Assembly (NCBI GenBank): GCA_944381085.1
Contig: CALWJX010000001.1
Span: forward strand, 83,428 to 147,427
Length of the DNA stretch: 64,000 nucleotides
Source: an uncultured Clostridia bacterium
Lineage (GTDB): Bacteria; Bacillota; Clostridia; Oscillospirales; CAG-272
Reading direction: 5' to 3'
Part shown: positions 1 to 64,000 of the stretch, piece by piece
Position numbering within the stretch: position 1 is the first letter of the stretch
How the letters are laid out: every line of letters starts with the position of its first letter
Made by a program: the position numbers and the translations under genes
Notes under the pieces: model-generated
Database searches by the model: none
Told to the model about the DNA's origin: nothing
Seen by the model: the letters and a program-made list of their open reading frames with translations, nothing else

Positions 1-2
1 GC

Positions 3-1007
3 TTTTCCGGCGCCGGAGACATCTCAATCGGAGATACCGTGACAAGTGTGTCAAATCCCGAACCGCTCGAATTTGTAAAGGTAAGCGAGCCCACTGTGGA
101 GATGACTTTTTCGGTAAACGACAGTCCGCTTGCGGGAAAAGAGGGCAAGTTTGTAACCTCCCGCCAGCTTCGCGAAAGGTTGTACAGAGAGCTTTTGCGA
201 GATGTTTCACTGCGTGTCCGCGACGGAGAGACGACCGATGAGTTTATCGTGTCCGGAAGAGGAGAGATGCATCTTTCCATCCTTATTGAAAACATGAGAC
301 GTGAGGGCTATGAGCTTACCTGCTCGAATCCCAAGGTGATTTTAAAGACCATAGACGGAGTTGAGTGCGAGCCTATGGAGCGCGTCACGCTTGACGTGCC
401 GAATGATTATGTGGGCGCCGTAATAGAAAAGCTCGGTCAGCGCAAGGGAGATCTGCTTGAAATGAATCCTGTCGGAAGCCGGATGCGAATTGAATACAGT
501 ATTCCGTCCCGCTGCCTGTTCGGGTATCGCTCCGAGTTTCTTTCGGCGACTCACGGAGAGGGCGTGCTCAATACGATATTTGACGGATATCAGCCGTACA
601 GAGGCGGCGTCATAATGAGATTTACCGGCGCGCTTGTGGCATCCGAGGCGGGAGTTACCACAAGATACGGACTGTATAATGTACAGGAGAGAGGGAGTCT
701 TTTCGTGGGTCCTCAGGTGCAGGTTTATGAAGGTATGATAGTCGGGGAAAATCCCAAAAACGACGATATTCCGGTAAATCCCTGCAAGGAAAAGCACCTT
801 ACGGCGATCCGTTCTTCGGGCGCCGACGAAAAGCTTATTCTGACTCCTCCCAGAATTTTCGGGCTTGAGGAGGCGATAGAGTTTATTGCCGACGACGAAC
901 TTATCGAGGTCACTCCGAAATCAATCAGACTGCGCAAAAAGATACTCAACACCGAGCAACGCATGAAAGAAATGATGAAGGCGAGAAGAGCGGCACAGGA
1001 AGCCTGA
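3..1007 (+). CDS. typA: Translational GTPase TypA/BipA, C-terminal part (5' end outside window)
   Basis: Frame is open from base 3 (FSGAGDISIGDTV...). EPTVEMTFSVNDSPLAGKEGKFVTSRQLRERL and GEMHLSILIENMRREGYEL match TypA domains by eye. Stop at 1005-1007. Confidence 0.9.
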   Translation, partial: FSGAGDISIGDTVTSVSNPEPLEFVKVSEPTVEMTFSVNDSPLAGKEGKFVTSRQLRERLYRELLRDVSLRVRDGETTDEFIVSGRGEMHLSILIENMRREGYELTCSNPKVILKTIDGVECEPMERVTLDVPNDYVGAVIEKLGQRKGDLLEMNPVGSRMRIEYSIPSRCLFGYRSEFLSATHGEGVLNTIFDGYQPYRGGVIMRFTGALVASEAGVTTRYGLYNVQERGSLFVGPQVQVYEGMIVGENPKNDDIPVNPCKEKHLTAIRSSGADEKLILTPPRIFGLEEAIEFIADDELIEVTPKSIRLRKKILNTEQRMKEMMKARRAAQEA

Positions 1008-1078
1008 TATCCGCATGGCTGTACTTTCCGTATTTCGTACTTTATGTTAAGATTGAGTTGTAATAATATATGATAAAA

Positions 1079-1116
1079 CCCCGCGGAAACGTGTTGTATC
1101 GTGCCGCGGGATTTAT
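1079..1116 (+). terminator. Candidate intrinsic terminator after typA
   Basis: CCCGCGG (1080-1086) pairs with CCGCGGG (1104-1110), followed by ATTTAT. The 17-nt loop is long, so support is moderate only. Confidence 0.45.
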
Positions 1117-1173
1117 ACATTATAAAAATAATATCATACAATTAAAAAAATAAAATTTTTTTAAAAAATAGTA

Positions 1174-1202
1174 TTGTATTTTTGTCAAAAATGTGCTATA
1201 AT
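1174..1202 (+). promoter_or_regulatory. Sigma-A-type promoter for the RiPP-like operon
   Basis: TTGTAT (1174-1179), 17-nt spacer, extended -10 TGcTATAAT (TATAAT at 1197-1202). Confidence 0.5.
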
Positions 1203-1261
1203 CTGTTCTCAAGGGAATGATCTGTTTTTTAGTTTGATATTTGAAAGGAATTTTATAATTT

Positions 1262-1384
1262 ATGAAATATGAAAAACCTATAGTTATTATTTATGATGAA
1301 GAAGTAATGAAAGAATTGGAAGCAATGGCGTCTTCCAAATGCCATTGTACTTCAAGTGGTTCAAGAGTAAGTTATGATGAGTAA
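1262..1384 (+). CDS. 40-aa candidate RiPP precursor peptide (MKYEKPIVIIYDEEVMKELEAMASSKCHCTSSGSRVSYDE), absent from the ORF track because it is under 60 aa
   Basis: ATG at 1262 lies about 11 nt after GAAAGGA. TAA at 1382-1384. It sits 58 nt upstream of, and co-directional with, a radical SAM/SPASM gene. Acidic leader-like N-half, then a Cys/Ser-rich C-half (CHC, SSGS). Confidence 0.65.
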   Translation: MKYEKPIVIIYDEEVMKELEAMASSKCHCTSSGSRVSYDE

Positions 1385-1442
1385 AATGAAATTTTGAAAT
1401 AGTTAGATCATTCCCTGATTATTCGATATATAAGGAGTTCAT

Positions 1443-2798
1443 ATGCTTTTTTCCTTTCAAGACTATGTATTTGATTCCGATAGGTTAATTATTTATAATA
1501 TATCCGAGAGCAAAGAGTTTATTGATGTTTTAAAATTAAAATTTGATATTGAAGAAAAAAATAAAGCTGTTTTAGCCGAACTAATATCCAATAAATCGGA
1601 AAATATGCGTATGGATAAAATTGCAATTAACAGAGCAGGCATTTGTTTGACGTATAATTGTAATTTGAGATGCGATTATTGCAGTAATTCCTCCGGCGAT
1701 AATGATACAAATATACTTACAATCGAAGATGTTCAGGTATACATAAAAGACATTATCAAAAAAAGTATAATAAGCAGACTTATAAATAAAAAAATCAAAC
1801 CATTAAATATTTATTTTACTGGAGGGGGAGAGCCTACTTTTAGGTGGGATTTATTCAGAGAGTCGGTTTTATTTATAAAAGAAGAGTGCACGAAAAATAA
1901 TATACCATTGTTTCTCGGTTTAACAACGAACGGCGTTTTGAATGATGAACAGATTGGCTTTATTAGTGACAACGTTGATCATATAATGATATCCTATGAT
2001 GGTTTGCCGGAATTACAGAATAAAAACAGGAAATCGGCAAACCAACAGTGTACAAATGAAATTGTGGAAAATACCATAAAAAGATTATCTGATAAAAAAA
2101 TATCAATGAATGTAAGAACCACTGTTTGGGAAGACGACTATTTTAAATTACGTAGAATGTATGACCATGTTTTTTCATTGGTGGGTGATAACCCGAATGC
2201 GAAGTGGAGTGTTTATCCGACTTTTTATGAGGGTCGTGCATTGGAGAATTTAAAAAATCATGGTAAGACCAATAAAAGTTTTTTATATTATTATATTTCA
2301 TTATTGGATTATATTATTTTGGAGAAAGGCAAGGATAAGTTGAATACTGTCGAAGTCCCATTGTATAATAACGAAATCAGTGAAATCTTTTGCGGAGAGT
2401 ACAGATGCAATAATCCATGGTTACTTCCGGACAAATCAATTGTAACTTGTATAGAGTCATGTAAAGGAAATCAAACAGTAATAGGAAAAATCAATGAAGG
2501 CAAAGTAGAATATTATCATAAATATAATGATAAATTGCTTGAAATAATTCAGCAGAAGTTTGTTGAATGTCGGGAGTGTATTGCATACAATTTTTGTAAA
2601 GGAGGATGTCCCATTTGGGAATTGAGAAATATAAATAAAGACAGCGAATTGCCTGAATGTATGGCTCAGAAAGAATACTGGACTTACGTCATTGAAGCTA
2701 TGTTATTGGGTAAGTACAGTTTTGGATGGCGTCTGCAAAAAATCTGCGTACAAAATTATGAACAGCATGAGGCATATAAATTGGTTTTTGATAAATAA
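1443..2798 (+). CDS. Radical SAM enzyme with C-terminal SPASM domain (peptide-modifying maturase type)
   Basis: CNLRCDYC (CX3CX2C) near residue 72. C-terminal CRECIAYNFCKGGC (CX2CX5CX3C) plus further Cys residues is typical of SPASM auxiliary clusters. RBS AAGGAG lies upstream. Confidence 0.9.
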   Translation: MLFSFQDYVFDSDRLIIYNISESKEFIDVLKLKFDIEEKNKAVLAELISNKSENMRMDKIAINRAGICLTYNCNLRCDYCSNSSGDNDTNILTIEDVQVYIKDIIKKSIISRLINKKIKPLNIYFTGGGEPTFRWDLFRESVLFIKEECTKNNIPLFLGLTTNGVLNDEQIGFISDNVDHIMISYDGLPELQNKNRKSANQQCTNEIVENTIKRLSDKKISMNVRTTVWEDDYFKLRRMYDHVFSLVGDNPNAKWSVYPTFYEGRALENLKNHGKTNKSFLYYYISLLDYIILEKGKDKLNTVEVPLYNNEISEIFCGEYRCNNPWLLPDKSIVTCIESCKGNQTVIGKINEGKVEYYHKYNDKLLEIIQQKFVECRECIAYNFCKGGCPIWELRNINKDSELPECMAQKEYWTYVIEAMLLGKYSFGWRLQKICVQNYEQHEAYKLVFDK

Positions 2799-2820
2799 TA
2801 CTGTTTAATGGAGGTGAAAA

Positions 2821-3135
2821 ATGTTACTTAATGGCAAAGTAATTGAGATTGTATCCTATACCTCGGAGAATATAGATGATGACTTAATTATATATAATGA
2901 ATCATTTAAAAAAATTATAATATTAAATCATACTGCAAAGTATGTGTGGAATTTAATAGTTGGCTGTTATAATAATGGTGAAGACATTGAGGTATCCGAT
3001 ATAGTTTCACATATTAAAGATGTATATAATATATCTCAATGTGAAGACGATAACATTTATAATGATGTGGAAGAAACCTTAGATTTGTTTTTTAAAGCGT
3101 CACTTTTGCGATGTTCTGATGAGGAGCATAATTAA
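2821..3135 (+). CDS. PqqD-like protein (candidate RiPP recognition element)
   Basis: 104 aa, directly after the rSAM gene. The pattern IILNHTAKYVWNLI...DIVSHIKDVYNIS...DVEETLDLFFKASLL resembles the PqqD family profile as I recall it. Confidence 0.7.
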   Translation: MLLNGKVIEIVSYTSENIDDDLIIYNESFKKIIILNHTAKYVWNLIVGCYNNGEDIEVSDIVSHIKDVYNISQCEDDNIYNDVEETLDLFFKASLLRCSDEEHN

Positions 3136-3137
3136 GT

Positions 3138-3959
3138 ATGAAATGCTTTTACAGGTATATTGATAATATACAAATTAGTATTATAATAGAAAATGAACTA
3201 TATGAAGAACACAAATTAATTTTTGATTCGCTATTTATAACATTTTTAGATTATCAAAAAAAAGGATTTTTCAATAATTATTTGTATTATATTTATAAAA
3301 GCAAAAATAATTTGAACGAAATAATACATAATTATAAAATAAGTGATTCGGCAGATAATGATTGGATTTTTTCGCTGATAAATGATTTGGAAAACTTTTA
3401 TGCCGATATATTAAACTGCACTGTGTTGCACGGCTCATGCATACAGATTGAAGGAAAAAATATATTATTGATAGGCGAAAGATGGTCGGGAAAGACAACA
3501 TTGACACAATATTTAACAATAGACATGAAGTGTGGATTTGTCAGCGACGACTGTATTTATCTTTTAAATAATATGCTTATTGGCTTTGGAATGCCGTTGC
3601 CTGTACGCGGTGAAAAAATAGATAATACATATAAAGATTTTTTTATTGGCGCAACGGTAGATTCTGACGGTACAAATCGCATTCTTTACGCTCCTCCGAA
3701 TATAGTTGAAAGAGTTTTTTCTGTCGACTCGGTAATATTCTCTAAATATGTTGAAAGTAAAAACGCAAATATAATTAAGTTGAAATCGGGAGAAGCACTT
3801 GAAAGATTAATAAGAAATGTTCGTTCAAAAAGTACAATGAGTACTTTATTTAATGATATGGTAAGAATATCTAAATTATCAGATTGTTATGTTATGCAAT
3901 ACCCGAGTTGCAATATCGCTTATGAAATGATTTTAGGAGTTATTTTTGATGAAAAATAG
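3138..3959 (+). CDS. HPr kinase/phosphorylase-like P-loop protein
   Basis: LHGSCIQIEGKNILLIGERWSGKTTLTQYL...GFVSDDCIYL parallels the HprK core (HG..v...G.gvLi.G.SG.GKS....L...G..lvaDD). Confidence 0.6.
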   Translation: MKCFYRYIDNIQISIIIENELYEEHKLIFDSLFITFLDYQKKGFFNNYLYYIYKSKNNLNEIIHNYKISDSADNDWIFSLINDLENFYADILNCTVLHGSCIQIEGKNILLIGERWSGKTTLTQYLTIDMKCGFVSDDCIYLLNNMLIGFGMPLPVRGEKIDNTYKDFFIGATVDSDGTNRILYAPPNIVERVFSVDSVIFSKYVESKNANIIKLKSGEALERLIRNVRSKSTMSTLFNDMVRISKLSDCYVMQYPSCNIAYEMILGVIFDEK

Positions 3960-5730
3960 TTTTAAAAAATGGAAAAATTTGACGTGGCTATGCCGCCCCT
4001 ATTGGAAATATGGCAAGGTTTACGTTATTTTATCCTTGTTTTTTGTTGTTATAATGTCGCCTCTTGATGAAATGCTATATGTTTATTCGCCTGAAATAAT
4101 CGTAAGATCTCTGAATGAAGGTCGTTCTTTTTCGTATCTTGTAGTTGTCGCTTTGATAATAGCAGGCGCTAATTTTATAAAAAGTATACCAAGGATGATC
4201 TGTAGTCCGTATTTCACTAAAAAACAAACCGAGATTAACATGAAAGTAAAACGCAACATATATGTAAAGGCGATGGAGATAGACTACAAATATGTGGATT
4301 CTCCCGAATATTACAATGAGTATGCCTGGGCTATGAACGAGTATGTACAGCAGACAAACCAAGCGTTCAGTTTTTCAAAGCGTTTTCTTTCGGCTCTTTT
4401 CAGTATTATAACTCTTTTTTCAATTGTTATGGTGATAGGTCCGTGGCTTATTGTGATAGAGATAATACAGTTGATTTTACAGAAGCTTTTGCTTGCAAGA
4501 AGAAACAAGATTGATATTTGTAAGAAAAACGAAACAGTTCCGGTGGAACGGCGTCTTTCGTATTTTCACAGACTGTTTTATCTTAAAGAGTATTCGGCGG
4601 ATATAAAGACCACGCCTTTAAAGCGATTTGCCTTTGACGGATATGACAAGTCGGGTAAAGAGCAGGTAGATATAAATACCAAGTATGAGAAAAAAGGCGC
4701 GGTTTGTTATATCACTCAGGAATTTCTTTTTATTGTCACCGAGTTTGTTTTGACCTTATATCTTGTACATAGCATTATTGAAGGCAACATTGTGGACGCC
4801 GCTCTGTATATAACCATGAATCTTTCGTTTTACAGGCTTGATTCAAATCTTTACAATCTGATACAGTTGATGGAGGAAGCCAACAATATCTCTATGAACG
4901 CGGATAAAATAAGAGAATTTTTCGATATAAAGTCCAACATTGAGACCAAAAGCACAGACGTACAAATAACCGAGATACATGACCCGTTCGCGGTGCGGTT
5001 TAAAAATGTCGGCTTCTCATATGAAAACTCTGATTTTGCGATTTCGGATTTGAACCTTGATATAAAACCCGGAGAAAAAATCGCCATTGTGGGAGAAAAC
5101 GGAGCCGGGAAATCCACTTTTGTCAAGCTTTTGATGAGGCTGTATGACGTTACGGACGGAGATATTCTTATAAACGGCATTTCAATAAAGGATTATGATG
5201 TGGAACTGTTGCGGCAGCACGTGGGAGTCGCCTTTCAGAACACTAATGTTTATGCCATGAGTTTTGCGGACAATGTATCGCTGTTCAACAAGATATCAGA
5301 GGAAGAGCTTGAGAGAATTTCAAAGGAATACGAATTGGATTCCATTCTTGAAAAAAACCATGCCGATTTTAATTCGGAGCTGACCAGAGAGTTCAGTCCG
5401 GACGGAATAATCCTTTCGGGCGGAGAAGTGCAGAAGATCGCGCTTGCCAGACTTATGACAAAAAAATGGGGACTGCTTTTGCTCGATGAGCCTTCCTCAG
5501 CGCTTGACCCCTTGGCGGAATACAAGCTGAGTAAGCTTATTTTGAGCACCGCCAACCGGGCTACCACTATAATAGTCGCTCACAGACTGTCCACGATACG
5601 GGATGCCGACAGAATAATAGTAATGGAGCGCGGAAAGCTTGAGGAATGCGGCACTCACGATGAACTGATGGAAAAACACGGAAAGTATTATGAAATGTTT
5701 ACCAAACAGGCGGAAAATTATATAAATTAA
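3949..5730 (+). CDS. ABC transporter, fused permease/ATP-binding exporter with no N-terminal peptidase domain
   Basis: N-terminal TM-rich half. Walker A GENGAGKST, signature LSGGEVQK, Walker B LLLLDEPSSALD. ATG 3949 is 9 nt after AGGAG and overlaps the upstream gene. Confidence 0.9.
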   Translation: MKNSFKKWKNLTWLCRPYWKYGKVYVILSLFFVVIMSPLDEMLYVYSPEIIVRSLNEGRSFSYLVVVALIIAGANFIKSIPRMICSPYFTKKQTEINMKVKRNIYVKAMEIDYKYVDSPEYYNEYAWAMNEYVQQTNQAFSFSKRFLSALFSIITLFSIVMVIGPWLIVIEIIQLILQKLLLARRNKIDICKKNETVPVERRLSYFHRLFYLKEYSADIKTTPLKRFAFDGYDKSGKEQVDINTKYEKKGAVCYITQEFLFIVTEFVLTLYLVHSIIEGNIVDAALYITMNLSFYRLDSNLYNLIQLMEEANNISMNADKIREFFDIKSNIETKSTDVQITEIHDPFAVRFKNVGFSYENSDFAISDLNLDIKPGEKIAIVGENGAGKSTFVKLLMRLYDVTDGDILINGISIKDYDVELLRQHVGVAFQNTNVYAMSFADNVSLFNKISEEELERISKEYELDSILEKNHADFNSELTREFSPDGIILSGGEVQKIALARLMTKKWGLLLLDEPSSALDPLAEYKLSKLILSTANRATTIIVAHRLSTIRDADRIIVMERGKLEECGTHDELMEKHGKYYEMFTKQAENYIN

Positions 5731-5844
5731 ACCGATAATTTATTTTGACGTCCGATAATATTGACAAAAGCAGTCATTCTGCAGAACCGACCGAGTATTT
5801 GGGATAAAGTTCATTATGATATGACTGCTTTTTTATGTTTTCAT

Positions 5845-6720
5845 TTACACGCTATGACCGAGTTCCTCATACAGTTTATCTGAAAGCCGGCAGAAATCCT
5901 TTACCGTGAGTTTCTCTCCCCGGATATCCGCGCTGTGCCCGCATGAAGTTATTATTTCCGTGAGCCTTTGCTTTTGTATTTCCGGAAATCCTGTCAAAAG
6001 CGAGTTTGCGAGTGTTTTTCTCCTTTGCTCAAACGCCGCTTTAACCGTTCTGAAAAAGATATCCTCGTTTGAAGGAACGACCGGCTTTTCTTTCCATAGT
6101 TTAATCTGAACCACAGAGGAGTCGACTTTCGGTACCGGCATGAAGTTGTCCGACGTTACGGTGAAAAGAGCGTTTGTCTGTCCGAAATAGTCTATTGCCG
6201 CGGTAATTGCGCCGCAGTTTTTGTTTCCGGCTCCCGCGCATATTCTGTCAGCCACCTCCGACTGAACCATTACCGTAATACTGTCGAACGGCAGCCGGCT
6301 TTCCAAAAGCTTCATAAGTATGGGAGTTGTGATATAATAAGGCAGGTTTGCGCAGACCGAAACCTTTCCCGCGGAAAAATACGGCTTTAAGATTTCCTCA
6401 AGATTTGTTTTCATCACATCGCTGTTTTCGACCCGGACGTTTTTATATCCGTCAAGCGTATAACGCAGTACAGGTATAAGTCCCCCGTCTATTTCAAGGG
6501 CGACAACATTGCGATAACGCGCGGCAAGCTCGCGTGTAAGGCAACCTATGCCGGGACCTATTTCAAGAACGGTTATGTCGGCGTCATCGGAGCAGCAGTA
6601 CGCGATATCCTCGACTGTGCCGTGATTTATAAGAAAATTTTGTCCGAATTCCTTTTTGAATTTCAGTCCGAACATGTCCATGACCTGTTTTATGGTCTTT
6701 GGGTTGCATAGGTCGAGCAT
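5845..6720 (-). CDS. rsmA: 16S rRNA (adenine1518/1519-N6)-dimethyltransferase
   Basis: FGQNFL motif and LEIGPGIGCLT SAM-binding motif. Its start overlaps the upstream stop (TGATG). Confidence 0.95.
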   Translation of the reverse strand: MLDLCNPKTIKQVMDMFGLKFKKEFGQNFLINHGTVEDIAYCCSDDADITVLEIGPGIGCLTRELAARYRNVVALEIDGGLIPVLRYTLDGYKNVRVENSDVMKTNLEEILKPYFSAGKVSVCANLPYYITTPILMKLLESRLPFDSITVMVQSEVADRICAGAGNKNCGAITAAIDYFGQTNALFTVTSDNFMPVPKVDSSVVQIKLWKEKPVVPSNEDIFFRTVKAAFEQRRKTLANSLLTGFPEIQKQRLTEIITSCGHSADIRGEKLTVKDFCRLSDKLYEELGHSV

Positions 6721-7907
6721 CAGCGTTTTTTCCTTTCATAATTCTGCTTGGATTTTGCGGTATTTTTGAAACTTGGCGCGGCTTTAGGCTCAAAGGGTTT
6801 GAAAAACTGATAGAGAAAGCAGGGAATCATGCCGTTGTATAATTTTCTTTTCTTGTCTGCCGGACGTCCGTACAGCTTCTCAAAATAATCGCATGAGGTT
6901 ATTATATACACGTGCCAGCGGTCAAACAGGCAAAAGTTTTTTCCTATATCTCTGTAAAGCTGTTCGGCTTGCCGTATGTCGCCCATTCTCTCTCCGTACG
7001 GAGGGTTGCAGACGATGCTGCCCTTTATGCCGTCGGGTTTTTGTATCCGGCGGGCGTCACCTGTAAAAATGCGCATGTTTTCCTCGACGCCGGCGCGCAG
7101 GGCGGACTCGTACGCGATATCAAGCACCTGCTCGTCCGTGTCGGAAGCCCAGACCTCAAATTTTGAACCGGTTATGATTTTATCCTTGGCTTCATCTCTG
7201 GCGTTCTGCCACATCTTTTTGTCGATGCGACTGAATTTTTCGGAGTCGAAATCACGGTTAAGCCCGGGAGCTATATTTTTTACTATCATGGCGGCTTCAA
7301 TCGCGATGGTCCCGGAGCCGCAGAAAGGGTCCCAAAAGAGAATATCCTCCGACGGTCTGGAGGTTAAGGCGATTGCCGCCGCGAGCGTTTCTCTGAGCGG
7401 GGCGGGTCCGGCTTTCGGACGGTATCCTCTTTTGTGAAGAGCAATACCGGAGGTGTCTATAAGCAGCATTGCCTCGTCCTTGAGTATGAAAAACTCTATT
7501 TTATATTTGGTACCGGTTTCTTCAAACCAGGAGATATTGTAAACCGAGGCAAGCCGATTGACGACCGCTTTTTTTACTATGCTCTGACAGTCGGGAATTG
7601 AGGTGAGTTTGCTTTTTATCGAGTGTCCCGAAACCGGAAACGCGTCGTTTTTGCCTATCCATTCTTCCCAAGGAAGCGAATATGTACCGTCAAAAAGCTC
7701 GGAAAAACTTTCCGCCTTGAAAGAGCCGAGCTTTATGAATACTCTCTCCGCGCAGCGCAGATTGATATTTGCCCTGGGGATATCACATTCAAGCCCCTCA
7801 AAGGTCACTCTGCCGTCAATTGTTTCTGTCCTTTTAAGACCGAGCGCGTCTATTTCTTCTCCGAGCTGCTTTTCAAGCCCGAAAAGACAAGTTGCCACAA
7901 GCTGCAT
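6720..7907 (-). CDS. THUMP-domain class I SAM-dependent RNA methyltransferase
   Basis: DPFCGSGTIAIEAA and NPPYGERMG motifs. I prefer ATG 7907 (MQLVATCLFGLEK) because GGAG lies 7 nt upstream. The track start at 8003 adds 32 unsupported residues. Confidence 0.85.
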   Translation of the reverse strand: MQLVATCLFGLEKQLGEEIDALGLKRTETIDGRVTFEGLECDIPRANINLRCAERVFIKLGSFKAESFSELFDGTYSLPWEEWIGKNDAFPVSGHSIKSKLTSIPDCQSIVKKAVVNRLASVYNISWFEETGTKYKIEFFILKDEAMLLIDTSGIALHKRGYRPKAGPAPLRETLAAAIALTSRPSEDILFWDPFCGSGTIAIEAAMIVKNIAPGLNRDFDSEKFSRIDKKMWQNARDEAKDKIITGSKFEVWASDTDEQVLDIAYESALRAGVEENMRIFTGDARRIQKPDGIKGSIVCNPPYGERMGDIRQAEQLYRDIGKNFCLFDRWHVYIITSCDYFEKLYGRPADKKRKLYNGMIPCFLYQFFKPFEPKAAPSFKNTAKSKQNYERKKR

Positions 7908-8100
7908 ATTTAATCTCCATTCCGCCGCCGAACGGCGGCACAAATCGCAACCGTGAATGTTGCGGCGGACTGCAAAATTCGCGCGTGAAAAAACATTTCT
8001 CATAGTTAGAAGAATGTAACTTTCACGCTTTGTGTTCTTATATTTATGTTACTTTAATTATAACCGACACAGGCGGTTTTGTCAATAAAAATTTTTTCTC

Positions 8101-8134
8101 AAAAAACAAGCCGGACTTTTCGCGCGTGTCGGGC
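8101..8134 (-). terminator. Candidate terminator after leuB
   Basis: On the minus strand GCCCGAC/GTCCGGC form a stem with one mismatch, followed by TTGTTTTTT. Confidence 0.4.
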
Positions 8135-8167
8135 GGAGGAAAAGCCGGCTTTTCTGTTTTTCGACGC

Positions 8168-9238
8168 TTATATATTTGCCGCTATCATATCTCCCATTTC
8201 GGAGCACGAAAGCTTCCTGCAACCCTCCTGCATAATATCGGAGGTTCTGTAATTTTGGTTCAGAACACTGTTGACGGCGTTTTCGATGTCGTCGGCTTCT
8301 TTTGCCATATCAAACGAGTAGCGGAGCATCATCGCAGCGGAGAGGACAGTTCCTATAGGGTTGGCAATATTCATTCCCGCAATATCGGGAGCCGAGCCGT
8401 GTATGGGCTCATACATTCCGAGGGTGGTTGACGACAGCGAGGCGGATGGCATCATGCCTATCGAGCCTGTAAGCATCGAAGCCTCATCGGAAAGTATGTC
8501 TCCGAACATATTTTCGGTGACTATAACGTCGAACTGAGCGGGATTTTTTATCAGCTGCATTGCGGTATTGTCAACAAGTATGTCGCTGTATTCGACCTGG
8601 GGATACTCTTCGGAAAGCCTGTGCATGGTCTTTCTCCACAGGCGAGATGTGTCAAGCACATTTGCCTTATCTACGGAAGCAAGCTTTTTGTTCCTCTTCA
8701 TGGCGCAGTCAAACGCGACTCTGCCTATTCTTTCGATTTCATGCTCATAGTAAGACATCACATCGTAAGAATACATTTCGCCGTTCTTTTCCTCGGTTTT
8801 TCTTTCGCCGAAATATATACCTCCGGTAAGCTCGCGCACTATCATCAGGTCAATTCCGTTTCCGACAACCGACTGCTTGAGCGGAGATGAGTCAGCCAGC
8901 TGTAAAAACAGCTTTGTGGGACGGAGATTGGCGAAAAGCCCGAGTTCTTTTCTTACAGCCAGAAGCGCCTTTTCCGGACGTATCGAGGGTGGACATGAAT
9001 CCCACTTCGGACCTCCCACCGCGCCGAGCAGAACGCTGTCCGCGCCTTTACACTTTTCCATTCCCTCGTCGGTTATCGGTACTCCGAATTTGTCGATTGA
9101 GCATCCTCCGATATCGACATATGTATACTTGAAAGTGTGATTGTATTTATGAGCGATTTTATCAAGCACTTTTATCGCTTCTCTGACGATTTCGGGACCT
9201 ATGCCGTCGCCGGAAAGCACTGTTATTTTCTTTTCCAT
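8168..9238 (-). CDS. leuB: 3-isopropylmalate dehydrogenase
   Basis: ITVLSGDGIGPEI and LLGAVGGPKWD motifs, 356 aa, in leu operon context. Confidence 0.95.
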   Translation of the reverse strand: MEKKITVLSGDGIGPEIVREAIKVLDKIAHKYNHTFKYTYVDIGGCSIDKFGVPITDEGMEKCKGADSVLLGAVGGPKWDSCPPSIRPEKALLAVRKELGLFANLRPTKLFLQLADSSPLKQSVVGNGIDLMIVRELTGGIYFGERKTEEKNGEMYSYDVMSYYEHEIERIGRVAFDCAMKRNKKLASVDKANVLDTSRLWRKTMHRLSEEYPQVEYSDILVDNTAMQLIKNPAQFDVIVTENMFGDILSDEASMLTGSIGMMPSASLSSTTLGMYEPIHGSAPDIAGMNIANPIGTVLSAAMMLRYSFDMAKEADDIENAVNSVLNQNYRTSDIMQEGCRKLSCSEMGDMIAANI

Positions 9239-9305
9239 GATTGATTATCCTTTCAGTATCCGAAGACATTCAAAGATTTTGTATATCGGACGTCTCGGCA
9301 AAGTT

Positions 9306-9797
9306 TTATTTTCCGTCCTGTGAAATTGAATTCAGAAGACCGCCTTTTGAGATGATTTCCTGAATGAAAGGAGGGAAGGGCTGGGCTTTGTATTTTTCGC
9401 CTGAGGTATGATTGTAGATTTCACCCGTGTTAAAATCAACTTCGACCTCATCCCCGTCATTGATTTTCCGGCTTGCCTCGGGACATTCAAGTATGGCAAG
9501 ACCTATATTTATGGCGTTGCGGTAAAATATTCTCGCGAAAGTTTCTGCAATAACCACCGAAATACCCGATTCTTTTATGGCTATCGGCGCGTGTTCACGC
9601 GACGAGCCGCAGCCGAAATTGGCTCCGCCCACCATTATGTCGCCCTTTTTAACCTTTGAAGTAAAGCTTTTGTCTATGTCCTCCATGCAATGGCTCGCGA
9701 GCTCGGCATGATTTGAGGTGTTCAGGTAACGCGCGGGTATGATGACGTCGGTGTCTATATTATCTCCGTATTTATGTACTGTTCCGTGTGCTTTCAT
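9306..9797 (-). CDS. leuD: 3-isopropylmalate dehydratase small subunit
   Basis: [14 protein letters not shown] motif, 163 aa, adjacent to leuC. Confidence 0.95.
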
Positions 9798-9813
9798 ATT
9801 ATGTTAGCTCCTT

Positions 9814-11079
9814 TCACATATCAGACGCCTGCGGGTCTGTGATGTAACCCGTGAGCGCGGACGCCGCGGCGGTCGCGGGACTTGAGAGGTATATTTTTGA
9901 GGTCACATGTCCCATTCTGCCCACAAAATTCCGGTTTGTGGTTGAGATTGCCACTTCATTTTCGGCGAGTATTCCCATATAGCCTCCTAGACACGGGCCG
10001 CATGTAGGCGTGGAGACCACACACCCGGCGTTTATAAACGTCTCGGCATAACCGAGTCTGATGCAGTCCAGATAAATAGACTGTGTCGCCGGAATTATTA
10101 TGCATCTGACGTCGGGGGCTATGTGTTTGCCTTTGAGAATATCAGCCGCGATTTTCATATCGGAAAGTCTTCCGTTGGTGCAGGAGCCGATTACGCATTG
10201 ATCTATTTTGATGTCTCCAAGCTCGGATGCCTTTTTCGTGTTTTCCGGCAGATGAGGACATGCGACAATAGGCACTATCTTTGAAAGGTCAATGTCGATT
10301 ACCTCGTCGTAATCCGCGTCCGGGTCTGCGCTGTAAACCGTATACGGGTGCGTCATGCGCTCCTTATAAAATTTAAGCGTTATGTCGTCCACCTCAAAAA
10401 TTCCGTTTTTGGCGCCGGCTTCAATCGCCATGTTTGCCATGCACAGGCGGTCGTCCATCGAAAGAGAGGCGAGTCCGTCCCCCGTAAACTCCATGGATTT
10501 GTACAGCGCGCCGTCAACGCCTATCTTGCCGATAATGTAAAGAATAACGTCTTTGCCGGAGCAGAACTTCGGAAGTTTTCCGAAAAGATTGAATTTTATC
10601 GCCGCCGGAACTTTGAACCAAGCCTCTCCGGTAGCCATTCCCGCCGCCATGTCCGTCGAACCCACGCCTGTGGAGAATGCGCCGAGCGCTCCGTAAGTGC
10701 AGGTATGGGAGTCCGCGCCTATAACCACGTCTCCGGGACCGACAAGTCCCTTTTCAGGCAGAAGCGCGTGCTCTATACCCATGTCGCCCACGTCAAAATA
10801 ATTTTTAATGCCGAATGTTTTGGCAAACGCGCGGCACTGCTTTGTCTGCTGCGCGGCTTTGATATCCTTGTTCGGAACAAAGTGGTCCATGACCAGAGAG
10901 ATTTTATTTTTGTCAAAAACCTTGTCAAATCCGAATTTGTTGAATTCGTTTATTGCCACGGGAGATGTAATGTCATTTCCGAGAACCATGTCAAGCTTTG
11001 CCCTTATGAGCTGTCCCTTTTGAACCGATTCCAAGCCGGCGTGCGCGGCAAGGATTTTTTGGGTCATTGTCATTGCCAT
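9814..11079 (-). CDS. leuC: 3-isopropylmalate dehydratase large subunit
   Basis: Aconitase-family motifs [15 protein letters not shown] and IGSCTNGR, 421 aa. Confidence 0.95.
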
Positions 11080-11106
11080 ATTTATTTCCGTACCTTTCCT
11101 CTTAAA

Positions 11107-12789
11107 TTATTTATTGTTTTTTTCTTTCACGCTTGCGTATCTGCGGTTTATGGCGGAGAAAAGCGCGTTTATGGAGGACGCGATGATGTCGTCATGAACT
11201 CCCGCTCCCCAGACTACGGTTCCGTCGTCAAAGGTTATGCTTACATATGTGACCGCCTTGGAGGATGACCCCGAGGTAAGAGCGTGCTCCTCATATGTGA
11301 GGTTGGAGTAGCTTATACCCAAATGCTGCTTTATAGCGTTGCTTACCGCGTCAAGCCGTCCGTTGCCGGACGCCTTGAGTTCCTTTATCTCGCCGTTTAT
11401 TTCGACTGTCAGGACGACATTTATTCCGGGATTGCGTATGAAGTGATAGTCAACGAGCTTTATCGGAGAATTGATATTTACATAATTGCTTTGGAATACT
11501 TCGAGCACCTGTCCCGGAGTGAGCTCGGCGTGCGCGTGGTCGGAGACGCTTTTGACTTTGTATCCTACCTCTTCTCTCATTTTGGGAGGAAGCACGTATC
11601 CGAATGTATGCTCAAGCAGATATCCTATGCCGCCTTTTCCGGACTGTGAGTTTATTCTTATCACATCGGTTTCGTAAACTCTTCCAACGTCGGTAGGATC
11701 TATGGGAAGATAGGGAACCGTCCAGAAACGGCAGTCCTTTTCCTCACGCCATTTCATACCTTTTGCGATGGCGTCCTGATGAGACCCGGAGAATGCCGCG
11801 AATACAAGCTTGCCGGAATAGGGCTGTCTGTCATATACCTGCATTCTCGTGACTCTTTCGTAAAGGTCGGTGATTTCGGGCATATTCGAGAGGTCAAGTC
11901 CCGGCTCTACTCCCTGAGAATACATATTGAGCGCCAAAGTGATTATATCGACATTGCCCGTGCGCTCGCCGTTTCCGAAAAGCGTGCCTTCTATTCTGTC
12001 GGCGCCCGCGAGCAGACCGAGCTCGGAATCCGCGACGGCGCATCCGCGGTCGTTGTGAGGATGGAGGGAAACAATGACGTTGTCACGGTATTTGAGGTTA
12101 TCGCACATGTACTCTACCTGGTTTGCGTATACGTGAGGCATGGAGAGCTCTACGGTAACGGGGAGGTTGATGATGACTTTTCTGTCCGGAGTCGGCTTCC
12201 ATACATCGAGCACTGCGTTGCAAATCTCAAGCGCGAATTCAGGCTCCGTGCCGGTAAAGGATTCGGGAGAATATTCATATCTGTAGTTTGCTCCGGTTTC
12301 CTCGGCGATTTTATTGAAGAGCTCGGCTCCGTCGGTGGCGATTTTTATTATTTCCTCTTTGGACTTTTTGAAAACCTGCTCGCGCTGAGCTACCGAGGTG
12401 GAGTTGTAAAGGTGAACTATAGCGTTTTTGCAGCCCGAAAGCGCGTCAAAGGTTTTGCGTATTATGTGTTCGCGGCTCTGGGTGAGAACCTGCACCGTGA
12501 CGTCGTCCGGAATCATGTTTTTCTCTATAAGCGTGCGCAAAAATGTGTATTCGGTTTCGGAAGCGGCGGGGAAGCCCACTTCAATTTCCTTAAAGCCTAT
12601 TTTTACAAGCAGATTGAAAAAATCGAGCTTTTCATCAAGGCTCATGGGGATGATGAGAGACTGGTTGCCGTCTCTCAAATCAACGGAGCACCATATGGGC
12701 GCCTTATTTATATAATTCTTCTTTGCCCATTTCATCTCGCACACGGGAGCGGGGAAATACTGACGTGTGTATTTTGACGCGTTTTTCAT
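11107..12789 (-). CDS. leuA: 2-isopropylmalate synthase (long form)
   Basis: DLRDGNQS and HPHNDRGCAVA motifs, C-terminal regulatory domain, 560 aa. Confidence 0.95.
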   Translation of the reverse strand: MKNASKYTRQYFPAPVCEMKWAKKNYINKAPIWCSVDLRDGNQSLIIPMSLDEKLDFFNLLVKIGFKEIEVGFPAASETEYTFLRTLIEKNMIPDDVTVQVLTQSREHIIRKTFDALSGCKNAIVHLYNSTSVAQREQVFKKSKEEIIKIATDGAELFNKIAEETGANYRYEYSPESFTGTEPEFALEICNAVLDVWKPTPDRKVIINLPVTVELSMPHVYANQVEYMCDNLKYRDNVIVSLHPHNDRGCAVADSELGLLAGADRIEGTLFGNGERTGNVDIITLALNMYSQGVEPGLDLSNMPEITDLYERVTRMQVYDRQPYSGKLVFAAFSGSHQDAIAKGMKWREEKDCRFWTVPYLPIDPTDVGRVYETDVIRINSQSGKGGIGYLLEHTFGYVLPPKMREEVGYKVKSVSDHAHAELTPGQVLEVFQSNYVNINSPIKLVDYHFIRNPGINVVLTVEINGEIKELKASGNGRLDAVSNAIKQHLGISYSNLTYEEHALTSGSSSKAVTYVSITFDDGTVVWGAGVHDDIIASSINALFSAINRRYASVKEKNNK

Positions 12790-12915
12790 ATAAAATACCT
12801 TACCTTTCTTTACGTGAGACCATGATTTTATAAAAGTTACTCACGCGGATTATTATTTCATGTTTTTTGACGTAATAAGTCTTTTATTGAGTGACATGCG
12901 GATTTTTCAGAATAT

Positions 12916-13186
12916 AAAAAATAAGCCCTCATCTCCAAAAAACAGAGACGAAAGCACAATTTCTTCCGCGGTACCACTCCGATTGACAGTAATCCACTCA
13001 ATACGTACATTTAATACGTTTTCTCTTTAACGGGAGAACCCGTCGTTCCTACTCGAAAAAAACTTTCGGTCCGAAGCTCAGGGGAGAGTTCGATATTGCA
13101 CAAGCCTTTGTCTCGCACCGCCCGACAAATCTCTGAAGAACTTTTAAAGAATATCTTATGCCCCGTCATAGCCTTTTGACTTATTA
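12916..13186 (-). promoter_or_regulatory. T-box leader (probably Leu-specific) with intrinsic terminator, upstream of leuACDB
   Basis: Minus strand reads AATCGGAGTGGTACCGCGG (T-box motif, plus-strand 12966-12984). An F-box-like CCGTTA lies upstream of it. AGAGA and GGTGCGA elements are in the Stem I region. The terminator GCTTTCGTCTC/GAGATGAGGGC (12925-12955) is followed by TTATTTTTT. Confidence 0.85.
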
Positions 13187-13192
13187 TATTCT

Positions 13193-13221
13193 ATTATAAT
13201 ACAAAACTAACTGTTTGTCAA
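13193..13221 (-). promoter_or_regulatory. Sigma-A promoter of the leu operon
   Basis: Minus strand reads TTGACA (13221-13216), exactly 17 nt, then TATAAT (13198-13193). Confidence 0.65.
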
Positions 13222-13393
13222 TAGCTGTTTTTAATTTTTTTGATGTCTTTTTGCACAAATGTCCGCTCGGGAAAAAGAAATAATTTTGTCATTTAAAGTA
13301 TTGAAGAGAATTTCCGAAGAGTATATAATAATATATAAATGTTATTTGTTAAAACACGGTGATTTATACCGATGCTTTTGAAAGGATTTAGAA

Positions 13394-14575
13394 TTGAACG
13401 GAGATATTAAACTGAAACTCGGAAGCCTTGTCATTTTCCGCGGACTATTAAAGCTTCCGGTTATTGTGAGACTTACAGAGCTTGATGAAACAAATCCTGA
13501 GGACACGTCCGCTTTGGTATATGCCTACGGGGCTTTTATGTCCGAGCTTTTAAAGGAAACTCCGAATTTTACAGAGTATCTTTTTACCGCGGTAACCGAA
13601 GACGAGAATATATATACCTCTTACCGAATGTCCGGAAAAGAAAAAGACGATATGTACGAAAGTATGCTTGACAGAGAGCTTGCAATACTTCAGAAGCTTT
13701 CAATGTATGACGGCGGCGATGTAAGAGCCGTGGCGCCTGATGAAAAACTTCCGGTATGGAAGGTGAGTAAAGTGGATTTTGTTTCGCTTTACCATGAACG
13801 TATGAACAATATAAGGACCGTAGGATATGGAATTTTTGCGAAATACCGCATGTTCGTGATAGGAGAGGACCGTTCTCTGGTGCCGATAAAGAATCCCGAT
13901 CCCATGAAGCTTTCCGACCTTGTCGGATATGAAAGGGAGAGGGGGCAGGTCGTGACGAACACGGAAGCTTTTCTCTCCGGCAGACCCTGCAACAATGTCC
14001 TGCTTTACGGAGACGCCGGTACCGGAAAAAGCTCTACCGTCAAAGCTTTGGTAAACAGTATGGCGGACAGGGGGCTGAGACTTATCGAGTTTAAAAAAGC
14101 TCAGCTTTCGCTTATTCCCGTGATAACCGAACAGCTTTATAACAACCCCCTTAAATTCATATTTTTTATTGACGACCTGACATTTACGTCTGACGACAAG
14201 GATTTTTGCGCGCTGAAGGCGACGCTTGAAGGAGGCGTTACCGGCAGGGGAAACAATACTCTGATATATGCCACGTCAAATCACCGTCATATGATAAAGG
14301 AATCCGCGTCGGCAAGACAGGATTCGGTAAATACGGCGGATATGATACAGGAAACCGTTTCGCTTTCGGCGAGATTCGGTCTGACCGTTACTTATCTCAA
14401 AACCGACCGCGAGGGGTTTGCCGGAATTGTGTGTGAATTGGCGCGCCGCGCGGGTATTGAAACTCCGGCAAACGAGCTTGCCAATATGGCGGAGGCGTTC
14501 GCGCTTCGGGGAGGCGGACGCAATCCGAGAACCGCGCGTCAGTTTGTCGATATGCTGATGTCAAAAGAAAACTGA
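13394..14575 (+). CDS. DUF815-type AAA ATPase
   Basis: LLYGDAGTGKSSTVKAL ... LRLIEF ... FIFFIDDLTF matches the DUF815 pattern as I recall it. TTG start lies 7 nt after AAAGGA. Confidence 0.8.
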   Translation: MNGDIKLKLGSLVIFRGLLKLPVIVRLTELDETNPEDTSALVYAYGAFMSELLKETPNFTEYLFTAVTEDENIYTSYRMSGKEKDDMYESMLDRELAILQKLSMYDGGDVRAVAPDEKLPVWKVSKVDFVSLYHERMNNIRTVGYGIFAKYRMFVIGEDRSLVPIKNPDPMKLSDLVGYERERGQVVTNTEAFLSGRPCNNVLLYGDAGTGKSSTVKALVNSMADRGLRLIEFKKAQLSLIPVITEQLYNNPLKFIFFIDDLTFTSDDKDFCALKATLEGGVTGRGNNTLIYATSNHRHMIKESASARQDSVNTADMIQETVSLSARFGLTVTYLKTDREGFAGIVCELARRAGIETPANELANMAEAFALRGGGRNPRTARQFVDMLMSKEN

Positions 14576-14624
14576 ACCCGAAGGCTGATGCGGATTGATT
14601 ATTTGATCACACGCGAATATAACA

Positions 14625-14661
14625 AAATCCAAGGTCAATTTATTTTATGACCTTGGATTTT
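14625..14661. terminator. Bidirectional terminator between convergent genes
   Basis: AAAATCCAAGGTC (14625-14637) pairs with GACCTTGGATTTT (14649-14661). It has an A-run on one side and a T-run on the other. Confidence 0.7.
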
Positions 14662-14732
14662 TTGCGTACCTATACAGGTTGAATAAACCTATGAAAAACA
14701 ATCCGTTTTTGTTATGCTGATTTATGACCTTT

Positions 14733-16625
14733 TCAGCCCATGCTTTCATTTCTGAGAATCAGAACCGTTTCTTCGTCCGAGTAAAATTCGACGTAGCCTT
14801 TTGAAATGAAATATTCGGCTTGCTTAAGACTTGAGCTTCTGTAACCCGATCTCATGTCAAGTACCACGAATTCGGTATCTGTCTTGTATTGACCGTTTTC
14901 CGTGTGATATCCTACTTCGTATATCACGTCTCTGTCCGCGATATGCGCGAGCAGAAATGTGGAACAGGTCACCGACGCGTTTTCGGGAAGCACTTCTTCA
15001 AGCGCGTAGTCCATTTTCTCGTAAATTGCCTTGTTTGACGTGTACATGCCGGCATAATGCGTAAATTTCGGAATTACCACCACGGTAAACAGAAGCACCG
15101 AAGCCGCGGCGCCAACCTGTATCATGTATTTCTTTGAAAAATGCGGAAGTTCCGAGAGATTGAGCATCGAGACATAGAACAGAAAAGCCGTTATGCCGAA
15201 GCTGTACTGGAAGTTTATATTCGGCTGATACACATACATTGTAAGGATGTTCAGAAGCACCGGACATATGAGTATGAATCTTGAAACTTTCTTTGTGGCA
15301 AACGGAAGAAACGCGAGAGGCAGAAACAGCTGCAAAAGATAGAGCAATTTATCCGTATTTCCGCTTGAGGTGGTGAATATCTGCGTCAATACATATCCCG
15401 GATTGAGAAGCAGTGTTTTCAGCGCTCCTATGAGTCCGTCCTCACTGTCAAAGATAAGATTTCCGAATCGTCCGGACATGATGCCCGTGCCGTATTTTTG
15501 CATGAAGTAAGATACTGTTACAAAGTAGATAAGCGACAGGCAGAGCATAGGCAGACCGATTTTCCATTTTTTCCTTGAAAAGATAACATAAAGCGCAAAG
15601 AATACAAGGTAGATAAAAGCGTCTTCTTTTACTGTCAGCGTAAGCAGGGCAAAGACAGCCATGGGAATGTATTTTTCTTTTTCAAAGAAGTAAAAGGTCC
15701 ACAAAAGCAACGGAACAAGAAAACAGTTTTCATGCAGGTCGTAAAAGCATCCGGCGCTAAGCGCGGGATATGCGGCATATACGGCTGAGACTGCCACGGC
15801 GAGCTTTTTTGACAGTCCGAGCTTTCTCGCGGTAAGCACGAGAGGTATAATGCCGGAATACAGTACGACCGCCTGCAAAACCTGCAAAGTTGACGGAGAG
15901 GGAAATATAAAATAAAAGGGGAGCATTAAGTAATATACCGGGGAGAAATGCACCGCGAAGTGAGAGAGCAGCATATCCCTCTCGCTTGTTGAATTCGGAA
16001 GCCCCGTTTCTTTCATGTTGTAAAACATGTTGCAGAAAATGCCGAAATCAAAATTGGGCGTGCTGTAGGACAGGTATCTGTAGACGCCTATCGCGGTGAC
16101 AAAAAATCCGAACACCAACGCAAAGAAACCGACCGCCGTCCACATATAAGCGGAATGAAAGTCTGATTTTATAAAGGAAAAACATTCCTTGTCGGTTGAG
16201 TACAGAATGACCATGGCGCATATAAACAGTACGGCAAAGTACATGTAATACACCGAGCTTTCACAGCGTAACAGCAGAATAAACGACATAAGCAGGGCAA
16301 ATATCACCATCAGGTGAGGCGTCGTTTTCCATTTCGGAAGAAAATATTCAAGCGCCGTAAGAAAGAGCATTATGCCGAGAATCAACAGACAGTGCAGGAG
16401 AAAATCCGCGACGGAGGCGTCTTTCTGCAGAAAATCAAGTTTATTGTAATCTGTTTCATCATTTGCGTGAATAAGCAGATTTACCGTACTCACTATAAAA
16501 TAAGAGCATATGAACGTCCTTACGAACATGTCGGTCGAATATCTGAACGGCTTTGAAAAAATCTTTCTGATAAAACCTCCGGTGTTATTCCGGTCTTTAT
16601 TGTTTGAATCGTTGTTGATGTTCAA
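14733..16625 (-). CDS. Polytopic membrane protein, DUF2079-like (possible GT-C-type glycosyltransferase)
   Basis: 630 aa with more than 12 hydrophobic segments and a soluble C-terminal domain. HFAVHFSPVYY resembles DUF2079. Assignment is from memory only. Confidence 0.5.
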   Translation of the reverse strand: MNINNDSNNKDRNNTGGFIRKIFSKPFRYSTDMFVRTFICSYFIVSTVNLLIHANDETDYNKLDFLQKDASVADFLLHCLLILGIMLFLTALEYFLPKWKTTPHLMVIFALLMSFILLLRCESSVYYMYFAVLFICAMVILYSTDKECFSFIKSDFHSAYMWTAVGFFALVFGFFVTAIGVYRYLSYSTPNFDFGIFCNMFYNMKETGLPNSTSERDMLLSHFAVHFSPVYYLMLPFYFIFPSPSTLQVLQAVVLYSGIIPLVLTARKLGLSKKLAVAVSAVYAAYPALSAGCFYDLHENCFLVPLLLWTFYFFEKEKYIPMAVFALLTLTVKEDAFIYLVFFALYVIFSRKKWKIGLPMLCLSLIYFVTVSYFMQKYGTGIMSGRFGNLIFDSEDGLIGALKTLLLNPGYVLTQIFTTSSGNTDKLLYLLQLFLPLAFLPFATKKVSRFILICPVLLNILTMYVYQPNINFQYSFGITAFLFYVSMLNLSELPHFSKKYMIQVGAAASVLLFTVVVIPKFTHYAGMYTSNKAIYEKMDYALEEVLPENASVTCSTFLLAHIADRDVIYEVGYHTENGQYKTDTEFVVLDMRSGYRSSSLKQAEYFISKGYVEFYSDEETVLILRNESMG

Positions 16626-16637
16626 AAGAAATCCTCC

Positions 16638-19103
16638 TTAAATTTCGTCGGTTACCGCGCACTCTTCTATTTTGTCTTCAAGCAGACGGAAAGTCTTTAT
16701 CTCAAAGCCCGTAAAATATATCCGGTAAGTATTGTTTGCCCACTCAAGCGAGGTTGAGTCGGGTTTGTCGTTCGGATTGAAAAGTCTTGTTATGATCTCA
16801 TTTTTCCCGTCAGGTCTGTAAAGCGCGGACATTATGATATTGCCGCCGCTGAGCGTCGGGGGTTCCGTCCTGTTTTGGACTGCTTTTCCGGAGGGGAAGA
16901 ACGAGAGCACCATGGGTGTTTCGTTGAATGTCAGCGCGTCTTTGGCGGCGTTTGCGCAGTCCCCGAGTTTCAGCTGAATGTGGAATATTCTTTCGCCCTG
17001 GTCGATATGGGGAGTGTAGCGGTCATCGGGTACTGTTTTTCTGTCGCCCAGAGGGTGAGCGGTATAGCAGGGTGAGCGCAAAAGCGTGAGAGCGGCTGTA
17101 TTGTTTTCGTATGAATAGCCGTATATGCCCCTGTTCAGTATTGCCATTTCACCGTCGCTTCCGCAGATCTTCAGATATTTTTGCTGCGGCTGCTCGCTCC
17201 CGTCCTCTTTCAGTATTTCCTCTCCGTACACGACCTCGGCGGACGCCTTGGGGTTTGAAATATTGTGAGGTAAAGACAGCTTTATCATTTTCGATTTTTC
17301 ATTGTTGAAGATACGTATCTCAAGACCGATCTCGGGCAGGATTTTTGATATTTTATACCTGATTACGGCGGCGGACGTCCCGTAGCCCAATACCGATTCG
17401 ACTACTGTTCTGACGTCCCCGTCCTCTACCGTCCTCACGGAAGGGATTGTATTCGGCAGGTCCGAAACGACGCTGCCAAGCTCTGCGGAAAGCAGGGTAA
17501 ATTCTCCGATCTTTTCACGCCAAGCCTTTTGCGTCATTCCCCAAGGGTCGGTGTTGTCCTTCATGACGTCGAGCGTTATGCCGCCTTTCAGATATTCTTT
17601 GTTTTTATATACAATGCTTTCGCAAAGTCCGCTCTCTTTGCTTATTTTGACTTTCATCGATTTATTGTCTACGGTAATATATTTATCGTTTCCGTCGACA
17701 GCCGGCACGGGTTTTTTGTCAAGCAGTCTGAAGGTACATTCAAACCGATTCATCGACATGGGTTTGAGCTTCGCGTGAAATACAACTCTTTTTCTCCAGT
17801 CAATCGGAATATTTGAAGCTTCCTTTTCGGGCTGAGAGGGAATGATATTTCCGTTTTCGGAGATGACGGGCATGTTGAAGCTTTCGCTCCAGTTCTGGTC
17901 GGCAAGCATGAATTCGCATTCAAAATCTCCCTCAACGGGATACGGATGCGGATTGAATACCATTATCGGCAGCTCTCCCTCTTTGGCTTTGGGCTGAGAG
18001 GTAGCCATGGCGAAAAAAGCTTTCGCTTTGAGTCTTGACATTATCTCTATGCCGTGGTCAGCCATTCTTACCGCCATTTCCTCCACGCCCTGAATCGAGG
18101 AGCCGGGCAGAGCGTCGTGAAACTGTACCGTAAGCATATCGTATAGGGCGTCCTCAATCTCCTTTGAGGGATATGGGAGTCCGCAGTACAGGCCGGCGCA
18201 GACACACATTTTTTCACCGGCAAAATACATGTTTTCAAGTTCACGGTATTTTTGCTTTACCCGAGCCTGACTTGTAAGACAGCCGGGCATACAGTTATTG
18301 AGGTCTCCCTCATATACCGGCAGCTTTGTATTTTGACTTTTGAGCTCGTCAAAGTATGCCCTTGGTGTTGAGTGGATTATATTTACGCCCTTTTCCCGAT
18401 ATTCGTCAATAAGCTTGTTTATATCCGCAATGTCTTTTCTGGATGGACCTCCGCCATGGTCTCCGACGCCCCACAGACAACAGTCGACTGACTTGTTTTC
18501 ATCGTTGAGCAGTTTATCCGCGCAGGCTCTGATTTTATCCTGCGCGTGACCGAGAGGGGTGTTGTAGGCGTCAAGCCTGCGCACGGTTACCTCAGAGCCG
18601 TCGTATCCTTTCCATATGAACGTGTCCGACGGAAGACTTATCCACCAGTCGCTCGGACGGCAGCACATATATGAGTCGTATCCGGTTTTTGTCACTATCT
18701 GAACAAGTCCTCTCGAATGTCCGAAAGAGTCGAAATTGATGGTTACCGACGGCGAGATTCCGTATTTTTCAGAAAAGTATTTTCTGCCTGACAATATCTG
18801 TCTGATAAGCGCCTCGCCGGATGGCATGTTGCAGTCGGGCTGCAGATGCCACCCTCCCATGATGTGCCATGATTTTTTTTCGACAAGATTTTTGATTTTG
18901 TCGGAAAGTTCAGGCTCGTACTCGTCTATCCATTTGTAAAGCAGGGCTTCATTATGGCAGAAGACAAATCCCTTGAATTCCTCGCACAGCTCCGCCGCGG
19001 TGCGAAAGGTCGATAAAGTCTCGGCGGCGCCTTCTTCCCACTCCCATTGCCAGACGGGGTCTATGTGCGCGTTACATATAAGGTGAAGACTTTTGGTTTT
19101 CAT
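16638..19103 (-). CDS. Glycoside hydrolase family 38 alpha-mannosidase
   Basis: HLICNAHIDPVWQWEWEEG is a typical GH38 N-terminus. ATG 19103 lies 10 nt after GAAAGGA, and the track start at 19154 is unsupported. Confidence 0.85.
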   Translation of the reverse strand: MKTKSLHLICNAHIDPVWQWEWEEGAAETLSTFRTAAELCEEFKGFVFCHNEALLYKWIDEYEPELSDKIKNLVEKKSWHIMGGWHLQPDCNMPSGEALIRQILSGRKYFSEKYGISPSVTINFDSFGHSRGLVQIVTKTGYDSYMCCRPSDWWISLPSDTFIWKGYDGSEVTVRRLDAYNTPLGHAQDKIRACADKLLNDENKSVDCCLWGVGDHGGGPSRKDIADINKLIDEYREKGVNIIHSTPRAYFDELKSQNTKLPVYEGDLNNCMPGCLTSQARVKQKYRELENMYFAGEKMCVCAGLYCGLPYPSKEIEDALYDMLTVQFHDALPGSSIQGVEEMAVRMADHGIEIMSRLKAKAFFAMATSQPKAKEGELPIMVFNPHPYPVEGDFECEFMLADQNWSESFNMPVISENGNIIPSQPEKEASNIPIDWRKRVVFHAKLKPMSMNRFECTFRLLDKKPVPAVDGNDKYITVDNKSMKVKISKESGLCESIVYKNKEYLKGGITLDVMKDNTDPWGMTQKAWREKIGEFTLLSAELGSVVSDLPNTIPSVRTVEDGDVRTVVESVLGYGTSAAVIRYKISKILPEIGLEIRIFNNEKSKMIKLSLPHNISNPKASAEVVYGEEILKEDGSEQPQQKYLKICGSDGEMAILNRGIYGYSYENNTAALTLLRSPCYTAHPLGDRKTVPDDRYTPHIDQGERIFHIQLKLGDCANAAKDALTFNETPMVLSFFPSGKAVQNRTEPPTLSGGNIIMSALYRPDGKNEIITRLFNPNDKPDSTSLEWANNTYRIYFTGFEIKTFRLLEDKIEECAVTDEI

Positions 19104-19211
19104 TTGACATATATCCTTTCGAGCGTTTAAGATATTTGGATATTTTCGATTCACAGTGCTATGCTTTTAAATAATGTACCGGGAAATGCGTGCGCGCGTC
19201 GCGTTGAAGAA

Positions 19212-21173
19212 TCATTTGCCGAAATGTTCGGGAAGCACTGAACCGAAGCAGACATAATGCTCGGAGCAGGTGGGCTCTTTGGAGAAAATGAGGTTATATT
19301 TCGCGTCCGCGTTTACTCTTGTCAGCCTGAAAAGAATTCTGTTTATGCCTTTTTTCAGCTTTATATTCTGTATGTGCACATTTTCGGCGTTCCACGTGTC
19401 GCACCCGTCTCTCCGCGCGACAAGTTCACCGTTTATCATGAGCGAGAAAGGAGAGCTGTGTCCTATCTGAGCGCAGACCGTCATATCTTCGGGGGAAATC
19501 AGTTCTCTTGCCAGATATATCACCGAGGGACCGTAGAATGAGCAGATATCATCCATGCGGAAACTGTCTTCTCTTTGATAAAACACACTTTCTTCATATT
19601 TGGTGTTTGCGTTTTCGTCAAAGGGGGCAAAGCACTCGTCAAACGTCATGTATTCGGTGTCGGTGTCGGCGGCGAAGTTGAGGTGGAATCTGCGTACCAC
19701 ATCCGTCATGTCCCCGTCGTATTTAACCGACGATATTATGTTCCAGTATTTAAGGTCTGATTTTCGCAGAAGCTCTGTTGTGCATATCGGGTCTGTGCGC
19801 CAAATCGGACCTATCGCTTTCCACGGAGTCGCGCCGACGGCTCCGAAGGTAAATACCTGGGGTTTTCCGCATATATCGGCAGATACTGTAATCAGATTTT
19901 TGTCGTATATGTTCTTTTCTTTCGGATCGCATGAAACCGTAATCTCTTTATATTTACACTCATGAGGAGTAACGGAAAGAGAAAAACTGTCCGAGATTCC
20001 CGCTCCGCTTACCGAAACCTCCGCGTTTACCGTGGCTTGGGAAATATTCTCAAATTTTATTTTTACCTCACACGGTTTGCCGGGGTAGAATACGGGGTCG
20101 TCGTTTTCGTATTCCGCGCTTATGCGGAGAGGGTATTGCGATAATTCAAATACGCCCGCAGAGATATTCCGTTGAGCTTCCGCCTTATCATTGGCGCCCG
20201 AAATGACGTCCGGACACCATTGTGCTCCGAGCAGCGCGATATCCTCCGCAAGGTCCTTGACGCTGTCGCTTCTTCTGTCAGAGCGGACGCCGAGCACATA
20301 TTTGACGTCTCCGAGGCTGTATTCGTCAATCAGACTTTGCGCGCCTCTTATGACTCCTATTACCGCTCCCGCGGTGGCGCAGGTGCAGTCGGTGTCAAAC
20401 CCGCAGTTGAGCGCGTCCATGCCGGTCTTTATTATATCAAGATTGCCTTTTAACAGAGAGAGCAGGGTAATGCCTATGTTCTGGTACAGGTTTGTGCAGT
20501 CGGGGTGACCGTATTTTTTCAGAATTTTGCGCAGGATGAGCTTTATGTCGTCGTATTTTGCGCACAACTCCAGAGTATCCGTGACCAAACCGTAAAAGCG
20601 GCTGTCTTTCGGAACAAATTCGAGTCCGATGCTTATAAGCTTTGAGAGCCCGCTTTCAAAAAACGCTTCCGACTCAAGCGCTGCGAAAAATTTTTCGGCG
20701 CTCACGCTGTCTCCGCTGTGGTCGAGTACGCCGTCTCTTGAGGCGTATTCCGCGGCTTTTTCGGGGTCTCCCGGAGCGAGACAAGCCCAGATTTCGGAAC
20801 GTATCGGACATCCCATACCGTTTATGTAAAAATCGTTGCAGAATTTTCCGGAAAGAGGCGGATATATGCCGCGCATGTAATTTTTTCTCATCACCGCATA
20901 TTCGCCGGGACTGTAGTCGCAGTTTTCGACAAACCGACGCAGCAGGTCGTATGATGTGAAGTTCTTTCCGTATTTTTCGGCGACGTCAAGCCAGAGCACC
21001 TGCAAATCGAGGTCGTCGTTCGGAAGCATTGCGTCTATCATGGAACGCTCGAAGGGAAGTTCCATCGGCATTTTAATTCCTTCAAACGGAGCGCCGAGAG
21101 TGCCTACCACGGTCTTGCCCAGAAAGCAGCCGTATACTTTGTTCAGGTATTCGCTGTAAGACAAATTTTTCAT
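19212..21173 (-). CDS. ADP-ribosylglycohydrolase-family protein with a large C-terminal extension
   Basis: GCFLGKTVVGTLGAPFEG, DDLDLQ and GFDTDCTCATAGAVIG motifs. 653 aa, about twice the size of the core domain. Confidence 0.75.
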   Translation of the reverse strand: MKNLSYSEYLNKVYGCFLGKTVVGTLGAPFEGIKMPMELPFERSMIDAMLPNDDLDLQVLWLDVAEKYGKNFTSYDLLRRFVENCDYSPGEYAVMRKNYMRGIYPPLSGKFCNDFYINGMGCPIRSEIWACLAPGDPEKAAEYASRDGVLDHSGDSVSAEKFFAALESEAFFESGLSKLISIGLEFVPKDSRFYGLVTDTLELCAKYDDIKLILRKILKKYGHPDCTNLYQNIGITLLSLLKGNLDIIKTGMDALNCGFDTDCTCATAGAVIGVIRGAQSLIDEYSLGDVKYVLGVRSDRRSDSVKDLAEDIALLGAQWCPDVISGANDKAEAQRNISAGVFELSQYPLRISAEYENDDPVFYPGKPCEVKIKFENISQATVNAEVSVSGAGISDSFSLSVTPHECKYKEITVSCDPKEKNIYDKNLITVSADICGKPQVFTFGAVGATPWKAIGPIWRTDPICTTELLRKSDLKYWNIISSVKYDGDMTDVVRRFHLNFAADTDTEYMTFDECFAPFDENANTKYEESVFYQREDSFRMDDICSFYGPSVIYLARELISPEDMTVCAQIGHSSPFSLMINGELVARRDGCDTWNAENVHIQNIKLKKGINRILFRLTRVNADAKYNLIFSKEPTCSEHYVCFGSVLPEHFGK

Positions 21174-21222
21174 GTTATTTACCCATCCTTAGAAAAATTT
21201 ATTTTTTAAAACCTATTATCGG

Positions 21223-23061
21223 TTATTCATAAAAACTCATTGCTTTTTCAAGCTGATCTCTGAAAAAGGAGGGACGGTTTGCAATAAAACGTCTGATTTC
21301 CGAGTTGCAGCTGCCCCAGGTCTTGATTGTATATGAGGAGGCGTAAGTGCCTTGCCAGCGGTCAAGGTGTCTGCTTATTTCGGGCTTGACTTCCTCCACT
21401 GTCCGAGAAAGCAGATTTTTCAGCGCGTCCGTGTTTTCCGTGTTTGATATGACAAGACAGTAATCATAGAATTTTTCTCGGAATTCATCGTTTTTAAGCA
21501 GGAAGTCGAGCAGTCCCTGAAGTCCCAGCGCGTCAGCGTACAATTTGGTTTCTCCGCTGTCGGGATATTCGTAATCGAGATAATTGCCGAGTGTACGGTA
21601 AAATGTATCAACGCTGTATACCGTGTCAAGCTCGGACGTCACATACGGTGAGTTGTATCTTCCGAAAGTGAAATCCATGTCACGGTACATAAATCTCCAT
21701 TTACCGTCGGTTATTTCTATGCCCTCTATCGGCTCGCCGGTGTATTTCCACAGCTTTACATTGTTGTGCGGCCAGTCCGTATTGCACAGGTAAAGGTTTA
21801 TGGCATAATATTCGATCAGGTTGTCAAGGTCAATTTCAGCCTCTATCTCGGCATATATTTCGTCATAATTTTTATCTGTCGCGTCGGCGGCTTTTTCACA
21901 AAGTTCTTCCCATTCGTCAATATAATTTTCCTGACCTTCATCGGTTTCGTAATAGAACCATGAGCCGCAGTAACGGCACGCGCCACCTCCGGTTCCTCTG
22001 TGACGGCGGCATTCTCTGGTTGTGTCGAGCTCGCTTTTCAGTACAACCACATCGTTGTCATCCACTCCGTAAACATTTTTTACAAAGTCTTCGTTCATGT
22101 TTTCGCGCATGTCGAGAATTCCGTAATATTCACCGTTGACGTAAACCGCCGCAAACTGCGAGCAGGCGTAATCAAAGCTTTCCGAAACCTGCGCGGCGAA
22201 CCTGTTTGACAGGCTGTCACGCAACAGATTTGGTTTGAGCGGGTCGCAGGCGGTTGCCTGAATTGAGTCGTTTCCGCCGTTTCTGAGTATGAAGCTGTCG
22301 TACTTTTGGAGCACCATCCCCGCGTCCTTGCCCGATTTGATTATTCTGTCTTCAAAAAGAGGATATGAAAAACTTCCTTTGCCCGTATAAATATCGCTGC
22401 CGAGCTTATCTTCGTTTCTCGCGTTTATCTTAAAGGACTTTTGCGAGAGAGCCCTTGAAGAACCGCCGAAAATTTTAAGACCCGTATCCTGCGAGATTAC
22501 GGTCTGTCCGTCGGGTGTTATAATCTCGGTATGAGAGGGTATTTCAATGTCGGAATTGTAATTTGCTGTCAGTCTGTCAAGGTCCGAGGTGTGCGCGGTT
22601 ATGGATACGGTCCACAGTGTTGACGCGACGCTGTCTTTAAGTATATATGAGTGGGTGATAACTTTACCGGCAGGATCGCTTTCCTTGCCGAAGCACGCGG
22701 CGCGGATGACGGTTGAATCCTCACGGGACAGCAGTGTTATAGGCTCGGAATATTTTTCGGACCTTTTTGTCGGAATCGAGCCGTCGGTTGTATAATATAT
22801 ATCGTAGCCCGTGACTCCGTTTGGCAGAGAAAGGGTCAGGGTCTGTCTTTCGGTGAAGATACCTCCGGTTACCGAAAAGACAGGGTTGATATAGCTTTCA
22901 AATGTATCAACAACCTCAGAGTTTTCCGTAGACTCCTCGCTTACGGATTCCGCGGAGGTCATACTTTCGGAGCTGGGAGCGTTGTCGTTATTTTCCCTGC
23001 AGGAAGCAAGCGCGGCAATTAATATGACCGGACAGAGCAGGGCGCAAACAATTTTTTTCAT
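21223..23061 (-). CDS. CotH-like kinase-family lipoprotein
   Basis: Lipobox LAS-C after the signal peptide. LRNGGNDS, NTDWPHNNVKLWKY and YRDMDFTFG resemble CotH. ATG 23061 is preferred because the GTG at 23070 overlaps the RBS. Confidence 0.75.
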   Translation of the reverse strand: MKKIVCALLCPVILIAALASCRENNDNAPSSESMTSAESVSEESTENSEVVDTFESYINPVFSVTGGIFTERQTLTLSLPNGVTGYDIYYTTDGSIPTKRSEKYSEPITLLSREDSTVIRAACFGKESDPAGKVITHSYILKDSVASTLWTVSITAHTSDLDRLTANYNSDIEIPSHTEIITPDGQTVISQDTGLKIFGGSSRALSQKSFKINARNEDKLGSDIYTGKGSFSYPLFEDRIIKSGKDAGMVLQKYDSFILRNGGNDSIQATACDPLKPNLLRDSLSNRFAAQVSESFDYACSQFAAVYVNGEYYGILDMRENMNEDFVKNVYGVDDNDVVVLKSELDTTRECRRHRGTGGGACRYCGSWFYYETDEGQENYIDEWEELCEKAADATDKNYDEIYAEIEAEIDLDNLIEYYAINLYLCNTDWPHNNVKLWKYTGEPIEGIEITDGKWRFMYRDMDFTFGRYNSPYVTSELDTVYSVDTFYRTLGNYLDYEYPDSGETKLYADALGLQGLLDFLLKNDEFREKFYDYCLVISNTENTDALKNLLSRTVEEVKPEISRHLDRWQGTYASSYTIKTWGSCNSEIRRFIANRPSFFRDQLEKAMSFYE

Positions 23062-23215
23062 ATAAAACACCTTTCAAAAAATTATTTTGGAAGTTTCAAT
23101 AATGGGCAAATCCGCGTCATTCAAGGCTTTCGGCGGGAGATCGTATCTCTACGTCGAAAAAATAAAGCGGCAAGACATTTTAATTTAGTTATATATAACC
23201 TGAAAAATCCGAGAG

Positions 23216-24574
23216 TCACATTATGTCATCGGCATTATCGGTTTTTTCCGATGACGGCTGGGAAGCGGAGATCTCAAGCAGTGTGTCGGATTCACCGGGG
23301 CTGACCGATTCAACCGATTTGAGCTTTTTCTGTATCATGTCGTTGCGGTGCTGCGCTTCTTCAAGCGAGTGCTTGGCTTCGTCGATTTTCTTTCCGGCTT
23401 TTTGCAGCAGATTTCCGAATGTATCATACTGTGTCTTTACGGCTGAGAGCAGCTTGCGCACCTCGGTGGCTTTTTCGTTTATGGCGGCTATCCTGAAGCC
23501 CATAGCCAGCGAATTGAGAAGCGCGGTGACGGTAGTGGGTCCCGCTATCATAATGCCGAAGGAATTCTGAAGTTTTTCGGGCAGACCGCTTGGGGAAGAG
23601 GCGATTTCGGCGTAGAGACCTTCGGAGGCAAGATACATTATGGCAAAAGGAGTGGTTTTTGGGACCTGTATGTATTTTTTGATATCTTTCGCCTCTTTCA
23701 GAACTCTTTCCTCAAGGTCATGTCTGGCTTTGGCGACTCCTTCCGGATCGGCGCGATCGGCTGCGTCGCAGAGTCGTATGTAGTCCTCGACCGGGAACTT
23801 GGAATCCACGGGGAGATATGTTACCTGACCGTTTGAGTCTGCGGACGGTATTTTTATGGCGAATTCGACACGCTCTCTGCTTCTTTCTTCGGGCGCGAAG
23901 TTTTCAACATACATGCCCGGAATCGTCTGGTCGAGTATGTTTTTAAGCTGGACTTCCGCCCATGTCCCCCTCGCCTTTACATTGGACAGAACACGGTTGA
24001 GTACCGATACGTTGTCGGTTATACCGCTTGACATTTCTTTCATCTCTCCCAAGGCGCGATACAGGTTTTCCAATTGCTCGGATACGGTTTTGAAGGATGT
24101 GTCGAGTCTCTGGGTCAATGTGTTTGTGAGCTTTTCATCAACTACGCCGCGCATTTCATCAAGCTTTTTTTCGTTGCTCTGACGTATTCTTTCGAGAGCC
24201 GTTTCTATTTTTATGTTCTGCTTATCGGCAAGCGTTGCGGAACTGTCACGAATATCGGTCAGTTGTCTGTTGAGTTCCGATGATATACGGTGCAGATATT
24301 CCGCGTTGGACTCGGTGAGCTTTCCGACGCGCTCATATATGTCTTTGAGCTTTGAGGAAACCTCATCCCTTTGCAGCTTGCTTTGGGTTTGCAGTTCGCC
24401 CCGGTTTCTTGAAAATTCATTGTATAGGGATTCTTTGAGTTCTTTGAGCATTTCTTCGGTTCGCTCTGACTCTTTGCCGTCGGTTTGCATTCCGTGAAGT
24501 TTTATAAGATAAAAAAGACATCCCATGGAAATAAAAAGAGACAGGGCGCAAAGTATAATAATTATTATATCCAT
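23216..24574 (-). CDS. rmuC: DNA recombination protein RmuC
   Basis: N-terminal TM, long coiled-coil, and a C-terminal nuclease-like region (FAIMYLASEGLYAE). Confidence 0.85.
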   Translation of the reverse strand: MDIIIIILCALSLFISMGCLFYLIKLHGMQTDGKESERTEEMLKELKESLYNEFSRNRGELQTQSKLQRDEVSSKLKDIYERVGKLTESNAEYLHRISSELNRQLTDIRDSSATLADKQNIKIETALERIRQSNEKKLDEMRGVVDEKLTNTLTQRLDTSFKTVSEQLENLYRALGEMKEMSSGITDNVSVLNRVLSNVKARGTWAEVQLKNILDQTIPGMYVENFAPEERSRERVEFAIKIPSADSNGQVTYLPVDSKFPVEDYIRLCDAADRADPEGVAKARHDLEERVLKEAKDIKKYIQVPKTTPFAIMYLASEGLYAEIASSPSGLPEKLQNSFGIMIAGPTTVTALLNSLAMGFRIAAINEKATEVRKLLSAVKTQYDTFGNLLQKAGKKIDEAKHSLEEAQHRNDMIQKKLKSVESVSPGESDTLLEISASQPSSEKTDNADDIM

Positions 24575-24871
24575 ATTAATCTCCGTTGATAATATAATCC
24601 GTGTTTAAATTAAAATAAACCTGCCGAAAACATTATAACTTAATTAAGATTCCTTGCCGGGTGATTTTTTCGACAGTGAGATACAATATCCGACCGAAAA
24701 AACTGAATGACGGGACTTTGACCCTTATTGAAACTACGGATTTTACATTGTGGATTTTTCTGAGCTGTATACAATTATACCATATACAACTCTGTTTGTC
24801 AGCAACTTTTGAAAATAAAATTTTTTAATTTTCTGTGATGATTTTTTGTTTAAGAAAAATAAAAAAAGTAC

Positions 24872-24899
24872 TTGACTTTGTTTCTGATTCTGATATAAT
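24872..24899 (+). promoter_or_regulatory. Sigma-A promoter
   Basis: TTGACT (24872-24877), 16 nt, extended -10 TGaTATAAT (TATAAT at 24894-24899). Confidence 0.6.
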
Positions 24900-25041
24900 G
24901 TATACAACGGTTCAACGCTTTGATTATCAAAGCCGTCGGGTTTCTTTGTATTATTATAAGGAACAACAAAAGCGTCAAGCTTATTTTGGCTTTCCTTTAA
25001 ATAAAAAATATTCTTTTGTAAACACAGGGGGGACAACGCAT

Positions 25042-26496
25042 ATGAAAATTACAAAAATAGTTGCGTCGGAAGTATTGACTCTGTATACCGATTCCAATAT
25101 CGGCGGAAAGGTATACATAAAATATTTTTCACCCGCGCTTGCGGAAAAAAACGTATTGTGCGAAAAAGAGTCTGAGGTGAAAGACGGTGTTATTGTCTGT
25201 GACAGATTTGAGGGCGGCAGAGATCTGATGTACTGCAGAATCGCCGTGACGGATGAAAACGGAAAACCTGTCGAAGGCAAGGAATATGTCGAGGAAATCC
25301 TTGACTCTGAAAGAAGCTTTGATTATCCTGTCGCGGATACCAAAAAGGGGCTTCAGGTAACTATGGTCAAGGATGCGGTGGAACTTGGCGTGAGACATGC
25401 CGCGCTCAATGTGAACCTCGGGGATTTTTTAATGCCCGCGCCTGACGGAGACAATACAATTGAGTTTATATTTGACGGCAAAATTTATTACATAAACAAA
25501 AAAATCGCGGAAAAAAACGACGCCAAGGTCAAAGAGCTTTCTGACAACGGAATTATCATAACCTTTATCCTGCTCAACAGCAAGCATTGGACGACAACCG
25601 TAAGCGATGAATTCTGGAATATAATAAAGCACCCCGGATATACGCCTGACGGGCTTATTTCACAGTTCAACGTTATGGAAGAACAGGGACTTGATTACTA
25701 CAGGGCATTTGTCGCTTTTATCAGCGACAGATATACGCAGGAGGACGAGAGATACGGGCGCGCCGTAGGTTTGATTGTGGGAAACGAGATAAACAGCGGG
25801 TATGTGTGGTGTAATGCCGGTGAGATGAGCTGTGAACAATACTGTTATGAATATACCACCGCTCTGAGAATCGCGTATCAGACGTCAAGAGTCTTTTACG
25901 ATAAAATGAGAATTTATATTTCGCTCGATCATTTCTGGACCGGAGCTAACGAAAACGCGGCTCCAAACAGATATTACGGGTCAAAATTCGTGCTTGATTA
26001 TATCAACCGTTATTGCCTCGCGGAAGGTCAGATACCCTGGAATATCGCGCATCATCCGTATCCGGAAGACCTGAGATATCCCGATTTCTGGAACGATGTT
26101 TCCGCCCTTCCGAATCTCGACGCGCCAATCATAACCTTTAAGAATCTTGAGGTGCTCGCCGAATTTTTGTATCAGAAAGAATATCTTTACAACGGTGAGC
26201 GCAGACGTATAATTCTTTCCGAGCAGGGATTCAATTCGTTCTTCACACCCGAAAGCGAGATAGTTCAGGCTATGGCTTACGGCAGAGCCTACAAAAAGAT
26301 CATGCAGATACCCGAGATAGACAGCTTTATTCTTCATGCTCATCAGGATAACAAAGAAGAGTTCGGTCTGAACCTCGGTCTTTGGAGAAGAAAGCCGGAC
26401 TCCGGGGAGCTTGACGCGCCCAAGCCCGTTTATTATGTATTCAAAATGATAGACAGGAAAGATGAAAAGGGAGTATGGCATTGGGAAAGATATTGA
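25042..26496 (+). CDS. Hypothetical protein, glycoside-hydrolase-like (TIM-barrel-like, possibly DUF5722)
   Basis: ATG 25042 follows GGGGGGA. The upstream part of the track ORF contains the promoter itself. GNEINSGYVWCN and ILSEQGFNS resemble clan GH-A catalytic-strand motifs. Confidence 0.55.
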   Translation: MKITKIVASEVLTLYTDSNIGGKVYIKYFSPALAEKNVLCEKESEVKDGVIVCDRFEGGRDLMYCRIAVTDENGKPVEGKEYVEEILDSERSFDYPVADTKKGLQVTMVKDAVELGVRHAALNVNLGDFLMPAPDGDNTIEFIFDGKIYYINKKIAEKNDAKVKELSDNGIIITFILLNSKHWTTTVSDEFWNIIKHPGYTPDGLISQFNVMEEQGLDYYRAFVAFISDRYTQEDERYGRAVGLIVGNEINSGYVWCNAGEMSCEQYCYEYTTALRIAYQTSRVFYDKMRIYISLDHFWTGANENAAPNRYYGSKFVLDYINRYCLAEGQIPWNIAHHPYPEDLRYPDFWNDVSALPNLDAPIITFKNLEVLAEFLYQKEYLYNGERRRIILSEQGFNSFFTPESEIVQAMAYGRAYKKIMQIPEIDSFILHAHQDNKEEFGLNLGLWRRKPDSGELDAPKPVYYVFKMIDRKDEKGVWHWERY

Positions 26497-26639
26497 GATG
26501 TCATTGACCTGTATAACGTAATCTTATGTGGATAATAGCCGGATAGGTTAAAAGTTTAAAACAGTCTTGCTTCATGTTCGGTCTGTGCCGGGCGTGGAGA
26601 AAGACTGTTTTTGACGGAAATAACGGGAATTAAATATAT

Positions 26640-26939
26640 TTGGTAAACATAAAAGAGATAGACGGAAAGGTACGGAAAGGTGAAAAAGCGCTGTTTAAAA
26701 GCAGTGATCTGTCGGTTAAAAACTGCATATTTGAGGACGGGGAGTCTACGCTTAAGGAAAGCCGCAATATAAATATAAAGGACAGCGTTTTCAAGTGGAA
26801 GTATCCGCTCTGGTACTGCAAAAACGTCAGTGCGGAAGGCTGTGCTTTGCTTGAGACCGCGCGGGCGGGTATGTGGTATACGGACGGTATATATTTCACT
26901 GATACGGTGATTGAGGCGCCGAAAAGCTTTCGGAGATGA
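26640..26939 (+). pseudogene. Truncated DUF3737-family gene (N-terminal ~100 codons only)
   Basis: EKALFKSSDLSVKNCIFEDGESTLKESRNINIKDSVFKWKYPLWYCKNV...ARAGMWYTDGIYFTDTVIEAPKSFRR matches the N-terminal third of ~280-aa DUF3737 proteins as I recall them. A stop follows, and the next gene's promoter lies within 70 nt. Confidence 0.5.
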
Positions 26940-27002
26940 GTAATATCGGTCTTCGGAGTGAATGCGCCTTCTTATTTTTATTCAATACTTGTATCTATTG
27001 TA

Positions 27003-27031
27003 TTGACAAAGCTGCCGGGTTCGTGTATAAT
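27003..27031 (+). promoter_or_regulatory. Sigma-A promoter
   Basis: TTGACA (27003-27008), 17 nt, TATAAT (27026-27031). Confidence 0.65.
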
Positions 27032-27095
27032 ATTATAAAATCGGGTTAAAAATTTATATTTGTTTGGCAATATTTATTAAACGGAGGATTTGAAA

Positions 27096-27398
27096 ATGAT
27101 AAGACACACAATTATGTGGAAATTTGCGGAGGAATATGGGGGAATGAATAAAGAGCAGATTATGGACAGCGTTATATCGCGCCTTACCGCTCTTGAAGGC
27201 ATAATATCCCAGATTAAGGCGATGAGGCTTGAAAAAGATATTTTACATTCCGAAAGGTCTTACGATTTGATATATATTTCCGAGTTTGATTCGCTTGAGG
27301 CTCTTGAGGCGTACAGGGTACATCCGGAACATGTAAAGGTTGCGGAATTTATAAAAAATGTGAGAATCGCGCAGGCTGTCACCGATACTGAGATTTAA
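27096..27398 (+). CDS. Dabb (stress-responsive A/B barrel) family protein
   Basis: About 100 aa. MIRHTIMWKF...HPEHVKV pattern. ATG 27096 lies 8 nt after GGAGG. Confidence 0.8.
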   Translation: MIRHTIMWKFAEEYGGMNKEQIMDSVISRLTALEGIISQIKAMRLEKDILHSERSYDLIYISEFDSLEALEAYRVHPEHVKVAEFIKNVRIAQAVTDTEI

Positions 27399-27416
27399 AA
27401 AGGCGCGGAGTGAAAT

Positions 27417-28208
27417 ATGGAGGAAAATTATATCAGACCGAAATGCAGCTGTTCAAAGGAGCCGGTGGATTATATCCCGACAGACAGAATAATCGGAAAG
27501 CTGGATTCTTTATTCGCAAGAAACGACATGTCCGGAGCCGGAAGGCTTCTTAAATATTGGGAAAACGAGGCGAGAGCTTTGGGAGACAACAAGGGGCTTA
27601 TTGAAATCCTCAATGAGGAAATAGGATATTACAGACGCACAAAGGACAGGGACAGGGCGCTGAACTCGGTATATGAAGCCTTTGATTTGATAAAGGAAAT
27701 GTATGAGGAGGAAAATATATCCGCGGGAACAGTCTTTCTCAATGGGGCAACTACGCTGAAAGCTTTCGGAAGGCTTGATGAATCTTTGCCATATTACGAA
27801 AAAGCGGGGAAAATATTTGAAGATCTGCTTTCGGAAGACGATTACAGGATGGCGGCTTATTACAATAACGCGGCAGCCGCGTATGAGGAAGCGGGGAAAA
27901 CCGAAAAAGCCGCGGGGTATTATATTAAAGCAATAGGAATTTTGCAAAAGAAGGGCGACAGCCACGCCGACGCGGCGGTAAGCTTTGTAAATTTAGCGCA
28001 CCTTTATTACAGGAGCGACCCGACCGACGGAAAGATATACGAATGTATGGACAAAGCATATGACGCTATCGTTTCGGAGGCCGCCGTGCGCGACGGAGAG
28101 CTTGCGTTTACGATTTCAAAATGTATAGACGCCTTTGAATTTTTCGGATATTTTGCACTTGAAAAGGAACTTCGGCTTATAATGGAGAATATATATGAGG
28201 GGACTTGA
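27417..28208 (+). CDS. Tetratricopeptide-repeat protein
   Basis: Repeated A/Y-rich helical units (AAYYNNAAAAYEEAGKTEKAAGYYIKAI). Overlaps the next gene. Confidence 0.7.
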   Translation: MEENYIRPKCSCSKEPVDYIPTDRIIGKLDSLFARNDMSGAGRLLKYWENEARALGDNKGLIEILNEEIGYYRRTKDRDRALNSVYEAFDLIKEMYEEENISAGTVFLNGATTLKAFGRLDESLPYYEKAGKIFEDLLSEDDYRMAAYYNNAAAAYEEAGKTEKAAGYYIKAIGILQKKGDSHADAAVSFVNLAHLYYRSDPTDGKIYECMDKAYDAIVSEAAVRDGELAFTISKCIDAFEFFGYFALEKELRLIMENIYEGT

Positions 28209-29124
28209 GCTTTCAAAAGCGTTTTTTGAGAGGTTCGGTCTGCCGATGCTCCGAAACGAGTTCGCGGAATACGCGGACAGAATCGCCGCTGGGCTTGTCG
28301 GTCACGGGTCAGAGTGCTTCGGATATGACGACGATATCTCTGCCGACCATGATTTTGAACCGGGTTTTTGCCTGTGGATAACCGAAGAGGACGACAGTAT
28401 ATTCGGGTTTCGTCTGATGAGGGCGTATTCAAGGCTTCCGAAAGAATTTGAGGGTATTTCTATAAAAAAACGCAGTCTGCTTGGGAGTGACGGAAAGGGT
28501 GTGCATACGATCCCGGATTTTTATAAATTTTATACCGGAAGATCCGGAGCGCCCCGGGACTGGAGAGAGTGGATGTCGATCCCCTCGCATTATCTGGCTG
28601 AGGCGGTAAACGGGGAAGTTTTTTATGACCCGATGGGGGTTTTTTCCGGAATAAGGGAAGAGATAAAAAACGGGATGCCCTTTGACGTCAGACTCAAGAA
28701 GATTGCCGCGAGAGCTGTCATGATGGCGCAGACCGGACAGTACAATTACTCAAGATGCATCTCTCACGGCGAAAAGTGCGCGGCGGAGATTGCCCTGCAC
28801 GAATTCGCTAAAGAAACCGTGCAGATGGTGTTTTTGCTCAACTCGGAGCACTGTCCGTATTATAAATGGATGTTCAGGGCGATGAAATCGCTGAGTATGC
28901 TTTCGGACGTCGCGGACAATCTTGAAAGTCTTCTGCTGTGCAATTCGGGAAATGTCGCGGGCAGAAAGCAAATGATTGAAAATATATGCGAGAAGATTGC
29001 TTCTCAATTGAAAGCTATGGAGTTGTCGGATTCGGAGGACGGTTATCTTGAGAGTCATGCGTTTTCCGTCAATTCGAAAATAAAGAACCCGGAGATAAGA
29101 AACCTTCATATTATGGAGGGTTGA
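28195..29124 (+). CDS. DUF4037-like (nucleotidyltransferase-fold-associated) protein
   Basis: GHGSECFGYDDDISADHDFEPGFCLW motif. Overlaps the TPR gene by 14 nt. Confidence 0.65.
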   Translation: MRGLELSKAFFERFGLPMLRNEFAEYADRIAAGLVGHGSECFGYDDDISADHDFEPGFCLWITEEDDSIFGFRLMRAYSRLPKEFEGISIKKRSLLGSDGKGVHTIPDFYKFYTGRSGAPRDWREWMSIPSHYLAEAVNGEVFYDPMGVFSGIREEIKNGMPFDVRLKKIAARAVMMAQTGQYNYSRCISHGEKCAAEIALHEFAKETVQMVFLLNSEHCPYYKWMFRAMKSLSMLSDVADNLESLLLCNSGNVAGRKQMIENICEKIASQLKAMELSDSEDGYLESHAFSVNSKIKNPEIRNLHIMEG

Positions 29125-29222
29125 TTATACAATTATAAAGCGGCGCTGTTTTTTATCGCCCTTACGCGAAGAAATTTTTTCGGGAAATTCCGGATTGCGG
29201 CGTCGCTGCTGAGGAAAGGACG

Positions 29223-32200
29223 GTGTTTTATTTGAAAATCAGGAAATTGGTTGTGGCGCTTCTTGCGTTTTCGTTTATGCTGTCGGTTTTTGCTCCCGCG
29301 CTGTTTGCCGTAAGCTTTATCGAGACCGAAGAACCCGACGACGCAAGCGTAAGCTTAGGAGGAGACGGGAATAACGCCATGCAGCTCAATCCGTCCGACG
29401 TTGTGGCTGTTCAGTTTTTCACCACGGCGGAGGTGCTTGCGTTGTCGTTCAGTATGCCGAGCTTTAACAATGACAGCGGCTCGGTAACGGTAGCTTTGTT
29501 TGAATTTAATGAGGACTATTTTAACACTGTTGAGGGAGTTGCGGTGGCGGAACATACCTTTGAAAACTTCAAGGACAATTCCGAGCTTACCATTCGTTTT
29601 GATGAGAACGACCCTTTGAGCGCCGGAGAATATTTGCTTGTGCTTTATGACGCGAAGGATGACAATCCAGGCAGCGGAGGAGGAACCGGCATCGGAATCT
29701 GGTACGGAGGAGGACATGAAAGCCAAAGATTTTACAATTCCATGCCTCTGAATATTCTGTATAAAAACCGACCCGAAAAGAATTATGAAATTCCGACGGT
29801 ACCGGAGATAGGAACGGATATAGACATGTCTCCCAAAATGGATTCCGTAATTTATTTTTCCGACCCGGATGAAGCGTCCAAAGCAAGCGCGGGAAACCAG
29901 ACTAAAGTGGAGTATACCGACGGATTTACACGGATTTCCACTTCAGGGGCGGCAAGCGACCCATATGCTTTTGTCGATCTGTCCTCCAAAGGCAGTGTGA
30001 TCGATACCGGTACATACAAGGCGGCGGTCATAAAAATGAGAAAAAGCGAAGGAGCGCCGTCGGCGTTTCAGGTGTTTTTCACAACTTCGGTCACCGGCTT
30101 GTCCGAAGCGGCTTCAATCAAAGCCAATTATAAGGATACGTCGGAGTGGCAATATGTAATTCTTAATTTCGCAACAAACGGTCTGTATACCGGCGAGCTC
30201 AAGTCGCTTCGTTGGGATATATTCCAGAGCACGGAAACCACGGCTTATGTGGATATTGATTATGTGGCTTTGTTTACCTGCGTGGAGGCCGCCGAGTCTT
30301 TTGCGGGGAATGATAATTTTGAAGATTTTGAAGAAACCGGGCAGGGTGGAGATGAAGGTATGGATAATGTCAAAGGCGTCGAAATAAAAGACCCGGATAC
30401 GACTCTTAAGCCGTATTTTGAGGAAAACGGTCAAAGATCTTTTTATGAGACGAGATATACTTATACTATGGATTTTACGGACAGTCTGCAGAATTATTCC
30501 GCGTCAAAGGGGTTCGGTTTTACCTCTATAGGAAATGCCTATATCAGTGAAGAAACGCTCAGATGCAGGGCGTTTACCGGTTTTTCACTGTATTCAAAGG
30601 AGATCTTAGGCGATAAATACGCTTTGACAGACGGAGTTCTTTCCTTTGATATGAATCTTGAGAGCGGCGATGTGACTGTCGGGACGAGGCTTTTGTACCA
30701 GAGCGATGATTTTGAAAAATCGGGTATTTATTTTAGGCTTACAAACGGCAGCGAGATAACCGTATCCGAGAAAAGCTCCGGTTGTGAGGTGACTGTAGAC
30801 GTCGGAAAGGATTTGTCCGGACTTCACTCATATTCGTTTAAGGACTGCCACGACGAAATATTGATTTGCTGCGACGATGAAGTGTTGCTTACTATAAAAT
30901 ATGACAGAACGGCAAAAGAATTTGAAGTCTTTGATTCTTCGGGCAAGTCTCACGGAAAATTTACAAGCGAAATTCTGCCCGAGTGCGGGTATTTTTCGGT
31001 TTCGTTCAACAGAATGAAGGGATATGTCGATAACATATCGTATAACAACAGTGTTATTACACAGAAGAGATTTACACCGGAATATGAGACAGACTACTCG
31101 ACCTGGGTAGCCACGGATGACCTTGACAGGACCACTCCGCTGAACCCGGATGCGGGAGACGCCAAGGAAAAGTATGTGGGGCTGTTTTACTTTATTTTTC
31201 ACTCGGACGATACGACAGGGAAGGTTATCAACGATGTGACGGAGATGTATCTTAACGGAGGGGCGCAGAATGTCACGGATACCTTGTCGTCATTCGCCGG
31301 CAGAAACGGCGCGTATTGGGCGGAGCCGTACTTTGGCTATTATACGAGCAACGACGTTTGGGTTTACAGGAAGCACGCAAGTATGCTGAGCGCCGCCGGA
31401 GTGGACTTTATATTCCTCGATTTGTCTAATAACAAATTTTATACAGAGCAGGTGACCTTGCTGTTTGACACCTGGTTACAGATGAGAAAAGAAGGCATGG
31501 ACACTCCGCAGATTTGTATGATGTTCGGAGATATGCCTTATACCACGCTCAACGGACTTTACACACTGCTCGACCCGATATACAACAATGAAGAATACAA
31601 GGAGCTTCTGTTCTGCTATGAAGGAAAGCCGCTGCTGCTCGGAAATACCGACACTCCCAAATCAAGAGAATGGACAAATTCGACGGGCACCACGCCGCAG
31701 AGTAAGGCGGAATATTTGAATCTGCTTGAGCAGAACCCCGAGGTCAAGGAATTTTATGAGAACGAGTATCAAAGCGTCCTTGAGCGATTCACAGTGCGCA
31801 AATGCTGGGCATGGCAGGCGGGTACGCATGACGGCTATTGGGATTGGCTGCAGGAGTCTCCGCAGGCATTGGGAACAGATTCTGAGGGAAATCCCGAACA
31901 GATTTCGGTAAGTCTCGGTGTTCACGCGCATACAAGCCGCGGCAGAAGCTATGTCAATTCTATGAACAATTACAATAAAGAGGGCGAATACGGTTTCAGG
32001 CTGACTTCAACCCCTTACGGGAAATTCTTGGAGGAACAGTTTGAGTATGCCTTGACTCAGGATGTAGACGTGCTTATGATTACCGGATGGAATGAATGGT
32101 ATGCAGGAGTGCAGTCCACCTCAAATCAGAATCAGACGACAGGTCAGACCCTGACTCCCGGATTTTATATGGTCGATCAGTGCTCTCCGGAATACAGCCG

Positions 32201-33116
32201 TGACGGAGAACCGATGAAGATACGCGACGGCGTGGGATTCGGAGACAACTATTATTATCAGATGGTGTCCTATATCCGTAAGTTCAAGGGTATAGACGAG
32301 GCTCAGAAAACGGTTAACGGCGGTACCGTGAACATGGGCGCTTCGGATATTGACGCTCAGTGGGAGGGTATAGGTCCGGTATTTACCGACGGAGTAAACG
32401 ATATTTCTTTCAGAAGCGAATATTCATGGGCAGGCAAATACCTTTATGTGAACAACACCGCGAGAAACGATATATCGTATGCCAAGATCTCTCAGGACAG
32501 CGAAAACATATATTTCTATGTAAGGACCGCGAACGACATGATAAACGTCGATTCCGAAGACTGGATGAATCTGTTTGTGGACATCGACTCCGACAACAGT
32601 ACCGGTTGGGAAGGTTTTGACTTCCGTATCAACAGCCAAAGAGAAGGAAATAAGACATCGGTGGAAAAATTTGTCGACGGAAAATGGGAATTTGAGTCGG
32701 TCGGGGAAGCAGATATGATTTTGGGTGATCGCAGTATAACCATAAGGGTATCCAAATCGATTTTAGGTGTAGGAAACGGAACCGAGGTTTCGTTCAATTT
32801 CAAGTGGGCGGACAATTCCGTGACCGACGGGGATGTGATGAAGTTCATGGAGCTGGGAGACGCCGCTCCGGATGACAGGTTCGCGTTTGCGTATACCGCA
32901 AACGGACTTGAGGACAACAGAGGAAAAAACGAAGAGAGCACAGGCGCGGAAACCGAGGGCGAAACAGGTACTTCGGATACCGAACCGGTTGACGATATCG
33001 GCGGTCAGAACGGCTGCAACGGGTGCAAATCTTCACTCGGCGCGGGAGTCGCTGCCGTGGCTTCAATCACCGCGGTCGGATGTGTATCGGCAGCCGGAAA
33101 GAAAAGAAAGAAATAA
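29223..33116 (+). CDS. Large secreted/cell-surface protein with GH99-like core and C-terminal hydrophobic anchor
   Basis: Has a signal peptide. The centre reads YWAEPYFGYYTSNDVWVYRKHASMLSAAGVDFIFLD ... ITGWNEWYAG, an endo-alpha-mannosidase-like pattern. The tail reads NGCNGCKSSLGAGVAAVASITAVGCVSAAGKKRKK. Confidence 0.7.
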   Translation: MFYLKIRKLVVALLAFSFMLSVFAPALFAVSFIETEEPDDASVSLGGDGNNAMQLNPSDVVAVQFFTTAEVLALSFSMPSFNNDSGSVTVALFEFNEDYFNTVEGVAVAEHTFENFKDNSELTIRFDENDPLSAGEYLLVLYDAKDDNPGSGGGTGIGIWYGGGHESQRFYNSMPLNILYKNRPEKNYEIPTVPEIGTDIDMSPKMDSVIYFSDPDEASKASAGNQTKVEYTDGFTRISTSGAASDPYAFVDLSSKGSVIDTGTYKAAVIKMRKSEGAPSAFQVFFTTSVTGLSEAASIKANYKDTSEWQYVILNFATNGLYTGELKSLRWDIFQSTETTAYVDIDYVALFTCVEAAESFAGNDNFEDFEETGQGGDEGMDNVKGVEIKDPDTTLKPYFEENGQRSFYETRYTYTMDFTDSLQNYSASKGFGFTSIGNAYISEETLRCRAFTGFSLYSKEILGDKYALTDGVLSFDMNLESGDVTVGTRLLYQSDDFEKSGIYFRLTNGSEITVSEKSSGCEVTVDVGKDLSGLHSYSFKDCHDEILICCDDEVLLTIKYDRTAKEFEVFDSSGKSHGKFTSEILPECGYFSVSFNRMKGYVDNISYNNSVITQKRFTPEYETDYSTWVATDDLDRTTPLNPDAGDAKEKYVGLFYFIFHSDDTTGKVINDVTEMYLNGGAQNVTDTLSSFAGRNGAYWAEPYFGYYTSNDVWVYRKHASMLSAAGVDFIFLDLSNNKFYTEQVTLLFDTWLQMRKEGMDTPQICMMFGDMPYTTLNGLYTLLDPIYNNEEYKELLFCYEGKPLLLGNTDTPKSREWTNSTGTTPQSKAEYLNLLEQNPEVKEFYENEYQSVLERFTVRKCWAWQAGTHDGYWDWLQESPQALGTDSEGNPEQISVSLGVHAHTSRGRSYVNSMNNYNKEGEYGFRLTSTPYGKFLEEQFEYALTQDVDVLMITGWNEWYAGVQSTSNQNQTTGQTLTPGFYMVDQCSPEYSRDGEPMKIRDGVGFGDNYYYQMVSYIRKFKGIDEAQKTVNGGTVNMGASDIDAQWEGIGPVFTDGVNDISFRSEYSWAGKYLYVNNTARNDISYAKISQDSENIYFYVRTANDMINVDSEDWMNLFVDIDSDNSTGWEGFDFRINSQREGNKTSVEKFVDGKWEFESVGEADMILGDRSITIRVSKSILGVGNGTEVSFNFKWADNSVTDGDVMKFMELGDAAPDDRFAFAYTANGLEDNRGKNEESTGAETEGETGTSDTEPVDDIGGQNGCNGCKSSLGAGVAAVASITAVGCVSAAGKKRKK

Positions 33117-33172
33117 ACGATTTTGTTTATGGGATATTTTGAAAATATGTCCGATTAAGTTAATTTGAAAAG

Positions 33173-33200
33173 CCGGCCCGGTTTTCCGAGCCGGTTTTTT
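33173..33200 (+). terminator. Intrinsic terminator
   Basis: CCGGCCCGG / CCGAGCCGG stem with one mismatch, TTTT loop, then TTTTTT. Confidence 0.75.
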
Positions 33201-33362
33201 CATGCGGAGCTACAACATATTGTCAAATATAAAAGCTTTAAAGGGCAATGTAAAGCCTGACTGTGCTGACAACTTACAGTATATGATGAATCACAAGGTC
33301 AAAAAATGTAATTTTGATTAAAAAAGTTTTACCGGATTTTAGTTTTAAGTTTAAAAATGATA

Positions 33363-33391
33363 TTGACAAAAAAAGAATTAAATGGTATAAT
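33363..33391 (+). promoter_or_regulatory. Consensus sigma-A promoter
   Basis: TTGACA (33363-33368), 17 nt, extended -10 TGgTATAAT (TATAAT at 33386-33391). Confidence 0.75.
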
Positions 33392-33401
33392 TTATAGCGT
33401 T

Positions 33402-33494
33402 GAAAAGGGAGTAGCCGACGGTATACCGCATTCGTGAGCGTCATTACGGAACTTTTTTCAGTTCTCGCTCCGGATTTAAACGGCAAGACTTTTG
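33402..33494 (+). ncRNA. Candidate yybP-ykoY-like (Mn2+) riboswitch aptamer
   Basis: Three blocks appear in the order I remember from the L. lactis Mn2+ riboswitch: AAAAGGGAGTAGCC (33403-33416), ATTCGTGAGCG...CGCTCCGG, and GGCAAGACTTTT (33482-33493). AAAAG/CTTTT can close P1. Confidence 0.5.
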
Positions 33495-33531
33495 CTTGCA
33501 CGACCGTGCGGACAAGGGTCTGTTTTTTTGT
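33486..33531 (+). terminator. Leader terminator (expression platform)
   Basis: AGAC..CTTGCAC GACC GTGCGGACAAG..GTCT hairpin followed by GTTTTTTTG. Its 5' arm overlaps the putative P1 3' strand. Confidence 0.6.
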
Positions 33532-33573
33532 ATACTTTAAGTGAGCGACTCTGTGAAAAAGGAGTGATAATTT

Positions 33574-34695
33574 TTGGATTTTTTCAGCGACTTGTTTTCC
33601 AACGTCCCCAATCTTTTCGGTGAAGGCGGCTGGAAATATGTGGTCATGTGGATTATCGGAGGCGTTCTGATTTTTCTTGCCATCAAGAAAAAAATGGAGC
33701 CTACATTGCTTCTTCCAATGGGATTCGGAGCCATTCTGGTGAACATCCCCATGTCGGGAGCGGTGGAAGCCGACGGCGCGATAAGTATTCTTTACAACGC
33801 GGGTATCGCCAATGAGCTTTTTCCTCTGCTGCTGTTCGTGGGAATCGGCGCGATGATAGATTTCGGTCCCCTGCTCTCAAACCCGAAGCTTATGATATTC
33901 GGCGCGGCGGCTCAGTTCGGTATATTCTTTACGCTGAGTCTGGCGTCGCTGTTCGGATTTGATCTGAATGACGCCGCGTCTATTTCGATAATCGGCGCCG
34001 CGGACGGACCCACCTCAATTTTTGTCGCCAATCTGTTGAATTCAAACTATAAGGGCGCGATAATGGTAGCGGCGTATTCTTACATGGCGCTGGTTCCGAT
34101 TATTCAGCCCCCGGTAATCAAGGCGATAACAAGCAAGAAAGAAAGACGTATTAAAATGCCGTACAAACCGGCAAACGTATCAAAGCTGACAAGAATCCTT
34201 TTCCCGATATTCATTACCGTTATTGTGGGAATCGTGTCTCCCAAGAGCGTTACTCTGGTCGGTTTTCTGATGTTCGGAAACCTCATTCGCGAATGCGGCG
34301 TGCTTGACAACCTCTCTGAAACCGCGCAGAATGTACTTGCTAATCTGATAACCATATTCCTCGGTATTTCCATATCCCTGAATCTTCAGGCTGAACAGTT
34401 TATCAAGGTAGAAACCTTTATAATTCTCGGCTTGGGACTTATCGCGTTTATTTTCGATACTTTCGGCGGCGTTATGGTTGCGAAATTCATAAATCTTTTC
34501 CTGAAGAACAAGATAAATCCCATGATAGGCGCGGCGGGAATATCCGCGTTCCCAATGTCGGCGCGTGTTGTTCATAAGATAGGACTTGAAGAGGACAACC
34601 AGAACTTTTTGCTTATGCATACCATAGGAGTAAATGTTTCCGGTCAGATAGCCTCGGTTATCGCGGGCGGACTTATACTCAATATGGTTATGTAA
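33574..34695 (+). CDS. Sodium-ion-translocating decarboxylase beta subunit (OadB/GcdB/MmdB family)
   Basis: 373 aa, polytopic. GAADGPTSIF and family-typical N-terminus. TTG start after AAAAGGAG. Confidence 0.9.
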   Translation: MDFFSDLFSNVPNLFGEGGWKYVVMWIIGGVLIFLAIKKKMEPTLLLPMGFGAILVNIPMSGAVEADGAISILYNAGIANELFPLLLFVGIGAMIDFGPLLSNPKLMIFGAAAQFGIFFTLSLASLFGFDLNDAASISIIGAADGPTSIFVANLLNSNYKGAIMVAAYSYMALVPIIQPPVIKAITSKKERRIKMPYKPANVSKLTRILFPIFITVIVGIVSPKSVTLVGFLMFGNLIRECGVLDNLSETAQNVLANLITIFLGISISLNLQAEQFIKVETFIILGLGLIAFIFDTFGGVMVAKFINLFLKNKINPMIGAAGISAFPMSARVVHKIGLEEDNQNFLLMHTIGVNVSGQIASVIAGGLILNMVM

Positions 34696-34719
34696 GTCCA
34701 AGGGGAGGTGTGTTGAAAT

Positions 34720-34998
34720 ATGAATAATGAATTTGTGTTTTTGTCGGAAACAGAAGCAAATACAAACTCCGAAACAGAGTCGGGATCACTTGAAAACGGC
34801 TCTCAGGAGTTGACAGAGGAAATTACCGATGCTACGATGAATTTCAGAATTGACGGTCAGGCTTTTGTCGACAGTCTTCCTATTATGGGAAAAGGAATGC
34901 TCGGAATTTTTCTCGTCACCGCGGTTATCGTAATAACTGTGGCTATACTCAATAAAGTGACCGGCAGAAAGAAAAAAAGCGAAAACAATGAGAGCTGA
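34720..34998 (+). CDS. OadG-like small membrane subunit
   Basis: 92 aa with a single TM (GMLGIFLVTAVIVITVAILNKV), immediately downstream of the beta subunit. Confidence 0.6.
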   Translation: MNNEFVFLSETEANTNSETESGSLENGSQELTEEITDATMNFRIDGQAFVDSLPIMGKGMLGIFLVTAVIVITVAILNKVTGRKKKSENNES

Positions 34999-35067
34999 CC
35001 CTTTCGTTATGAGCTTTGAATATATCAGTTTGTTTTCTGTCGGGAAAAAATTACATTAATAAAAAGA

Positions 35068-35120
35068 GCATATCCGGTGTTTCCGACAAATGGTCGGAAT
35101 ACCGGGTATGCCCGTTTTTG
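35068..35120. terminator. Long hairpin terminator between convergent genes
   Basis: GCATATCCGGTGTTTCCGAC aaatg GTCGGAATACCGGGTATGC followed by CCGTTTTT. Confidence 0.7.
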
Positions 35121-35144
35121 TATTTTTGAGGTGTTTTTATTTCT

Positions 35145-36224
35145 CTATGTGATTATTCCGCCGCCTATCACATATTCTCCGTCGTACATTACGGCGGATT
35201 GACCGGGGGCGGGAGCGCGCTGAGGGGAGTCGAACATGAGCGTTATTTCATCGTCTCCGGTCTGTTCGGCAAGCGCCGGTACAGCTCTCTGTCTGTACCT
35301 TACTTTTGCCGTAATTTTAATCGGAGAGGAGAGCTTGTCAAAGGGTATCAGATTTATATTTTTGATTACCACTCTGCTTTTAAACAGCCTGTCTTCGTCC
35401 CCGAGAGTAACTGTGTTGTTTTCAGGATTTTTGTCGCATACGAATATATGGCGACCCATGGATATTCCAAGCCCCTTTCTCTGACCGACGGTATAGTGAA
35501 TAACGCCCTTGTGAGTGCCGAGTATGTTGCCCTTCTCGTCAATATAATTTCCGGGCTTCGGTATGTATCCTGAATAATTTGTTATAAATGAAGCGTAGTC
35601 GCCGTCCGGAACAAAGCATATGTCCTGACTGTCGCTTTTGCGGGCGTTTATAAATCCCTTTTCCGAGGCTATGCTGCGAATTTCGGATTTTGTGTAATTT
35701 CCCAAAGGGAAGAGACAGCGTGAAAGCTTATTCTGGTCGAGCGACCAGAGCACGTATGATTGGTCTTTTGAAGAATCGGCGGCTTTTCTCAGCAGAAATC
35801 TCCCGTTTACGTCGCGTTCCGCTCGCGCGTAATGTCCCGTCGCGATAAAGTCGGCGCCGTCATTCTTTACTGCGTCAAGCAATGCTCCGAATTTAAGATA
35901 ACGGTTGCACTCTACACAGGGGTTGGGAGTTTTCCCGTTAATATACGAATTTACAAAGTTGTCTATTACGTTTTTCCTGAATTCGGTTTCAAAGTCATAT
36001 AATTTGTGGGGAATATTGAGGAAGCGGCATATTTTGGCGGCGTCCTGTATTTCCCGGTTTGCGTTGCCGTCGTTCGTAGTCACGCTTGGGTCGCACAGCT
36101 TCATTGTCGCTCCGAAAGCGTCATATCCCGCGTCAAGCACAAGATATGCGCATACCGAGCTGTCCACGCCTCCGCTCATCGCGACGGCCACTCTGTTTTG
36201 AAATTTATTTTGTGTTTTTTCCAT
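35145..36224 (-). CDS. mnmA: tRNA 2-thiouridine(34) synthase
   Basis: PP-loop VAVAMSGGVDSSV and a family-typical cysteine motif (NPCVECN), 359 aa. Confidence 0.95.
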   Translation of the reverse strand: MEKTQNKFQNRVAVAMSGGVDSSVCAYLVLDAGYDAFGATMKLCDPSVTTNDGNANREIQDAAKICRFLNIPHKLYDFETEFRKNVIDNFVNSYINGKTPNPCVECNRYLKFGALLDAVKNDGADFIATGHYARAERDVNGRFLLRKAADSSKDQSYVLWSLDQNKLSRCLFPLGNYTKSEIRSIASEKGFINARKSDSQDICFVPDGDYASFITNYSGYIPKPGNYIDEKGNILGTHKGVIHYTVGQRKGLGISMGRHIFVCDKNPENNTVTLGDEDRLFKSRVVIKNINLIPFDKLSSPIKITAKVRYRQRAVPALAEQTGDDEITLMFDSPQRAPAPGQSAVMYDGEYVIGGGIIT

Positions 36225-36231
36225 TTTTTGT

Positions 36232-36729
36232 TTACCATGTGTATTTCGTGAGGTTTCCGGTTTCCTTCATTCCGTAAAAATCCTTTTGACGAAGAACCTC
36301 GTAGACCGCGATTGCCACCGAGTTTGAAAGATTGAGAGAGCGAAGATTGTCTCTCATAGGTATTCTTACGCAGGTTTCCCGGTTTTTGTACAGCAGTTCC
36401 TCGGGAAGTCCTTTTGTTTCTTTGCCGAACATGAGCCATGTTTCGTCCGGGTATGACACATCGCAATAATTTTTGCGGGCTTTGGTGGAAAAGTAGTATA
36501 TTGTTATGCCCGGATGCTTTTCGTTGAAATCTTCTGTTCCGTCGTAATATGTGATATCAAGTTTGTCCCAGTAATCAAGACCGGCGCGCTTCAGTTTGGC
36601 GTTGTCGATTTTAAAACCCAGAGGTTTTATCAGATGAAGACAGGCTCCGGTGGCGGCACAGGTACGCGCGATATTGCCGGTATTCTGAGGAATTTCTGGT
36701 TCATGCAGAATTATATTGATTTTATACAT
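36232..36729 (-). CDS. trmL: SpoU-class tRNA 2'-O-methyltransferase (TrmL-like)
   Basis: 165 aa. NTGNIARTCAATG and LNLSNSVAIAVYE motifs. Confidence 0.85.
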   Translation of the reverse strand: MYKINIILHEPEIPQNTGNIARTCAATGACLHLIKPLGFKIDNAKLKRAGLDYWDKLDITYYDGTEDFNEKHPGITIYYFSTKARKNYCDVSYPDETWLMFGKETKGLPEELLYKNRETCVRIPMRDNLRSLNLSNSVAIAVYEVLRQKDFYGMKETGNLTKYTW

Positions 36730-37062
36730 AAAAAAGTGCCTTTCGGTTTCACGAAATTATTTTATTATGAAAGTATGACCTACTCATTATATATCAATTT
36801 TAAAATATTTGCAAGTATTTTCCGAAAATTTACAAAAAAAATGCTGTTTGGTATTAAATTTATAGTATAATAATCATTAATTGTATTTATATATAATTGT
36901 TGTGATTTTTGTTTTCAATAAGGGGAAAAGCCCCCTCATCAATGTTTTCGGTGAGAGATGTGTATCTTCGCTGAAAATTCAAGCGGCGCCCGCCTTTTTT
37001 TGAGGCGGGGGACATGTTAATTTAGTTATAAAACCGGTTTATCAGGGAGGACAGAATAATAT

Positions 37063-39825
37063 ATGGGACTCGGAAGCAAAATTTTTGGAACATACAGTGA
37101 CAGACAGATAAAAAAACTCGAAAAGACGGCAAGGCAGATTGAGGCGTTGGCGCCGAAGTATTCGGCGATGACCGACGCGGAACTGAAAGGAATGACGGAA
37201 AATTTCAAAAGACGTCTTTCGCTTGGGGAGTCGCTTGACGATATTCTCCCTGAGGCATTTGCGGCGGTAAGAGAAGCGGACGACAGAGTGCTGGGCAAAA
37301 GACCCTTCCATGTGCAGCTGCTCGGGGGAATCATACTTCACCAGGGAAGAATCGCGGAGATGAAGACCGGAGAGGGAAAGACGCTTGTCGCCACTCTTCC
37401 GGCTTATCTCAACGCGCTGAGCGGAAAGGGCGTTCATATCGTTACGGTAAACGATTATCTGGCGCGGCGTGACAGCGAGGAAATGGGAAGGGTTTACGGG
37501 TTCATGGGGCTCAGCACCGGGCTTATCGTGCACGGCGGAAACACCGCGGAAAAACAGGCGGCATATAACGCGGATATAACCTACGGGACAAACAATGAGT
37601 TCGGCTTCGACTATCTGAGGGACAACATGGTAATATATAAAGACCGCATGGTGCAGAGGGGGCACGTGTTTGCCATAGTGGACGAGGTTGACTCGATACT
37701 CATTGACGAGGCAAGAACGCCTTTGATAATATCGGGAGCGGGGGATGAGCCTACCGATATGTATGTAAAGGCGGATAAATTTGTGCGTACCCTGAAAAAA
37801 TATGTTATAAAGGAAATGGATACAAAGTCTGAGGACGACGATATAGACGCGGACTATATTGTTGACGAAAAGGCAAGAAACGCGGTTCTTACTCCCAGAG
37901 GAGCCAAAAAAGCCGAGTCGTTTTTCGGCGTTGAGAATTTTACCGACCCGGAAAATTCATCGCTTATGCATTATGTCAATCAGGCGATTAAAGCTCACGG
38001 AACAATGCACAGAGACCAGCAGTACGTCGTTACCGATAAGGGCGTTATAATCGTAGACGAGTTTACCGGACGTATGATGCCGGGAAGAAGGTATTCGGAC
38101 GGTCTGCACCAAGCCATTGAGGCAAAGGAAGGCGTGAATGTTGAAAAAGAGAACAAAACGCTTGCCACGATTACCTTTCAGAATTATTTCAGAATGTACG
38201 GGAAGCTGTCGGGTATGACGGGAACCGCGCTGACCGAAGAATCGGAATTCCGTGAGATTTATAAGCTCGACGTGGTGGAAGTTCCTACCAATAAGCCGAT
38301 GATAAGAGTCGATCACCCCGACCGTGTGTATAAGACCGTGAACGGAAAGTACAGAGCGGTTATACAGCAGATAAAGGAATGTCACGAAAAGGGTCAGCCT
38401 GTCCTTGTGGGAACCGTTTCTATAGACAAGTCGGAGGAATTGTCAAAAAGACTCAAGAACGCGGGCATAGCGCATACCGTGCTCAACGCCAAATATCATG
38501 AAAAAGAGGCGGAAATTGTCGCGCAGGCGGGAAAGTTCGGCGCGGTGACCATCTCGACCAATATGGCGGGAAGAGGAACCGATATTATGCTCGGCGGCAA
38601 TCCGGAATACATGGCGAAAGCCGAGATGCGCGCGCGGGGAACTGCGGAGGAACTCATTGTTCAGGCAAACGGAACCAATGAGACAGATGACGAAGAAGTA
38701 CTTGCCGCCAGAGCGTTGTACGACGAGCTTTATAATAAATTCAAGGAGGAGATCGCTCCGGAGGCTGAAAAAGTAAAAGCGGCGGGAGGACTTTTTATTC
38801 TCGGAACAGAGAGACACGAGAGCCGTCGTATAGACAATCAGTTGAGAGGACGTTCGGGAAGACAGGGGGATCCCGGCGAATCAAGATTCTACCTTTCTCT
38901 TGAGGACGATCTGATGAGACTGTTCGGGTCTGAGCGGGTGATTGGTATTATTGATAAAATGGGACTTGACGAGGATACTCCGATAGACGCGAGAATACTG
39001 TCAAATACCATTGAAAGCGCGCAGAAAAAAATAGAGGATAAGAACTTCAAACGCAGAAAATATGTATTGGCTTATGACGATGTGATGAATCAGCAGAGAA
39101 CCGTCATATATAAACAGCGCGCGGAAGTGCTTGACGGAGGAGACGGAATTGAGGAAACCATACGCAAGATGATACTTGCCAATGTGGACGAATGTATCGC
39201 GGCTCACACCTCGGAAGAAAATCCCGAAAACTGGGATTTTGAGGGGCTCCGCTCAAGTCTTATGTATCTCTGCACCGAGGATGATTTCCGGTATACCGAT
39301 GATGAGCTTAAAAAGCTCAAGAGAACAGATATAGAAGATCTGCTTGAAAAACGCGCCCTTAAGCTTTACAGTGAGAAAGAAGAGCTGTTCGGTCTTCAGA
39401 ATTTCCTTGAAATCGAAAGAGCGATACTTTTGCAGAATGTTGACCGCGCGTGGATGGAGCACATTGACGCCATGGATGACCTTAAGGATACCATTGGGCT
39501 TCAGGCTTATGCGCAGAGAGACCCGGTTACCGAATACAGGATAGTGGGCGGAGATATGTTCGACGCTATGGTTTCGGATATAAGAGGGAAGACTGTGCGA
39601 ATGGTGCTTTCGGTAGTTCCGAGACCCAAACAGGAATTCAAGCGTGTACAGGTGGCAAAGCCGATGAACGAGGGCTTTGAAGGCGGAGAGAAAAAACCTA
39701 AAAAGGTTGTCATCCGTCGTGAATCCTCAAAAATAGGCAGGAATGAGCCTTGTCCCTGCGGTTCAGGAAAAAAATACAAAAATTGCTGCGGCGCGGCTGC
39801 GAACAATGTAAACAGGGATAGTTGA
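37063..39825 (+). CDS. secA: Preprotein translocase ATPase SecA
   Basis: [43 protein letters not shown], and a C-terminal zinc finger [14 protein letters not shown]. Confidence 0.97.
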
Positions 39826-39826
39826 G

Positions 39827-40579
39827 ATGGGCTTCGGATTATTGTTTATCGGCTATGTGATTACGTATATTCTTCGGCTGGGGCTCGGAGATTACGCTTT
39901 TGCATCAATGCTTATCGGTTGCTTTTTAATGTATCTGGGACTTTCGGAGCTGCGCAAATACGGACCGGCATTTATTTACGCGCTGATTGCGGATATTTTG
40001 CTGATTTTATGTTCTTTTTTTGAATGTCTTGAGGGGATTGACATGATATTATCCCTTGACATTGAGGTGTACGGCGCTTTTGTATCGGAAGTCTTTATGT
40101 GGATAGGCATAGCGCTTGATCTTGTTTTCAATATAGTTTTGCTGTACGGCATAGCTGACATGGCAAGAAGGGTGGATTTTCCCCAGATTAAAGGCAAAGC
40201 GTACCGAAATATGGTGTTTGTCGGAGCCTTTAATATATTTCAGATCGTCTTGCTTTTGCCTATTGAGTCTATGAGTGAGGATAAGTCCTTTCTTATGACT
40301 TTGCTTGTGGTTTTTTCACTGTTTTATACCTTGATGAACGCCGCGCTTGTTTTCAGGTGCTATGCGTTGATATGTCCGCAGGGCGATGAAGAAATGAAGC
40401 GTAAGCCGTCGAGATTTGAATTTATCAACCGGATGAATGAAAAGGCCGACGAGAGGGAACAAAGGGCTGCCGAATCCACCATAAAATATCTGGAGGAAAA
40501 GGCAAGAAAGAAGAAGGAAGAGCGGGAGAAGAGGTATAAATCCAATCATGTAAGATATCACTCAAAGAAGAAAAAATAA
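39827..40579 (+). CDS. Hypothetical polytopic membrane protein with K/E-rich tail
   Basis: 250 aa with about 6 hydrophobic segments. Starts 1 nt after the secA stop. Confidence 0.6.
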   Translation: MGFGLLFIGYVITYILRLGLGDYAFASMLIGCFLMYLGLSELRKYGPAFIYALIADILLILCSFFECLEGIDMILSLDIEVYGAFVSEVFMWIGIALDLVFNIVLLYGIADMARRVDFPQIKGKAYRNMVFVGAFNIFQIVLLLPIESMSEDKSFLMTLLVVFSLFYTLMNAALVFRCYALICPQGDEEMKRKPSRFEFINRMNEKADEREQRAAESTIKYLEEKARKKKEEREKRYKSNHVRYHSKKKK

Positions 40580-40601
40580 ATTAATGTAAAGGGGGATTTT
40601 T

Positions 40602-42077
40602 ATGAAAAATAAAATCAGAAAAAATATGGGTCTGTCTCTTTTGCCTTTGTCGTTTATTTTTCTTTTTAATCCCGATTTGGCAATATTTGATTTTTTGCCG
40701 GATTTTATCGGATATCTTATTTTATTTGTATCGCTTACGAATATATCGGATATGAACTATCATATAGCCGACGCCCGAAATGCCTTTAAGAAGGGAATAC
40801 TTTTCAGCATCTTAAAAGTTCTGTCTATTGTGGTGACGTATGCGCTTTTCGGTCCTGAGGACCAGCCCATTATGCTTTTGCTGTTTACATTTGTATTTAC
40901 CGTTCTTGACTTTATTTATATAATTTACGCGTTTAAAAAGCTTTTTGAAGGTTTGCTGTATGCGGGACAATTGTCGCAGTCTGACTGCGTGTATAAGAAA
41001 AGTCTCGGATTGAGCAGGGAAGAAAGGTATGAACGGCAAATACAAAAGCTTGACGGGGTAAACGGAAAAAAAGCGGATAAACTGAGACGAAAACTTGAAC
41101 GGGAAAAGGTTAAGTCAAGTACGTCGGGCAAGAATATCACCGTAAAGGCGGCTTCTGTCAGCGTCAGGTTTATTCTCATAAAAGATCTTGCCGCGCTTCT
41201 GCCCGAATTTACCGTTCTGATCAACAATTCGGAATATGAGTTTGTCGGGCTTCTCAGGATGATCGGAGTGGGAATCTCCCTGTTGTCCGGGGCAGACTGG
41301 CTTATATATATGTTCCGTTATTTTTCCGTGCTGAGAAAGGACAGGCTGTTTATAAGCGAGCTTGAAAAGAAGTACCGGGACGAAGTGGCGCCGAATACGG
41401 ATATGTTTATAAAAAGGAATTTTCATACCGCCATCGTTCTGATAACCGCAGGCTTTGTGCTTTCTGTGGATCTTTATTCGGAATATATAAATTATCTGCC
41501 GGATTTTCTTGCGTCTTTGATGATGATTGTCGGGATACTGTGTCTTAAAAACTATTCGTCAGGATGGAGAGCGGCGCTTGTATGGTCGGTATCGTCAACG
41601 GTCATGTCCGCCGCCGCGTACGGAGTGTCGCTGTATTTTTATACGGAATATTTTCCGAGCACGATAAATGTGAGTTATGACGCTTATGTGCTTTATTATA
41701 TCATGTTGACTTTGTACGTATTAAGCGCCGCGGTTTTTGTAATTATGATATTTTTCATCCTGAGACTGTTGCTCGACATTGCAAAAAAACACACGGGACG
41801 TATACTGATATCAGAGGACGAAGACCGCACGGGTATAAACGGGGAAATATACCTGGGTATAAAGAAAAGAGCCGTTGCTTGTTTTGTATTGTCCGTAATA
41901 GCCGAGGCGGGAATGTTGTTTTACATTTGGTCACAGCCTTTTTCGGTTGACCTGTGGTTTATGGAGGCGGCATCCGTCATATCTGTGGTTTTAAGTATGG
42001 TATTCGCGGCGTTTTCGGTATTTTCTCTTATGGGAAGCTTGCAGAGTCGGATAAACGACAGATACAGTCTTTCGTAA
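40602..42077 (+). CDS. Hypothetical polytopic membrane protein (internally duplicated, related to the preceding gene)
   Basis: 491 aa. Motif FLPDFIGYLILFVSL recurs as YLPDFLASLMMIVGIL. A coiled K/E/R-rich loop lies between the halves. Confidence 0.6.
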   Translation: MKNKIRKNMGLSLLPLSFIFLFNPDLAIFDFLPDFIGYLILFVSLTNISDMNYHIADARNAFKKGILFSILKVLSIVVTYALFGPEDQPIMLLLFTFVFTVLDFIYIIYAFKKLFEGLLYAGQLSQSDCVYKKSLGLSREERYERQIQKLDGVNGKKADKLRRKLEREKVKSSTSGKNITVKAASVSVRFILIKDLAALLPEFTVLINNSEYEFVGLLRMIGVGISLLSGADWLIYMFRYFSVLRKDRLFISELEKKYRDEVAPNTDMFIKRNFHTAIVLITAGFVLSVDLYSEYINYLPDFLASLMMIVGILCLKNYSSGWRAALVWSVSSTVMSAAAYGVSLYFYTEYFPSTINVSYDAYVLYYIMLTLYVLSAAVFVIMIFFILRLLLDIAKKHTGRILISEDEDRTGINGEIYLGIKKRAVACFVLSVIAEAGMLFYIWSQPFSVDLWFMEAASVISVVLSMVFAAFSVFSLMGSLQSRINDRYSLS

Positions 42078-42171
42078 GACACGTTATTTAAATTATATTT
42101 ATTGAATAAAGTATAAACATTGTGAGCATAATTAATCATGTAATTTAAAATTACAAAAGGAGTTTTCAATT

Positions 42172-42342
42172 ATGCAAAACAATCAGAACAATCAGAACAA
42201 TCAGAATCGTAATCAGAACCAGAATCAGAACCAGAACAAAAATCAGAATCAAAATCAGAACAACCGCGCTCAGAATAATCAGAACAAAAATTCCCGTGGC
42301 AAAGACGAGCAGGATAACGAAACTGACAGAGAGCAGTACTGA
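42172..42342 (+). CDS. 56-aa Asn/Gln-repeat protein (MQNNQNNQNNQNRNQNQNQNQNKNQNQNQNNRAQNNQNKNSRGKDEQDNETDREQY)
   Basis: ATG lies 8 nt after AAAGGAG. In-frame AATCAGAAC-type repeats, TGA at 42340-42342, hairpin downstream. Below the ORF-track size cut-off. Confidence 0.55.
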   Translation: MQNNQNNQNNQNRNQNQNQNQNKNQNQNQNNRAQNNQNKNSRGKDEQDNETDREQY

Positions 42343-42366
42343 TTCGCATAAAACAAAACAAACCGG

Positions 42367-42391
42367 AAGCCTCCGATTTTTCGGGGGCTTC
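42367..42391 (+). terminator. Hairpin after the N/Q-rich ORF
   Basis: GAAGCCTCCG / CGGGGGCTTC with a TTTTT loop. No clear downstream T tract. Confidence 0.4.
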
Positions 42392-42586
42392 TCGGCGAGA
42401 AAGGACACGTGGCGTGAAAGTTTTACTTTTCGGCATTGACGTAAATATGATTTCACGTGTAAATTTTCTGAAAGGTCATTTTATTTTGCAAAGTAAAATT
42501 TTTCGTTGTGAAAAATTGGTTTACTCTGTAAAACCTAAATTTTTTATATTCTATTTGCGCCGCCTGAGGCGGCATAGGAGATTTAT

Positions 42587-45025
42587 ATGAATAATATCGG
42601 AGAACAATATCTCGGATTGAAAAGAAAACTTTTTGACAAATGCTATTCGTCGCTAAACGGCAAACAAAGAGAAGCGGTCTTTACGGTAAATAATCCGTTG
42701 CTGATACTTGCGGGTGCGGGCAGTGGAAAAACCACCGTTCTTGTTAAACGGATAGTTTACATAATAAAATACGGGGACGCTTATTACACCGATTACGTAC
42801 CCGAATTTGTTGACGAAAATTACATCGCGGATATGCAAAAAGCTCTGGACTCCGACAACGCGGAGGAAGCGGAGCAAATGCTGCCGGATTTTGCGTACAA
42901 TCCCTGTCCTCCCTACAGAATACTCGCGATTACGTTTACAAACAAAGCCGCTAACGAAATAAAGGAGAGACTTGTCTCGTCATTTGATGACGAAAGCATC
43001 GCCAAGGATATCTGGGCGGGGACGTTTCATTCGGTCTGCATGAGGATACTCAGGGTAAACTGTGAAAAAATAGGATATAAAAAAGAATTTACCATATATG
43101 ATACCGACGACGTAAAAAAAGCGGTAAGCTCGGCTATGAAAAAAGCCGGAGTGGATGAGAAGCAGTTTCCGATAAAAAGCGTGATGAGCGCGATAAGCAG
43201 AGCCAAGGACAAGCTGCTTACACCTGAAAAGTATTCCGCAGAGGCGGCAAGCGATTTCAGAATGTCGAAAATCGCGCGGATATATGAAGAATATCAAAAG
43301 CAGATGGAAGCGTCAAACGTCATGGATTTTGACGATATAATAATGAAGACAGTGTTTCTTCTGAGAGAAAATCCCGATGTGCTTGAGTATTATCAGAAAA
43401 AATTCAGATATGTGTGCGTGGATGAGTACCAGGATACTAACGAGGCGCAGTTTGTACTCACCTCACTGCTTGCGGGGGGCTTCAGAAATCTGATGGTAGT
43501 GGGCGACGACGACCAGTCTATATACAGATTCAGAGGAGCTACCATAGGAAATATTCTGAGCTTTGATACTACATACAGCGACGCCAAAGTTATAAAGCTT
43601 GAACAGAACTACCGTTCCACCGCCACGATACTTGACGCCGCCAACGCCGTAATTTCCAACAATAAGGGAAGAAAGGGGAAAAATCTCTGGACGGACGGGG
43701 CAAAGGGAGAGCAGATCATATTGCGATGTCTTGAGGACCAGAACGCCGAGGCGAGGGCAATTGTCGATACCGTTTACAGGGCTGTCTCCAAAGGCGGGAA
43801 AAAATACAGGGATTTCGCGGTGCTGTACAGAACAAACGCGCAGTCGAGCGGAATCGAGAGGGCGTTTGCCAAGAGCGCGATACCTTACCGTATGCTTGGC
43901 GGCGTGAGATTCGCGGACAGAAAGGAAATCAGAGACGCCGTGGCATATCTTCAGCTTGTGGCGAATCACGCGGACAGGGAGAGAATGCTCAGAATAATAA
44001 ATGAGCCGAGGCGCAAGATAGGCGAACGCACTATAGACGCAATAGAACAGATTGCCGCCGAAAACGACTGCACCATGTTTGAGGTTCTGGAGAATGCGGG
44101 CAGATACACGGCGCTTTCAAGAAACGCCTCTACTCTTGAGTCATTTGCCTGCCTTATCAATAAGCTTACAGAAATATCGCAGACCGAATCTTTGCCGGAT
44201 TTGTTTGACAGTGTTCTGGAGCTCAGCGGTTACCGTCGTATGCTGCAAGAGGCGGGAGAAGAGGAAAAGGACAGGCTTGACAATCTTGACGAGTTCAAAT
44301 CAAGTATAATCGAATATGTAAATAACACCGAAGAGCCTTCGCTTATGGGATTTCTTGAGGAAAACGCGCTTGTCGCCGACGTAGACAGATATGACGAGAG
44401 CGCCGACGCGGTAGTGCTTATGACTATACACAGCGCGAAGGGCCTTGAGTTTCCGATAGTATTTCTTCCCGGTATGGAAGACGGGATTTTTCCCGGTATA
44501 CAGACGATAACCGGAACAGAGGAGGATATGGAGGAGGAAAGAAGACTTGCGTATGTGGCGCTGACACGCGCGAAAGAGCAGATATACATATTGCACGCGA
44601 AAACCAGACTTTTGTACGGTCAGACTCAGTATAACCCTCTTTCCAGATTTGTAAACGAGATTCCGGATGAATATGTTAACGAGGTCAGCGAATCCGCAAT
44701 GTCGGGGGCGGGGAACGGAGGAACGCCCAAGGTGTATTTTAAGGATACGGGATATTCCTCCGAAGCGTCGGGCGGAGGCGCGACGGTCAAAAAAAGACAA
44801 AGCGTGAGATTTGAGGAGAAGGTCACTGTAGGAAAGCCTTTGTTTACGAAGGATAACCGGTCGGAAAAGCTTGCTCCCGGCGACAGAGTGATGCATATGA
44901 CCTTCGGAGAGGGCGAGATTTTGTCGGTAAAGCCCATGGGCGCGGATATACTTTACGAAGTTATGTTTGACCGGGTAGGGACCAAAAAACTGATGGGAAC
45001 CTACGCGAGACTGAAAAAAATATAA
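42587..45025 (+). CDS. pcrA: ATP-dependent DNA helicase PcrA/UvrD family
   Basis: AGAGSGKTTVL, VDEYQDTN and TIHSAKGLEF motifs, 812 aa. Confidence 0.95.
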   Translation: MNNIGEQYLGLKRKLFDKCYSSLNGKQREAVFTVNNPLLILAGAGSGKTTVLVKRIVYIIKYGDAYYTDYVPEFVDENYIADMQKALDSDNAEEAEQMLPDFAYNPCPPYRILAITFTNKAANEIKERLVSSFDDESIAKDIWAGTFHSVCMRILRVNCEKIGYKKEFTIYDTDDVKKAVSSAMKKAGVDEKQFPIKSVMSAISRAKDKLLTPEKYSAEAASDFRMSKIARIYEEYQKQMEASNVMDFDDIIMKTVFLLRENPDVLEYYQKKFRYVCVDEYQDTNEAQFVLTSLLAGGFRNLMVVGDDDQSIYRFRGATIGNILSFDTTYSDAKVIKLEQNYRSTATILDAANAVISNNKGRKGKNLWTDGAKGEQIILRCLEDQNAEARAIVDTVYRAVSKGGKKYRDFAVLYRTNAQSSGIERAFAKSAIPYRMLGGVRFADRKEIRDAVAYLQLVANHADRERMLRIINEPRRKIGERTIDAIEQIAAENDCTMFEVLENAGRYTALSRNASTLESFACLINKLTEISQTESLPDLFDSVLELSGYRRMLQEAGEEEKDRLDNLDEFKSSIIEYVNNTEEPSLMGFLEENALVADVDRYDESADAVVLMTIHSAKGLEFPIVFLPGMEDGIFPGIQTITGTEEDMEEERRLAYVALTRAKEQIYILHAKTRLLYGQTQYNPLSRFVNEIPDEYVNEVSESAMSGAGNGGTPKVYFKDTGYSSEASGGGATVKKRQSVRFEEKVTVGKPLFTKDNRSEKLAPGDRVMHMTFGEGEILSVKPMGADILYEVMFDRVGTKKLMGTYARLKKI

Positions 45026-45067
45026 TATTTATGTTTTGTCTGAATTTTCAAAGTATGATAAAATTTA

Positions 45068-45096
45068 GGCGGCGACTGTATGCGGTCGCCGCTTTT
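45068..45096. terminator. Terminator between convergent genes
   Basis: GGCGGCGAC tgtatgc GGTCGCCGC followed by TTTT. Confidence 0.75.
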
Positions 45097-45127
45097 CGTG
45101 TTATCATAATAAAATATTTACGTTAAT

Positions 45128-46129
45128 CTAAAACACGGTCTCAATCTTTTTCCCTGAATATTCCGGAGAATATTGCCATGAGTCGATGTGTGTGACGTTT
45201 TCACAGTCGATAAAATATTTCAGCTTTGACTGAGCGTGTTCGCCTTTATATGAATCTATAAGCACAAGCTTGATTTTCATTCGTTCGGGTATAATGCTTT
45301 TTATGTAAACCGCCGCGAAACGCCCGATAAGATTTTCGTCACAGAAAGCCGATTTTTTGCCCGATGAGGAGGTCAGGGGTGATTGATCGGAAAGTCTGAA
45401 GTCATCTCTCAGCTCCGCGAGTCCCGCAAGGTTGGGCATAAGCTCGACGAAAACCCCGTAGCTTTCGATACTGCGGATAATTCCCGCGACCGTTTGTCCG
45501 GGAGAATACAGGTTCGCGTTTTCTTCCCATGTGCCGAGCAGTTCTCTCATGCTTACAAAAATTCTGCCGTTGCTTTCGTCAATGTTTTTAACTACGGTAT
45601 ACAGCTGCATACCGCAGAACAGCCTGTCTTTGGGATGAGATATGCGGGAAACCGAAATGCAGTCAACCGTGAGAAGCGAAACTATTCCGCATCCGATGTC
45701 AACAAAAGCCCCGAAATTTTCAAGATGCGTTACCTTTGCCTGTATTATGTCGCCGGGAATCAGGTCGGAAATATAATTGCGCAGACACTCTATCTGGGCT
45801 TCACGTCTTGAAAGCAGAGCAACCGTTTTGCCGTCCTGTTCGGCAATTCCCATGACCTTGAAGCAAACAGGCTTGCCTACCCTTGTAATAATAGCTATGT
45901 CCTTTATGTCCTCGCCGTTTTTACTGTATACGACCTCGCTTCTCGGTATTATTCCCGTAATGCCGTGCAGATCGACATGCAGATTCATATCGCTGTCGCA
46001 TAAAACAACCGTTCCCTCAAGTATCGCCCCCATTGCCATGGCTTTTTCCAATCCTGCTCTGTTTGACGTTAATTCTCGGTTTTGTATGTTTGACGAAAGC
46101 ATTCCCTCGGGCTTGTAAACATTTATCAC
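45128..46129 (-). CDS. S1 RNA-binding-domain protein (multi-S1)
   Basis: Repeated G.i..g.V....fGaFV.l units (GDIIQAKVTHLENFGAFVDIG, GQTVAGIIRSIESYGVFVEL). Confidence 0.75.
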   Translation of the reverse strand: MINVYKPEGMLSSNIQNRELTSNRAGLEKAMAMGAILEGTVVLCDSDMNLHVDLHGITGIIPRSEVVYSKNGEDIKDIAIITRVGKPVCFKVMGIAEQDGKTVALLSRREAQIECLRNYISDLIPGDIIQAKVTHLENFGAFVDIGCGIVSLLTVDCISVSRISHPKDRLFCGMQLYTVVKNIDESNGRIFVSMRELLGTWEENANLYSPGQTVAGIIRSIESYGVFVELMPNLAGLAELRDDFRLSDQSPLTSSSGKKSAFCDENLIGRFAAVYIKSIIPERMKIKLVLIDSYKGEHAQSKLKYFIDCENVTHIDSWQYSPEYSGKKIETVF

Positions 46130-46353
46130 TGTATTCTACCTCCTTAGTTTTGGGTGAATTGATGTATCTGTAACAAGTCTATTCGGAGAGATTCAAAAAA
46201 ATACCATAAAAAATTTTTTGTTTTCGGAAAATTATAAGATGAAGTATATACAAAAAGATGTTCGATTAATAAATATATTTATGATGAATTTGTATCTTGT
46301 TGGTATATGATGCCAAAAAATATAGCATTTTATACAAATATGAATTATTGCTA

Positions 46354-46382
46354 TTGACATACTGATATGAACGTGATATAAT
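46354..46382 (+). promoter_or_regulatory. Consensus sigma-A promoter for the paralog/ABC cluster
   Basis: TTGACA (46354-46359), 17 nt, extended -10 TGaTATAAT (TATAAT at 46377-46382). Leaves a leader of about 210 nt. Confidence 0.7.
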
Positions 46383-46599
46383 GCGGTTAAATAAAATATT
46401 TAAAAAAATAATATCAAAAAAATAAAAATATAAAAAAGGGGGTGATTGAGTGCTGTACTTTGATTTTTTGTCGGATAAAATTTCAGAAACGCCTTTTAAG
46501 CTACCTTTAATCTTGCTTTTTTAGTTCCCTTGAAAAGATTTTACCTGATGTGTCGTGATATCGCCAATTTAAATTTTTTAAAATGAAAGGAACGCGAAA

Positions 46600-47199
46600 A
46601 TGAATAACAAAAAATTTATTACAAAAATATTATTATGCGTAATTTCAATGGTTATGATATTATCAGCCACATTGATTCCGTCTTCGGCTGCTTCGTCAGG
46701 AGAATATGTAGGCGCGTATGGAAATCATAAAGTTTATCATACGGGTAGTTTTGTTGTTAGACATAACGGCGATGTACTGACTGATAAATATTATCATGTA
46801 AAGGGAGATACGACAAATATGTATTATAACAAAACCACAGTATATCCTGCTATGAATGTTGACGAACTGAACTGGCTTTTTGGAAATGCATTTCAGGATC
46901 ATATTTATGAGGCTATCGATATGGTTTTCGGCGACGCGAGCCTTTACAGAGAGGGACATACTTGGAGTGGAACGGTTGCTAAGCCCCAATATTGTGACAG
47001 TATAGAAAACACAGATCCAACAGGATATTATTTCTGTATAGCGGTTGACTATACATATACGTTTGATGTTGAAACACCAACTTATACCAAAGTGGGTCCT
47101 ATGACTTTCAGAAATAACAAGGATGTTGTTGCATATATCTGCTACAGTCAGAACACGACTGATTCAGGAAGTCTCTTTAAAGTTGCTGAACGTCAATAA
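46600..47199 (+). CDS. Secreted hypothetical protein
   Basis: Signal peptide ending SSAAS, 199 aa, no motif I recognise. Confidence 0.7.
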   Translation: MNNKKFITKILLCVISMVMILSATLIPSSAASSGEYVGAYGNHKVYHTGSFVVRHNGDVLTDKYYHVKGDTTNMYYNKTTVYPAMNVDELNWLFGNAFQDHIYEAIDMVFGDASLYREGHTWSGTVAKPQYCDSIENTDPTGYYFCIAVDYTYTFDVETPTYTKVGPMTFRNNKDVVAYICYSQNTTDSGSLFKVAERQ

Positions 47200-47256
47200 A
47201 TAAAAAACAAGAGGCTGCCGTTATCGGCAGCCTCGGAAAGAAGGCGGTATATATTT

Positions 47257-48288
47257 ATGAAAAAAAAGCCTTTAATTATATTAATAATATCAATAGTAGT
47301 AATATTAGTGACTGCTGCCATAGTAAGCGTTATAATAATTACGAACAGGAGTAAAGAGCCCGGTGAAGAAACAAATACCGGGACACAGCAAGGTGAACCT
47401 CAACCGATAACCGGATGCGGAGTGGTATCAGATGACGGCAAATATGTTTTCTCTTTTCCAAAGTATTCTTATGACAAACAATGGGTTTTGACAAGATCTA
47501 ATATGTATGTCGGATGTTTTAACTTTGTTTTTTCCAAGGAAGAGATAACGGATTATGAATTGATTGATGTGTACGGTCAGAATGTCGATATAATAGAGTT
47601 TGATTCGGGATTGTATACAGTAGATGGATACGAAAAACGTGGTGAATACGGGTATTTATATGATATGGCATTCTCTACATTTAATACTGAGGAGATGAAT
47701 CCGTATAAAAGATACCCGGAACTTATCGGTAAGGATATAATAATTGAGGGAATCATAATCAGAATTAACGGCAAGGAGTACAATTTAAAACGAGAGGTAG
47801 ACGCTGAGTTCAGAAATGTAATATTACAAGAAGGAGAACCTCAATCTCCAGTTATTGCTCATTTAAAATATGATCCTAGTGATATAAATAATGATGAAAA
47901 GAGATTTATTCTACACTCCAGTGTAGACCTTTTATTACATGATATTGGTGTATATGATTATTTTAATGTTAAAATGAAAGAGGTATATAAAACGGAATTA
48001 ATTACATTTGAAGATGGAAAACAGGAAGAAATAACAATATTTCTCGGTATGGCTGAAGATTTATTTCCGATGTATATAAAAGACGAGGAAGTATATGAAA
48101 TTAAATTTGAAGTAAGCTATAAGTACGATGATCCGGAAAAGCAGCCGATAAGAGCATGGGTTGATACTTACAGTGTATATGAATATGAGGGAAAGACTTT
48201 TAAAAGTTACGCCGGTACACTTTTTTATCATGATACATACGACCCCGAAATATTGGCGGACGATTTGCTCGGAGAAGATTACAGGTAA
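47257..48288 (+). CDS. Membrane-anchored paralog 1 (type A, 343 aa)
   Basis: N-terminal TM anchor, ITGCGVVSDDGKYVFSFPKYSYDKQ, EKRGEYGYLYDMAFSTFNTEEMNPY, C-terminal DPEILADDLLGEDYR. Confidence 0.8.
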   Translation: MKKKPLIILIISIVVILVTAAIVSVIIITNRSKEPGEETNTGTQQGEPQPITGCGVVSDDGKYVFSFPKYSYDKQWVLTRSNMYVGCFNFVFSKEEITDYELIDVYGQNVDIIEFDSGLYTVDGYEKRGEYGYLYDMAFSTFNTEEMNPYKRYPELIGKDIIIEGIIIRINGKEYNLKREVDAEFRNVILQEGEPQSPVIAHLKYDPSDINNDEKRFILHSSVDLLLHDIGVYDYFNVKMKEVYKTELITFEDGKQEEITIFLGMAEDLFPMYIKDEEVYEIKFEVSYKYDDPEKQPIRAWVDTYSVYEYEGKTFKSYAGTLFYHDTYDPEILADDLLGEDYR

Positions 48289-48334
48289 TTAAGACGCAAA
48301 ACAAACGGAATGAAAAAGAGGGGCAGTGGTGAAA

Positions 48335-49354
48335 ATGAAAAGAAAATATATAATTATATTGGTAATATCAATAGCGGTTATATTGGTGACTGCTGTCATA
48401 GTAAGCGTTATAATAATTACGAACAGGAGTAAAGAGCCCGGCGAGGAGACAGATACGCAAAAAGGAGAAGCTCAACAAATTACAGGTTGTGGAGTAGTAT
48501 CAGATGACGGTAAATTTGTATTCTCTTTTCCAAAATACTCATATGATAAACAATTAATTATAACAAATTCAAATATGTACATAGGATGTTTTAACTATGT
48601 TTTTTCAAAAGAAGAGATAACGGACTATGAATTGCTTGATGTATACGGTCAGAATGTCGATATGATAGAATTTGAATCGGGAGTATATCCGGTAGAGGGT
48701 TATGAAAAACGTGGGGAATATGGATATTTATATGATATGGCTTTTTCTACATTTAATACGGAGGAGATGAATCCGTATATACGATATCCGGAACTTGAGG
48801 GTAAGACCATAATAATAGAGGGTATAATTATACGAATCAACGGTAAGGAGTACAATATAGAACGACAAGTGGATGCTGAATATACACCATTGATATTAAA
48901 AGATGGAGAAATGCGTAGCCCATTTTCGGTATTAATTAATTATGATCCAGATGATAATAAATATAATAGGTCATATTTGCGTTTTAACGAGGAGATGGTT
49001 TTATACAATATCGGTATTTATGAATATTTTAATTTGGAAATAAAAGAAGTATATAAAACAGATTTAATTATGAATGATAATGGAATGCAAAGTGATGTTA
49101 CAGTATACCTTGGAAAGGCTGAAGATGTATTACCATTGAAAGTTAAAGCGGGAGAAACATATGAAATAACATATGAAATAACATATAAGTATGATGACCC
49201 TGCAAAACAACCTATAAGAGCATGGGTCGATACATACAGTGTGTTTGAATATAACGGAAAAGTTTATAAGGGTTATGCGGGAGTAATGTGTTATCATGAT
49301 ACATACGACCCCGAAATATTAGCTGACGATATACTGGGAGAAGATTACAGGTAA
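48335..49354 (+). CDS. Membrane-anchored paralog 2 (type B, 339 aa from ATG 48335)
   Basis: Same architecture. GAGGGG RBS lies 11 nt before the ATG. The track GTG at 48326 is too close to the RBS. Confidence 0.8.
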   Translation: MKRKYIIILVISIAVILVTAVIVSVIIITNRSKEPGEETDTQKGEAQQITGCGVVSDDGKFVFSFPKYSYDKQLIITNSNMYIGCFNYVFSKEEITDYELLDVYGQNVDMIEFESGVYPVEGYEKRGEYGYLYDMAFSTFNTEEMNPYIRYPELEGKTIIIEGIIIRINGKEYNIERQVDAEYTPLILKDGEMRSPFSVLINYDPDDNKYNRSYLRFNEEMVLYNIGIYEYFNLEIKEVYKTDLIMNDNGMQSDVTVYLGKAEDVLPLKVKAGETYEITYEITYKYDDPAKQPIRAWVDTYSVFEYNGKVYKGYAGVMCYHDTYDPEILADDILGEDYR

Positions 49355-49398
49355 ATAAGACGCAACAAACGGAATGAAAAAGAGGGGCAGTGGTGAAA

Positions 49399-50430
49399 AT
49401 GAAAAGAAAATATATAATTATATTGGTAATATCAATAGCGGTTATATTAGTGGCTGCTGCCATAGTAAGCGTTATATTAATTATGAACAGGAGTAAAGAG
49501 CCCGGTGAAGAAACAAATACGGGGACACAGCAAGGTGAACCGCCACCGATAACCGGATGCGGAGTGGTATCAGATGACGGCAAATATGTCTTTTCATTTC
49601 CTAAATATTGTTATGATAAACAATGGATTTTGACAAGATCTAATATGTATGTCGGATGCTACAACTTTGTTTTTTCCAAGGAAGAGATAACGGATTATGA
49701 ATTGCTTGATGTGTACGGTCAGAATGTCGATATGATAGAGTTTGAGTCGGGATTATATTTAGTAGACGGTTATGAGAAGCGTGGTGAATACGGGTATTTA
49801 TATGATATGGCATTCTCTACATTTAATACAGAGGAGATGAATCCGTATAAGAGATATCCGGAACTAATCGGTAAGGATATAATAATTGAGGGAATCATAA
49901 TCAGAATTAACGGCAAGGAGTACAATATAAAACGGGAGGTAGACGCCGAATTCAGAAATGTAATATTGCAAGAAGGCGAAATACAATCTGCTATTATTGC
50001 TCATATTGATTATGATCCGAATGACCCGGAGAGAGGCAAACACGGCTTTATAATGCATTCCGGAGAGGATCTATTGCTGCATGAAATCGGAATATATGAT
50101 TATTTTAACATAAAATTGAAAGAAGTATATAAGTTGGATCTGATAACACATGAAAACGGTATGCAAAGCGATGTTACATTATATCTCGGTATGGCGGAAG
50201 ATATTTTCCCGTTGCAGGTCAAAGCGGGAGAGACTTACGAAGTAAAGTATGAAATAAGTTATAAGTACGATGATCCGGAGAAGCAGCCGATAAGAGCATG
50301 GGTTGATACTTACAGTGTTTATGAATATGACGGGAAAAAATATCAAAGTTCTGCCGGTATACTTTTTTATCATGATATATATGACCCCGAAATATTAGCT
50401 GACGATATACTGGGAGAAGATTACAGGTAA
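49399..50430 (+). CDS. Membrane-anchored paralog 3 (type A N-half, B-like C-half, 343 aa)
   Basis: Same architecture. ATG 49399 is positioned as in paralog 2. Confidence 0.8.
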   Translation: MKRKYIIILVISIAVILVAAAIVSVILIMNRSKEPGEETNTGTQQGEPPPITGCGVVSDDGKYVFSFPKYCYDKQWILTRSNMYVGCYNFVFSKEEITDYELLDVYGQNVDMIEFESGLYLVDGYEKRGEYGYLYDMAFSTFNTEEMNPYKRYPELIGKDIIIEGIIIRINGKEYNIKREVDAEFRNVILQEGEIQSAIIAHIDYDPNDPERGKHGFIMHSGEDLLLHEIGIYDYFNIKLKEVYKLDLITHENGMQSDVTLYLGMAEDIFPLQVKAGETYEVKYEISYKYDDPEKQPIRAWVDTYSVYEYDGKKYQSSAGILFYHDIYDPEILADDILGEDYR

Positions 50431-50476
50431 ATAAGACGCAAAACAAACGGAATAAAAAAGAGGGGCAGCGGTGAAT

Positions 50477-51496
50477 ATGAAAAGAAAGTATATAATTATA
50501 TTGGTAATATCAATAGCGGTTATATTGGTGGCTGCTGCCATAGTAAGCGTTATATTAATAACGAACAAGAGTAAAGAACCCAGCGAGGAGACAGATACAC
50601 AAAAAGGAGAGCCTCAGCAAATTACCGGGTGTGGAGTGGTATCAGATGACGAAAAATTTGTTTTTTCTTTTCCGAAATATTGTTATGATAGACAAATGGT
50701 TATAAAAAATTCAAACATGTATATAGGATGTTTCAACTTTGTTTTTTCAAAGGAAGAGATAACGGATTATGAATTACTTAATGTATATGGTCAGAACGTC
50801 GATATGATTGAATTCAAATCGGAGGTTTATCCTATAGAGGGCTATGAAAAGCGCGGTGAATATGGGTATTTATATGACATGGCATTCTCTACATATAATA
50901 CCGAGGAAATAAATCCGTATCTAAGATATCCCGAACTTGAGGGCAAGGATATAATAATTGAAGGTATCGTTATGCGGATTAACGGCAAGGAGTACAATAT
51001 AGAACGGCAAGTGGATGCTATTAATGAACCGGTAAAATTAAAACAAGGAGAATTATTAACTCCGGTTTCTACCATAATTAATTATGACCCTACTCAAAAA
51101 CCTGATAAACGTTTTATTTTTGATGCTCATGACGATGTAGTATTATATGGATTATGTGTATATGATTACTTTGAATTGAAGATAAAAGAAGTATATAAAA
51201 CAGACATAATAACGCATGAAAACGGTATGCAAAGTGATGTAACGGTGTATCTCGGAAAAGCAGAAGATATATTTCCGCTGAAAGTAAAAGCCGGTGACAC
51301 ATACGAAGCGACATATGAAATAAGTTATAAGTATGATGATCCGGCGAAGCAACCAATAAGAGCATGGATAGATATGTACAGTGTTTATGAATATGAGGGA
51401 GAAAAATATGAAAGTTACGGGGGAACATTGTACTATCATGATACATACGACCCTGAAATATTGGCGGACGATATACTGGGAGAAGATTACAGGTAG
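50477..51496 (+). CDS. Membrane-anchored paralog 4 (type B, 339 aa)
   Basis: Same architecture, ATG 50477. Confidence 0.8.
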   Translation: MKRKYIIILVISIAVILVAAAIVSVILITNKSKEPSEETDTQKGEPQQITGCGVVSDDEKFVFSFPKYCYDRQMVIKNSNMYIGCFNFVFSKEEITDYELLNVYGQNVDMIEFKSEVYPIEGYEKRGEYGYLYDMAFSTYNTEEINPYLRYPELEGKDIIIEGIVMRINGKEYNIERQVDAINEPVKLKQGELLTPVSTIINYDPTQKPDKRFIFDAHDDVVLYGLCVYDYFELKIKEVYKTDIITHENGMQSDVTVYLGKAEDIFPLKVKAGDTYEATYEISYKYDDPAKQPIRAWIDMYSVYEYEGEKYESYGGTLYYHDTYDPEILADDILGEDYR

Positions 51497-51514
51497 ATTG
51501 AGGAGGAATGTAAT

Positions 51515-52381
51515 TTGAAAAGACGTGTGTTTATAGTATTTGTAATGCTTGCGGCTTTGGCGGTTCTGGCGCTCACAGGGTGCAAGAAACAAGAAAATCC
51601 CAATTCGCAGGAAACCGAGACCGAAAGCGGAATTATTGGCAAAACGGTTCTAACAAGACAAAACATTCCGAACACGGTTGTATATCAAGCGAGAATATCC
51701 GACGAGAATCCCGAAGTCTATGAAAAGAGAGAAATATACAAAGGTATAGATATAGATGAAGTGACGGCAGAGCCGTTGCAGCTGTTGAAACCTGACTCCG
51801 TATTGAACAGCTATTCCGCAAATAAAGTGTTGTTCGGGTACGACGGTATATTTGTGGGAGCAGAGGAGAGTACGGAAGGTGTGATTGTTACATATCTTGA
51901 TGTAAATAAGCTGTATATTGACGTCCCGGTTGAATACGGCACTGTCGATATGTTGAGGTTTTGTTCCGGCATGACGGTTTTTTCATCAGTGCCGGGAAGG
52001 TCATCCGGGGGATATGATACCGAAATAATATCGATAGGTTATGTTATGTCCGAAGACGGAAAATTAAATGTGCGCTTCAAGGCGCCTTACGGTCTTCTGC
52101 CCGGCGAAAATGTCAGGGTTGAACTGAAAATCGGTATGAGAGAAAACATACTTGCAATAGAAAAAGACTATTTGTATGAATCCGCGGGCAAGAGCGGCGT
52201 TTATATCCTTGAGGGCGAAGAGTATAAGTTCTATCAGATAGCGGTATTGTCGGAATTTCAGGTTTACAATAACGGTGTTTATACGGATTATGTTGAGATT
52301 TCCGGTATTGATGAGGGAACCGAGATATACCGGCTTTCAGAGGACAAATTCAGAGACGATATAGAGAAAATATTTGAATGA
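51515..52381 (+). CDS. Lipoprotein, HlyD/MacA-like periplasmic adaptor lacking a long coiled coil
   Basis: Lipobox LALTGC. The C-terminal pattern GENVRVELKIG...ILAIEKDYLYESAGKSGVYILEGEEYKFYQIAV resembles the beta-barrel/membrane-proximal domains of membrane-fusion proteins. Confidence 0.55.
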   Translation: MKRRVFIVFVMLAALAVLALTGCKKQENPNSQETETESGIIGKTVLTRQNIPNTVVYQARISDENPEVYEKREIYKGIDIDEVTAEPLQLLKPDSVLNSYSANKVLFGYDGIFVGAEESTEGVIVTYLDVNKLYIDVPVEYGTVDMLRFCSGMTVFSSVPGRSSGGYDTEIISIGYVMSEDGKLNVRFKAPYGLLPGENVRVELKIGMRENILAIEKDYLYESAGKSGVYILEGEEYKFYQIAVLSEFQVYNNGVYTDYVEISGIDEGTEIYRLSEDKFRDDIEKIFE

Positions 52382-52488
52382 ATTGTCCATGTACTTGATT
52401 GAAGTTTAAGAGTCAGAATTGATTTTTTAGTCTGCATAATGCATAACATAATTTTTGATTGTGCTTTTGCTGACAGAACGGAACAGAT

Positions 52489-53166
52489 ATGAGTGAAAAG
52501 ATAATATCTTTAAAAGATATCCGCAAAACTTACGACGGCAAAAAATATGTGCTTGACCGGCTTGACTTCAGTATCGAAAGAGGAGAACTCGCGGTCATTA
52601 CCGGAAAATCCGGGTCGGGTAAGAGCACGCTAATGAACATAATAGGATTGCTTGATACTTTTGACGCGGGAATTTATATGTTTGAAGGAGAGTCAATTGA
52701 CGTAAAGCGTAAAAGTTATTCGCGTCTGAGGGGCGGCAAAATAGGATTCATATTTCAGTCTTATTATCTTATAGAGAGCCTTTCGGTAAGCGACAATATA
52801 TTGATGCCCTTATTGTATTCCGACAAGAAAAAAATTGAAAAAAGCACTATAGATAAAATGAATTCCTGTCTTGAGGAATATGGTCTGTACGATTACAGAA
52901 ATAAAAAAACCGCCCTGCTTTCCGGGGGCGAGAAGCAGAGAGTCGCGGTGGCAAGAGCTTTAATAAAGGACCCTGACTTAATAATTGCCGATGAACCTAC
53001 GGGGAACCTTGACCGTGAGAACGGGTCATTGATAAAAAAGTCTCTTGTCAGACAGACCGAGCTCGGCAAATCGGTAATAATAGTCACGCACAATAAAGAT
53101 TTGTTTTCCGACGCCCCAAGTATGTATATGTTGTCTGACGGAAGGCTGGAGGCAATAAATGAATAA
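52489..53166 (+). CDS. ABC transporter ATP-binding protein (MacB/LolD/FtsE type)
   Basis: GKSGSGKSTL, LSGGEKQRVAVARAL, IIADEPTGNLD. Confidence 0.9.
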   Translation: MSEKIISLKDIRKTYDGKKYVLDRLDFSIERGELAVITGKSGSGKSTLMNIIGLLDTFDAGIYMFEGESIDVKRKSYSRLRGGKIGFIFQSYYLIESLSVSDNILMPLLYSDKKKIEKSTIDKMNSCLEEYGLYDYRNKKTALLSGGEKQRVAVARALIKDPDLIIADEPTGNLDRENGSLIKKSLVRQTELGKSVIIVTHNKDLFSDAPSMYMLSDGRLEAINE

Positions 53167-54547
53167 GCGTTTTTTATATTTAAAGCAGCTTTTGACGCTG
53201 ATGACGGCATCAAAAATACGTCTTGTTTTGATCTTCGCGGGAGTTTTTGCCGGAATTTTTTTGCTTTCATTGGGAAATCTCCTGATAAGCTCGTATTATG
53301 ATTCCAAGATGGCGGACATAATGCAGGTTCCCTCAAATGTCGTAGAGGTGTATGTCAGCGAGGAACTTAATGATATTGATAAAGAAAATATGCTGTTTGT
53401 CGAGCCTTTTGAAAAAAGCTGTCAAGTAGTCAGAGCCGGATACTCCGTATCTGAAAACCGGGGAATATTTGTCGACCGTCTGGCTGTGAACCCGTCGAAA
53501 AGTGTAAACGTAAGTCTTGATGTGTGTTTCACCGATGATGAGAATATTGTTTTTGTACAGAATGATAATTTTGAAAATATAGTGATAGAGGCGGAAATAA
53601 TAAAGGGAAGGGGGTTCAGTGAGGATGAGATAAAATCAGGCGCCCCGGTCATTATTATAGATGAGGCTTCGGCGTTTATGCTTTTCGGAGAGGATGACCC
53701 TATAGGGCAGACTGTTGATTTGGGAAATCATGAGGTTTTGGGACTTGAAACCCCGGACCCCGATACCGGAAAGTATTTTACGGATAAAAATCCTTTTACG
53801 GTAATCGGCGTATATAAAAACAATTTAAAGACCGAGCAGAATATAATGGATTTCAAATCCGATTATTACGGCGAGGGCAAATATGTAGGGGATATCGTGA
53901 TAAATTCATTTACCTCGTTTGCCTCGGTGCCTTATAATGCAGGCGAAGCCGCTTATCGCTTGGGCAGTTCAAGAGCCATGGACTATTCATATGTTTATGT
54001 TTTTGAAAATGAAAAAGACGCGGATAATTTCGCCGACATATTCAGAAACGAGTATTCAGAATATTTGATGAATACTTATGCGGTAAACACAGAGGTAAGC
54101 ACACGGCGTATTTTGACCGAGCAGTTGGACGGCGAGCTTGCTCCGCTTAAGCTCTTTCTCAATGCCGCTGTAATCTCACTGATAGCTATTTCCGGTATTT
54201 GCAATGTCGCGGTAGTTATATTCAATACAAAAGAGCGGTTTACCGAAATAGGAATAAGGAAGACATACGGGGCGGGCAGCTCGCAGATCATATGTCAGAT
54301 AATACTTGAAAATCTTATGGTTTCGGTTGTTGCCTCGGTTTTCGCCGTTATTGTCAGCATTTTAGCGGGATATCTGATTTCGGGATATATACAGGATGTA
54401 TTTAGTGTATTGTTTGATATTAATGTCAAACCGGGCACGGTTTTGCTCCCGTTGTTTGCCGGGGCTGCCGAGGGAATAGTATTCGGACTTATACCGGCAG
54501 TCTGGGCGTCAAAGGCAAAGATTGCGGATATACTTAAGTTTGAATAA
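53159..54547 (+). CDS. ABC transporter permease, FtsX/MacB-like
   Basis: N-terminal TM, a large extracytoplasmic domain, then three C-terminal TMs with IGIRKTYGAGSSQI. Overlaps the ATPase gene by 8 nt. Confidence 0.85.
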   Translation: MNKRFLYLKQLLTLMTASKIRLVLIFAGVFAGIFLLSLGNLLISSYYDSKMADIMQVPSNVVEVYVSEELNDIDKENMLFVEPFEKSCQVVRAGYSVSENRGIFVDRLAVNPSKSVNVSLDVCFTDDENIVFVQNDNFENIVIEAEIIKGRGFSEDEIKSGAPVIIIDEASAFMLFGEDDPIGQTVDLGNHEVLGLETPDPDTGKYFTDKNPFTVIGVYKNNLKTEQNIMDFKSDYYGEGKYVGDIVINSFTSFASVPYNAGEAAYRLGSSRAMDYSYVYVFENEKDADNFADIFRNEYSEYLMNTYAVNTEVSTRRILTEQLDGELAPLKLFLNAAVISLIAISGICNVAVVIFNTKERFTEIGIRKTYGAGSSQIICQIILENLMVSVVASVFAVIVSILAGYLISGYIQDVFSVLFDINVKPGTVLLPLFAGAAEGIVFGLIPAVWASKAKIADILKFE

Positions 54548-54654
54548 TCGTTTTGCGAGGTACAGCAAAAGAGGTCAAAAAGCTTAAAAAAGAGAGAAAA
54601 CAGGAGTTATTGGGCATGTAAATTAAAAAATCCGAAAAAACTTGAAAAAAGGTA

Positions 54655-54683
54655 TTGACAAAATTTTCTGTATGTGGTATAAT
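54655..54683 (+). promoter_or_regulatory. Consensus sigma-A promoter of rplM-rpsI
   Basis: TTGACA (54655-54660), 17 nt, extended -10 TGgTATAAT (TATAAT at 54678-54683). Confidence 0.75.
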
Positions 54684-54735
54684 ACACGGGTATGAAAAAT
54701 AAAAGTATGCCTAATAAAGTTGGAGGATAACTAAA

Positions 54736-55164
54736 ATGTCTACATTTATGCAGAAAAAGGAAGCAGTTGTCCGCAAATGGTATGTTATCGACGCGGCGGG
54801 AAAGCCCATGGGTAAAACTGCTGTCGCGGCTGCAAACCTTCTTCGCGGAAAAAACGCTCCCGAATTCACGCCGCATGTCGACTGCGGAAATTTTGTAATA
54901 ATAATCAATGCGGATAAAGCAGTCCTTACGGGAAAGAAGCTTGAGCAGAAATATTACCAGAGACACTCCGGATATATCGGCGGACTTAAGAGTGTTCAGT
55001 ATAAGACACTTATGAGTACCAAGCCGGAATTTGCCATGGAGACAGCAGTAAAGGGAATGCTCCCCAAAAATTCACTCGGCCGTGCCGCTGCAACCAGACT
55101 TAAGGTTTACGCCGGCGACTCTCATAAGCATCAGGCGCAGAAGCCCGAAGCTTACGAGTTTTAA
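54736..55164 (+). CDS. rplM: 50S ribosomal protein L13
   Basis: [13 protein letters not shown]..., 142 aa. Confidence 0.97.
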
Positions 55165-55190
55165 TTTGATGAAAGGACGGATGTAAACTG

Positions 55191-55592
55191 ATGTATACAA
55201 GTGCTAAACCCTATTTTTACGGAACGGGAAGAAGAAAAAAGTCTGTTGCCCGTGTAAGAGTTTATCCCGGAACAGGTTCAATTACCGTAAACGGAAAGGA
55301 TATTGACGAGTACTTCGGCCTTGAAACACTGAAGCTTATAATTAATCAGCCTTTCGGTGTTACAGGCACGACCGGAAAGTTTGATATAGTTGTTAATGTA
55401 AACGGCGGAGGCATTTCCGGTCAGGCAGGCGCTATCCGCCACGGAATAGCGCGCGCTCTTGTTCTGGCGGATGAGACTTATCGTCCGGCGCTCAAGCAGG
55501 CAGGATTTTTGACCAGAGACCCTCGTATGAAAGAAAGAAAGAAATACGGACTCAAGGCTGCCCGCCGTGCTCCCCAGTTCTCAAAGAGATAA
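55191..55592 (+). CDS. rpsI: 30S ribosomal protein S9
   Basis: [12 protein letters not shown] ... C-terminal RAPQFSKR, 133 aa. Confidence 0.97.
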
Positions 55593-55610
55593 TTATTTTA
55601 TCAATAAATT

Positions 55611-55650
55611 GGCTTGTTTACAAGGTTTTACCTTGTTGCAAGCCTTTTTT
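55611..55650 (+). terminator. Intrinsic terminator after rpsI
   Basis: GGCTTG..ACAAGG tttta CCTTGT.CAAGCC followed by TTTTTT. Confidence 0.8.
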
Positions 55651-55790
55651 GTTTATATAAAAATTTGCCTTATCTTTGTATGCGTTGTTTAAGTAAACCG
55701 ACTCAATCCCTTTTTTGGATATCAACTTTAAAATATTCAGAGATTTGGTTAAATAATAAATACAAATTCCAAAATAAAGAGGACGTTAAT

Positions 55791-56630
55791 ATGGAAAGAA
55801 AAATCAGTATAAATAAAATCAAAAGCTTTGAGAAATTTTTAAAAAATGAGGAGAAAAGCAAAGCGACAATTGAAAAATATATTCGCGATGTGCGATATTT
55901 TGTGAGTTTTATCGGTGACGGCGCGATTGACAAACAATTAGTATTGAATTATAAAAGTGAGCTTGGAAATTCTTACGCCGTAACGAGCGCAAATTCCATG
56001 ATTGCCGCGCTTAATTCTTTTTTACGTTTCTGCGGCTGGCATAGTTTATGCGTAAGGCAATTCAGAGTGCAGAGACAGGCATATTGCTCTGAGGATAAGG
56101 AACTGACAAAAGCCGAATATATTCGTTTGATTGAATCTGCAAAAGAAAAAAACAATCAAAGACTGGGTCTTATTATTCAGACTATTTGCGGTACAGGTAT
56201 CCGGGTGAGCGAATTAGAGCATATAACCGTGGAGGCATTGTATAAAGGAGAGACGGTAGTCAATTGCAAATGCAAAAGCCGCCGTATTTTTATAGTACCC
56301 GAGCTAAAGAAAAAACTGCTCCGGTACGCGAAGGAGCACAATATCAAATCGGGCGCGGTGTTTATTACGAGAAGCGGTAAACCCGTCAGCAGAATTAATA
56401 TATGGCGGCAGATGAAAGACCTGTGCGAGACGGCAAAGGTTTGTCCGAGTAAGGTGTTTCCGCATAATCTGCGGCACTTGTTCGCGAGAACATTTTACAG
56501 CATTGAAAAAGACATAGCCAAACTTGCGGATATTCTCGGTCATTCAAGCATCAACACCACACGTATTTATATAGTTACAACCGGAGCCGAACATAAGCGC
56601 AAAATGGAAAATATGAAACTTATAATATAA
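55791..56630 (+). CDS. Tyrosine-type site-specific recombinase (279 aa)
   Basis: GTGIRVSEL (Arg), HNLRHLFA (H-x-x-R) and LGHSSINTTRIY (His, Tyr nucleophile). ATG 55791 follows AAGAGGA. The track start at 55614 lies inside the rpsI terminator. Confidence 0.85.
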   Translation: MERKISINKIKSFEKFLKNEEKSKATIEKYIRDVRYFVSFIGDGAIDKQLVLNYKSELGNSYAVTSANSMIAALNSFLRFCGWHSLCVRQFRVQRQAYCSEDKELTKAEYIRLIESAKEKNNQRLGLIIQTICGTGIRVSELEHITVEALYKGETVVNCKCKSRRIFIVPELKKKLLRYAKEHNIKSGAVFITRSGKPVSRINIWRQMKDLCETAKVCPSKVFPHNLRHLFARTFYSIEKDIAKLADILGHSSINTTRIYIVTTGAEHKRKMENMKLII

Positions 56631-56661
56631 AAAAATTCCCCGGTACGGAAATGTCGGGAAT

Positions 56662-56681
56662 AACATAACGAGAATTATGTT
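56662..56681 (+). repeat. Recombination core site A: AACATAA-CGAGAA-TTATGTT
   Basis: 7-bp inverted arms around an asymmetric 6-bp spacer, 32 nt after the recombinase stop. Confidence 0.7.
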
Positions 56682-56704
56682 GCATTTAAACTATAGATGT
56701 GTAT

Positions 56705-56733
56705 AGTATACTACATAAATGTAAAAAAGTCAA
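56705..56733 (-). promoter_or_regulatory. Leftward-facing promoter inside the switch
   Basis: Minus strand reads TTGACT (56733-56728), 17 nt, TATACT (56710-56705). In the present orientation it fires toward site A and antisense into the recombinase gene. Confidence 0.5.
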
Positions 56734-56771
56734 CATATTTGGAAAAAATTTTAAAATTTTTTTTGTATAAT

Positions 56772-56820
56772 GAAAAGACCTTTCGATTGATTTTTCAAAA
56801 AAAACATGAAAGGTTTTTTC
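56772..56820. terminator. Central bidirectional hairpin inside the switch
   Basis: AAAAGACCTTTC (56773-56784) pairs with GAAAGGTTTTTT (56808-56819). The A-run/T-run arrangement suits termination in both directions. Confidence 0.5.
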
Positions 56821-56865
56821 GTCACGCTTATTTTATATGAGCATCATTTAAATTATATTACCGAT

Positions 56866-56893
56866 TTGACGGATTGTTTACATATTTTATAAC
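56866..56893 (+). promoter_or_regulatory. Rightward-facing promoter at the right edge of the switch
   Basis: TTGACG (56866-56871), 16 nt, TATAAC (56888-56893). The -10 element runs into site B. Confidence 0.45.
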
Positions 56894-56910
56894 ATAATTC
56901 TCGTTATGTT
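56891..56910 (-). repeat. Recombination core site B: AACATAA-TTCTCG-TTATGTT (exact reverse complement of site A)
   Basis: 20/20 identity to site A in inverted orientation, 229 bp from A. Confidence 0.7.
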
Positions 56911-56967
56911 GTTATCGTCTCGGTGTACTTGCATCGGGCATTTATTTATATTGAAAATCAATTTCAC

Positions 56968-56986
56968 AACATAATTCTCGTTATGT
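56968..56986 (-). repeat. Recombination core site C: AACATAA-TTCTCG-TTATGT(a)
   Basis: 19/20 identity to site B in the same orientation as B, 77 bp from B and 306 bp from A. Confidence 0.65.
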
Positions 56987-57097
56987 AATATCCGATAAAT
57001 CAAAATTATACTTAATTCGACAATAATTCCGTTTGATAGGATTTCGGTAGTCATACCGATTCTATATAAAAATTTTTAAAGAAAGAAAGGAAAAAAC

Positions 57098-57619
57098 ATG
57101 AAAAACAGAAGAATTATTCTCATTTCGTTCCTGTTGGTCACTACGCTCTGTATGGGAATTGGTTATGCGGAACTTCAGGACACTCTTAGTGTTAAAGGTA
57201 ATGGATCGGTTGAAGCTGAATCTGCTGAGGTTGCTCTTGATGCGGATGTATATTTTTCTAATGCGCAAGCAACAAATGCGACCGATACAGCATCAATATC
57301 TGACGACAATGACAATGACAATGACACGGCAACATTTACAGTTAATTCACTTCAAGGCAAAGATGATAGTGCCACATTTACTTTTACAATAATAAATGAT
57401 GGCGACCTTCCTGTCTCTATACCCAAACCTACAATAACAGACCCTGAGGATTATTTTGATATTACAACAGATTGGGGTGAAGAGGCAAAAGAGTTAGAAG
57501 GTGGTGGCGCTACATTGACATTTACAGTAACCGTTACACTTAATGCAACTCCTACAGAGACTGTTACAATGAGTGCGTCTACGATTTCATTTACCGCAAC
57601 CGCAGGTGGAACACAATAA
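57098..57619 (+). CDS. Small secreted protein with SipW-cognate-like signal peptide (TasA/BsaA-like candidate subunit)
   Basis: MKNRRIILISFLLVTTLCMGIGYAELQDTLSVKGNGSV. The rest is T/D-rich and beta-strand-like, 173 aa. Shares an N-terminal motif with the 60390 gene. Confidence 0.7.
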   Translation: MKNRRIILISFLLVTTLCMGIGYAELQDTLSVKGNGSVEAESAEVALDADVYFSNAQATNATDTASISDDNDNDNDTATFTVNSLQGKDDSATFTFTIINDGDLPVSIPKPTITDPEDYFDITTDWGEEAKELEGGGATLTFTVTVTLNATPTETVTMSASTISFTATAGGTQ

Positions 57620-57668
57620 TAAATGCCATTTTGCACTGCAATAAGTAATTAGCCACAAGGAGGATAAA

Positions 57669-58784
57669 ATGAGTATCGACAAGATAATTACATACGCCGT
57701 AACTGTAGCTTTTCCGTGTTTTATCCTCCTTGTTTACCTGATTCCGGATGATACCTCAAAGAACATCATTCTGGCGGCGTTGTGCGTGCTTTTCGCGGCG
57801 CTTACCCTGTTGTTTATTAAAAAACGCGGTATTCTAAGGCTTGAAAAACGTCAGATACTGCTTGTGATGTCCGTGCTGTCGGTGTTTGTCGTCATGCTCG
57901 GATATATGACGGGGATTAAATTCGGGTTTGTCAAAAACCCCATTGTTACCCTGTACCTTTGGAAATACATTTTGCCCTACGCGGTAATAATAGCTTCTTC
58001 GGAGATTGTCAGAAAAACACTGCTTGCTCAGCAAAGCAGATTTGTATTCATATTTACATATTTCTCGTTCGTTATCCTCGACTGCGCTATGCTGTCGGGA
58101 GGCATAATATTTGACAGGTACGACGATTTCGCGGATTTTTTCGGAATGATACTTTTCCCCGCGCTTACGTCCAACATCCTGTATCACTATCTGTCGGGGC
58201 GGTACGGCGCGCTTCCGAATATCGTTTACAAGACCGTGATTTCGCTCTACAGATATGTAATTCCCATATTGCCCAAAATGCCGGACATGATGCTTTCCTT
58301 CGCGAAGATTATTTTGCCGCTGATAATCTGTCTGTGCATTTATGAGCTTTACAGAAAAAAGAAATCCGTCGTGTCAAGAGTAAGAAACCGCATAGGCATT
58401 GCCGCGGTATGCGTGTCGTTTGTGTTGACGTTTGCCTGCGTCATGCTTATATCCCGTCAGTTTCAATACGGACTTATTGTGGTAGGTTCCGAGAGTATGT
58501 CGGGGGAGATAGAGAAGGGCGACGGAATTGTTTTCGAGCAATACGACGGTCAGGTTCTTGAAGAAGGACGGATAATTGTCTTCAACCGGGACGGAACCGA
58601 AATAATCCACCGTATTATTGATGTGGAGAACATAAACGGTGAAATACGTTATTATACAAAGGGCGACGCCAACGACAGCGCCGACCCCGGATATATCACG
58701 TCCGACGACATAGTCGGCACATTAACCCTGAATATAAAGTATATCGGACTTCCGACAATTTGGATCCGATCGTTGTTTACATAG
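57669..58784 (+). CDS. Polytopic membrane domain fused to a SipW/ER-type signal peptidase I domain
   Basis: About 260 aa of TM-rich sequence, then VGSESMSGEIEKGD ... IIHRII ... TKGDANDSAD. These correspond to SGSMEP / THRIV / KGDNN in B. subtilis SipW. Confidence 0.75.
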   Translation: MSIDKIITYAVTVAFPCFILLVYLIPDDTSKNIILAALCVLFAALTLLFIKKRGILRLEKRQILLVMSVLSVFVVMLGYMTGIKFGFVKNPIVTLYLWKYILPYAVIIASSEIVRKTLLAQQSRFVFIFTYFSFVILDCAMLSGGIIFDRYDDFADFFGMILFPALTSNILYHYLSGRYGALPNIVYKTVISLYRYVIPILPKMPDMMLSFAKIILPLIICLCIYELYRKKKSVVSRVRNRIGIAAVCVSFVLTFACVMLISRQFQYGLIVVGSESMSGEIEKGDGIVFEQYDGQVLEEGRIIVFNRDGTEIIHRIIDVENINGEIRYYTKGDANDSADPGYITSDDIVGTLTLNIKYIGLPTIWIRSLFT

Positions 58785-58813
58785 AATTTTTAAATGTACA
58801 AGGAGGGGGCGTT

Positions 58814-60328
58814 ATGTCAGAAAAAGAAAAACTACAGCGCGACGAATATCAGAAAAGCCGTAAAAAACTGATTTTTTTGTTCTCGGTAATTGCTCTGGCG
58901 CTGGCATTTTTAACGGTGGTTACTTCCGTTGTCTTTGGGATACTCGACAGAAAGACATATGTTTCTTTCAAAGAACAGGGAAGCGTCGTATATAAGGCTT
59001 ACCTTGCCGACAATGAGTTTTACAGCGAGGAGTATCTCAACGGTAACCACGCCTATGTGGCGGAGCTGATTGAGAGCATGACCGCGGATTTCAGATACGA
59101 CCTGAATATGGACGCGAAAGACGTTACATATAAGTATTCGTATAATGTTGAAGCGGTGCTTGAGATTAAAGATCGCAATTCGGGCATGGTTATCTATAAC
59201 CCGGTATATGAGCTTGTTCCCGAAACCTCTGCGACTTCAGGCGACAGAGACCTTTCAATCGAGGATAATGTGTACATAGATTACAACATGTACAATGATA
59301 TCGCCAAAAACTTTCTTGAGGTATACGAGCTTAACAACACAACAAACACTTTGCGTGTAAGTATGTATGTGGATGTTGTGGGAGAGAGCGAGACATTCGC
59401 GAACGATAAAGAGGGACAGTATGTCATAGAGCTTTCGATACCATTGGCTCAGACCACAGTTACTCCGCAGGTATCGGCGTCGGTTCCGGCTTCTTCTCAA
59501 GTGCTCGCGCTTGATGGAATCGCTAAAATAGTACTGAAAGTTCTCGCAATCGTGTTCGGCGTTCTGTGCGGACTGATGATTGTCTTTACGGTTTTGTTTA
59601 TCGTACTTACCAGAGACGAGCATCTGGATTATTCCAGAAAAGTTCAGAAGCTTGTCGCGAGCTATAAATCTTATATACAGAAAATCAATAATCCCTTTGA
59701 TATGGAAGGGTATCAGATACTTTACGTGGATACGTTCCCGGAAATGCTTGAGATAAGGGATACCATTCAGACCCCGGTGCTCATGTATGAAAATGAAGAC
59801 AGAACCTGCACGCAGTTTTTTATTGCTTCGTGCGCGAAAATACTTTATCTCTTTGAGATTAAGGTTGATTTTCCGCCGGCTCCTCCGGAAGACCCTATAG
59901 ATTCCGAGCCTGTTTTGGAAGTTGTTACTCCCGAGCCTGAGCCTGAACCTATACCTGAGCCTGAACCCGAACCGGAACCCGAGCCTATACCTGAACCGGA
60001 ACCCGAACCGATAATTGAACCTGAACCGATTCCCGAACCCGAGCCGACAAAAGAAGAGGCGCAGGAAGCCGAGAATATGGTTGACGCTATTGACATCTCG
60101 TGGCCTGAGGGTGACGGCAGGACATACAGATACGACCCTAATGGGGAAAAACTTGATAAAGGCGACGAGGTGCTGGCGCCGTCGTTTGATAAGTTCAGAA
60201 AAAGAGAAATAGTGCGCAAGGCGACAGTCGCGCAGGGAAATTATAAGGTAGACCCCGACAGCTTGGAACATCCGCTTAAGAAAATAGCCGGAGTTGTCAA
60301 GAGAAATCTGTTGAGTATGTTCTGCTGA
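58814..60328 (+). CDS. Bitopic (TM-ectodomain-TM) protein with cytoplasmic PE-repeat linker and C-terminal globular domain
   Basis: ATG 58814 follows AGGAGGGGG. TMs at roughly residues 20-45 and 235-265. PEPEPEPIPEPEPEPEPEPIPEPEPEPIIEPEPIPEPEP. The N-terminal part may be DUF5305-like (from memory only). Confidence 0.7.
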   Translation: MSEKEKLQRDEYQKSRKKLIFLFSVIALALAFLTVVTSVVFGILDRKTYVSFKEQGSVVYKAYLADNEFYSEEYLNGNHAYVAELIESMTADFRYDLNMDAKDVTYKYSYNVEAVLEIKDRNSGMVIYNPVYELVPETSATSGDRDLSIEDNVYIDYNMYNDIAKNFLEVYELNNTTNTLRVSMYVDVVGESETFANDKEGQYVIELSIPLAQTTVTPQVSASVPASSQVLALDGIAKIVLKVLAIVFGVLCGLMIVFTVLFIVLTRDEHLDYSRKVQKLVASYKSYIQKINNPFDMEGYQILYVDTFPEMLEIRDTIQTPVLMYENEDRTCTQFFIASCAKILYLFEIKVDFPPAPPEDPIDSEPVLEVVTPEPEPEPIPEPEPEPEPEPIPEPEPEPIIEPEPIPEPEPTKEEAQEAENMVDAIDISWPEGDGRTYRYDPNGEKLDKGDEVLAPSFDKFRKREIVRKATVAQGNYKVDPDSLEHPLKKIAGVVKRNLLSMFC

Positions 60329-60389
60329 AATCTCGTTGATAACTTAATTCAGGTTGTTTTCTTTGAGTGAAAGGAGGTGTGAAGATAAA

Positions 60390-61472
60390 ATGAAAAGATT
60401 TGTGATTGTTGTAACCTGTATATTGCTCTGCTTTATTTTTGTCTTCACATGTATAGGTTACGCCGCGATTTCCGATACCTTGCAGATTTCGGGAAACGCG
60501 ACCGTGACGCCTCCGGAAGCAGTGTTTATTTCCGGCGCGGAGGTTGTTGGGGGAAACGCTACGGTGACATATTCGGGAACAAGCCTGTTTGTTACCGGAA
60601 GCGGTCAAGTGACAGTCAATATTACATTTTTCAATAATACTGCCGAGGTACATAGGTATAACGGGATAAGCGTGATTGATTCCTCAATTTTCAGCACTTA
60701 CCCTATGAGTATTTCAAGGGGAGCTGAAATCGCCATAAGTGGCACATTGGAAGCGACGATTACGTTAAATATTACCGGCAGCGCGAACGGAGAGGGCATA
60801 GTATTTGACTTTGTAACGGGAGATAGCTATATTGATAATCCGGCGGATCAGTTTGAGGATATACTGAATAATGAGGATAGCTTTAAGGAGCTTGAAGATA
60901 TTTTAAACGATGAGACGACAGTAGGCGGTGAAGGTCAGCGTGGAGACACGTCATATATTCAGAATACCGGAAACAATGCCGATGAAGTGAATAAAATAGT
61001 AAATGAATTGTTTGATGTCAATGGCGAGAGCCTTCTTACCGATGATACTACTGTCCTTATCAAGAGAGAAAACAAGGATGATATGCCACAGGGTGTAGAT
61101 GTTATGACATTGTATTTTGCAGCCACCTCAGAGATAACGTCTAAGGAACCCTCTATTATGGGGGTGACTGAAAATGTCAATGTCAGAGCTGCCATCTTTA
61201 TTAATAATGGTGAAGGTTGGGAACAAATAGTAAATCAGGAAGACGCTGGGAACGGCGGAATGTTTACGGGGGAGGCATTGGCGACATATTATGACTACAA
61301 GTATGAAGAGTGGTGGGGTCAACATCCGAGAGAGAATTATGACTCATTTGACACCGGTACATGGAGTACATACGACAATGGCATCATAACCAACATTGAA
61401 GGAGGGTCAACGGATATCGTGGCAAACGATGATGTCAGAACTATTGTAAACAAATACCTCGGGTATTATTAA
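60390..61472 (+). CDS. Secreted protein with SipW-cognate-like signal peptide (larger candidate subunit)
   Basis: MKRFVIVVTCILLCFIFVFTCIGYAAISDTLQISGNATV. ATG 60390 follows AAGGAGG. 360 aa. Confidence 0.7.
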   Translation: MKRFVIVVTCILLCFIFVFTCIGYAAISDTLQISGNATVTPPEAVFISGAEVVGGNATVTYSGTSLFVTGSGQVTVNITFFNNTAEVHRYNGISVIDSSIFSTYPMSISRGAEIAISGTLEATITLNITGSANGEGIVFDFVTGDSYIDNPADQFEDILNNEDSFKELEDILNDETTVGGEGQRGDTSYIQNTGNNADEVNKIVNELFDVNGESLLTDDTTVLIKRENKDDMPQGVDVMTLYFAATSEITSKEPSIMGVTENVNVRAAIFINNGEGWEQIVNQEDAGNGGMFTGEALATYYDYKYEEWWGQHPRENYDSFDTGTWSTYDNGIITNIEGGSTDIVANDDVRTIVNKYLGYY

Positions 61473-61512
61473 CTGCGGTTGGTATTCGTATAAAAGTAAA
61501 TATAAAATTACA

Positions 61513-61550
61513 GCCCCAAGGCGTCCGAAAACGGTCCTTGGGGCGATTTT
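61513..61550. terminator. Bidirectional terminator between convergent genes
   Basis: GCCCCAAGG (61513-61521) pairs with CCTTGGGGC (61536-61544), followed by GATTTTGTTT. Confidence 0.8.
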
Positions 61551-61577
61551 GTTTACAAATCTGTTTTAAATTCGGTT

Positions 61578-63245
61578 TTATTTCAGCTCAATAATGGATT
61601 CGTCCCACTTTTCGGGTTTTTCGTATCCCATGAGGTTGACCATAGTCGCCGCGACGTCCGAAAGCCCGAACTGTCCCTTGTCCTCTTTCACGGTATAATG
61701 CTCACGCGCGGAGGTGTTGTCGTATATAATACAGGGCACGGGGTTCAGGGTATGGCTTGTCTTGGCTTTCATTTTGCCGTCCTTACCTACCTTGGGAGCG
61801 CCGGTTTTTTTGTCGGTCTCAAACATTTCGTCGGCGTTTCCGTGGTCAGCCGTAATCACCGCCACTCCGCCGCACTTGTCGATTACCGGAAGAATTCTTC
61901 CAAGCTGAAGGTCAAGCGCTTCCACGGAGCAGCGTGTAGCCGCCAGATTTCCGGTGTGACCTACCATGTCCCCGTTCGGGAAATTGACGCGCAGGTAAGT
62001 GTATTTGCCCGACTCAAGTGCTTCGATGAGCTTGTCGGTTATCTCGGCGCACTTCATCCACGGGCGCTGTTCAAAGGGCACGACGTCGGACGGAACCTCC
62101 ACATATGTCTCAAGCTCCTCTGAGAATTTTCCCGACTTGTTTCCGTTCCAGAAATATGTCACATGACCGTATTTCTGCGTTTCGGAGATGGCGTACTGCG
62201 TTACCCCGGTGTTCGCGAGGTATTCGCCCATAGTTTCGGTTATTTCGGGCGGGGATACGAGATATTTGTGAGGAATATGCAAATCTCCGTCGTATTCGAG
62301 CATTCCCGCGTATACGACCTTGGGATAGCGCACTCTGTCGAACTTGTCGAACTCGCCCTCCGGAGTGTCAAAAGCTCTCGAAATTTCAATCGAGCGGTCG
62401 CCTCTGAAGTTGTAAAAGATAACGCTGTCGCCGTCTTCAATGGTTCCTACCGGCTTTCCGTCTTCGGCAATGACAAAAGGCGGGAGGTCCTGGTCGATGA
62501 CGTGATATTCGTCTCTGTAAGCCTTTACGGCGTCCGCCGCACAGGAAAACTGTCTGCCGATGCCGAGCACGTGTGTCTGCCAGCCAAGCTCAACCATAGC
62601 CCAGTTTGCCTCGTATCTGTCCATGGTTATCTTCATTCTTCCGCCGCCGCTCGCGATTTTTATATCGCAGTTATCGTCGCGCAGGGAAGCGATAAACTCC
62701 TCAAAAGGATTTATATATTCAAGCGCCGAGGTCTCTCCCACGTCCCGTCCGTCGATGAGAATGTGTATTCTTATGCGACCTACGCCTTCACTTTTCGCGT
62801 GTACTATCATGGCTCTCAGGTGTTCAATATTTGAATGAACATTGCCGTCGGAAAAAAGTCCTATAAAGTGCAGGGTGGATTTATTGTCTTTCACATTGGC
62901 GATAATTTCTTTCCAGGTGTTGTTGGCGAACATTTTACCGCTTTCGATAGACTGCGAGACCAGCTTCGCTCCCTGAGCGAAAACCTGACCTGCGCCGAGA
63001 GCGTTGTGTCCGACCTCGCTGTTTCCCATATCGTCGTCCGAGGGAAGACCTACCGCGGTTCCGTGCGCTTTCAGCTTTACCATCGGGTAATTTGCCATAA
63101 GCATGTCAAGGTTAGGAGTGTATGCCGAGGATACGGCGTTGGAGATCGAGTCGGGAGCCAGTCCTATTCCGTCCATAACAACCGTCAGAACGGGACCTTT
63201 AACGCCTTCAAATACGGAAGATTTTTTTAAAATATGTTTTTCCAT
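61578..63245 (-). CDS. gpmI: 2,3-bisphosphoglycerate-independent phosphoglycerate mutase (long form)
   Basis: VVMDGIGL, MGNSEVGHNALGAG (catalytic Ser region) and ITADHGNAD, 555 aa. Confidence 0.9.
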   Translation of the reverse strand: MEKHILKKSSVFEGVKGPVLTVVMDGIGLAPDSISNAVSSAYTPNLDMLMANYPMVKLKAHGTAVGLPSDDDMGNSEVGHNALGAGQVFAQGAKLVSQSIESGKMFANNTWKEIIANVKDNKSTLHFIGLFSDGNVHSNIEHLRAMIVHAKSEGVGRIRIHILIDGRDVGETSALEYINPFEEFIASLRDDNCDIKIASGGGRMKITMDRYEANWAMVELGWQTHVLGIGRQFSCAADAVKAYRDEYHVIDQDLPPFVIAEDGKPVGTIEDGDSVIFYNFRGDRSIEISRAFDTPEGEFDKFDRVRYPKVVYAGMLEYDGDLHIPHKYLVSPPEITETMGEYLANTGVTQYAISETQKYGHVTYFWNGNKSGKFSEELETYVEVPSDVVPFEQRPWMKCAEITDKLIEALESGKYTYLRVNFPNGDMVGHTGNLAATRCSVEALDLQLGRILPVIDKCGGVAVITADHGNADEMFETDKKTGAPKVGKDGKMKAKTSHTLNPVPCIIYDNTSAREHYTVKEDKGQFGLSDVAATMVNLMGYEKPEKWDESIIELK

Positions 63246-63622
63246 TCAGTATTTCCTTTCTTGATTTTTTCATTTTTCACTGATAACAGTATAACCCATT
63301 TTGTTTGTATTTTCAAGTATAAGCCTGAAAATTTTTGAAAAAAAACAGTATGAATTTTTAATTCAACATTACGTATTCTTTTGTAAAATAAGTACAAAAT
63401 AATTTCGTAAGCGGTTTTTTATTCTGAAAATACTCCGAAACACAAGCCGAAGTTGTAAAATTAAAAAAGATTTAATCTTTTTTTCTTGGGATATTAAATT
63501 ATAAAGTGAGAAAATATGTTGCATTTTCGGGGAAAGTAGTGTATAATATTAAAAGCAAAATCCGGAAAAATCAAAAAAGCATAAGCTAAGTGTAATAACT
63601 GCTTTGGGAAAGGAAGTAAAAA

Positions 63623-64000
63623 ATGTCGGAAGAATGTAATCATGATTGTTCAAGCTGTTCTGCCGATTGCTCGTCAAGACAGGGCGGAGTGACATATGAC
63701 GCGCCCAATCCGAAGAGCTCGGTGGGGCATATAATTGCCGTGGTCAGCGGAAAAGGCGGTGTGGGAAAATCGCTTGTGACCTCGATGCTGGCGGTGCAAT
63801 TGTCAAGAAAGGGATACCGTGTAGGTATACTTGACGCGGATATAACCGGTCCGTCGATACCGAAAGCGTTCGGTTTGCGTGAACCGGTTGAGGGCGACGG
63901 CGAAGGGTCTATGATACCTCCCGTGACGGCTACCGGTATTGGCGTGATGTCCGTAAACCTGATGCTTGACGACGAGAGCAGTCCGGTAATCTGGAGAGGG
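63623..64000 (+). CDS. Mrp/NBP35-family iron-sulfur cluster carrier ATPase (3' end outside window)
   Basis: ATG 63623 follows GGAAAGGAAG. Cys-rich N-terminus CNHDCSSCSADCS, then VVSGKGGVGKS. The frame stays open to the window end. Not in the ORF track. Confidence 0.85.
   Translation, partial: MSEECNHDCSSCSADCSSRQGGVTYDAPNPKSSVGHIIAVVSGKGGVGKSLVTSMLAVQLSRKGYRVGILDADITGPSIPKAFGLREPVEGDGEGSMIPPVTATGIGVMSVNLMLDDESSPVIWRG

Follow-up and report, generated by a model that had tools for sequence, protein, structure and literature searches.

Phase variation by promoter inversion is usually seen as a binary process in which two repeats flank one segment, and inverton software for microbiomes assumes the same. 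In Escherichia coli, the fimS switch is an invertible promoter of ~300 bp that drives a surface-fibre operon, with its tyrosine recombinase gene(s) directly upstream. Under the orientational control of fimE, the recombinase gene is subject to feedback from transcription that terminates inside the switch or next to it (PMC2784873). In Clostridioides difficile, also a member of the Firmicutes, the tyrosine recombinase RecV inverts ~150–200 bp between ~21-bp inverted repeats upstream of surface-protein genes (cwpV, flgB and cmrRST), and the output of cwpV is set by an intrinsic terminator that forms depending on orientation (PMC2784873). More than two states are reached by the R64 Rci/sfx shufflons and the Mycoplasma vsa/vpma systems, where one tyrosine recombinase acts on at least three sites in nested or overlapping inversions; the multi-site Mycoplasma systems move a promoter relative to genes (PMC11868660). 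The gut invertons found with PhaseFinder and PhaVa are intergenic invertible promoters whose alternative orientations are detectable in metagenomes (PMC11868660, PMC10028968).

The locus described here lies in a 64-kb stretch of DNA from an uncultured gut Clostridia bacterium (64,000 nt, hereafter the window), and it is a multi-state genetic switch. Three recombination sites, A, B and C, follow a tyrosine recombinase gene and delimit two segments, a 209-bp segment X (A to B) and a 57-bp cassette Y (B to C). We hold with good confidence that the whole is a cis-linked, three-site nested inverton, in which one recombinase would permute a promoter segment (X) and a mobile terminator (Y). The switch probably sets a secreted-fibre operon on, off or partly on. 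Its parts are as follows.

55791–56630, plus strand: tyrosine recombinase gene, 279 aa, presumed invertase (Pfam matches, linkage to the sites).
56620–56661, minus strand: fixed terminator-like hairpin with a U7 tail, facing the switch (listed by the terminator scan at 56651..56637).
56662–56681, plus strand: site A, AACATAACGAGAATTATGTT (AACATAA-CGAGAA-TTATGTT; direct reading and pattern search).
56682–56890, no assigned strand: invertible segment X, 209 bp, which assemblies of the same strains show either way round.
56705–56733, minus strand: predicted promoter P1, sigma-70-like, TTGACT-17-TATACT (10/12 in the promoter scan).
56770–56822, no assigned strand: hairpin at the centre of X, each strand having a U-rich tail (fold and conservation).
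56852–56880, minus strand: second promoter-like match, TAAACA-17-TATAAT, of uncertain status (10/12 in the scan).
56891–56910, minus strand: site B, the inner site, an exact reverse complement of site A.
56911–56967, plus strand: cassette Y, 57 bp (terminator scan, fold, homology to the flank terminator of relatives).
56968–56987, minus strand: site C, the fixed right boundary, a 19/20 copy in the same reversed orientation as B.
56988–57097, plus strand: fixed 5' leader of the operon, with a small hairpin (57044–57059) and a ribosome-binding site.

Each site has 7-bp inverted arms, AACATAA and TTATGTT, around the asymmetric 6-bp spacer CGAGAA. Judged by their arms, their asymmetric spacer and the polarity rule, A, B and C look like core sites of the lox/FRT type. 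The original prediction had proposed three such sites with start-to-start distances of 229, 306 and 77 bp and with site A starting 32 nt past the last base of the recombinase stop codon (56630), and direct reading and pattern search agree with it on these points. The lone mismatch in site C is its outermost base, which adjoins the right flank. With up to three mismatches allowed, the window holds no further copies, and three matches were reached in 0 of 100 dinucleotide-preserving shuffles (mean 0.01). Indeed, A, B and C are the sole strong short-range inverted repeats of the window; between A and C the repeat stretches over 29 nt, with 90% complementarity. The prediction had also proposed a search for further copies of the 20-mer elsewhere. 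A 19-mer scan of 241 million metagenome records gave seven matches, one of which is another three-copy stretch that proved to be the same locus in a 96% variant strain (L012); since the remaining six are single and unrelated, the site is no widespread genomic repeat, an explanation that was rejected.

The states of the switch were surveyed in public assemblies carrying the recombinase or the downstream 173-aa gene, with exact-protein look-ups revealing the states. A prime marks inversion with respect to the window.

State 1, A X B Y C: the window, L001, L004, L005, L012, L030 and L033.
State 2, A X' B Y C: L027 and L032.
State 3, A Y' B X' C: L025 and L034.
State 4, A Y' B X C: L002, L003, L029 and L031.

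These four arrangements are the only ones found in the surveyed assemblies, and they are exactly those that nested inversion predicts and that the polarity of the sites allows. Their breakpoints fall inside the 20-bp sites. Site A, the fixed left boundary, keeps its position and orientation in all four states, and the mismatched outer base of site C stays with the right flank in every state. States 1 and 2 have site B in the minus orientation, separating X from Y; states 3 and 4 have it in the plus orientation, separating Y' from X. Y occurs on either side of X and is flipped whenever it is on the left. X is present in both orientations in contigs that share identical flanks, and contigs in different states can be identical in flanking sequence over 867 of 867 bases (L027 and L030) or 980 of 980 bases (L025 and L032). 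Assemblies report the majority state of each sample rather than switching rates. The locus is thus an inverton in that inverted sites flank the intergenic segment X and both orientations exist in nature. It also resembles a shufflon or other multiple-inversion system in that three sites give four arrangements, all of which are seen, with the single enzyme deduced from linkage. The exchange of coding segments that marks a shufflon is absent: X and Y hold no coding sequence, and both fit entirely into the interval from the recombinase stop codon to the start codon of the operon.

How could three sites give four arrangements? Site A faces both B and C, so recombination of A with B flips the 209-bp segment X alone. 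Inversion between A and C would flip X and the 57-bp cassette together and reverse site B, after which inversion between B and C would again flip X alone, for four heritable arrangements overall. The expectation that inversions between A and B and between A and C would give several states rather than an ON/OFF pair is therefore borne out, as all four predicted arrangements were found. A further suggestion, that recombination of B with C could excise 77 bp, fared less well: the product is absent from ~14 contigs of this species, although in one relative a mini-cassette has been both lost and duplicated.

What does the orientation of X control? P1 has an A/T-rich tract upstream, lies 23 nt from the end of X and is directed outwards; its position and direction match a conserved promoter of relatives, TTGAYT-17-(TGn)TATAAT. 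It reads towards the recombinase in the window and towards the downstream operon in L025 and L027. This predicted promoter may therefore gate the operon through the orientation of X, and because it is directed away from the operon in the window, the window is read as OFF. A first MAFFT alignment had placed the X of the window in the promoter-to-cargo orientation of relatives, misled by a shared palindromic hairpin; scoring both orientations reversed this assignment, with the reverse complement of X fitting better (131–137 vs 97–111). The hairpin at the centre of X folds on either strand, with −18.2 kcal/mol (z −3.9) for the plus and −13.8 kcal/mol (z −2.8) for the minus strand, and is kept in relatives as AAAAGCCTTTCG...CGAAAGGC. 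It is probably a bidirectional terminator that insulates P1 from read-through. The TAAACA-17-TATAAT match lies upstream of this hairpin and has no obvious conservation in relatives.

The states would differ in output accordingly as promoter direction and cassette position vary. P1 would drive the downstream operon only with X inverted relative to the window. In A X' B Y C, P1 would point rightward with Y between X and the operon, and transcription would be attenuated; in A Y' B X' C, P1 would again point rightward but with Y on the recombinase side, and the operon would be fully ON. The two states with P1 leftward would both be OFF and would differ in the degree to which antisense transcription is kept out of the recombinase gene. 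The direction of the promoter and the position of the terminator would then act as a two-bit register, through which a surface or matrix structure is expressed in a graded, phase-variable way. A broader proposal is that this is a natural two-bit DNA register in which promoter and terminator move independently, with OFF, shielded-OFF, attenuated and fully ON settings, and that its design, a promoter inverton combined with a mobile terminator or with tandem-site arrays, recurs in many uncultured gut Clostridia to drive regulators, pilins and matrix proteins; we regard the chances for and against it as even.

Four genes follow the leader.

57098–57619, plus strand: cargo gene 1, a 173-aa secreted protein with signal/N-terminal motif IGYAELQDTLSVKGN (translation, AlphaFold2).
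57669–58784, plus strand: cargo gene 2, encoding a signal peptidase I domain of the SipW/archaeal type joined to a polytopic membrane domain (TIGR02228, Pfam S26).
58814–60328, plus strand: cargo gene 3, encoding a membrane protein of the DUF5305 family whose tail is rich in PEPEPE (PF17231, 29.6 bits, cut-off 29); the start is taken from the called genes.
60354–61472, plus strand: cargo gene 4, a secreted protein with the shared signal motif IGYAAISDTLQISGN, likely ATG at 60390 (tblastn).

The peptidase domain of cargo gene 2 (residues 247–363) scores 73.8 bits against TIGR02228, above the cut-off of 51.85, and falls below the Bacillus SipW equivalog (53.5 vs 190 bits). The N-terminus of the cargo 4 protein is paralogous to that of cargo 1 (tblastn E 1.5e-4). 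A peptidase gene beside two proteins that share a signal motif suggests a SipW-type secreted-fibre operon. The cargo 1 protein is predicted to form a beta-sandwich (AlphaFold2 pLDDT 79) and has 27 relatives, all unnamed; it has no match in Pfam, in NCBIfam (including the TasA and camelysin families) or among PDB sequences. Its Foldseek matches to donor-strand pilins and archaeal filaments are weak, and as none reaches E ≤ 0.001, the description "pilin/TasA-like" stays a suggestion.

Does cassette Y contribute to the output? Y holds a hairpin, CTCGGTGT-ACTT-GCATCGGG (56919–56938), followed by the T-rich CATTTATTTATATT, and its fold is strand-specific, at −10.7 kcal/mol (z −2.75) for the plus and −3.0 kcal/mol for the minus strand. 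The reverse complement of Y resembles the fixed left-flank terminator of relatives (CCCGATGCAAGTACACCGAGAC vs CCCGATGCGAACACACCGAGAC). These features point to Y as a mobile, unidirectional terminator that would always face X. Termination may be weak, since three of the eight pairs of the stem are G.U and the U-tail, CAUUUAUUUAUAUU, is interrupted. The fixed hairpin in the left flank of the window folds at −7.1 kcal/mol, no better than shuffles; all relatives examined have a clear minus-strand terminator at this position (−10 to −16 kcal/mol). Such a hairpin would halt transcription running from the switch into the recombinase gene. The fold of the operon leader is likewise no better than shuffles, and no Rfam family matches the switch or the leader.

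The most serious alternative takes the locus for a plain ON/OFF promoter inverton with one silent site too many. B and Y would be a neutral duplication of the flank plus a site, and with all four arrangements in existence only the orientation of X would set expression. The modest hairpin and U-tract of Y are compatible with this. So are the many relatives with tandem sites 13–14 bp apart, separated by mini-cassettes that hold no terminator: they indicate that extra sites arise readily and can exist without the proposed function. However, Y retains its strand-specific hairpin and T-rich tail, and one variant (L035) betters a base pair of the stem, from U.G to U-A. Moreover, a divergent lineage retains cassettes of 45–47 bp with canonical terminators (stem plus T6) in the same geometry, on the plus strand right of X and on the minus strand left of X in 12 of 12 cassettes, where the orientation of X was called by alignment because a strict promoter regex missed most promoters. 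This geometry may be common to the lineages by descent rather than by independent selection. A terminator facing the switch is also kept by every family member. On balance, we consider a silent extra site unlikely, at roughly one chance in four, and favour a cassette that acts as a terminator.

A different role for Y is improbable. Y could instead remodel a promoter or leader at its junction, where a hybrid TTCACA-17-TAATAT spans Y, C and the right flank (56963–56991) and is lost when X abuts C. This element matches at 9 of 12 positions in the promoter scan, and in states 3 and 4 its −35 element would be replaced by a poorer hexamer. But the match is weak in an AT-rich region with 19 matches of the same kind, the terminator-like cassettes of other lineages do not recreate it, and relatives have a strong conserved promoter inside X instead.

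Which enzyme moves the segments? The adjacent gene encodes a protein that matches PF00589 (Phage_integrase) at 81.5 bits (cut-off 27.1, E 8e-23) and has an N-terminal SAM-like domain (PF02899, Phage_int_SAM_1, 29.2 bits, cut-off 22.3), which places it in the tyrosine recombinase superfamily. R138, H225, R228, H251 and Y260 are invariant in a 12-member family alignment, as are K160/K162, and the catalytic R...H-x-x-R...H/W...Y set is present, with roles assigned by motif context (GIRVSE, HNLRH, GH and RIY). The original prediction of a small tyrosine recombinase of 279 aa is upheld by these Pfam matches and invariant positions. It had also remarked on the lack of a phage or IS context; this proved correct for the window, because rplM-rpsI lies upstream, and the idea of a phage integrase or an IS element was rejected. 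The nearest solved structures are the archaeal XerA-like proteins 4a8e and 5hxy. By NCBIfam equivalog cut-offs the protein falls short of XerA (135.5 vs 220 bits), XerD (107.9 vs 329.6), XerC (102.7 vs 335) and XerS (64.7 vs 267), and also of the FimB/FimE-type invertases (NF007371, 28.3 vs 222; NF007370, 25.4 vs 221). It would work like the FimB/FimE-type invertases, yet lies outside that subfamily by NCBIfam score.

The module of recombinase and sites is widespread in metagenome-assembled genomes of gut Clostridia, from which 80 species loci were fetched; the best match in a scan of the genome collection, which lacks the species of the window, has 79% identity. The recombinase gene and its cognate sites adjoin in more than 60 species loci, with the first site consistently ~30–60 bp past the recombinase stop codon. 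The arms ACATAA/TTATGT are conserved across the 80 loci. The spacer varies by lineage (CGAGAA, CGAGAG, TGGTTA, TGGGTA, TTTTGA, TCTGTA and TGATTA) and is identical within one locus. Contigs with a recombinase 74% identical to that of the window (P0088) show at least 6 arrangements of 3–5 sites, both orientations of X included. The clade is abundant in human and ruminant gut Clostridia, and homologues of the recombinase number in the thousands. Three findings go beyond the original prediction: the promoter together with the way it points, the resemblance of cassette Y to a terminator, and the spread of the module through a large family.

This conserved linkage points to the adjacent recombinase as the acting enzyme, and as the single enzyme for all three sites. 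Another agent is very improbable: either a recombinase acting in trans, of which C. difficile RecV is an example (PMC2784873), or RecA-dependent exchange between the 20-bp repeats. The role of the adjacent enzyme does rest on linkage, but that linkage, with a site ~30–60 bp past the stop codon, holds across the loci just described, the arms are conserved together with the protein clade, and the spacer-matched, arm-conserved layout is that of tyrosine-recombinase core sites. Repeats of 20 bp are poor substrates for RecA, and RecA-mediated exchange was rejected. That the alternative arrangements are assembly artefacts of the repeated 20-mers is hardly credible and was likewise rejected, for although contig L035 ends in an implausible palindromic junction and several contigs of relatives break inside the switch, the assembly k-mers (87–141, according to contig names) exceed the 20-bp repeat, the same states recur across independent samples and pipelines, and only the four arrangements allowed by polarity are seen.

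What are the implications of a third site? First, here it demonstrably leads to four arrangements in natural populations. Second, if Y is a movable terminator, one enzyme gives graded or gated expression, with the fully ON state needing two conditions. Third, the recombinase may tune its own expression by state. Fourth, many of the 80 species loci with a complete switch carry three or more sites (3–5), so multi-state switches may be common, and under-counted, in gut bacteria. If the two-bit register is true, this class would be missed or mis-scored by inverton finders that look for two repeats. The system is self-contained, reversible and only ~1.2 kb in length, so it should be simple to test and might serve as a compact part for genetic memory.

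For the three-site architecture, which is of the inverton and shufflon kind, no earlier description was found in full-text searches. These gave no account of nested or multi-site promoter invertons or of the present recombinase clade, and nothing linking an invertible promoter with SipW, an absence that is no proof of novelty. The catalogues of PhaseFinder and PhaVa define an inverton by one pair of inverted repeats, in contrast to the three sites here.

Compared with fimS, the present switch has the same order of recombinase gene, predicted invertible promoter and putative surface-fibre operon, and feedback of termination on the recombinase gene would be a further likeness. However, fimS has two 9-bp inverted repeats, two states, two recombinases together with IHF and Lrp, and no mobile cassette, and the present recombinase is far below the NCBIfam "tyrosine-type DNA invertase" cut-off of FimB/FimE (28 vs 222 bits). 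The RecV switches are comparable in the length of their inversions and repeats, but RecV acts in trans on several two-site loci and cwpV has its promoter beyond the invertible DNA. The present switch has its predicted promoter within the invertible part and its recombinase linked in cis, and a third site serves to relocate a separate, putative terminator cassette. The shufflons and Mycoplasma systems share the use of one tyrosine recombinase on several sites to reach more than two states, but they swap coding segments or whole genes, while here only non-coding regulatory parts, a predicted promoter and a terminator-like cassette, are permuted before one fixed operon. The sfx sites also lack symmetric arms, unlike the sites here.

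Synthetic recombinase logic of the transcriptor type places promoters and unidirectional terminators between recombinase sites, so that their arrangement encodes expression states. Such state machines would share their working principle with the present switch, which, if the two-bit register is true, would be their natural counterpart. They are engineered, usually with several orthogonal serine integrases and irreversible steps, whereas the present switch is natural and reversible and appears to use one tyrosine recombinase.

The recombinase gene is followed by three sites, two segments between them and a predicted promoter, P1 (window coordinates):

55791-56630: tyrosine recombinase ORF, 279 aa; catalytic domain, Phage_integrase (E 8e-23); SAM-like domain at the N-terminus
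56662-56681, plus strand: site A, AACATAACGAGAATTATGTT
56682-56890: segment X, 209 bp, between sites A and B
56733..56705, minus strand: P1 (predicted), TTGACT-17-TATACT, with an A/T-rich tract upstream
56891-56910, minus strand: site B, exact reverse complement of site A
56911-56967: segment Y, 57 bp, between sites B and C
56968-56987, minus strand: site C, a 19/20 copy oriented as B, its sole mismatch being the outermost base

Direct reading of the sequence bears out the three sites and the orientations that the original prediction gave them. The 20-mer is not a common repeat in the window: A, B and C are its sole copies in 64 kb at up to three mismatches, and they are the only strong short-range inverted repeats there. 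Three matches to the site occurred in 0/100 dinucleotide-preserving shuffled controls. The complementarity of sites A and C exceeds the 20-mer, reaching 29 nt at 90% (window 56654-56682 and 56967-56995; TCGGGAAT... vs ...ATATCCGA), and this extension, which is absent from the inner site B, may mean that the fixed boundaries have a longer binding site or an accessory element. The identification of the enzyme as a tyrosine recombinase also held, given the Phage_integrase match and catalytic R, H-x-x-R, H and Y positions that are invariant in 12/12 members of the recombinase family.

What arrangements does the locus adopt? We chose public contigs encoding the exact recombinase, its 96% variant, or the downstream 173-aa protein, and located the flanks, X, Y and the sites on each; two contigs were read base by base. 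Four arrangements were found (L-numbers are public contigs or loci; a prime marks the flipped form):

State 1, A+ X B- Y C-: window, L001, L004, L005, L012, L030, L033 (partial contig)
State 2, A+ X' B- Y C-: L027, L032
State 3, A+ Y' B+ X' C-: L025, L034
State 4, A+ Y' B+ X C-: L002, L003, L029, L031

The locus had been proposed to take several states rather than a simple ON/OFF pair, and it does. Inversion between sites of opposite orientation can reach exactly these four states: A x B interconverts states 1 and 2, A x C interconverts states 1 and 3 as well as states 2 and 4, and B x C, after reversal of B, interconverts states 3 and 4. None of the contigs of the window locus that we examined has an arrangement that violates site polarity. 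In every case the mismatched outer base of C remains with the right flank, which places the breakpoints within the 20-mers. Flanks are identical over 867/867 and 980/980 bases between L027 (state 2) and L030 (state 1), and again between L025 (state 3) and L032 (state 2); therefore, switching occurs within a strain. It is unlikely that the alternative arrangements are assembly artefacts, because the assembly k-mers are longer than the repeat and the same states recur across studies. There is good support for the switch itself. The 77-bp excision by B x C that had also been suggested is a different matter, as no contig of this species showed its deletion product. At its end, L035 (2778-2858) has a third site followed by the reverse complement of the recombinase-side flank, without the operon flank; this palindromic junction may be an assembly chimera or a trace of A x C exchange between sister chromosomes.

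Related recombinases carry similar sites. Homologues with 66-80% identity number in the thousands in uncultured Clostridia. Our family set consists of 80 species-level loci from species other than that of the window (best identity 79%), drawn from human and ruminant gut MAGs that carry the labels Clostridia, Eubacteriales, Oscillospiraceae or Acutalibacteraceae, and from one isolate, Massiliimalia timonensis. In loci at 69-79% identity, ACATAACGAGAGTTATGT is ~40 bp 3' of the stop codon, with an inverted partner 240-260 bp beyond; 27 loci have two sites, and 17 complete loci have 3-5 sites at ~30-33 bp spacing. The arms ACATAA/TTATGT persist in loci at 66-68% identity, while the centre varies (TGGTTA, TGGGTA, TTTTGA, TCTGTA, TGATTA) and is always the same within one locus. 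Conserved arms around a free but matched asymmetric spacer are the signature of lox/FRT-type core sites. From this signature and the fixed position of the sites next to the gene, we infer that the enzyme acting on them is the adjacent recombinase. For one 74%-identical recombinase (P0088), at least six arrangements occur among ten contigs with identical protein: X lies both ways round, two mini-cassettes are redistributed between its sides, one cassette is lost and another is duplicated. In L013-L022, tandem arrays of up to five sites 31-33 bp apart lie 30-420 nt past the recombinase stop, and 13-14 bp mini-cassettes, which have no terminator, are shuffled to either side of the promoter segment; a mini-cassette is lost in L016 and duplicated in L021. 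About 12/80 contigs end <300 bp past the recombinase stop, inside the switch or at its edge (L038, L041, L047, L052, L056, L061, L063, L090, L091, L096, L097, L108), as expected if assemblies fail at heterogeneous or mixed orientations.

The genomic setting varies. Genes for XRE-type HTH, resolvase-like, TnpV and DUF6809 proteins precede the recombinase-switch module in L013-L024, which suggests a mobile-element setting in those relatives. The window module is instead preceded by rplM-rpsI, and its neighbours are chromosomal genes, with an ABC transporter also upstream and a four-gene operon downstream. Elsewhere in the window, a T-box leader (Rfam RF00230, 98.8 bits; 12941-13178, minus strand) is the sole Rfam match above gathering score.

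Segment Y resembles a terminator. Its plus strand alone folds into an 8-pair hairpin (-10.7 kcal/mol, z -2.75, vs -3.0 kcal/mol on the minus strand). G.U pairs in the stem turn into C-A mismatches on the other strand, and the hairpin is followed by a T-rich tail. In an L035 variant of Y, U-A replaces a U.G pair and the hairpin is retained. Since the reverse complement of Y closely resembles the relatives' fixed flank terminator (CCCGATGCAAGTACACCGAGAC vs CCCGATGCGAACACACCGAGAC, each immediately before a site), Y looks like a duplicated terminator-plus-site unit. A divergent lineage has 45-47 bp cassettes in 11/21 loci, 12 in total, with one on each side in L104. All 12 encode a canonical terminator, GCCGATGTT-loop-AACATCGG then T6; its strand is plus in cassettes to the right of X, minus in those to the left (12/12). 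L087 and L107, from related species, have near-identical cassettes on opposite sides. The terminator always faces X because inversion moves and flips the cassette together.

In the relatives, X ends in a conserved promoter, TTGAYT-17-(TGn)TATAAT, directed outward, which faces the cargo gene downstream of the switch in about half of the species loci and away from it in about half. Window X aligns better to the relatives' form as its reverse complement (131-137 vs 97-111), matching a promoter on the minus strand, so P1 points at the recombinase gene, and we read the window as an OFF state. P1 is directed at the operon in L025, L027, L032 and L034. A central hairpin in X (-18.2 and -13.8 kcal/mol on the two strands, z -3.9 and -2.8) has U-rich tails on both strands, is conserved in relatives, and is probably a bidirectional insulator. 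In each of the relatives examined (L036-L115), a clear terminator on the minus strand separates the recombinase stop from the first site and faces the switch; its window counterpart (56620-56661) is a weaker hairpin with a U7 tail. The plus strand carries no terminator for the recombinase gene ahead of the switch.

These elements suggest a testable logic. In state 3, P1 would read through site C into the operon, which would be fully ON. In state 2, P1 would meet Y first, and the operon would be attenuated or OFF. In states 1 and 4, P1 would read leftward with the operon OFF, stopped solely by the weak fixed hairpin in state 1 and additionally by Y' in state 4. Antisense transcription reaching the recombinase gene could differ between states 1 and 4 and so give different switching rates, much as fimE is controlled by orientation (PMC2784873).

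Species loci of the divergent lineage that have a single cassette were distributed over the arrangements as follows, in numbers too small to interpret:

Promoter toward cargo, blocked by cassette: 5 loci
Promoter away, cassette on right: 2 loci
Promoter away, cassette on left: 3 loci
Fully ON arrangement: 0 loci

Direct sites are 57 bp apart here and 13-14 bp apart in relatives, near or below the reported DNA-looping limit for excision by Cre and FLP. This short spacing may explain why cassettes persist.

What would the switch control? The operon comprises four genes:

57098-57619, plus strand: gene 1, 173-aa secreted protein
57669-58784, plus strand: gene 2, polytopic membrane domain fused to an archaeal/SipW-type signal peptidase
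58814-60328, plus strand: gene 3, DUF5305 membrane protein
60390-61472, plus strand: gene 4, with a signal motif common to gene 1

Family searches gave no assignment for the gene 1 protein, which has 27 unnamed relatives. Its AlphaFold2 model (pLDDT 79) is a beta-sandwich whose best structural matches, none of them significant, are donor-strand pilins and archaeal filaments. Gene 2 scores 73.8 bits against TIGR02228 (cut-off 51.85); its peptidase domain spans residues ~247-363 after an N-terminal ~240 aa with many hydrophobic helices, an architecture that is unusual for signal peptidase I. Gene 3 has a long Pro-Glu repeat (PEPEPEPEPI...) past a transmembrane segment. The proteins of genes 1 and 4, neither of which matches a described family, share a signal peptide (IGYAAISDTLQISGN vs IGYAELQDTLSVKGN) followed by the motif IGYA-x-[IL]-x-DTL-x-[IV]-x-GN, and may be substrates of the operon's own peptidase. 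The operon, a putative member of the tapA-sipW-tasA-type matrix/fibre operons, resembles them in layout. Relatives have other cargo behind the same module, usually a TetR-like regulator, but also a TasA-like protein (GTTYAWFTD signal), a type IV pilin, or a gene 1 homologue.

Full-text literature searches found no use of nested, overlapping or complex inverton, or of promoter shufflon, and nothing joining invertible promoters to SipW. In recent reviews and catalogues (PMC11868660, PMC10028968), an inverton is taken to be a pair of repeats. Several known systems share features with this one. The fimS/FimB-FimE system works like the window switch, although the window recombinase is below the NCBIfam cut-offs for the FimB/E family, as it is for Xer. 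The C. difficile RecV switches also work in this way, including the terminator-based cwpV switch (PMC2784873), but the window recombinase, unlike RecV, is cis-linked. Shufflons, as here, involve one tyrosine recombinase acting on at least three sites, whereas in the window switch regulatory DNA alone is permuted.

What the first reader, a model, noticed from the sequence alone, without database searches (positions are those of the whole stretch)
57098..61472. Operon under the switch resembles a SipW/TasA-type fibre or matrix system with non-canonical parts
Seen: four co-directional genes follow the switch. They are a 173-aa secreted protein, a membrane::SipW-type peptidase fusion, a bitopic TM-ectodomain-TM protein with a PE-repeat, and a 360-aa secreted protein. 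They end at a strong terminator. Established: ER/SipW-type signal peptidases in Firmicutes process dedicated substrates that polymerise into matrix fibres (TasA/TapA in Bacillus, BsaA in C. perfringens). Inference: this is a phase-variable surface fibre or biofilm-matrix module. I am not aware of a described case where recombinase-controlled phase variation is coupled to a SipW-type system, nor of this accessory-gene set.
Basis: partly seen in the sequence, partly recalled or inferred. Interest (0 to 1): 0.75.

Follow-up and report, generated by a model that had tools for sequence, protein, structure and literature searches.

The report
Phase-variable SipW-type surface fibre operon
An uncultured gut Clostridia bacterium carries a four-gene operon that most likely builds a secreted surface fibre related in design to Bacillus TasA and archaeal bundling pili; a DNA-inversion switch turns it on and off, and its main subunit differs sharply between strains.

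Summary
Four co-directional genes (57098-61472) end at a strong terminator.

- **g2** is a polytopic membrane domain fused to an ER/archaeal-type signal peptidase I. It scores 73.8 bits against TIGR02228 (cutoff 51.85), and Ser276/His314/Asp333 are invariant.
- **g3** is a DUF5305 protein.
- **g1 and g4** are acidic secreted proteins. They share a signal and N-terminal strand motif, G-[YF]-A|A-[LVI]-[TS]-D-x-L-x-[IV]-x-G-x-A-x-V. g4 is a g1-like module plus an extra C-terminal part.
- **TasA HMMs:** PF12389 and TIGR04088 do not hit g1 or g4.

The g1-g2-g3 order recurs in 36 Oscillospiraceae/Clostridia genomes assembled from metagenomes. Recent papers on haloarchaeal Tafi pili and on AbpX already describe a dedicated peptidase plus DUF5305 next to donor-strand fibre subunits. 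The accessory set is therefore not new.

Two things are new:
- **The switch is real.** It has three recombination sites, and three arrangements appear in independent metagenome assemblies. Only one arrangement points the best promoter at the operon. The window is OFF.
- **g1 is hypervariable.** Alleles are only 40-45% identical between strains whose flanking genes are 96-100% identical.

Polymerisation itself is inferred, not shown. I rate this a new variant of a known kind, interest about 0.6.

The parts
55791..56630 (+). Tyrosine recombinase (279 aa), the presumed invertase of the switch
   Evidence: Pfam Phage_integrase scores 81.5 bits plus an N-terminal SAM-like domain. The best NCBIfam matches are Xer-like and below their cutoffs. 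The gene sits directly next to the inverted repeats. It is 96-100% conserved in all strains that carry the switch.
56654..56682 (.). Left inverted repeat (IRL), with the 20-nt core AACATAACGAGAATTATGTT at 56662-56681
   Evidence: The window holds three copies of the core, against 0.01 expected by chance.
56683..56887 (.). Invertible segment X. It carries the best promoter (TTGACT-17-TATACT, on the - strand at 56733..56705 in this window) and a hairpin at 56770-56822 that acts as a + strand terminator in this orientation.
   Evidence: The promoter scan gives 10 of 12 matches. The hairpin folds at -17.5 kcal/mol, z -3.9, and is followed by U6. X is found in both orientations in metagenome contigs.
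56888..56913 (.). Middle repeat, in reverse orientation in this window
   Evidence: In contigs L001, L003, L004, L006, L047, L048 and L051 it is in forward orientation and lies 77 nt from IRL.
56914..56965 (.). Invertible segment Y (52 nt), with a weak terminator-like hairpin at 56919-56938
   Evidence: -9.6 kcal/mol, z -1.6. Y is found inverted and relocated next to IRL in states B and C.
56966..56995 (.). Right inverted repeat (IRR), core with one mismatch
56996..57097 (+). 5' leader and ribosome-binding site of g1
   Evidence: Read from the sequence. There is no Rfam match, and its fold is no more stable than shuffled sequence.
57098..57619 (+). g1: a 173-aa acidic secreted beta-sandwich protein, the proposed major fibre subunit. 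Its body is hypervariable between strains.
57669..58784 (+). g2: a polytopic membrane domain (residues about 1-240) fused to an ER/archaeal-type signal peptidase I domain (about 247-365)
   Evidence: TIGR02228 scores 73.8 bits against a cutoff of 51.85. Ser276, His314 and Asp333 are invariant. More than 515 full-length homologues of about 371 aa exist.
58814..60328 (+). g3: a DUF5305 protein with the layout TM - ectodomain - TM - cytoplasmic domain, followed by a PE-repeat linker and a C-terminal domain
   Evidence: PF17231 scores 29.7 bits against a cutoff of 29. Nine of 10 orthologues pass, at 29.4-53 bits.
60390..61472 (+). g4: a 360-aa acidic secreted protein made of a g1-like signal, N-terminal strand and beta-sandwich (about 1-144) plus a mixed helix/strand C-terminal part (about 150-360). 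It is the proposed minor, tip or anchoring subunit.
   Evidence: hhalign of the g1 family against the g4 family gives probability 97.9%, E 7e-13, over 161 columns.
61513..61554 (+). Intrinsic terminator closing the operon, shared with the convergent iPGM gene

Best explanation
The operon encodes a self-contained secretion-and-assembly module for an extracellular protein fibre of the TasA/AbpX/Tafi design.

Proposed steps:
- g1 (major subunit) and g4 (a g1-like module plus an extra C-terminal part) are exported by Sec.
- The dedicated peptidase g2, helped by its DUF5305 partner g3, cuts them after the invariant Ala of G-[YF]-A. That is Ala24 in g1 and Ala25 in g4.
- Cleavage frees a conserved N-terminal strand, A-[LVI]-[TS]-D-x-L-x-[IV]-x-G-x-A-x-V.
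- This strand inserts into the beta-sandwich of the next subunit (donor-strand complementation), giving a fibre.
- g4, which carries the same strand, joins the fibre as a terminal or minor subunit.

Expression is phase-variable. The adjacent tyrosine recombinase rearranges a two-segment, three-site switch. Only arrangement B places the TTGACT-17-TATACT promoter facing g1. In the window's arrangement (A) that promoter faces away, and a terminator hairpin blocks read-through, so the window is OFF.

The exposed body of g1 is replaced between strains as a cassette.

Shown here: the gene content, the catalytic residues, the conserved synteny, the shared motif, the alternative DNA arrangements and the allelic hypervariability.

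Inferred: the cleavage site, polymerisation by strand donation, the role of g4, and which arrangement is transcriptionally ON.
For: Peptidase and partner:
- g2 passes the archaeal/ER-type signal peptidase I model.
- Its motifs SESM / IIHRI / KGDAND align with SGSMEP / IVHRV / TKGDNN of SEC11A/C.
- Ser276, His314 and Asp333 are invariant in 36 homologues down to 39% identity.
- g3 is DUF5305. The literature proposes DUF5305 as the partner of dedicated fibre signal peptidases (PMC11821415; PMC12337348; 10.64898/2026.01.04.697558).

Subunits:
- g1 and g4 share the signal and strand motif. The Ala is 100% conserved, the Gly two residues before it 99-100%, Asp at +4 89-90%, Leu at +6 90-94%, and Gly at +10 98-100%.
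- AbpX has the same layout...LTYA|QWSETLSLSATIS, with a structurally essential acidic residue at +4.
- Mature TasA starts AFND.
- Mature g1 has pI 4.05 and 18% Asp+Glu; mature g4 has pI 4.05 and 16%. AbpX-like proteins are reported at pI about 4 and about 15% Asp+Glu.
- In the AF2 models the beta-sandwich core is confident and the N-terminal strand is unstructured. g1 has mean pLDDT 81.6, with residues 26-34 below 50. g4 shows the same. This matches what is reported for AbpX monomers.
- The top Foldseek matches for g1, though weak, are donor-strand pilins: CfaB, the PapG pilin domain and FimG. AbpA (7ueg) is also listed.
- The N-terminal part of g4 is homologous to the whole of g1.

Conservation:
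- g1-g2-g3 synteny holds in 36 genomes.

Switch:
- Three arrangements occur in independent assemblies, and the rec-to-g1 spacer is 467-468 nt in nearly all of them (477-479 nt in the second strain group and L004).
- The promoter and hairpin are described.

Hypervariability:
- g1 alleles are 40-45% identical, while rec is 96-100% and g2 98-99% identical. The boundaries are sharp, at about 57170 and 57640.
Against: - No sequence-level link to TasA. PF12389 and TIGR04088 do not hit g1 or g4. hhalign against TasA gives probability 2%.
- The link to AbpX is not significant outside the signal and strand region. hhalign gives probability 44%. A mature-only HMM does not beat shuffled controls. The g1 profile does not find 9sj2 or 9rhp among PDB sequences at E <= 10.
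- All Foldseek matches are weak: E > 0.003 and TM-score below 0.4.
- The +2 residue is aliphatic, not the aromatic 'clamp' described for AbpX.
- No oligomer model could be computed.
- No cell-wall anchor (LPXTG or SLH) is present in the operon.
- Promoter and terminator assignments rest on consensus scans in A+T-rich DNA.
Confidence: 0.6

Rival explanations
1. g1 and g4 are substrates of a dedicated signal peptidase but do not polymerise by strand donation. They would be monomeric or loosely associated surface-coat or matrix proteins (BslA-like or adhesin-like), and the conserved N-terminal motif would only be the recognition element of g2.
For: The body of g1 gives weak hits to generic Ig-like surface domains: DUF11, CARDB, DUF7507, fn3_5, and BslA in two family members, and B_ant_repeat and choice-of-anchor D. 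There is no significant homology to any solved donor-strand fibre. Foldseek matches are weak.
Against: The conserved motif extends 14 residues past the predicted cleavage site, with strict periodicity (L, D, L, I/V, G, A, V at even positions). That is much longer than a peptidase needs and matches the donor strands of AbpX and TasA. The strand is left unpaired in the monomer models. A second protein carrying the same strand on a larger body is typical of major/minor subunit systems.
Confidence: 0.27
2. The N-terminal hydrophobic segments of g1 and g4 are not cleaved. The proteins would stay membrane-anchored as type II proteins, and g2/g3 would act on other substrates.
For: Cleavage has not been tested. 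TIGR04088 does not recognise the signals.
Against: The invariant G-[YF]-A|A fits the small-residue rule at -1 and -3. It parallels the reported AbpX site (TYA|Q) and the mature start of TasA. Strict co-occurrence of g1 directly upstream of g2 in 36 genomes argues that g1 is the substrate.
Confidence: 0.06
3. The alternative arrangements of the intergenic region do not regulate the operon. They would be neutral rearrangements or would regulate only the recombinase.
For: ON and OFF were assigned from consensus promoter matches only. Most assemblies show arrangements A or C.
Against: The strongest promoter-like site in the region lies inside the invertible segment. It faces g1 only in arrangement B, directly upstream of the right repeat. 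In the other arrangements a stable hairpin with a U-run lies between the recombinase gene and g1. This layout matches classic invertible promoters such as fimS and the C. difficile RecV switches (my own knowledge; papers listed).
Confidence: 0.07

Closest known systems
AbpX-type biomatrix fibre loci of archaea and Bacillota (Pyrodictium abyssi AbpX; bioRxiv 10.64898/2026.01.04.697558)
   Same: The locus content matches: a major subunit, a larger subunit-like protein, a signal peptidase I with many membrane helices, and a DUF5305 accessory protein. The subunits are small (about 150-165 aa mature) and acidic (pI about 4). The signal ends in Y-A. The N-terminal amphipathic strand has an acidic residue at +4 and a T-L-S core (SETLSL against QDTLSV). 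The monomer model leaves the strand unstructured.
   Different: No significant sequence similarity exists in the mature body. Position +2 is Leu/Val/Ile, not aromatic. There is no SLH or LPXTG anchor and no c-di-GMP or two-component genes. Control is by DNA inversion instead. Calcium dependence is untested.
Bacillus subtilis tapA-sipW-tasA operon
   Same: An ER/archaeal-type signal peptidase is dedicated to co-encoded secreted proteins. Mature TasA starts A-F-N-D, against A-L-T-D in the g1 family consensus (the pre-cleavage TasA sequence is from my own knowledge). The fibre forms by N-terminal donor-strand exchange (Boehning et al. 2022, cited). A second protein carries a related N-terminal strand (TapA; my own knowledge).
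   Different: g1 and g4 do not hit PF12389 or TIGR04088, and hhalign gives probability 2%. g2 scores only 53.5 bits against the SipW equivalog, whose cutoff is 190. g2 also has an N-terminal polytopic domain of about 240 aa that SipW lacks. The Bacillus operon has no DUF5305. TasA is regulated by SinR/Spo0A, not by inversion (my own knowledge).
Haloarchaeal Tat-fimbriae (Tafi: TafA/TafE pilins, TafD peptidase, TafG DUF5305)
   Same: A dedicated signal peptidase I is paired with a DUF5305 protein next to donor-strand pilins. Processing of TafA by TafD has been shown genetically.
   Different: Tafi use Tat signals, and they are archaeal. TafD has its catalytic domain at the N-terminus and four membrane helices. 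No inversion switch is reported.
Invertible-promoter phase variation by tyrosine recombinases (E. coli fimS with FimB/FimE; C. difficile RecV switches for cwpV, flgB, cmrRST)
   Same: A tyrosine recombinase gene sits beside a short promoter-bearing segment flanked by inverted repeats, upstream of a surface-structure operon. Both orientations coexist in natural populations (papers listed).
   Different: Here there are three recombination sites and two invertible segments, which allows four arrangements; three were observed. The controlled operon is a signal-peptidase-dependent fibre module. I found no described example of that: none of the 15 best-ranked papers in the three-term search contained SipW.

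Membership tests
Archaeal/ER-type signal peptidase I (TIGR02228; SipW/Sec11 type) | Score above the curated cutoff of the family model | tested here: met
   g2 scores 73.8 bits against a cutoff of 51.85, over residues 247-363.
Archaeal/ER-type signal peptidase I (TIGR02228; SipW/Sec11 type) | Catalytic Ser and His (not Ser/Lys), plus the conserved Asp of the GDxN box | tested here: met
   SESM, IIHRI and KGDAND align with SGSMEP, IVHRV and TKGDNN of human SEC11A/C. Ser276, His314, Asp333 and Asp339 are invariant in 36 homologues. That the aligned Ser, His and Asp are the catalytic residues of SEC11 is my own knowledge.
Bacillus SipW equivalog (NF046067) | Score above the equivalog cutoff | tested here: not met
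   53.5 bits against a cutoff of 190. g2 is SipW-like in type but is not a SipW orthologue.
DUF5305 (PF17231), the proposed signal-peptidase accessory subunit | Score above the Pfam gathering cutoff, and the TM - ectodomain - TM - cytoplasmic domain layout | tested here: met
   g3 scores 29.7 bits against a cutoff of 29. Nine of 10 orthologues score 29.4-53 bits. Two membrane segments lie at 16-47 and 229-270. The layout is as described.
TasA/camelysin (Peptidase_M73, PF12389) | Match to the family HMM, or profile-level homology to TasA | tested here: not met
   PF12389 is not among the hits for g1 or g4 at E <= 1, nor among the 25 most frequent families for the 27 members. hhalign of the g1 family against TasA gives probability 2%.
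SipW-dependent-type signal peptide (TIGR04088) | Match to the signal-peptide model | tested here: not met
   No hit for g1 or g4 at E <= 1. Only 5 of 140 family members hit, weakly (best E 0.0032).
AbpX clade of the TasA superfamily | Sequence homology of the mature domain to AbpX | tested here: inconclusive
   hhalign gives probability 44%, E 2e-4, over 102 columns that include the signal. BLASTP gives E 0.009. A mature-only HMM does not exceed 5000 shuffles. The profile search of PDB sequences does not find 9sj2 or 9rhp.
AbpX clade of the TasA superfamily | Amphipathic N-terminal donor strand with an aromatic residue at +2 and an acidic residue at +4; low pI | tested here: inconclusive
   An acidic residue at +4 is met (Asp in 89-90%), and pI is 4.05. 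An aromatic residue at +2 is not met: it is Leu/Val/Ile in 96%. The cleavage site is assumed.
Donor-strand-complemented fibre (any family) | The N-terminal strand of one subunit completes the fold of the next subunit | not testable with these tools
   Only monomer predictions were possible. They leave residues 26-34 (g1) and 22-33 (g4) unstructured.
Recombinase-controlled invertible promoter (phase variation) | Both orientations of a segment flanked by inverted repeats exist in natural populations, with a site-specific recombinase adjacent | tested here: met
   Arrangement A is found in the window, L002, L005, L007, L009, L049, L050, L052 and L056. Arrangement B is found in L001 and at the end of contig L008. 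Arrangement C is found in L003, L004, L006, L047, L048 and L051. The recombinase is at 55791-56630.
Recombinase-controlled invertible promoter (phase variation) | Orientation-dependent transcription of the downstream operon | not testable with these tools
   Only consensus promoter and terminator matches are available.

The most novel reading that the evidence does not exclude
g1 defines a very large, unannotated family of donor-strand surface pili in gut Oscillospirales and other Clostridia: 6,641 clusters at 50% identity match its profile. In this lineage the pilus would be both antigenically hypervariable, through cassette-like replacement of the subunit body, and switched by a three-site, four-state inversion element. 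That would be a Gram-positive commensal counterpart of phase-variable and antigenically variable pili in pathogens.
Probability: 0.4. Interest if true: 0.75.

Novelty: new variant of a known kind. Interest (0 to 1): 0.6.

Why it matters
Oscillospiraceae and related Clostridia are abundant gut anaerobes that are rarely cultured, and their surface structures are almost unknown.

If this module builds a fibre, three things follow:
- It extends the newly recognised TasA/AbpX/Tafi type of chaperone-free, signal-peptidase-dependent pili to a large unannotated protein family in animal gut microbiomes.
- It shows such fibres under the same pressures as pathogen pili: on/off switching and strain-level replacement of the exposed subunit. 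That points to phage or host immune selection.
- It gives a concrete DUF5305 / multi-TM peptidase pair with a clear substrate motif, which could be used to test what DUF5305 does.

Tried and rejected
- **TasA, camelysin and SipW-cognate HMMs on g1 and g4:** no hits. PF12389 is not among the top families for the 27 family members, and TIGR04088 hits only 5 of 140 weakly.
- **PDB sequence searches:** the single-sequence searches with g1 and g4 and the profile search with the g1 family gave only chance-level hits.
- **hhalign against TasA:** probability 2%.
- **AbpX comparison:** suggestive only in the signal and strand region. The mature-only HMM does not beat shuffles.
- **Foldseek on the g4 model:** only adaptin-appendage-like and MSP-like beta-sandwich matches, with TM-score below 0.2 on the full length. 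These give no functional clue.
- **Pfam on 36 g2 homologues:** no family covers the N-terminal membrane domain.
- **Rfam on 54500-62000:** nothing, so there is no riboswitch in the leader.
- **g1-g2 spacer and leader:** no structure more stable than shuffled sequence.
- **Organism name:** cluster look-up returned no names.
- **Genome scan with the full g1 alignment:** failed for lack of a conserved stretch. It worked with a narrower alignment.
- **Census of switch states in JGI metagenomes:** one extra contig only, in state A.
- **Enzyme hypothesis for g1 and g4:** rejected, because no catalytic family or fold was found.
- **Switches in the 36 related loci:** rejected as a general feature. There is no adjacent recombinase and no inverted repeat of 18 nt or more, except in one locus. 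The method recovers the window's repeats as a control.

Full report
**1. Observation check**

The four + strand ORFs are present as described.
- g1 is 57098-57619 (173 aa).
- g2 is 57669-58784 (371 aa).
- g3 is 58814-60328, 504 aa from the ATG that gene calls on other contigs use. The longest ORF starts at 58760.
- g4 is 60390-61472 (360 aa).

Gaps between the genes are 29-61 nt. Hydropathy gives one N-terminal hydrophobic segment in g1 and one in g4. It gives at least six strong membrane segments in g2 before residue 265, plus weaker candidates. It gives exactly two in g3 (16-47 and 229-270).

The operon ends at a 9-bp G+C stem (61513-61545) followed by a U-run. The convergent phosphoglycerate mutase gene shares this terminator.

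**2. The peptidase (g2)**

The C-terminal 120 residues pass the curated model for archaeal/ER-type signal peptidase I: TIGR02228 scores 73.8 bits against a cutoff of 51.85. They fall far below the Bacillus SipW equivalog (53.5 bits against 190).

Against human SEC11A/C, the motifs SESM, IIHRI and KGDAND align with SGSMEP, IVHRV and TKGDNN. Ser276, His314, Asp333 and Asp339 are invariant in 36 homologues down to 39% identity.

The N-terminal polytopic domain of about 240 residues has no Pfam family. It is nevertheless a fixed part of the protein: more than 515 database proteins of about 371 aa align over their full length. The few that carry a name are called 'signal peptidase I' in Clostridia genomes assembled from metagenomes.

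**3. The accessory protein (g3)**

g3 meets the DUF5305 cutoff (29.7 bits against 29). So do nine of 10 orthologues from related loci (29.4-53 bits). The match covers the end of the ectodomain, the second membrane helix and the following cytoplasmic domain.

The PE-repeat and the C-terminal domain after it vary in length between species; orthologues range from 376 to 851 aa. By the positive-inside rule this tail is cytoplasmic (inference).

**4. The secreted proteins (g1 and g4)**

Neither protein hits an enzyme family, TasA/camelysin (PF12389) or the SipW-cognate signal model (TIGR04088).

The g1 family looked small in the word-indexed search, with 27 hits. It is large in the exhaustive profile search: 6,641 cluster representatives at E <= 0.001 and 236 at E <= 1e-30, nearly all 165-200 aa.

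Weak domain hits across family members are to generic Ig-like surface domains: DUF11, CARDB, DUF7507, fn3_5, BslA and choice-of-anchor D.

Profile-profile comparison shows that residues 1-144 of g4 are homologous to the whole of g1 (probability 97.9%, E 7e-13). g4 is therefore a g1-like module plus about 215 extra residues.

Both families share the motif G-[YF]-A | A-[LVI]-[TS]-D-x-L-x-[IV]-x-G-x-A-x-[VI]. The Ala is 100% conserved, the Gly two residues before it 99-100%, Asp at +4 89-90%, Leu at +6 90-94%, and Gly at +10 98-100%. If cleavage follows the invariant Ala, the mature proteins have pI 4.05 and 16-18% Asp+Glu.

The AF2 models are confident for the cores (g1 mean pLDDT 81.6; g4 79.2). 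They leave the N-terminal strand unstructured: below pLDDT 50 at residues 26-34 in g1 and 22-33 in g4. g4 has a beta-sandwich at 45-143 followed by a mixed helix/strand part at about 150-360.

Foldseek against the PDB finds nothing significant for g1. The best weak matches are donor-strand pilins (CfaB, the PapG pilin domain, FimG), and AbpA (7ueg) is further down. g4 gives only weak beta-sandwich-plus-platform matches.

**5. Conservation of the module**

A scan of one genome per species found 36 loci. All are genomes assembled from animal-gut metagenomes and labelled Oscillospiraceae, Acutalibacteraceae, Vescimonas, Faecousia, Ruminococcus, Clostridia or Eubacteriales.

Wherever the contig extends downstream of g1, the order g1-g2-g3 is kept (L015 alone shows only g1). 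A g4-like gene lies either after g3 or before g1, and some loci have two g1 copies. The four genes are thus a conserved functional unit.

The recombinase is not part of that unit. Only one locus had even a weak, distant match, and only one locus (L023) has a long inverted repeat upstream of g1. The repeat finder recovers the window's own repeats as a positive control.

**6. The switch**

The spacer between the recombinase gene and g1 holds three copies of a 20-nt core: 56662 on the + strand, 56891 on the - strand, and 56968 on the - strand with one mismatch. Chance expectation is 0.01 copies. The copies delimit two segments, X (205 nt) and Y (52 nt).

Contigs from independent samples and assemblers that encode the identical g1, or an allele at the same locus, show three arrangements. 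The spacer length is the same in nearly all of them: 467-468 nt, or 477-479 nt in the second strain group and L004.

| State | Order | Where found |
|---|---|---|
| A | IRL-X-IR-Y-IRR | window, L002, L005, L007, L009, L049, L050, L052, L056 |
| B | IRL-Y'-IR-X'-IRR | L001, and the end of contig L008 |
| C | IRL-Y'-IR-X-IRR | L003, L004, L006, L047, L048, L051 |

A fourth state (X'-Y) is predicted but was not seen. Two contigs end at or just downstream of the switch, as often happens at invertible DNA.

The best promoter match in the region is TTGACT-17-TATACT, with 10 of 12 consensus positions. It lies in X and points away from the operon in A and C. It points at g1, directly before the right repeat, only in B.

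In A and C a stable hairpin followed by U6 (56770-56822; -17.5 kcal/mol, z -3.9) stands between the recombinase gene and g1.

I therefore read B as ON, and A (the window) and C as OFF. That assignment is an inference from consensus matches.

**7. Hypervariable major subunit (new observation)**

Between the window and contig L047:
- the ribosomal proteins are 100% identical;
- the recombinase is 96.8% identical;
- g2 is 98.9% identical;
- g3 is 97.0% identical;
- the mutase is 98.6% identical;
- g1 is only 40.0% identical (59.5% at the nucleotide level);
- g4 is 85.6% identical.

A third allele (L054) is 45% identical to both. L004 combines the L047-type recombinase (100% identical) with the window's g1 allele (100% identical), so alleles move between backgrounds.

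Nucleotide identity falls from 100% to about 40-60% at about 57170-57196, just after the codons for the signal and N-terminal strand. It recovers at about 57640, in the spacer before g2. This is the pattern expected for an exposed structural antigen.

**8. Comparison with known systems**

Three papers hold the key context.
- In Haloarcula, the peptidase TafD processes the pilin TafA. A DUF5305 protein (TafG) is encoded alongside. Peptidase/DUF5305 pairs and fusions recur in archaea and bacteria (PMC11821415; PMC12337348).
- The AbpX preprint describes a clade of the TasA superfamily in archaea, Bacillota and Chloroflexota. Its loci hold minor subunits, tip proteins, a signal peptidase I with ten membrane helices and a DUF5305 accessory protein. 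Its subunits have pI about 4 and an N-terminal donor strand with an aromatic residue at +2 and an acidic residue at +4.
- AbpX itself reads ...IGLTYA|QWSETLSLSATIS. g1 reads ...IGYA|ELQDTLSVKGNGS.
- Mature TasA starts AFND.

In gene content and subunit design, the window's operon is therefore a member of this recently described kind.

By sequence, membership of the subunit is not established.
- Against TasA, hhalign gives probability 2%.
- Against AbpX, it gives 44%, and the match includes the signal.
- A mature-only HMM does not beat shuffles.
- The family profile does not find AbpX among PDB sequences, although 9SJ2 and 9RHP are present there.

**9. Mechanism**

Shown:
- a dedicated, catalytically intact ER-type signal peptidase with its DUF5305 partner;
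- two co-encoded substrates that share a long conserved N-terminal motif;
- conserved synteny;
- alternative DNA arrangements;
- subunit hypervariability.

Inferred:
- cleavage after Ala24 (g1) and Ala25 (g4);
- polymerisation by insertion of the freed strand into the next subunit;
- g4 as a terminal or minor subunit;
- B as the ON state.

The main rival is that g1 and g4 are processed surface proteins that do not polymerise. The 14-residue periodic motif, the unpaired strand in the models and the major/minor subunit pattern argue against this but do not exclude it.

**10. Novelty and score**

Three things are not described there, as far as I could find (and the papers read):
- control of such a module by a recombinase switch;
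- the three-site, multi-state form of that switch;
- the strain-level hypervariability of the subunit.

In addition, the subunit family is large, unannotated and not demonstrably homologous to TasA or AbpX. I rate it a new variant of a known kind, with interest 0.6.

Noticed in passing
window 57170-57640 (body of g1); L047 5734-6306, L054 1397-1945, L055 147-725: g1 exists as at least three allele classes that are only 40-45% identical, inside a locus whose other genes are 96-100% identical. The breakpoints are sharp: one just after the signal and N-terminal strand codons, one before g2. L004 pairs one recombinase type with the other strain group's g1 allele, so alleles are exchanged by recombination.
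   Followed up: yes
window 56654-56995: The switch has three recombination sites and two invertible segments (X 205 nt, Y 52 nt), not a simple two-site invertible element. Three of the four possible arrangements occur in public assemblies. The X'-Y arrangement was not seen. Y carries a weak terminator-like hairpin, so the unseen state might be an attenuated ON state.
   Followed up: partly
L023 7394-7465 and 7659-7730: A 72-nt inverted repeat pair with 2 mismatches flanks 193 nt, about 250 nt upstream of the g1 homologue of a sheep-colon Clostridia genome assembled from a metagenome. It may be an independent invertible element or a mobile repeat. No recombinase was detected next to it.
   Followed up: no
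L008 1-167; L010 1-40: Two metagenome contigs carrying the operon end at or near the switch: L008 breaks inside it, and L010 ends about 60 nt downstream of the right repeat. This is expected if both orientations were present in the sequenced population. The end of L008 shows the ON-type junction, with the promoter next to the right repeat.
   Followed up: partly
protein P0095 (2421 aa, from the profile search): A giant protein contains 19 tandem matches to the central part of the g1 domain. The g1 beta-sandwich therefore also occurs as a repeat unit in large surface proteins.
   Followed up: no
window 59895-60070 (g3 residues about 361-420): The PE/PEPI repeat in the cytoplasmic tail of g3 differs by a couple of residues between strains (504 against 502 aa). 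The whole tail after DUF5305 ranges widely between species (376-851 aa total). It looks like a lineage-specific add-on of unknown role.
   Followed up: partly
window 56637-56651 (- strand): A small hairpin followed by a T-run lies on the - strand between the recombinase stop codon and the left repeat. It could stop transcripts from the OFF-facing promoter before they run antisense into the recombinase gene. Its fold is no more stable than shuffled sequence.
   Followed up: partly
window 55614-55790: The longest ORF of the recombinase starts at a TTG 177 nt upstream of the ATG that gene calls on other contigs use. The 279-aa form matches the family models from residue 4 onward, so the extension is probably not translated.
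   Followed up: no
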